Shown here: positions 1 to 64,000 of the stretch, piece by piece
Layout of the letters: each line of letters starts with the position of its first letter
How positions within the stretch are numbered: the first letter of the stretch is position 1
Source of the DNA: Callorhinchus milii
Taxonomy: Eukaryota
Assembly (NCBI RefSeq): GCF_018977255.1
Contig: NW_024704771.1
Coordinates: 4,030,001-4,094,000 of the forward strand
Reading direction: 5' to 3'
Length of the DNA stretch: 64,000 nucleotides
The notes under the pieces: generated by a model
The model's database searches: none
Told to the model about the DNA's origin: nothing
What the model saw: only the letters and a program-made list of their open reading frames with translations
Position numbers and translations under genes: made by a program

Positions 1-26760: not shown

Positions 26761-27579
26761 GGTCTCAGTGTTTCTGTGCTGTGTGTGTCCCACTCCTTCA
26801 CTGCAGATCACGTCGATCACTTTCACCTTTGGAACTGCTAAGGTGAAGATTGTGGAAAAGCGCCACAGAGATTGAGGAAACGGAGCAAAGTTTATTCTAA
26901 ACACGGCCCGAAAGTGCTGAGGAGGCAGCGTGAGGATAAGATAAGAAACCTGGAAAATATTAACAATAATCCAACGACCTTTGTATTGCATCAGGACGTC
27001 TCAAAGCCCCTCACAGGATTTTACTGCAAAGTGTATTGACTGTGTATTTTGAGATATTAAACTGAGATCCGATGTTCCTGTCTCGGTGGACATTAATAAA
27101 AGAATTGAAGTTCAGGGCAATAATCCTCGAGTTATAATTGATCATTCACTTCATGATTCTTTGTGGGACATTGCTATATATAAATTGCCTTGTGCGTTCA
27201 CCTACAATATACACAGTCACTACACTTCACAGTGAGAAGTGCTTCAGGATATCCTCCTGACATGAAAGGTGCCACTTGAAATGCAAAGCTTATTATTAGT
27301 TTTATTACGATGATGAGGTTTCGTATGTGGATATAAATTGGACTGAGGTTTAACACCTCATGTGAAGGATGGCGCCTCTGACAATGTGGTGCTCCCCCGG
27401 CACAGGGCAGGAGTGTCAGCCCAGACCGTGAGCCCAAACCCCTGACGCGATCTCAGGCCGAAACCATCTCTGCACCACATCAAACCCGGAGTGGTTCGTA
27501 CCAGGAAATGTGGCCTCAAGACCCCGGACACTGAATTGAAGTGTGTGGGCGGTGCCCCGAACCCAACCCAACCGAGGAG

Positions 27580-28230
27580 TTTGGCCCCGCGGTCACCCGG
27601 AGGCGGCGGAGCGGGAGCGGCGGGTGGGGGGGGGGAGGGGCTGACTGGGCTCCAGGCCTCTCTCCGGCCTTCTCCCTCTGACCTGCTGCTGTCTCTGGGC
27701 TTCAGGCCTCGTCCCTCGTCGCTCTCCCCCTTCAGGGGGTCGTCGTTGCCGCCGCCGACAAAAGGCTCCTGAAGGCGCGCGGGAGCCGCGAGCGCCGACC
27801 GTTAGGCGCCGAGGAGCACGTGGGGGGGAGGAGCGGCGCCTGCGCGGTGGCGGCCGATACCCTTATATGGTCAGACCACGTGCTGATGAGCTTCGCGGAC
27901 GGCCAATGGGCGTCTGTCTTTCAAATAGGGCGGGAGAGAAACACACCCACGTGACGATCCCCGCCCAGACCACGTGACGAGGGAGCGCGCGACAGAGCCG
28001 CGAGGCGACTGTTCGGCGGCTCCGACTGTGAGGCGCCGAGGAGCGCGCGGAGCCCCGGCTCGAGGCGGGAGCGGCGCCTGCGCGGTGGCGGCCGAGGCCC
28101 AGTCGAGGGTGAGACCACGTGCTGAGGAGCCCCGCGGGCGGCCAATGGGGGACGCGGCGGGAGCCCACGTGATGAGCGGGAGTGGGCGGGAGACAGAGAG
28201 GCGCGAGCGGCGACCGTTACAGCTCGAGCT
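27580..28230 (-). promoter_or_regulatory. CpG-island promoter/non-coding exon 1, probably of TRIM C
   Basis: CArG/TATA 27861-27870; donor 27683; acceptor at 26949. Confidence 0.6.
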
Positions 28231-28234
28231 TCAC

Positions 28235-28690
28235 ATCCCCCCCACAGGGACAGTTAGAGAGGAGACCCCCCCACAGGGACAGTTAGAAGAGGAGACCCCC
28301 CCCACAGGGACAGTTAGAGAGGAGACCCCCCCACAGGGACAGTTAGAGAGGGAGACCCCCCCACAGGGACAGTTAGAGAGAGGAGACCCCCCCCACAGGG
28401 ACAGTTAGAGAGGAGACCCCCCCACAGGGACAGTTAGAGAGGAGACCCCCCCCCACAGGGACAGTTAGAGAGAGGAGACCCCCCCCACAGGGACAGTTAG
28501 AGAGAGAGCCCCCCACAGGGACAGTTAGAGAGGAGCCCCCCCCACAGGGACAGTTAGAGAGGAGACCCCCCCACAGGGACAGTTAGAGAGGAGACCCCCC
28601 CACAGGGACAGTTAGAGAGGAGACCCCCCACACACACAGGGACAGTTAGAGAGAGTGACCAACCCCCCATTTGGACAGTTAGACAGAGAA
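28235..28690. repeat. ~30-bp minisatellite, ~14 copies
   Basis: Same unit. Confidence 0.95.
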
Positions 28691-29684
28691 GAGCCCCCTC
28701 CCCCCATCCAGCGGAGACCACGTGACGAGGGAGAGTGAGACAGAGCCGTGAGGGGAGCGGTGACCGTGCGGCGGCTCCGACTGTGAGGCCCCGAGGAGTG
28801 CGCGGAGCCCCGGCTCGAGGCGGGAGCGGCGCCTGCGCGGTGGCGGCCGAGACCCGTCTACAACAGCAACAACTAACGCTCATACAGCGCACTCCACACA
28901 GAGCGGCGTCTCAGGGGCTTAACAGGTGCACTGACAAACAGAAGCATTTCCAACTGAACCCAAATCATAGTTTAAACCATAACATATTCCTGACCCCAAC
29001 ATTCCGGGTTGACGTCGGATCAGACACTTTATTGGGAGCAAAGTTGACGCATTGGGTACAATCCGGACACGAACCAATAGAAACCTGATCTCAACGGGGA
29101 GCCCCACACCCAGAGACCCGCCCGGTCTGGCCACAGCCCATTCCCGCTCTGGTGCTGCAGGAGGGGCTCTGTCCTGAAGGGGCAAAGGTTTAAACACAGA
29201 CAAACAAACACCGTCTACAGATCAGAGAGCCGGTCCCGTGGAGATGTCACTGGGACACACACGGGTTAGAGTGGGAATGAGGGGGGGATCGAGAGAGAGA
29301 TCTCAGTGTGTCTGAGAGACAGGAAAGCTCCAGCTGTGACCTCGATGGTTCTGTGTATTTGATATAAACTCTCCCCGCGCTCAGTGCAAAGCCCCTGCAG
29401 TGTTAGCGGCCGGGCTGGTCTGTGGTGAGGTGACGGCTCCGTCACTCACTGTGTGTCCGTCTCCAGCCTTATTACAGGATCTCTCTGGTCCCGCAGAGCT
29501 CAGCGTCTTCTCCCGTAATGACACCCCCCCCACACCGCCCCCTCACAGCGCGTAATCTCTTAAACAACAGACAGTGAATCACGTGGAAGCATAAGTAACA
29601 CTCTGTGCTCTGTAACGCTGTACGGCGTGTAAGACGCTATATAAATCAAAGTTGTTGTTGTTAAGCCACGTCACTGTTACTGTG

Positions 29685-32465
29685 TTATAACCGGCAGATT
29701 CTCAGAGGCTCCGAGTTTTTCCCGCCTTCACTATTACAGGGACAGAAGAGAGGATAAAGCTTCTCAGTGAAAGTGTGGGTGAAAGTGTGGAGATGGGACA
29801 TGTTGTCAGCGTTGTAAAATGACACCTGTCCCCCCTCATAGTCCAGGTAAACCCCGATCTTCCCGGGTCTCACTGTCAGGGGCAGGCGGGTGGGGGGTGA
29901 GGTCAGAGCCTTATAGACCCCACCCCCCAACCCCATACCCCAGACCCCACCCTCTGGTGACCAAGTGGTTGGTTGTTTCCTGTTGACAGATTCTGTGGCC
30001 ACTCCCACAATCCACATTGTCTTGTTGCCCACCTGCACCTCCCAGTAATGTCTCCCTGATGTGAAGCCCTCAGATCCCAGGACGATGGGATAGTTACTAA
30101 ACCTCTTCGGGGAGTCAGGGAGCGGCTGCCGTTTGTCTCCGAGTCTCACACTGGTCAGGTCCTCAGACAGGATGAGCCGGGGATGGGCTGTGTCAGGATC
30201 CAGAGTCAGAGCGGCCGGAGCTGAGAGAGAGAAAAATAACAGAATGGAGTGAGGGGGTGACGGACCGGGGGGGGGGGGGCTGCAGGAGCGAGGGCGGGCA
30301 CTAGGGGACGATGTGTGAGCGGGTGGTCAGAGGGTCAGTGGCTGAACACAGGATAAACAGCACTGATCGGGTGTCCGAGCATGGGGCAGGGGTGGGGTGG
30401 GGTAGGGGTGACGGGTGGGGGAGGGGTGGTGTAGTGGTGAGGGAGGTGTGGGGAGGGTGGGTTAGGGTGAGAGCTGGGAAGTCAAAGCGGTGGGAGGGAG
30501 ACCAAAGGCCACGCTCACACAGACGCCTCTTGAGACTGGACGTGAACGAGGCCAGGGAGGAACTGAGGAGAAGGACCGAGGTCCAGTGTGCGGCTGTGAG
30601 GCTGAAAGCCCGGCCACCGATTGTAGGGCGGGTCGGGCGGGAAACATGTGTTTAGTTTGTGAGGATCAGGTGACTGTCAGATATTCACACACCTTCAGTC
30701 TGAGAATGGGAGCCATGTACCTGGGCTGATGCTGTGTCTCATGTCTCTCCAGACTGTGTACTGTAGAGGCCCTTTGTATATCCCCACCGGCAGATCCCCC
30801 TCAGATAGTGACAGTGTATAATCTTCATCACTGATCCTGAAATAAGAGACGTTCACATTATAAAGTGAAACTACACATTGTGTTTGGTTTGTGCAGTAAA
30901 TTCTGGAGATATTTTGTAAAGAACATTTCATACCTTCTTTTCCGAGCAGTTTCCTCCTAATGAAATAAAACACAGACAGATCTGAGCTCACACTGAGACA
31001 CCACATTGTAAACTCAGATACACAGAATACAATTCTACAGCACACGGTTTTCTGTAATTATTACAGGAATGTTAGTCACTCAATGTTGTCCCCAAACCCA
31101 GAAAGTTCAGATAGGGAGCAATGATAAAATGGTGTTTGTGTGTTTATAGTCAGTGACAGACACACAGTGAGACCTCCTTACAAACACACATCCTCACGGT
31201 CAGTAACTTACAGATACTCACCTGTAGATACAGTAAAAAGAACATTAATGGGATTACACTATAATTAGAAGGTAAATGATAACATTCTCACACAGATGAA
31301 TAAATGTTAATTCCAGGATAACCACAGCTGAGGTGTCCCTGGATGTTGGCTTTGCAGGGACACTGCAGGCCCTGGGAGTGACTGATGTGGGTTCAGTTCT
31401 GTACTGAGTGACAGCAGCAGAGTCGCTATCAGATTATACCAAATAATCAATAAAATCACTGCGCTGTTTAACAGTCAGACTGTGACTTTCTGCTCCAGAC
31501 TGTGTGTAACTTTTACTGAACTAAATTATCATTTCATCTCTTTACCTGCAGAAAGGTGAGAGCGTCTGTCTCCATCTGTTTCTGTAACTCTGAGATCTTT
31601 TGCTGAACAGAATTTAATTTGCCCCGAATCTCTCGCAGGTTTTTATCCATTCGGTGTAACACCTCCTCCTCTCGCTGTCTGAGCTCTCGGATCACACGCT
31701 GCTCTCTGTCAGTGAGGCTCTGGTGCATTTTAGCAAACTCAGCCGTGATGTGGTTCTGGTGACTGTTCACCTGTTCCTGCAAAATGAAGCGTCAGCCATC
31801 ACACAGCGCACAGTAAAGAGAGAAACACGACTGAAAGCCCAGACATCAGCCCCGACACAACTAACCTTCACTTGTGAAATCTTTTCTTTCTGTTTCCCTT
31901 CAGCTTCCAGAGCTGCGGCCTTCCTCTGTGTGAGAGAGTCTAAGGAGGATTGCACTTTATCCTGGAATTAAATAGAATCAGTGAGAAAAGTCTTATTTAA
32001 ACAAACAGAGAATTAGATCAGACTGAGCCCGATTGACTGTCTGGTGCCTTTTACCTTATAGATCCGAACAGCCTCCGCTACGGGGATGAAGCTGTGGGTT
32101 CTGTGTTCTCGGGCGTCTCTGCAAACCACACACATCAGTTTCTTGTCTGTTTCACAGAACAGTTTCAGTTCCTCCTGATGCTCCTCACAGTAAGGTCTTC
32201 TTTCTGTCTCTTTCGGGGCCGGGTTCAGCTGTCGAACTTTCTGCACCATCCTCGCCAAGACCCAGTTGCACCTCATGGTTCTCTTGGAAAAGACTGTTCT
32301 ACATTCGGGACAGGCATTTCTCTCCTTCTTTTCCCAGCTCTGGTTACAGCAGATACAGGAGCGGCAAAAGCTGTGACCACAATCCAGGGTGACCGGATTA
32401 GTGAAGATCTCCAGACAAACCGGACAATTTAACTCCTCGTTCAGACTCTGGTGTCTGGAAGCCAT
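29685..32465 (-). CDS. TRIM gene D, intact RING-Bbox-CC-B30.2 E3 ligase (~470 aa)
   Basis: Exons 32465-32055, 31961-31866, 31776-31546, 30956-30934, 30836-30721 and 30220-29685; all GT-AG, in frame. Confidence 0.92.
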
Positions 32466-33319
32466 GGTCACCTCACGGCCCCCCTGGTCACACACCTATC
32501 AGTCTCAGTGTTTCTGTGCTGTGTGTGTCCCACTCCTTCACTGCTGATCACGTCGATCACTTTCACCTTTGGAACTGCTACGGTGAAGATTGTGGAAAAG
32601 CACCACAGAGATTGAGGCAACGGAGCAAAGTTTATTCTGAACACGGCCCGAAAGTGCTGAGGAGGCAGCGTGAGCATAAGATAAGAAACCTGGAAAATAT
32701 TAACAATAATCCAACGACCTTTGTATTGCATCAGGACGTCTCAAAGCCCCTCACGGGATTTTACTGCAAAGTGTAGTGACTGTGTATTTTGAAATATTAA
32801 ACTGAGATCCGATGTTCCTCTCTCGGTGGACATTAATAAAAGAATTGAAGTTCAGGGCAATAATCCTCGAGTTATAATTGATCATTCACTTCATGATTCT
32901 TTGTGGGACATTGCTATATATAAATTGCCTTGTGCGTTCACCTACAATATACACAGTCACTACACTTCACAGTGTGAAGTGCTTCAGGATATCCTCCTGA
33001 CATGAAAGGTGCCACTTGAAATGCAAAGCTTATTATTAGTTTTATTACGATGATGAGGTTTCGTATGTGGATATAAATTGGACTGAGGTTTAACACCTCA
33101 TGTGAAGGATGGCGCCTCTGACAATGTGGTGCTCCCCCGGCACAGGGCAGGAGTGTCAGCCCAGACCGTGAGCCCAAACCCCTGACGCGATCTCAGGCCG
33201 AAACCATCTCTGCACCACATCAAACCCGGAGTGGTTCGTACCAGGAAATGTGGCCTCAAGACCCCGGACACTGAATTGAAGTGTGTGGGCGGTGCCCCGA
33301 ACCCAACCCAACCGAGGAG

Positions 33320-33970
33320 TTTGGCCCCGCGGTCACCCGGAGGCGGCGGAGCGGGAGCGGCGGGGGGGGGGGGGAGGGGCTGACTGGGCTCCAGGCCTCT
33401 CTCCGGCCTTCTCCCTCTGACCTGCTGCTGTCTCTGGGCTTCAGGCCTCGTCCCTCGTCGCTCTCCCCCTTCAGGGGGTCGTCGTTGCCGCCAACAACAA
33501 AAGGCTCCTGAAGGCGCGCGGGAGCCGCGAGCGCCGACCGTTAGGCGCCGAGGAGCACGTGGGGGGGAGGAGCGGCGCCTGCGCGGTGGCGGCCGATACC
33601 CTTATATGGTCAGACCACGTGCTGATGAGCCTCGCGGACGGCCAATGGGCGTCTGTCTTTCAAATAGGGCGGGAGAGAAACACACCCACGTGACGATCCC
33701 CGCCCAGACCACGTGACGAGGGAGCGCGCGACAGAGCCGCGAGGCGACTGTTCGGCGGCTCCGACTGTGAGGCGCCGAGGAGCGCGCGGAGCCCCGGCTC
33801 GAGGCGGGAGCGGCGCCTGCGCGGTGGCGGCCGAGGCCCAGTCGAGGGTGAGACCACGTGCTGAGGAGCCCCGCGGGCGGCCAATGGGGGACGCGGCGGG
33901 AGCCCACGTGATGAGCGGGAGTGGGCGGGAGACAGAGAGGCGCGAGCGGCGACCGTTACAGCTCGAGCTT
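33320..33970 (-). promoter_or_regulatory. CpG-island promoter/non-coding exon 1, probably of TRIM D
   Basis: CArG/TATA 33600-33609; donor 33422; acceptor at 32689. Confidence 0.6.
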
Positions 33971-33974
33971 CACA

Positions 33975-34565
33975 TCCCCCCACAGGGACAGTTAGAGAGA
34001 GGAGACCCCCCCACAGGGACAGTTAGAGAGGAGACCCCCCCACAGGGACAGTTAGAGAGGAGACCCCCCCCACAGGGACAGTTAGAGAGGAGACCCCCCC
34101 ACAGGGACAGTTAGAGAGGAGACCCCCCCCACAGGGACAGTTAGAGAGGAGACCCCCCCCACAGGGACAGTTAGAGAGAGGAGACCCCCCCACAGGGACA
34201 GTTAGAGAGAGAGACCCCCCCACAGGGACAGTTAGAGAGGAGACCCCCCCACAGGGACAGTTAGAGAGGAGACCCCCCCCACAGGGACAGTTAGAGAGGA
34301 GACCCCCCCACAGGGACAGTTAGAGAGGAGACCCCCCCACAGGGACAGTTAGAGAGGAGACCCCCCCACAGGGACAGTTAGAGAGGAGACCCCCCCACAG
34401 GGACAGTTAGAGAGGAGACCCCCCCACAGGGACAGTTAGAGAGGAGACCCCCCACAGGGACAGTTAGAGAGGAGACCCACCACCCACAGGGACAGTTAGA
34501 GAGGAGACCCCCCCCACAGGGACAGTTAGAGAGAGTGACCACCCCCCATTTGGACAGTTAGACAG
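33975..34565. repeat. ~30-bp minisatellite, ~19 copies
   Basis: Same unit. Confidence 0.95.
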
Positions 34566-35493
34566 AGAAGAGCCCCCTCCCCCCATCCAGAGACCACCAC
34601 GTGACGAGGGAGAGCGAGACAGAGCCGTGAGGGGAGCGGTGACCGTGCGGCGGCTCCGCCTGTGAGGCCCCGAGGAGTGCGCGGAGCCCCGGCTCGAGGC
34701 GGGAGCGGCGTCTGCGCGGTGGCGGCCGAGACCCGTCTACAACAGCAACAACTTGCGCTCATACAGCGCACTCCACACAGAGCGGCGTCTCAGGGGCTTA
34801 ACAGGTGCACTGACAAACAGAAGCATTTCCAACTGAACCCAAATCATAGTTTAAACCATAACATATTCCTGACCCCAACATTCCGGGTTGACGTCGGATC
34901 AGACACTTTATTGGGAGCAAAGTTGACGCATTGGGTACAATCCGGACACAAACCAATAGAAACCTGATCTCAACGGGGAGCCCCACACCCAGAGACCCGC
35001 CCGGTCTGGCCACAGCCCATTCCCGCTCTGGTGCTGCAGGAGGGGCTCTGTCCTGAAGGGGCAAAGGTTTAAACACAGACAAACAAACACCGTCTACAGA
35101 TCAGAGAGTCGGTCCCGTGGAGATGTCACTGGGACACACACGGGTTAGAGTGGGAATGAGGGGGGATCGAGAGAGAGATCTCAGTGTGTCTGAGAGACAG
35201 GAAAGCTCCAGCTGTGACCTCGATGGTTCTGTGTATTTGATATAAACTCTCCCCGCGCTCAGTGCAAAGCCCCTGCAGTGTTAGCGGCCGGGCTGGTCTG
35301 TGGTGAGGTGACGGCTCCGTCACTCACTGTGTGTCCGTCTCCAGCCTTATTACAGGATCTCTATGGACCCGTAGAGCTCGGCATCTTCTCCTGTAATGAC
35401 CCCCCGACCCCATCCGCTCCCACCCCGTATCCCTTAAACAGCAGACAGTGAATCAAATGGAAACTGAGATAAAGCCACGTCACTGTTACTGTG

Positions 35494-38348
35494 TTATAAG
35501 CAGCAGATTCTCAGAGGCTCAGAGTTTTTCCCGCTATCGCTCTGGTGGGGATTGAAGAGAGGATAAAGTTTCTCAGTGAAAGTGTGGGTGAAAGTGTGGA
35601 GATGGGACATGTTGTCAGCGTTGTAAAATGACACCTGTCCCCCCTCATAGTCCAGGTATACCCCGATCTTCCCGGGTCTCACTGTCAGGGGCAGGCGGGT
35701 GGGAGGTGAGGTCAGCGCCCAATAGACCCCACCCACCAGCCACACCCCCCAGACCCCACCCTCTGGTGACCAAGTGATTGGTTGTTTCCTGTTGACAGAC
35801 TCTGTGGCCACTCCCACAATCCACGCAGTCTTGTTGCCCACCTGCACCTCCCAGTAATGTCTCCCTGATGTGAAGCCCTCAGATCCCAGGACGATGGGAT
35901 AGTTACTAAACCTCTTCGGGGTGTCAGGGAGCGGCTGCCGTTTGTCTCCGTGTCTCACACTGGTCAGGTCCTCAGACAGGATGAGCTCGGGATGGGCTGT
36001 GTCAGGATCCAGAGTCAGAGCGGCCGGAGCTGAGAGAGAGAGAAAAATAACAGAGTGGAGTGAGGGGNNNNNNNNNNNNNNNNNNNNNNNNNGTGACGGA
36101 GCGGGGGGGGGGGGGCTGCAGGAGCGAGGGCGGGCACTAGGGGGCGGTGTGTGAGCTGGTGGTCAGAGGGTCAGTTGCTGAACACAGGATAAACAGCACT
36201 GATCGGGTACCGCCGCCAGCAGCGGGCGCTGGGGACAACAACAACAACAACAACAAAATGACAAAGCGCTGAACAGTCAGGTGTCGGGGCCCAAGCATGG
36301 GGAGGGAGGGGTGGGGGAGGTGTGGGGGTGAGGGAGCGGTGAGGGAGGTGTGGGGTTAGGGTGAGAGGTGGGGTGCGGTGAGGGAAGGCAAAGAGGTGGG
36401 TGGGAGACCAAAGGCCACGGTCGAAGAGAAGGGTCTTGAGACCGGCCTTGGAGGAGACGAGGGAGGAAGTGAGGCGAAGGGACCGTGGTCCAGAGTGTGG
36501 GGGCAGAGAGGCTGAAAGCCCGGCCACCGATGGTAGGGCGGGTCGGGCGGGAGACATGTGTTTAGTTTGTGAGGATCAGGTGACTGTCAGATATTCACAC
36601 ACCTTCAGTCTGAGAATGGGAGCCATGTACCTGGGCTGATGCTGTGTCTCATGTCTCTCCAGACTGTGTACTGAAGAGGCCCTTTGTATATCCCCACAGG
36701 CAGATCCCCCTCAGATAGTGACAGCATAAAATCCTTATCACTGATCCTGAAATAAGAGACGTTCACATTATAAAGTGAAACTACACATTGTGTTTGGTTT
36801 GTGCAGTAAATTCTGGGGATATTTTGTGAAGAACATTTCATACCTTCTCTTCCGAGCAGTTTCCTCCTAATGAAATAAAACACAGACAGATCTGAGCTCA
36901 CACTGAGACACCACATTGTAAACTCAGATACACAGAATAGAATTCTACAGCCCTTCCCTATTACATGTGAATATTACTGTAATTATATGTGAGTCCTACT
37001 CATGGTAGCACTGCTGGTGGAAGATCATCAGCAGAGGGCGACTCGGCAAGTCCTACTAGCTAAAAGTCACATATAATTGGTCATTTCCTACACGTTGTGG
37101 GATTGTGCAATGGCCGTCCAAAGTCATCACTTACAGTGTGTTGAGCCTTAGTTCCGACGGAGCGTATTCATGCAAGGTTTTTTTGGTTAGTCTGTCAGAC
37201 AGCAGCAAGTCTCACAGATTATACCAAATAATCAATAAAATCACTGGCTGTTTAACATTCAAGACTGTGACTTTCTGCTCCAGACTATTGACCTTTTCTG
37301 AATAAATTATCATTTCACCTCTTTACCTGCAGAAAGGTGAGAGCGTCTTGTTTCCATCTGTTTCTGTAACTCTGAGAGTTTTCTGCTCAGAGATCTAATT
37401 TGCCCCGAATCTCTCCAGTTTTTCTCCATTGGTGTAAAACTCTCCTCCTCTCGCTGTCTGAGCTCTCGGATTTCACGCTGCTCTCTATCAGTAATGCTCT
37501 GGTGCATTTTTGCAAACTCAGCCGTGATGTGGTTCGCAGATTTGTCGCCTGTTCCTGAAAATGAAGCTCAGACATCACACTGCGCACAGTAAAGAGAGAC
37601 AACGACTGAGAGCCCAGACATCAGCCCCGACACAACTTACCTTCACTTGTGAAATCTTTTTTTCTGTTTCCTTCAGCTTCCAGAGCCGCAGCCTTACTCT
37701 GTGTGAGAGAATCTAAGGAGGAGTTCACTTTATCCTGGAATTAAACACAAACACACAGAGGAAAAGTTGACGTGATATATAGTGACAGTGAGGTGTATTA
37801 TTATATTTTTATAGACATCTGCCATCTGGCGTACTCGCCCCCTAAAGCCCACTCAACCACTAGACATGCATGTCACCCTTCCTCCCTCCCCGTGTCCGCC
37901 CTGGGCGTTCCGTGACGCATCAATGTCTGTGTGTTACCTTATAGATTTCAACAGCTTCGTCAATGGGCAGGAAGCTGTGATCTCTGTGTTCCTGTGCATC
38001 TCTACAGATGTGGCAGATCACCTTCTTGTCAGTTTCACAGAACAGCTTCAGTTGTTCCTGGTGTTTCTCACAGCGACGTTTAATTGCCGTGTCTTTCGGG
38101 TCCAGGTTCAAATCCCGAGCTTTCTCTGACAGATTCCCCAGGGCCCGATTGGTCCTGAGGTTCCTTTCCGGCAAAGTCTCCTGACACACAGGACAGGAGC
38201 TCGGCCCCGGCTTTTCCCAGCACCGTGTGATACAGGAGCGGCAGAAGCTGTGGCTACAATCCAGGATAACGGGATCAGTAAAGAGTTCCAGACAAACCGG
38301 ACAAATTAACTCCTCGGTCAGACTCTGAGTCTGGTGTTGAGAAGCCAT
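35494..38348 (-). CDS. TRIM gene E; RING, linker and B30.2 exons intact, coiled-coil exons with indels (probably low-quality sequence)
   Basis: Exons 38348-37938, 37734-37641 (94 nt vs 96), 37554-37327 (228 nt vs 231, scattered indels), 36866-36844, 36746-36631 and 36029-35494. RING exon nearly identical to gene H. Confidence 0.75.
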
Positions 38349-38379
38349 TTTACCCTCAGCTCTTCCTGATTCAAAACTG

Positions 38380-38390
38380 CTTTCAGTTTC
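38380..38390 (-). promoter_or_regulatory. ISRE-like element upstream of TRIM E
   Basis: GAAACTGAAAG on minus, ~32 bp before the ATG. Confidence 0.5.
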
Positions 38391-38459
38391 AACGTCAGTG
38401 TTGCTCCTCCCCGATAGTCAGCTCCCGGGTCTGAGGAAACTTGGCCAACAAATTCCCCC

Positions 38460-38529
38460 TACCCGGGAATCGAACCCAGGTCCTCTCGCTTGCGAGGCGA
38501 GCGCTCTAACCACTGCACTGCAGGAATCC
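38460..38529 (-). mobile_element. tRNA-Ala-derived SINE head
   Basis: GGATTCCTGCAGTGCAGTGGTTAGAGCGCTCGCCTCGCAAGCGAGAGGACCTGGGTTCGATTCCCGGGT; anticodon CGC; no acceptor stem; family body follows. Confidence 0.7.
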
Positions 38530-38699
38530 CACAGCTTCCCGATCCCCACATCCCGGGATTAGTGACCGGAATGACCTGATCAGGGTGATCAGTGTAGAAG
38601 TCTCCTCTCTGCTTCTCCATAATAGTGGTCGTTCCTTTCATGGCTGTGTGCAAATTTGCCGCCACATTTGCCTGCAAAATGCACAGCCACTACACTTCA

Positions 38700-39345
38700 T
38701 CATAACTCCTGTGCAGTGCTTTGAGACGTTCCTCCTGACGTGAGAGGCGCTGTTTCAAACAAAAGAATTGTTATTGTTCAATAGTTGGGGGTTGGGGGCA
38801 GAGTGGCTGAAGGCTCTCCCGCCAATGGTGGGGCGGGTGGGTCGGGGGCCGTGGAGCAGCCAGAGCCGGCTGAGCGGAGGGAGCGGGCGGGTCGGTAGGG
38901 GGTTAGGAGGTAATAGAGGTAGGGTGGGGCGAGGCCATGGAGGGCTTTGTCAGGTGAGGACCAGGATCTGGAACTGGATCCTCTGAAGGATAGGGAGCCA
39001 ATGGAGTCGGGCGAGAGTGGGGGAGGAGATGGGGGTCACGGAGTTTGGTGCGGGAGAGGACACGGGCTGCGGAGTTGTGGATTACCTGCAACTGTGGAGG
39101 GAGGAGTTGGGAAGGCCGACAAGCCGAGCGTTTGCACCTTCGAGCCTGGAGGTGATGAAGGCACGAACAAGAGTTTCAGTGGCCTGAGGGGTGAGGTAGT
39201 GGCGGAGTCGGGCGATGTTACGGAGCTGAGGGAAGGCAGAGCCGGTCATGACTTGGATGTGGGGGAGAAAAGACAGTTGAGGGTCGAACAAGACACCCGG
39301 GTTCCTGACTGGCGGTGAGTTGAAGTGTGCAACCGTGGCCAACTG
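38700..39345 (-). mobile_element. L2-clade LINE fragment (ORF2 C-terminal region plus tail)
   Basis: ORFs 39082-39342 ([18 protein letters not shown]...LRNIARLRHYLT...ETLVRAFITSRL) and 38903-39091 (QVIHNSAARVLSRTK). Confidence 0.85.
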
Positions 39346-39369
39346 AAGTCCTCACGCAGACAACTGAAG

Positions 39370-39920
39370 CTGTTGTGTGAAACTACACCGTGTGTTTGGT
39401 TTGTGTGTTAAATCCCGGGGATATTTTGTGAAGAACATTTCACGCCTTCTCTTCCGCCCGACTCCCTCCCCATGAAATAAAACACAGACAGATCTGAGCT
39501 GACACTGAGGCGCGACATCGCAAACTCAAGACAGCGGGGATAAAAAGTATTGCTAAAAATTATGACTGGAACACTAATCTATTACCTCTTACAAAGTATA
39601 CAGTCAATCCACTTGACAGTATATTCCGTGAAGCGGTTTGAGACGGTCTCAAAGCCGTGACAAGGCGCTATACCGAATGCAAAGTGATTATGATTATTGT
39701 TGTTAATTATTAACCATTTCAGGAGGCAGAGCGAGACGTTAAGAAACCTGGAAAATATTAACACTAATCCGTGCGTTTGATATTGGGTCCGGAAGCGGAA
39801 CTTTCACTGAACTGAGTTCGAATTTCGTCGCTTCACCTGCAGAAAGGTGAGTGTGTTGTTTTCCATCTGTTTCCCTGAGAGCCGTTGCTGAACAGAATCT
39901 AAAATGCCCCCCCACCGCCC
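39370..39920 (-). pseudogene. TRIM relic F: decayed 23-nt exon region, 5' UTR acceptor and 3' end of the coiled-coil exon
   Basis: Homology to the paralogue introns (aaactacac...gaagaacatttc...gatctgagct), aaacctggaaaaatattaaca at ~39745, and [18 protein letters not shown] at 39830-39890. Confidence 0.65.
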
Positions 39921-40379
39921 ACGTGTGTTCTGACTGACAACCGCCCACAGATAAAATCGGAGGTGAGAGCGCTCGCCTCGCGAACCAGAGGACCCGGGTT
40001 CGAATCCCGGGCGGGTCAGGGCGACGACTGAGCCAACTTTCCTTACTCCACACACACACACACACGCACACACACACACGCGCGGTGCGCGTCTCTGGTT
40101 ACAGAGCAGTAAGTCGGAACCCGCTCGTTAGCCGATTGGCGGATGGGGCAAAGGAGGTAAATTGAGTTGAGCTACAGATCAGCTGTGATCTGTTCGAAAA
40201 GCGTAACAGGCTCGAGGGGCTGAATGGCCTCCTCCTGTTCCTGTGCTCAACATTGAACACTTCCTCAGTCCCACCACCACCACCACCACCACCACGAGAT
40301 GGCAGCACAGGCCCACCTACTGGCACCGTGTCCTCCGACAGTGTTGGCGAGTTGTCTGAGAAAGGTAAATGATAATAAT

Positions 40380-50803: not shown

Positions 50804-53121
50804 TTACCGGCAGATTCTCAGCGGCTCCAAGTTTTCGCTGTCGTCATTCAAACCGGGATAGAAGAGAGGGTAAAGTTTCTCAGTGAAAGTGTGGGTGAAG
50901 GTGTAGAGGGGAGACACGTTATCAGCGTTGAAAAATGTCAGCCGTCCCCCCTCATAGTCCAGGTAAACCCTAATCTTCCCGGGTCTCACTGTCAGGGGCA
51001 GCTCTGGGGGAGGAAATGAAGTCAGAGCCCCGTAGACCCCGCTCCTGAGCCACACACCCCAGACCCCACCCTCCGGTGACCAGGTGATCGGTCCTTTCCT
51101 GTTGATGGACTCTCCGGCTAGTCCCACAAGCCACTCAGTCTTGTTGCCCACCTGCACCTCCCAGTAATGTCTCCCTGATGTGAAGCCCTCAGATCCCAGG
51201 ACAATCAGATATTTACCAAACCTCTTCGGGGTGTCAGGGAGCGGCTGCCGTTTGTCTCCGAGTCTCACGCTGGTCAGGTCCTCAGACAGGACGAGCCAGG
51301 GATGGGCTGTGTCAGGATCCAGAGTCAGAGAGACCGGAGCTGAGGAAGAGGAAACAGTGGATTAAAAGCGCTCACACAGCGCCACGGACTGGTGACTTAG
51401 AGATAATTCAAGGGTAAAGTGCCCTGGGCTGTTTAATTTGTTAGGATCCAGGTGAACGTCAGACTATTCACACACCTTCATTCTGAAAATGGGAGACGTT
51501 TACCTGGACTGTCGAGGTCTGTAATCTCTCTCCCAGTTGTGCACTGTGCAGGTTCTTTGTAGATCCCCACAGGAAGATCACCCTCAGGTAACGACAGCTG
51601 AATATCCTCCGCACCGATGCTAAAGTAAGAGACGTTCACATTATGAAGTGAAACTGCGCATTGCGTTTGGTTTGTGTTGTGAATTCTGGGAATATTTTTT
51701 GAAGAACGTTTCATACCTTCGCTTCCGAGCAGTTTCCTCCTAATGAAATAAAACACAAGACAGATCTGAGCTCAGACTGAGACACGAACGACATTGTAAA
51801 CTCAGATACACAGAGTAGAATTCTGCAGAACGGTTCACTGTAATTATTACAGGAACGTTCGTCACTCAGTGTCGTCTCCAAAGCCAGAAAGTTCAGATAG
51901 AGAGAAAGTATAAAGTGGTGTTTGTGTGTGTTCGTCGTCAGGGACACATGAGACCTGCGTACAGACACACACTCACGCTCAGTAAGTTACACCTACTGAC
52001 CTGTAGATACAGTAAGTAGAACTTTAATGGGATTATACTGTTCAGATATAGAACAACTATAAAGTGCCGTTTGCGTGCGATTATAGACGGGGACACACAG
52101 TGAGATCTGCTTACGTACAGACACACACACACACAGTACCTTCCAGATGCGCATCTGTAGTTACTGTACATTAGAACATTAACGGGATTACACTTTAATT
52201 AGAAGGTGAATGATTGTAACATTCTCCCACAGATAAATAAATGCTAAAGCTCAGGATCACCACAGCTAAAGTGTCCCCGGATGTTGGCACCTGTTTCTGC
52301 ACAATGAAATGTCGGATATACAATACATAAATTGCATTTGTCCCGCACCTTTCACGTCGGGAAGGCAAGGTGCTGAACAGTCAGGGATTTGGACCCGGGA
52401 TCGGTGTTGGGATTGGGGAAGGAGGAGGGGAGGAGGGTGGTCGAAGGCTCAGTCAAAAGAGGAGGGTTTCGAGCTCACGCGGTTCAAGTGAAAAATGCGA
52501 CCGAGAGTCCAGACATCAGCCCCCGAAACGACTTACGTTAACTTGTGAGACCTCTTGTTTCCGTTTCCCTTCAGCTTCTGGAGCGGTGGCCTCCCTCTGC
52601 GCGGGAGAAGCTGAGGCGGAGTTCACGCCTTCCTGGAACAAAATACAGAGAGGAAAATTGTTTGACTGCGACAATGTGAATTAATATCAATTAATCCCGT
52701 GGTGAGGGCTATTTTTTACCTTGTCGATTTCAACAGCTTTGTCACTGGCCAAGGAATTGTGATCTCTGTATTCCTGTGCATCTCTGCAGGGGTCACAGAT
52801 CAGTTTCTCTTCAATTTCGCACAGCAGCTTTGATTCTTCCCGGTGTTCCTCACAGTGACTTGTGATAACCGTCTCTTTCGAAGCCAGGCTCAAACCCTGA
52901 GCTTTCTTCGACAGATACGCCAGGGCCTTGAGGTTCCTTTCTGAGAAGGGCTCCTGACATACAGGGCAGGAGCTCGGCCCCTCTTTTTCGCAGCCCGGCG
53001 TGATGCGGGAGCGGCAGAGGCTGCGGCCGCACTTCGGGGTGGCGGGATCGGCAAAGAGCTGCGGACACACCGGACATTTTAACTCCTCGGTCTGACTGTC
53101 AGCCTGGCGTTGGGAAGCCAT
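50804..53121 (-). CDS. TRIM gene G: degenerate RING/B-box, 231-nt coiled-coil exon absent, intact B30.2, open frame (~390 aa)
   Basis: Exons 53121-52720, 52632-52537, 51739-51717, 51619-51504 and 51339-50804; all GT-AG, no stops. AATAAA on minus at 50746-50751. Confidence 0.8.
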
Positions 53122-53152
53122 TTCACCCTCAGCACTTCCTGATTCAAAACTG

Positions 53153-53164
53153 CTTTCACTTTCC
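53153..53164 (-). promoter_or_regulatory. ISRE/IRF-E element upstream of TRIM G
   Basis: GGAAAGTGAAAG on minus, ~32 bp before the ATG. Confidence 0.55.
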
Positions 53165-53360
53165 CTGTTTGCGATTATCAAATGAATGCGTCCTGAGCAC
53201 AACTGCAGAACACTTCAGGGACCAGTCACTGGGGTGCTGTGAGTCTTCCCTCTCAGCCCCTGATAACCCGCTGTGAGCCAAAGCCCCGATGGAGAAAGGT
53301 GGTCCTCTGGGCCGATTAAACCGATAAACCAGTTAACTCATGATGTAGGGCCCCCAAGCT

Positions 53361-53555
53361 ATCCAGAGTCAGAGAGGCCGGAGCTGAGGGAGAGAGAAAA
53401 ATAACACAGAGTGGAGTGAGGGGGTCACGGGAGGGGGGTGGGGGGGGGGTTGCAGGAGCGAGGGCGGCACTCGGGGCCGGTGTGTGAGCTGGTGGGCAGA
53501 GGGTTAGTTGCGGAATACAGGATAAACAGCACTGATGGTGTACCGCCGCCAGCGG
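53361..53555 (-). pseudogene. Isolated relic of a TRIM last intron plus the first codons of the B30.2 exon
   Basis: atccagagtcagagaggccggagctgag...aaacagcactgatggtgtaccgccgccagc, homologous to 19070-19260. Confidence 0.65.
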
Positions 53556-54452
53556 AGGTGACCGTTTTATTCAGTCAGCTGGACGTTCGACACTTGCGAA
53601 AACCCATCACCGTCCTTTAGAGTCTCCAAACCGAGTTGAGGATGCCACGCATTCCCCCTTACCCGTGGAAATGGTGCGCATAAAGATAGATTGTTGGAAT
53701 GGTGCGCCCACTGTCTCCCTGGAGGGACACATCCTGCTTACCTAATACCGGAAAGTATTTGGCTCAGGTCGGCAAGAGCCAAGGCTTGGCACGTCCTTCC
53801 GACGTGAAAGGCGCTTTACAAATGTCATTTTGTTGTTGTTGGAGGGACCCCCAGAGGGTGCACTCTGCAACCGCACAGCTTGCCATTGATATCGCTGTCC
53901 GGCAAGGCTTCTTGCAGCTAGGACTACCCAACCCATTAGGTCTCTGGATTGCAGGGTTGACAGAAGCTGGGATGTGGGATGATTCCCTGCTTTCCAGGGA
54001 CCGGTCTGCTTTTCCAGGCCCTTCCGGAGGCCGGGCCGTGCCCTGGAAAACTGCTAACCCGCCTGGCTCAGAAACCGAACCGGAGACCGTCATGCAAGGC
54101 TGGCTCAGTTACAGTAACAAGTAACAACCGCAAAGTGACATTTTCACGTCAGGAGGACGTCCCAAGGCGCTGAACGGTCAGGACCCGAGCGTGGACAGGG
54201 CAGGGTTGGGATGAGGGAGGGCAGAGAGGATGGAGAGTGGCTGAAGGCACGGTTGAAAAGGAGGGTCTGGATCGTGCTTGAAGGAGGCAAGGGAGGGAGC
54301 AAGGTGTCCCCCTCCCCTGTCTCCACACTCTCCCACATGCGCGCTGACCTGCTGCGGTCATTAAGTCCACGGACAACGAAACAGGGATTGAAAACGAGGC
54401 ACTTGTTGACTGCGATGTGTTAATCGTATCAATTCTGACTTATACGCAATTG

Positions 54453-54775
54453 TGGAGTGCAGTACCACAGTGGTTAGAGCGCTCGCCTCCAAGCGAGAGG
54501 ACCCGGGACCGATTCCCGGGCAGGACAAAATGTTGGGCAAGTTTCCTGAGAGCCTGCTGAGCGGAGGGAGCGGACAGGTGGACATGGTATTAGCAGGTCA
54601 CAGAGGTAGGGAGGAGCAAGGCTGTGGAGGGCTTTGAAGGCGAGGATGAGGATTTTGAACTCTATATGTTTTTCCCCCAAAATATACAGTCAATTCATTC
54701 TGTGAAGCGCTTTGAGACGTCTCGAAGACGTGATAAGGCGCAATATCAAATACAAGGATTATTATTATTATTATC
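54453..54775 (+). mobile_element. tRNA-derived SINE with an internal L2 fragment
   Basis: Head ggagtgcagtaccacagtggttagagcgctcgcctccaagcgagaggacccggg; (ATT)n tail at ~54760. Confidence 0.6.
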
Positions 54776-55141
54776 CTTTGGCGGATGGGGAGCCAGTGGA
54801 GCTGGACTAGAGCCTGAGAGTGGGTTGGTGGGTAACTACTGGTGTTTAACCAGTTACTACACCGTCTGGCAAGCTTCCCGCTGTTTGTCCAGCGAGGACC
54901 ACCCTTCCTCGTCAGGGCTGTGGCTCACAGAGGGTTGACAGGAGCTGAGAGGGAAGACCCCCAGCCCCCAGCGACTGGTCCCCAAAGCGTTCTGTAGTTC
55001 AGCTCAAGATGGACTGAGTTGATTAGTAAAGATTACAGTGTGGAGCTGAACAACAACTCTGACTGGTTATCAGGGAGGAGTCACTTCCTCACATAAAGGG
55101 GAAATGAAAGCAGTTTTGACTCAGGAAACGCTGAGGGTAAA

Positions 55142-57434
55142 ATGGCTTCTCAACACCAGACTCAGAGTCTGACCGAGGAGTTAATTTGTCCGGTTTGTCT
55201 GGAACTCTTTACTGATCCCGTTATCCTGGATTGTAGCCACAGCTTCTGCCGCTCCTGCATCACACGGTGCTGGGAAAAGCCGGGGCCGAGCTCCTGTCCT
55301 GTGTGTCAGGAGACTTTCCTGGAAAGGAATCTCAGGACCAATCGGGCCTTGGGGAATCTGTCAGAGAAAGCTCGGGAAATGAACCTGGACCCGAAAAAGA
55401 CAACAATTAAACATCGCTGTGAGAAACACCAGAAACAACTGAGGCTCTTCTGTGAAACTGACAAGAAGTTGATCTGTTCCATCTGCAGAGATGCACAGGA
55501 ACACAGAGATCACAGCTTCCTGCCCATTGACGAAGCTGTTGAAATCTACAAGGTAAGCAATAACCCCGACACGGGATTCATTCTCTTCCACTTTATATTT
55601 TCACATCCAAACACATTTCCTCTGTGTGTTTGTGTTTAATTCCAGGATAAAGTGAACTCCTCCTTAGATTCTCTCACACAGAGTAATGCTGCGGCTCTGG
55701 AAGCTGAAGGGAAACAGAAAGAAAAGATTTCACAAGTGAAGGTAAGTTGTGTCGGGGCTGATGTCTGGGCTCTCAGTCGTGTGTCTCTCTTTACTGTGCG
55801 CAGTGTGATGTCTGACGCTTCATTTTGCAGGAACAGGCGGACAATCTGCAGAACCACATCACGGCTGAGTTTGCCAAAATGCACCAGAGCCTCACTGACA
55901 GAGAGCAGCGTGAAATCCGAGAGCTCAGACAGCGAGAGGAGGAGGTTTTACACCGAATGGAGAAAAACCTGCGAGAGATTCGGGGCAAATTAGACTCTGA
56001 TCAGGAAAAGCTCTCAGAGTTACAGAAACAGATGGAAAAAGATGCTCTCACCTTTCTGCAGGTAAAGAGGTGAAATTATAATTTAGTTCAGCAAAGGTTC
56101 AGAATCTGGAGCAGAAAGTCACAGTCTTGACTGTTAAACAGCGCAGTGATTTTATTGATTATTTGGTATAATCTGATAAGAGACTTTGCTGCTGTGGAAT
56201 TCTATTCTGTGTATCTGAGTTTACAATGTGGTGTCTCAGTGTGAGCTCAGATCTGTCTGTGTTTTATTTCATTAGGAGGAAACTGCTCGGAAGAGAAGGT
56301 ATGAAATGTTCTTCACAAAATATCCCCAGAATTTACTGCACAAACCAAACACAATGTGCAGTTTAACTTTATAATGTGAACGTCCCTTATTTCAGGATCA
56401 GTGATGAGGGTTATACACTGTCACTATCTGAGGGGGATCTGCCGGTGGGGATATACAAAGGGCCTCTACAGTACACAGTCTGGAGAGACATGAGACACAG
56501 CATCAGCCCAGGTACATGGCTCCCATTCTCAGACTGAAGGTGTGTGAGTATCTGACAGTCACCTGATCCTCACAAACTAAACATTGTTGGTGATGAGATG
56601 TCACTGAGGGACACAGCGCAGAGCTCTGTACTCTTGTAGTTACCGCGTTACCGTCAGTAGGAGGCGCTGTGTGAGCGTTTTCACCGATATTGACCCGTCA
56701 CACTGACCCCAGCGCCCGCTGCTGGCGACGGGACACCATCAGTGCTGTTCAGCAACTGACCCTCTGACCACCAGCTCACACACCGCCCCCTAGTGCCCGC
56801 CCTCGCTCCTGATGCCCCCCTTCTCCGTCACCCCCTCACTCCACTCTGTGTTATTTCTCTCTCAGCTCCGGCCGCTCTGACTCTGGATCCAGACACAGCC
56901 CATCCCCGGCTCATCCTGTCTGAGGACCTGACCAGCGTGAGAGACGGAGACAAACAGCAGCCGCTCCCTGACTCCCCGAAGAGGTTCAGTTACTATCTCA
57001 TCGTCCTGGGATCTGAGGGCTTCACATCAGGGAGACATTACTGGGAGGTGCAGGTGGGCAACAAGACTGCGTGGACTGTGGGAGTGACCAGAGAGTCTGT
57101 CAACAGGAAACAACCAATCACGTGGTCACCAGAGGGTGGGGTCTGGGGGGTGGGTCTGGGGGGTGGGGTCCATGTGGCTCTGACCTCCCCTCCCACCCCC
57201 CTGCCCCTGACAGTGAGACCCGGGAAGATCGGGATTTTCCTGGACTATGAGGGGGGACAGGTGTCATTTTACAACGCTGACAACATGTCCCATCTCCACA
57301 CTTTCACCCACACTTTCACTGAGAAGCTTTACCCTCTCTTCTGTCCTTCAGGTCCTCTATTTTTTACGTATACAAGTGATTTGTGTTTCTCTGACGGTAA
57401 CAACTCGGAGCCGCTGAGAATCTGCCGGTTTTAA
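55142..57434 (+). CDS. TRIM gene H, intact RING-Bbox-CC-B30.2 (~481 aa; 11-aa insertion near the C-terminus)
   Basis: Exons 55142-55552, 55646-55741, 55831-56061, 56276-56298, 56396-56511 and 56866-57434; AATAAA at 57985-57990. Confidence 0.93.
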
Positions 57435-58051
57435 CACATTAACAGCGACGTGGTTTTATCTCAGTTTCCACGCGATCCACTGTGTTGCTTTAGGGAATAC
57501 GCGGTGGAGGGGGGAATTACAGGAGAAGATGCCGAGCTCTGTGGGTCCACAGACCTCCTGGAGACGGACACAGCGAGTTTCTGTTGGTTTTGTTGTGATC
57601 ATAACTGAAATTGTACATATATGTTAACCCATGTCGTCAAACGGATTATTTTGATCAATGGTTGGAAATGCTCAATGCTGAATAGACGCCCTTTTGATGA
57701 ATGGTTAAAAATGATGATATAACCAGAAAAATGTCAAGATGATTGTTTGTGGTTCTTGAAGACGTTTGCCCACAACAAATCCATTCATGGTTGTGTTAAC
57801 GATGAGGCAGTTGAAGAGGTTTTCCCAGAACAAATTCATGTTTTAATCATTGTTACGTTAAAGTGTTCTCCTTTTCGTCTGCAGCGAGATTTTTGCTCTT
57901 TGTGACTTGACCAATTCCCTTTGATAGACGTTTGTTTCTGCTGTTGACCTGCTGCTGTCTGTTGTATTTGTGATACTTTGAACTAATAAACTTTGTATTT
58001 CATATTAAGTATAGTTTCATGTTAAGTTTCATATTAAGTTGATATTAAAGT

Positions 58052-58358
58052 GGAGTCCTGTAGCTCAGTGGTTAGAGCGAGACACCCGGGTTCAATTCCA
58101 GACAGAGGGCGAAACCTCGGGCAAGTTTCCTTACTCCACACAGAGCCTACTATTAATCCCTCCAAAAAAAAATAATAAGTTGTTCATTTTGAACCCACAA
58201 CTGTTTGTGGGACGCTGCTGTGCGCAATCGGCTGCCGCGCTTTGTCCAGAAAAAAAAAATGGTCATTTCGCTTTGCAGTCTATTCTGTGAAGCGCTTTGA
58301 GATGTCTCGAAGACGTGATAAGGCGCAATATCAAATACAAGGATTATTATTATTATCC
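58052..58358 (+). mobile_element. tRNA-derived SINE (anticodon arm deleted)
   Basis: ggagtcctgtagctcagtggttagagcgagacacccgggttcaattcc...ggcaagtttccttactcca...(ATT)n. Confidence 0.7.
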
Positions 58359-58519
58359 TCTGGGGGATGGGGAGCCAGTGGAGCTGGGCAAGAGCCCCAG
58401 GTTTTTATTGGTGGTTAACTGCTAGTGTTTAACCAGTTACTACACCGTCTGGCAAGCTTCCCACTGGTTGTCCAACGAGGACCACCCTTCCCAGTCAGGC
58501 TGTGGCTCACAGAGGGTTA

Positions 58520-59050
58520 ACAACAGCAACAAAATTACATCAGTGAAGCGCCTTTCACATTGGGAGGAGTTTGGGACCCGAAATGGGGGTGAGGGTCGGG
58601 GGAGTGTGGAGGGCAGGGGGAGGGGAAGCAGGGAGATCGAAAGCACGGTCGAAGAGGAAGGTCTCGAGATGGGTCTTGAAGGTGTTGAGGGAGGGAGCAA
58701 GCCAGAGGGACTGCAGGATGGAGTTCCAGAGGGTGGGGGCAGAGTGGCAGATGGTCCAGCCACCAACAGTGGGGTGAGCGAGGCGGGGAAGTGAATAAGG
58801 CCGGAGCCCGCTGAGCGGAGTGAGCGAGCAGCCGACAAGCAGTGAGATTGCATAGTTGAGCCTGGATGTAATGAAGGCGTGTATGAGGGTTTTGGCGGCC
58901 TGCGGAGTGAGACGGTGGCGGAGCCGGGCGATGTTGCGGAGGTGAGGAAGGCAGAGCGGGTCATGGCTCAGATATGGGGTAGAAAGGATAGTTGAGGATC
59001 AAACAAGACACCAAGTTTCCGGACTGGCTCAGCAAGGTGGAGTGTGCAAC
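58520..59050 (-). mobile_element. L2-clade LINE fragment inserted in the repeat upstream of TRIM I
   Basis: (CAA) tail and gcgcctttcacattgggagg; L2 ORF2-like sequence; the interrupted repeat resumes at ~59053. Confidence 0.75.
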
Positions 59051-59210
59051 CGTGAGCTGAGAGGGAGGACCCCCAGCCCCCGGCGACTGGTCCCTAAAGA
59101 GTTGTGTAGTTTGGCTCAGGATGGACTGAGTTGATCAGTAAAGATTACAGAGCGGAGCTGAACAGCAACTCTGACTGGTTATCAGGGAGGAGTCACCTCC
59201 TCACAAACAG

Positions 59211-59222
59211 GGAAACTGAAAG
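59211..59222 (+). promoter_or_regulatory. ISRE-like element upstream of TRIM I
   Basis: GGAAACTGAAAG ~32 bp before the ATG at 59254. Confidence 0.55.
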
Positions 59223-59253
59223 CAGTTTTGAATCAGGAAACGCTGAGGGTGAA

Positions 59254-62200
59254 ATGGCTTCTCAACACCAGACTGACTGTCTGACCGAGGAGTTAAAATG
59301 TTCGGTTTGTCTGGAACTCTTTACCGACCCGGTCACCCTGGATTGTGGCCACAACTTTTGCCGCTCCTGTATCTCCCAGAGCTGGGAAAACAGGGAGAGC
59401 AAAGCCTGTCCCGAATGCAGAACAGTCTTTGCTAACAGTAACATGAGGGGCAACTGGGCCCTGGCGAGGCTGGCGGAGAAAGCTCGACGGCTCAACATTT
59501 CCCCGGTGAAGACAGAAAGAAAACTTCACTGTGAGGAGCATCAGGAGGAACTGAAGCTGTTCTGTGAAACAGACAAGAAACTGATGTGTGTGATTTGCAG
59601 AGACGCCCGAGAACACAGAACCCACAGCTTCATCCCCGTAGCGGAGGCTGTTCAGATCTATAAGGTAAAAGGTACCAGACAGTCAATCGGGCGCAGTCTG
59701 ATCCAATTCTCTGTTTCGTTAATCAAGATTTTTCTCACAGTTTCTATTTAATTCCAGGATAAAGTGAACTCCTTCTTAGACTCTCTCACACAGAGGAAGG
59801 CCGCGGCTCTGGAAGCTGAAGGGAAACAGAAAGAAAAGATTTCACAAGTTAAGGTAAGTTGTGTCGGGGCTGATGTCTGGGCTCTCAGTCGTGTTTCTCT
59901 CTTTACTGTGCGCAGTGTGATGGCTGATGGTTCATTTTGCAGGAACAGGCGGACATTCTGCAGAACCACATCACGGCTGAGTTTGCTAAAATGCACCAGA
60001 GCCTCACTGACAGAGAGCAGCGTGAAATCCGAGAGCTCAGACAGCGAGAGGAGGAGGTTTTACACCGAATGGAGAAAAATCTGCGACAGATTCAGAGCAA
60101 ATTAGATTCTGTTCAGCAAAAGCTCTCAGAGTTACAGAAACAGATGGAAAAAGACGCTCTCACCTTTCTGCAGGTAAAGAGATGAAATTATATTGACATT
60201 CTGTTCATCTGCGACCAGGACTTCCTCTGTCTCCTCATCCTCTCTGCTGCCTTCAACACCGTCGACCCCTCTGTCTTCAGCCACCGCCTCTCCTCTCACC
60301 GCAACCTTCACGGCGCTCCTTGATTGGTTCCGATTGTACCTCTCACACCGTCTCCACTTCATCTCCACAAACGGCTTCTCCTCTATAGCCTCCGCACCAT
60401 CTCATGTGGCGTTCCTCAGAGCTCTGTCCTTCGTCCCCTCCTGTTCAATATCTATATGCTCCCTCTTGGGTGACATCATCCGCAGACGGGGGATCTACTT
60501 CCACACGTATGCGGATGACACCCACTGTAACTCTCTGCTTCCACCTTCGACTCCAGATCCACTGCTGTCCTGACAGAATGTCTGTCGGACATCAAGTCCT
60601 GGATCAGAGCTAATATTCTTCAGTTAAACATCAACAAGACCGAGGCCTCCTGATTGGCCCCCGTCTGCGCCTCCTCACCTCAGGCATCAGCAGAATCATC
60701 ATCCATGGTTGCGCACTCCACCTTACTAACCCAGTCCAGAAAATTGGCGTCTTGTTTGACCCTCAACTATTGTTTCTAAACCAAATCTGCGCCATGACCC
60801 GCTCTGCCTTCCCCCACCTCCGCACCATCACCCGGCTCCACCACTGTCTCACACCGTAGGCCGCCGAAACCCCCATACACACGTTCAGCTCGTCAGCCTC
60901 CCCAACTACTCCCTCCTTAGGCTGCAGATCATCCAGAACTCTGCAGACCGCCTTCTCTCCCACACTTGGCTCCGTGACCCTATCACACCCATCCTCACCC
61001 GACTCCACTGGCTTCCCATCACACAGAGGATACAGTTTAAGATCCTGGACCTCACCTAAAGGCCCTCCATGGCCGCGCTCCCCACAAGCTCTGCAAACTC
61101 CTAACCCGCTACCATCCTGATCGCTCCCTCCGCTCAGCGGGCTCCAGGCTGCCTCACGTCCCCCGCCCTGCTCGTCCCACTATTGGCTGGCGGGCACTCT
61201 GCCACTCTGTCCACGCCCTCTGGAACTCCACCCCGCAGTCCACCCGCCGTGCCCCCTCCCTTGCCTGCTTGAAGACTCATCTCCGGACCCTCCTCCCTGA
61301 CCATGCGTTTGATCACCCACTTCTCCCCGAGCCCTCCAACCGCCCCGATCCCGACTCCCAGCTCGGGTCCGAAACTCTGACTGTCCAGCGCCTTGGGACA
61401 TCCTCCCGATGTGAAAGGCGCTTTACAAATGTAATTTTGTTGTTGTATAATTTAGTTCAGTAAAAGGTACACACAGTCTGTCGCAGAAAGTCAGATTCTG
61501 ACTGTTAAACAGCCCAGTGATTTTATTGATTATTTGGTATAATCTGATAGAGACTTTGCTGCTGTAGAATCCTATAATGTGTATCTGAGTTTACAATGTG
61601 GTGTCTCAGTGTGAGCTCAGATCTGTCTGTGTTTTATTTCATTAGGAGGAAACTGCTCGGAAGAGAAGGTATGAAATGTTCTTTACAAAATATCCCCAGA
61701 ATTTACTGCACAAACCAAACACAATGTGTAGTTTTACTTTATAATGTGAACGTCTCTTATTTCAGGATCAGTGATGAGGGTTATACACTGTCACTATCTG
61801 AGGGGGATCTGCCTGTGGGGATGTTTGAATGGCTTATACAGTACACAGTCTGGAGAGACATGAGACACAGCATCAGCCCAGGTACATGGCTCCTATTCTC
61901 AGACTGAAGGTGTGTGAGTATCTGACAGTCACCTGATCCTCACAAACTAAACAGTGTTGGTGATGAGATGTCACTGAGGGACACAGCGCAGAGCTCTGTA
62001 CTCTTGTAGTTACCGCGTTACCGTCAGTAGGAGGCGCTGTGTGAGCGTTTTCACCGATATTGACCCGTCACACTGACCCCAGCGCCCGCTGCTGGCGACG
62101 GGACACCATCAGTGCTGTTCAGCAACTGACCCTCTGACCACCAGCTCACACACCGCCCCCTAGTGCCCGCCCTCGCTCCTGCTGCCCCCCTTCTCCGTCA

Positions 62201-62771
62201 CCCCCTCACTCCACTCTGTGTTATTTCTCTCTCAGCTCCGGCCGCTCTGACTCTGGATCCTGACACAGCCAATCCCTGGCTCATCCTGTCTGAGGACCTG
62301 ACCAGCGTGAGATACGGAGACGAATGGCAGCCGCTCCCTGACACCCCGAAGAGGTTTAGTAAATCTCTCAGTGTCCTGGGATCTGAGGGCTTCACATCAG
62401 GGAGACATTACTGGGAGGTGCAGGTGGGCAACAAGACTGCGTGGATTGTGGGAGTGGCCACAGAGTCTGTCAACAGGAAACAACCAATCACTTGGTCACC
62501 AGCGGGTGGGGTCTGGGGTGTGGGGATGGGTGGTGGGGTCCATGTGGCTCTGACCTCACCCCCCACCCTCCTGCCCCTGACAGTGAGACCCGGGAAGGTC
62601 GGGGTTTTCCTGGACTATGAGGGGGGACAGGTGTCATTTTACAACGCTGACAACATGTTCCTTCTCCACACTTTCACCCACACTTTCACTGAGAAGCTTT
62701 ATCCTCTCCTCAGTCCCCACCAGAGCGATGGCGGGAAAAACTCTGAGCCGCTGAGAATCTGCCGATTATAG
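59254..62771 (+). CDS. TRIM gene I, intact RING-Bbox-CC-B30.2 (~470 aa)
   Basis: Exons 59254-59664, 59758-59853, 59943-60173, 61646-61668, 61766-61881 and 62236-62771; all GT-AG, in frame. Confidence 0.93.
60193..61445 (+). mobile_element. 5'-truncated, decayed L2-clade LINE in intron 3 of TRIM I
   Basis: RT motif FHTYADDT; L2 tail with (TTG)n; flanked by TATA duplication. The empty site gaaattataatttag is seen in gene H. Confidence 0.88.
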
Positions 62772-63139
62772 CACATTAACAGTGACGTGGTTTTACTTCA
62801 GTTTCCGTGTGGTTCACTGTCTGCCGTTTAAGGGGATACGGGGTGGGAGCGGGCGATGTGGGGGTGGGGGGGGATTACGGGAGAAGATAGACGTTTGTTT
62901 CCGCTGTTGACCTTTCTGTTGTATTTGGGATCTTTTGAACTAACAAAACTTTGCATTTCATGTTAAGTAATGTAATTTTCAAACAGAAATTGCTGAGTGT
63001 CTTTGGTTCCTCTGTTCACGGCTCCTTATTCAAAGGAAGGCTATAAAGAATAAGATGGTCTTATTCTGCTCATTGCGCAGAACCCAACAGTTTGTGACTG
63101 GATTCAACCCAATGTAATAATTGCTTCAAATAAAATAAA

Positions 63140-63312
63140 TGGGTCGCTTCAATCCACGACTGTTTACGGGACGCTGCTGTGCGCAATTGGCTGTCGCGTT
63201 TCGCCCACAAAGTGTGTACAGTCGATTCACTTAACAGTAAACCCTGTGAAGCGCTTTGAGACGTCTGGAAGATGTGATCAGGTGCTATATCAAATGCAAG
63301 GATTATAATATA
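63140..63312 (+). mobile_element. SINE body/3' tail
   Basis: ccacgactgtttacgggacgctgctgtgcgcaattggctg...gctatatcaaatgcaaggattat. Confidence 0.65.
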
Positions 63313-64000
63313 AGTTTAGACTCCCAAACCCGGTCACACACCAGGTCAACGGGAATCGGAAAGCTCAGTTGGACATACTGCAGGAAGCTTATGAGTGGGG
63401 AAGTGGGTCTCTCATCTCTAATACTGACCAATACTCAAGTAATTCAACAGAAATTCAATGCGTTGCAGCCCCGTCGGCTGAAATTAGGCAAAAACCGCGG
63501 CAGTTCAATGCGTCCGTGAGCTCGAAACCCCCCGGTGAGAACGGGCCTGAGCGCCGTCTAAACTAAACTACACCGAACACGGTGGCCGGTCAGCGATGCC
63601 GTCAACCCAGGAAGTGGGTCGCACCTAACGGTCAAACCCAACACCGTGACCCCCAAACGGGGTGGTGGGGGGGGGTTCGAAATAGGTCAAGTTTCGGGTG
63701 GTGGCGGTGGTGGTGGTGGGGGGGGTAAGAGGGATTGAGCGCTATCCCCAATCCCAATTGTCCCCCCCCCACCCCCTCACCGAAATTTGGTTCACTCTCT
63801 CTCCCTCCCCCCATCTGTCCTCTCTCCCCCTCCTTCTCCCCTCCCCCCTCCCCTTCACTCCCTCACTCCCTCTCTCCATCCCCACCCTCTCCCTCTCTTA
63901 TTATTATTGTGAGTCTGACTGTGACTCCCACTCGGCGTCGGTGACGTTAACCCTGAAGGTCCCTGTTGTTAGAATATACACTTTTTGTATACTGCTAGAA

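Follow-up and report, generated by a model that had tools for sequence, protein, structure and literature searches.

A transcribed TRIM gene of Callorhinchus milii with an in-frame decayed tripartite motif and a retained PRY-SPRY domain: a possible competitor of an intact paralogue

RING-less regulatory TRIM proteins are already known. TRIML2 is described as a eutherian duplicate of TRIML1 that is RING-less, has lost the B-box too, and keeps the PRY/SPRY domain (PMC6993854). According to the same account, TRIML2 is inducible by poly(I:C), dampens inflammation and itself lacks E3 activity; it occurs in all four eutherian superorders, and the authors propose that it uses its coiled coil to act on other TRIMs (PMC6993854). 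In zebrafish, the finTRIM and btr genes form large class IV clusters, for which recombination, positively selected B30.2 loops, pseudogenes and truncated forms are reported, and in btr31 the B-box and coiled coil are replaced (PMC2657112, PMC3137616). A zebrafish FTR83 construct containing only the B30.2 domain is reported to give no antiviral protection (PMC5445110).

We analysed gene G, which belongs to a class IV TRIM gene cluster in Callorhinchus milii. The window, i.e. the whole 64,000-nt stretch of DNA analysed, is situated close to the end of a contig of 4.1 Mb, and 16 gene models were built within C30:3.98-4.115 Mb, which are the basis of the local paralogue counts given below. Gene G has five coding exons on the minus strand, encodes 390 residues and ends in TAA TAA. 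Its translation is identical to RefSeq XP_007883081.1 (P0001 in our protein set), which carries the name 'zinc-binding protein A33-like'. All introns are GT-AG in the sequence, and no stop, frameshift or lost splice site was found in the assembly sequence of the gene. Gene G is single-copy, with at most 88% DNA identity at any other genomic place. When the genome was searched with a single RING-B-box exon, 150 matches out of 394 candidates were scored, 20 of which have stops, and the family includes at least 150 copies of exon 1; the exon 1 of gene G is 77-78% identical to those of E, p4012 and H. No study of gene G or its cluster came up in the parts of the literature that our search covered. 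A search of the window with Rfam gave three tRNA-like matches and nothing else. The features of the locus are collected in Table 1.

Table 1 Features of gene G and its flanks, in window coordinates
Feature	Position	Strand	Basis
Putative poly(A)-signal-like hexamer, AATAAA	50746..50751	-	Sequence
Exon 6, 536 nt, intact PRY-SPRY (B30.2), residues 214-390	50804..51339	-	Pfam, Foldseek
Exon 5, 116 nt, decayed linker (R174S, W203G, I210D)	51504..51619	-	Gene model; splicing
Exon 4, 23 nt, joined straight to exon 2	51717..51739	-	Joint 51738/52536 CT..AC in X1, X3; absent in X9, X12
Tandem duplication with 149-nt spacing, in the fused intron	51891..52097		Gene G only, among four genes aligned
LINE (L2-like) 3' tail at the coiled-coil exon deletion site	52317..52466	-	75% identity to element in gene I intron; deletion in X9, X12
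Exon 2, 96 nt, coiled-coil start, now with two prolines	52537..52632	-	Gene model; spliced
Exon 1, 134 codons (402 nt), decayed RING and B-box, sole Met	52720..53121	-	Gene model; spliced in X1, X3
Degenerate B-box: H118Y, D104E, L97S, F100L	52759..52854	-	Profile and alignment
Degenerate RING, C16-C55: H33R, C39R, L20P, V27A, L29P, F35L, W44C	52957..53076	-	Profile and alignment
ISRE/IRF-like element GAAAGTGAAA, 42 nt before ATG	53154..53163	-	GAAA-N(1-2)-GAAA motif
Relic of another paralogue: last-intron 3' end and ~25 nt of PRY exon, truncated	53362..53553	-	88% identity to gene B last intron

The N-terminal domains of gene G have decayed in frame. In the RING, each zinc site is one ligand short through H33R and C39R, the two residues being assigned to separate sites by the usual RING cross-brace. 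The His at residue 118 of the B-box has become Tyr, and a conservative change from Asp to Glu is also present. Several sites that are invariant in the family are altered (L20P, V27A, L29P, W44C, L97S and Y133D), a 9-nt in-frame deletion lies just after the RING, and the linker exon is decayed too. The original prediction, made from the letters of this DNA, had named the lost RING ligands, the His-to-Tyr change and the replacement of hydrophobic core residues, and the alignments and profiles agree with it on all three, with L20P, V27A, L29P and L97S among the changes and two prolines in exon 2. The Pfam RING-family scores for gene G (21.3, 20.7 and 17.3) are all under the cut-off (30 for the best), as is its B-box score (16.6 against 24.1); gene H clears the RING and B-box cut-offs. 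We counted zinc ligands in 80 open-frame copies among the 150 exon-1 matches: 69 keep all 16, and gene G is the most changed (4/16). Ligand loss at each RING site plus W44C is expected to abolish E2 recruitment, and from family knowledge the gene G protein would have no E3 activity. The N-terminal 213 residues carry a net charge of -10 with 18% large hydrophobics, compared with -2 to +8 and 25-28% for the same region in 13 paralogues, and are probably disordered.

The 231-nt phase 0-0 coiled-coil exon is missing in gene G alone among the 16 local models. No match to this exon was found in the DNA of gene G, and it is also absent from the RNA contigs described below, which bears out its predicted loss. 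The Pfam family TRIM_CC matches paralogues P0005, P0013 (under cut-off) and not gene G; the isolated 231-nt exon of H gives no Pfam match. An assembly artefact was considered for the exon deletion and rejected, since two DNA runs carry the deletion and two RNA runs contain the junction. An L2 tail had been predicted at the deletion site, and a repeat does stand there; the name 'L2' is presumed rather than taken from a repeat library. The repeat matches the 3' end of the element in the gene I intron, the body of which has reverse-transcriptase-like remnants, and it sits at the boundary between intron 2 and intron 3 sequence that is of B/C/D type. Its summed contig depth in the DNA runs is ~8,700 in one bin. 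Losing most of the long helix is expected to abolish the antiparallel TRIM dimer, and by the same family knowledge the gene G protein would not form one.

Coiled-coil exon loss is recurrent in the TRIM family of gene G. The corresponding 77-residue span is missing in 7 of the 66 elasmobranch proteins among the top 120 matches (P0030, P0035, P0037, P0048, P0052, P0058 and P0098); these are gene models, for which deletion, skipping or annotation error is possible, and their RING is intact. Among 12 further C. milii loci checked, one (L145) lacks the coiled-coil exon in the genome, and its RING motif is intact, unlike that of gene G. Gene G has the same exon phases, promoter and PRY-SPRY as the class IV RBCC-B30.2 TRIMs of the C. 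milii A33-like/nuclear factor 7-like expansion, and differs from them in having its RING and B-box under the Pfam cut-offs, its coiled-coil exon deleted and its linker helix decayed. The common exon structure and the position of gene G inside the paralogue tree place it by descent among the TRIMs of the A33-like cluster. An eight-ligand C3HC4 RING, an eight-ligand B-box2 and a coiled coil are lacking in gene G, and PRY-SPRY is present. Judged by its sequence, gene G is an A33-like class IV TRIM by descent and not a TRIM ligase by defining domains.

Twelve runs from three studies contain the stretch or part of it, and four of them were compared over 51345-53300. In X1 (study P1) and X3 (study P2), one contig per run spans exons 1-2-4-5 and reaches into the first 21-22 nt of exon 6; its three joints (52719/52631, 52536/51738, 51717/51619) are CT..AC throughout. 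No listed run is recorded as RNA, and X1 and X3 are taken to be RNA because of these exact GT-AG joints. The DNA runs X9 and X12 contain none of the splice joints and carry the exon deletion. Gene G is transcribed and spliced, and the exon 2 to exon 4 junction 52537->51739, proposed earlier as a check on the gene model, is present in contigs of two RNA studies. The contigs carry no tissue or expression level. Five more RNA-like runs contain 0.27-0.42 of the words. Over the region compared, exons 1-5 have no stop and no coding indel in 4/4 runs, and their coding SNPs are K65K, G136D and G203G, two of which are synonymous. Conservation of the open frame in other individuals and species had been proposed as a check: exons 1-5 are open in all four runs, and for other species no orthologue was found, gene G itself being the only match above 71% identity and exon 1 reaching at most 58% among representatives. 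The named matches of this search include no other chimaera, so the missing orthologue is not evidence of absence.

The splice sites, ISRE-like element, poly(A) signal and B30.2 domain had been described as intact, and all four are present in the sequence (8/8 sites, GAAAGTGAAA, a poly(A)-signal-like AATAAA, and PRY and SPRY above cut-off). A GAAA-N(1-2)-GAAA counterpart of the upstream ISRE/IRF-like motif lies at the equivalent place before H, I and E; B, C and D have none. The original prediction did not mention the decay of linker exon 5, the one-codon insertion in the B30.2 or the paralogue relic directly upstream of the gene G promoter.

The only Met of the gene G protein is codon 1, so the B30.2 domain can be translated only through open 5' exons, barring non-AUG starts. 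We infer that this sole Met upstream of the B30.2 would explain a neutral sequence with a protected frame. The lesions of gene G preserve the frame, as had been proposed (the 9-nt in-frame deletion, the phase 0-0 exon loss and an open frame of 390 codons for as many residues). In a simulated neutral build-up of 135 substitutions, the 5' exons stayed stop-free in 2-6% of runs. In the 36 copies chosen as broken, the ratio of frameshifts to stops is 34:29, with 5 in-frame indels, and some of these frameshifts may be assembly errors. When frameshifts are added, 4-9 lesions are expected in the 5' exons, and the probability of an open frame is 0.0002-0.017 if 65-100% of the branch was neutral; for the whole gene staying open, P is ~0.01 or less even with a branch that was 50% neutral. 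The 5' exons on the gene G branch show an AT-to-GC substitution bias (69/303 vs 35/297 sites), which reduces the stop rate, yet is insufficient to explain the open frame. Because there are at least 150 copies of exon 1, a single lucky open copy needs a multiple-testing discount. Even after allowing for dozens of dead copies, it seems unlikely that the frame of gene G was kept open by luck.

The kinds of change differ between the 5' exons and the B30.2 exon. Residues invariant in the sharks and the local paralogues are changed at 20/52 sites in the 5' exons vs 12/87 in the B30.2 (p=0.0015). The 5' proportion at conserved sites equals that over all 5' codons (72/190), which suggests little or no 5' constraint over most of the branch. 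Large hydrophobics are lost at 16/45 sites in the 5' exons vs 0/48 in the B30.2 (p=2e-6), and the intact controls (n=3) lost 0/32 in exon 1. The 20 changes in the B30.2 are conservative, with a mean BLOSUM score of +0.40 vs a null of -0.66 (p=0.002; by profile, p=0.0025). For the 5' changes BLOSUM shows no departure from random (p=0.59), and the profile shows them to be slightly conservative (p=0.03). The power of the BLOSUM test is limited, as it is passed by 2/8 intact paralogues in exon 1 and 3/10 in exon 6, so the failure of gene G exon 1 on BLOSUM alone means little. The synonymous T>C rate is equal in both halves (11/49 in the 5' exons vs 7/28 in the B30.2), and nonsynonymous T>C changes, a class picked after inspection of the table, number 12/72 vs 0/62. 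Under strict polarisation, transitions in the B30.2 are 4/109 synonymous vs 9/212 nonsynonymous; the synonymous signal fades, its counts being too few. Together, these comparisons support a history in which the 5' exons were relaxed and the B30.2 core was spared. Positive selection for hydrophobicity loss in the N-terminus was also considered; compared with the gene G mutation spectrum, the shift is borderline only (p 0.025-0.054).

In a codon model, dN/dS (w) on the gene G branch is 0.71-0.76 for exon 1 (dS 0.28-0.29), 0.93 for exons 2, 4 and 5 (dS 0.24), 0.62 for the B30.2 (dS 0.155; vs 1, p=0.13) and 0.73 for the whole gene (vs 1, p=0.08). In none of these regions can w on this branch be told apart in the model from 1 or from the background level among paralogues; this level is already 0.6-0.8, so whole-exon branch dN/dS is non-discriminating. 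A dN/dS of ~1 in the RBCC and below 1 in the B30.2 had been predicted. With one dS for the whole gene the prediction holds (1.00 vs 0.45, p=8e-5), and with separate dS the contrast is lost (0.78 vs 0.62, p=0.55). The original prediction that selection keeps only the reading frame and the B30.2 thus fares unevenly: the relaxed 5' exons and a frame retention unlikely by chance speak for it, and the rate contrast is not established with separate dS. The dS of the B30.2 lies below that of the 5' exons (0.155 vs 0.27, p=0.06), and some of the B30.2 intactness may therefore be owed to past gene conversion. A closer hidden parent of exon 1 was excluded, as four extra H-clade copies left the branch dS at 0.28.

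These rates bear on the possibility that gene G is a transcribed pseudogene, which lost its function, stayed open by luck among more than 150 copies and has an intact-looking last exon through earlier function and gene conversion from intact neighbours. In its favor are a B30.2 dN/dS not significantly below 1 with the lower dS there, introns that are ~88% identical to those of paralogues in the 3' half and 72-82% in the 5' half, the bias that lowers the stop rate, the existence of at least 36 broken copies and the orthologue search without a match. Yet the decay of exon 5, which lies in the 3' half, matches that of exon 1, none of the 20 private B30.2 changes removes a large hydrophobic, the whole-gene open-frame probability is low even for a half-neutral branch, and all splice sites are intact, with splicing in two studies. 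We regard a pseudogene as unlikely, at about one chance in a few, and selection on the frame and on the B30.2 fold of gene G has fair statistical support.

Exon 1 is not cleanly neutral, since w is 0.53 at its conserved columns (p=0.049 vs 1), and a residual or past constraint on these columns is possible. Such a constraint would be expected if the zinc fingers half-fold and gene G joins intact paralogues, as proposed for TRIML2; 12/16 ligands are kept, one B-box site is complete, and a PSSM test gives p 0.01-0.03. But gene G has lost the main coiled-coil exon and carries prolines in exon 2, both RING sites are hit, the loss of 4/16 ligands is not clearly under the general rate (38%), and the intact controls lost none of 32 hydrophobics in exon 1. 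A residual RBCC is thus very improbable.

The C-terminal domain of gene G is an intact B30.2. Pfam gives 84.8 bits for PRY and 68.6 bits for SPRY, both above cut-off, and Foldseek matches the model of the domain to the PRYSPRY of TRIM21 with an E of 5.5e-21 and a TM of 0.82 on the target. An AlphaFold model of the full-length protein from a 14-row alignment has a mean pLDDT of 53, and only the B30.2 folds, with moderate confidence; a single-sequence model of the B30.2 is uninformative (pLDDT 38). The B30.2 structures of TRIM21, pyrin and BTN3A have the same fold (42-46% identity, TM ~0.8 on target) and, unlike that of gene G, sit on functional dimerising or membrane scaffolds. Gene G also carries a one-codon insertion in the domain (F321).

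At 15 hypervariable B30.2 columns, compared across B and 13 other local genes, gene G equals paralogue B at 10, H at 4 and the other local genes at 2-5. In the rest of exon 6 B is no closer, with 42 differences from gene G in a range of 37-50 for the paralogues, and 3/22 distant copies reach 8/15 hypervariable matches. In paralogue B (window 21184-18556) the acceptor of exon 5 is GG, and the ATG has no ISRE-like site within 150 nt. With a promoter and exon 1 of the H/E type and a 3' half of the B type, gene G looks chimeric, and its likeness to B may come from plain shared ancestry. The B-like loops point to B, not H, as the candidate competitor of gene G. The head-to-head position of gene G with H, mentioned in the original prediction, carries little weight, given loops that match H at 4/15 and B at 10/15.

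A cluster of private residues lies at 336-358 of the B30.2. Neither the remaining loci of L002-L030 nor 119 proteins yielded a conversion donor for it. Gene G might itself be retained as a source from which B30.2 loops are converted into active paralogues, as the TRIM cluster is mosaic and gene G and B have loop codons in common. This role would not preserve the 5' frame or splicing, and sharing of the private 336-358 residues with any locus or protein compared is at most single; we give it almost no credence.

The RBCC could instead now be an acidic disordered tail, with the B30.2 acting on a ligand of its own as an adaptor, a sensor or a sink for a pathogen protein, and not as a competitor of a paralogue. 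The charge of the N-terminus and its borderline loss of hydrophobics (net -10, 18%), its mostly low confidence in the model, and the loop parts unique to gene G (F321 and the 336-358 cluster) are consistent with such a stand-alone binder. Against it, the signalling module is gone, 14/15 hypervariable residues of gene G occur in some local paralogue, and the low pLDDT derives from a 14-sequence alignment. The reported outcome for the B30.2-only FTR83 construct also weighs against a stand-alone effector (PMC5445110). We consider a stand-alone binder rather unlikely.

We tentatively favor another reading, to which we give somewhat less than an even chance: gene G may be a monomeric, non-ubiquitinating PRY-SPRY competitor of an intact paralogue. 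The RING, B-box, coiled-coil remnant and linker have decayed in frame and the PRY-SPRY has not; selection would keep the frame solely because the single Met lies upstream of the B30.2, and would keep the B30.2 fold. The protein would bind the targets of the intact paralogue and shield them from ubiquitination. The best candidate for the paralogue it competes with is gene B, and co-induction by interferon via the retained ISRE-like site is predicted. Against this reading, a monomer is expected to compete poorly with avid dimers. That the gene G protein is functional in some way is, in our judgement, probable. A fuller version, in which the tripartite motif as a whole has turned into an inert acidic disordered leader that serves solely to reach the B30.2, the B30.2 loops stay matched to B, and the interferon-induced monomer titrates the targets of ligase B or a pathogen antagonist, is doubtful at present.

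In function, TRIML2 is the nearest precedent for gene G. Like TRIML2, gene G is a transcribed duplicate without a working RING and B-box that keeps the PRY/SPRY; as far as TRIML2 is described in the cited account, it deleted its zinc fingers and kept its coiled coil (PMC6993854), whereas gene G keeps decayed fingers as a leader in its transcribed reading frame, has lost the coiled coil and comes from a single known species. The cited accounts of the zebrafish finTRIM and btr clusters describe no copy with an open, spliced and neutrally decaying RBCC (PMC2657112, PMC3137616).

Under automatic annotation gene G passes for a normal zinc-binding TRIM, and other clusters may therefore hide similar cases. 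The meaning of the finding is bounded by its coming from one species. If the competitor reading is true, an expanded family of antiviral-type ligases can grow its own brake by keeping the recognition domain and letting the parts for catalysis and pairing decay without loss of frame. Gene G and B would then offer a testable ligase-decoy pair in a cartilaginous fish, and gene G would be a natural halfway stage toward stand-alone B30.2 proteins.

The 5' end of G, the TRIM gene with a decayed RING and without the 231-nt coiled-coil exon, shows two peculiarities. A truncated relic, 88% identical to an intron of gene B, a paralogue in the same cluster, adjoins the promoter on its upstream side and is a sign of rearrangement at this end of the gene. 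AT-to-GC substitutions are in excess in the 5' exons (window 52720-53121, 52537-52632 and 51504-51619; 69/303 vs 35/297); this excess is absent from the introns of G (23/291 vs 18/191) and weak or absent in the control genes. Further relics, along with a paralogue that is incomplete, are found elsewhere in the cluster. A decayed LINE lies within gene I, and its coding remnants are interrupted by stops and frameshifts.

Relics, an incomplete paralogue and a mobile element in the TRIM cluster (G000:C30, contig of the window; exon 1, RING/B-box; exons 2-3, coiled coil; exon 4, 23 nt; exon 5, linker; exon 6, PRY-SPRY)
Feature	Position	Strand	Remark
Last intron and PRY-exon start of another paralogue, truncated	window 53362-53553	-	adjoins G promoter, upstream side
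TRIM gene relic: part of exon 3, and exon 4	window 39421-39910	-	between E and G
Paralogue without exon 1	G000:C30:4001753-4004528		
RING-exon relics	G000:C30:4099262-4099409; 4110018-4110165		upstream of genes J and K
Decayed LINE insertion	window 60190-61450		gene I intron 3; reverse-transcriptase-like remnants

Each gene is accompanied by an intergenic unit (window 32600-35400, with copies upstream of B, C and D and further out). The unit consists of a ~30-nt minisatellite and, after it, a CpG-rich block that contains several CACGTG and CCAAT-like motifs.

Several neighbouring paralogues carry lesions or oddities of their own. There are 1-2 nt deletions in exons 2-3 of gene E (window 35500-38348), and gene C (window 23950-26760) has lost 5 nt from exon 5 and contains several frameshifts in its last exon. 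Because divergence is so low, these lesions may be assembly errors rather than marks of pseudogenes. The exon 5 acceptor of gene B (window 19556 region) reads GG in place of AG, and an alternative AG 6 nt downstream would preserve the frame; this gene also has Phe replaced by Val in its GFTSG motif. An alignment of 15 local last exons shows an 11-codon insertion, close to the B30.2 C-terminus, in that of gene H (window 56866-57434) only.

Two genes within G000:C30:4021544-4031158, locus L036 and the gene at the window start, are identical in exons 1-5 and differ in their B30.2 exons, indicating a recent duplication in which the binding domain was swapped.

Loss of the coiled-coil exon is seen in a second Callorhinchus milii TRIM locus, L145 (G000:C63:41000-46600), where the genome retains little of either this exon or the 23-nt exon. 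Every zinc ligand is kept in L145, and its RefSeq model (P0026) maintains the frame via a cryptic exon. Seven shark TRIM models from four species (P0030, P0035, P0037, P0048, P0052, P0058 and P0098) lack the same 77-residue span and have an intact RING; these models possibly represent a recurrent short form.
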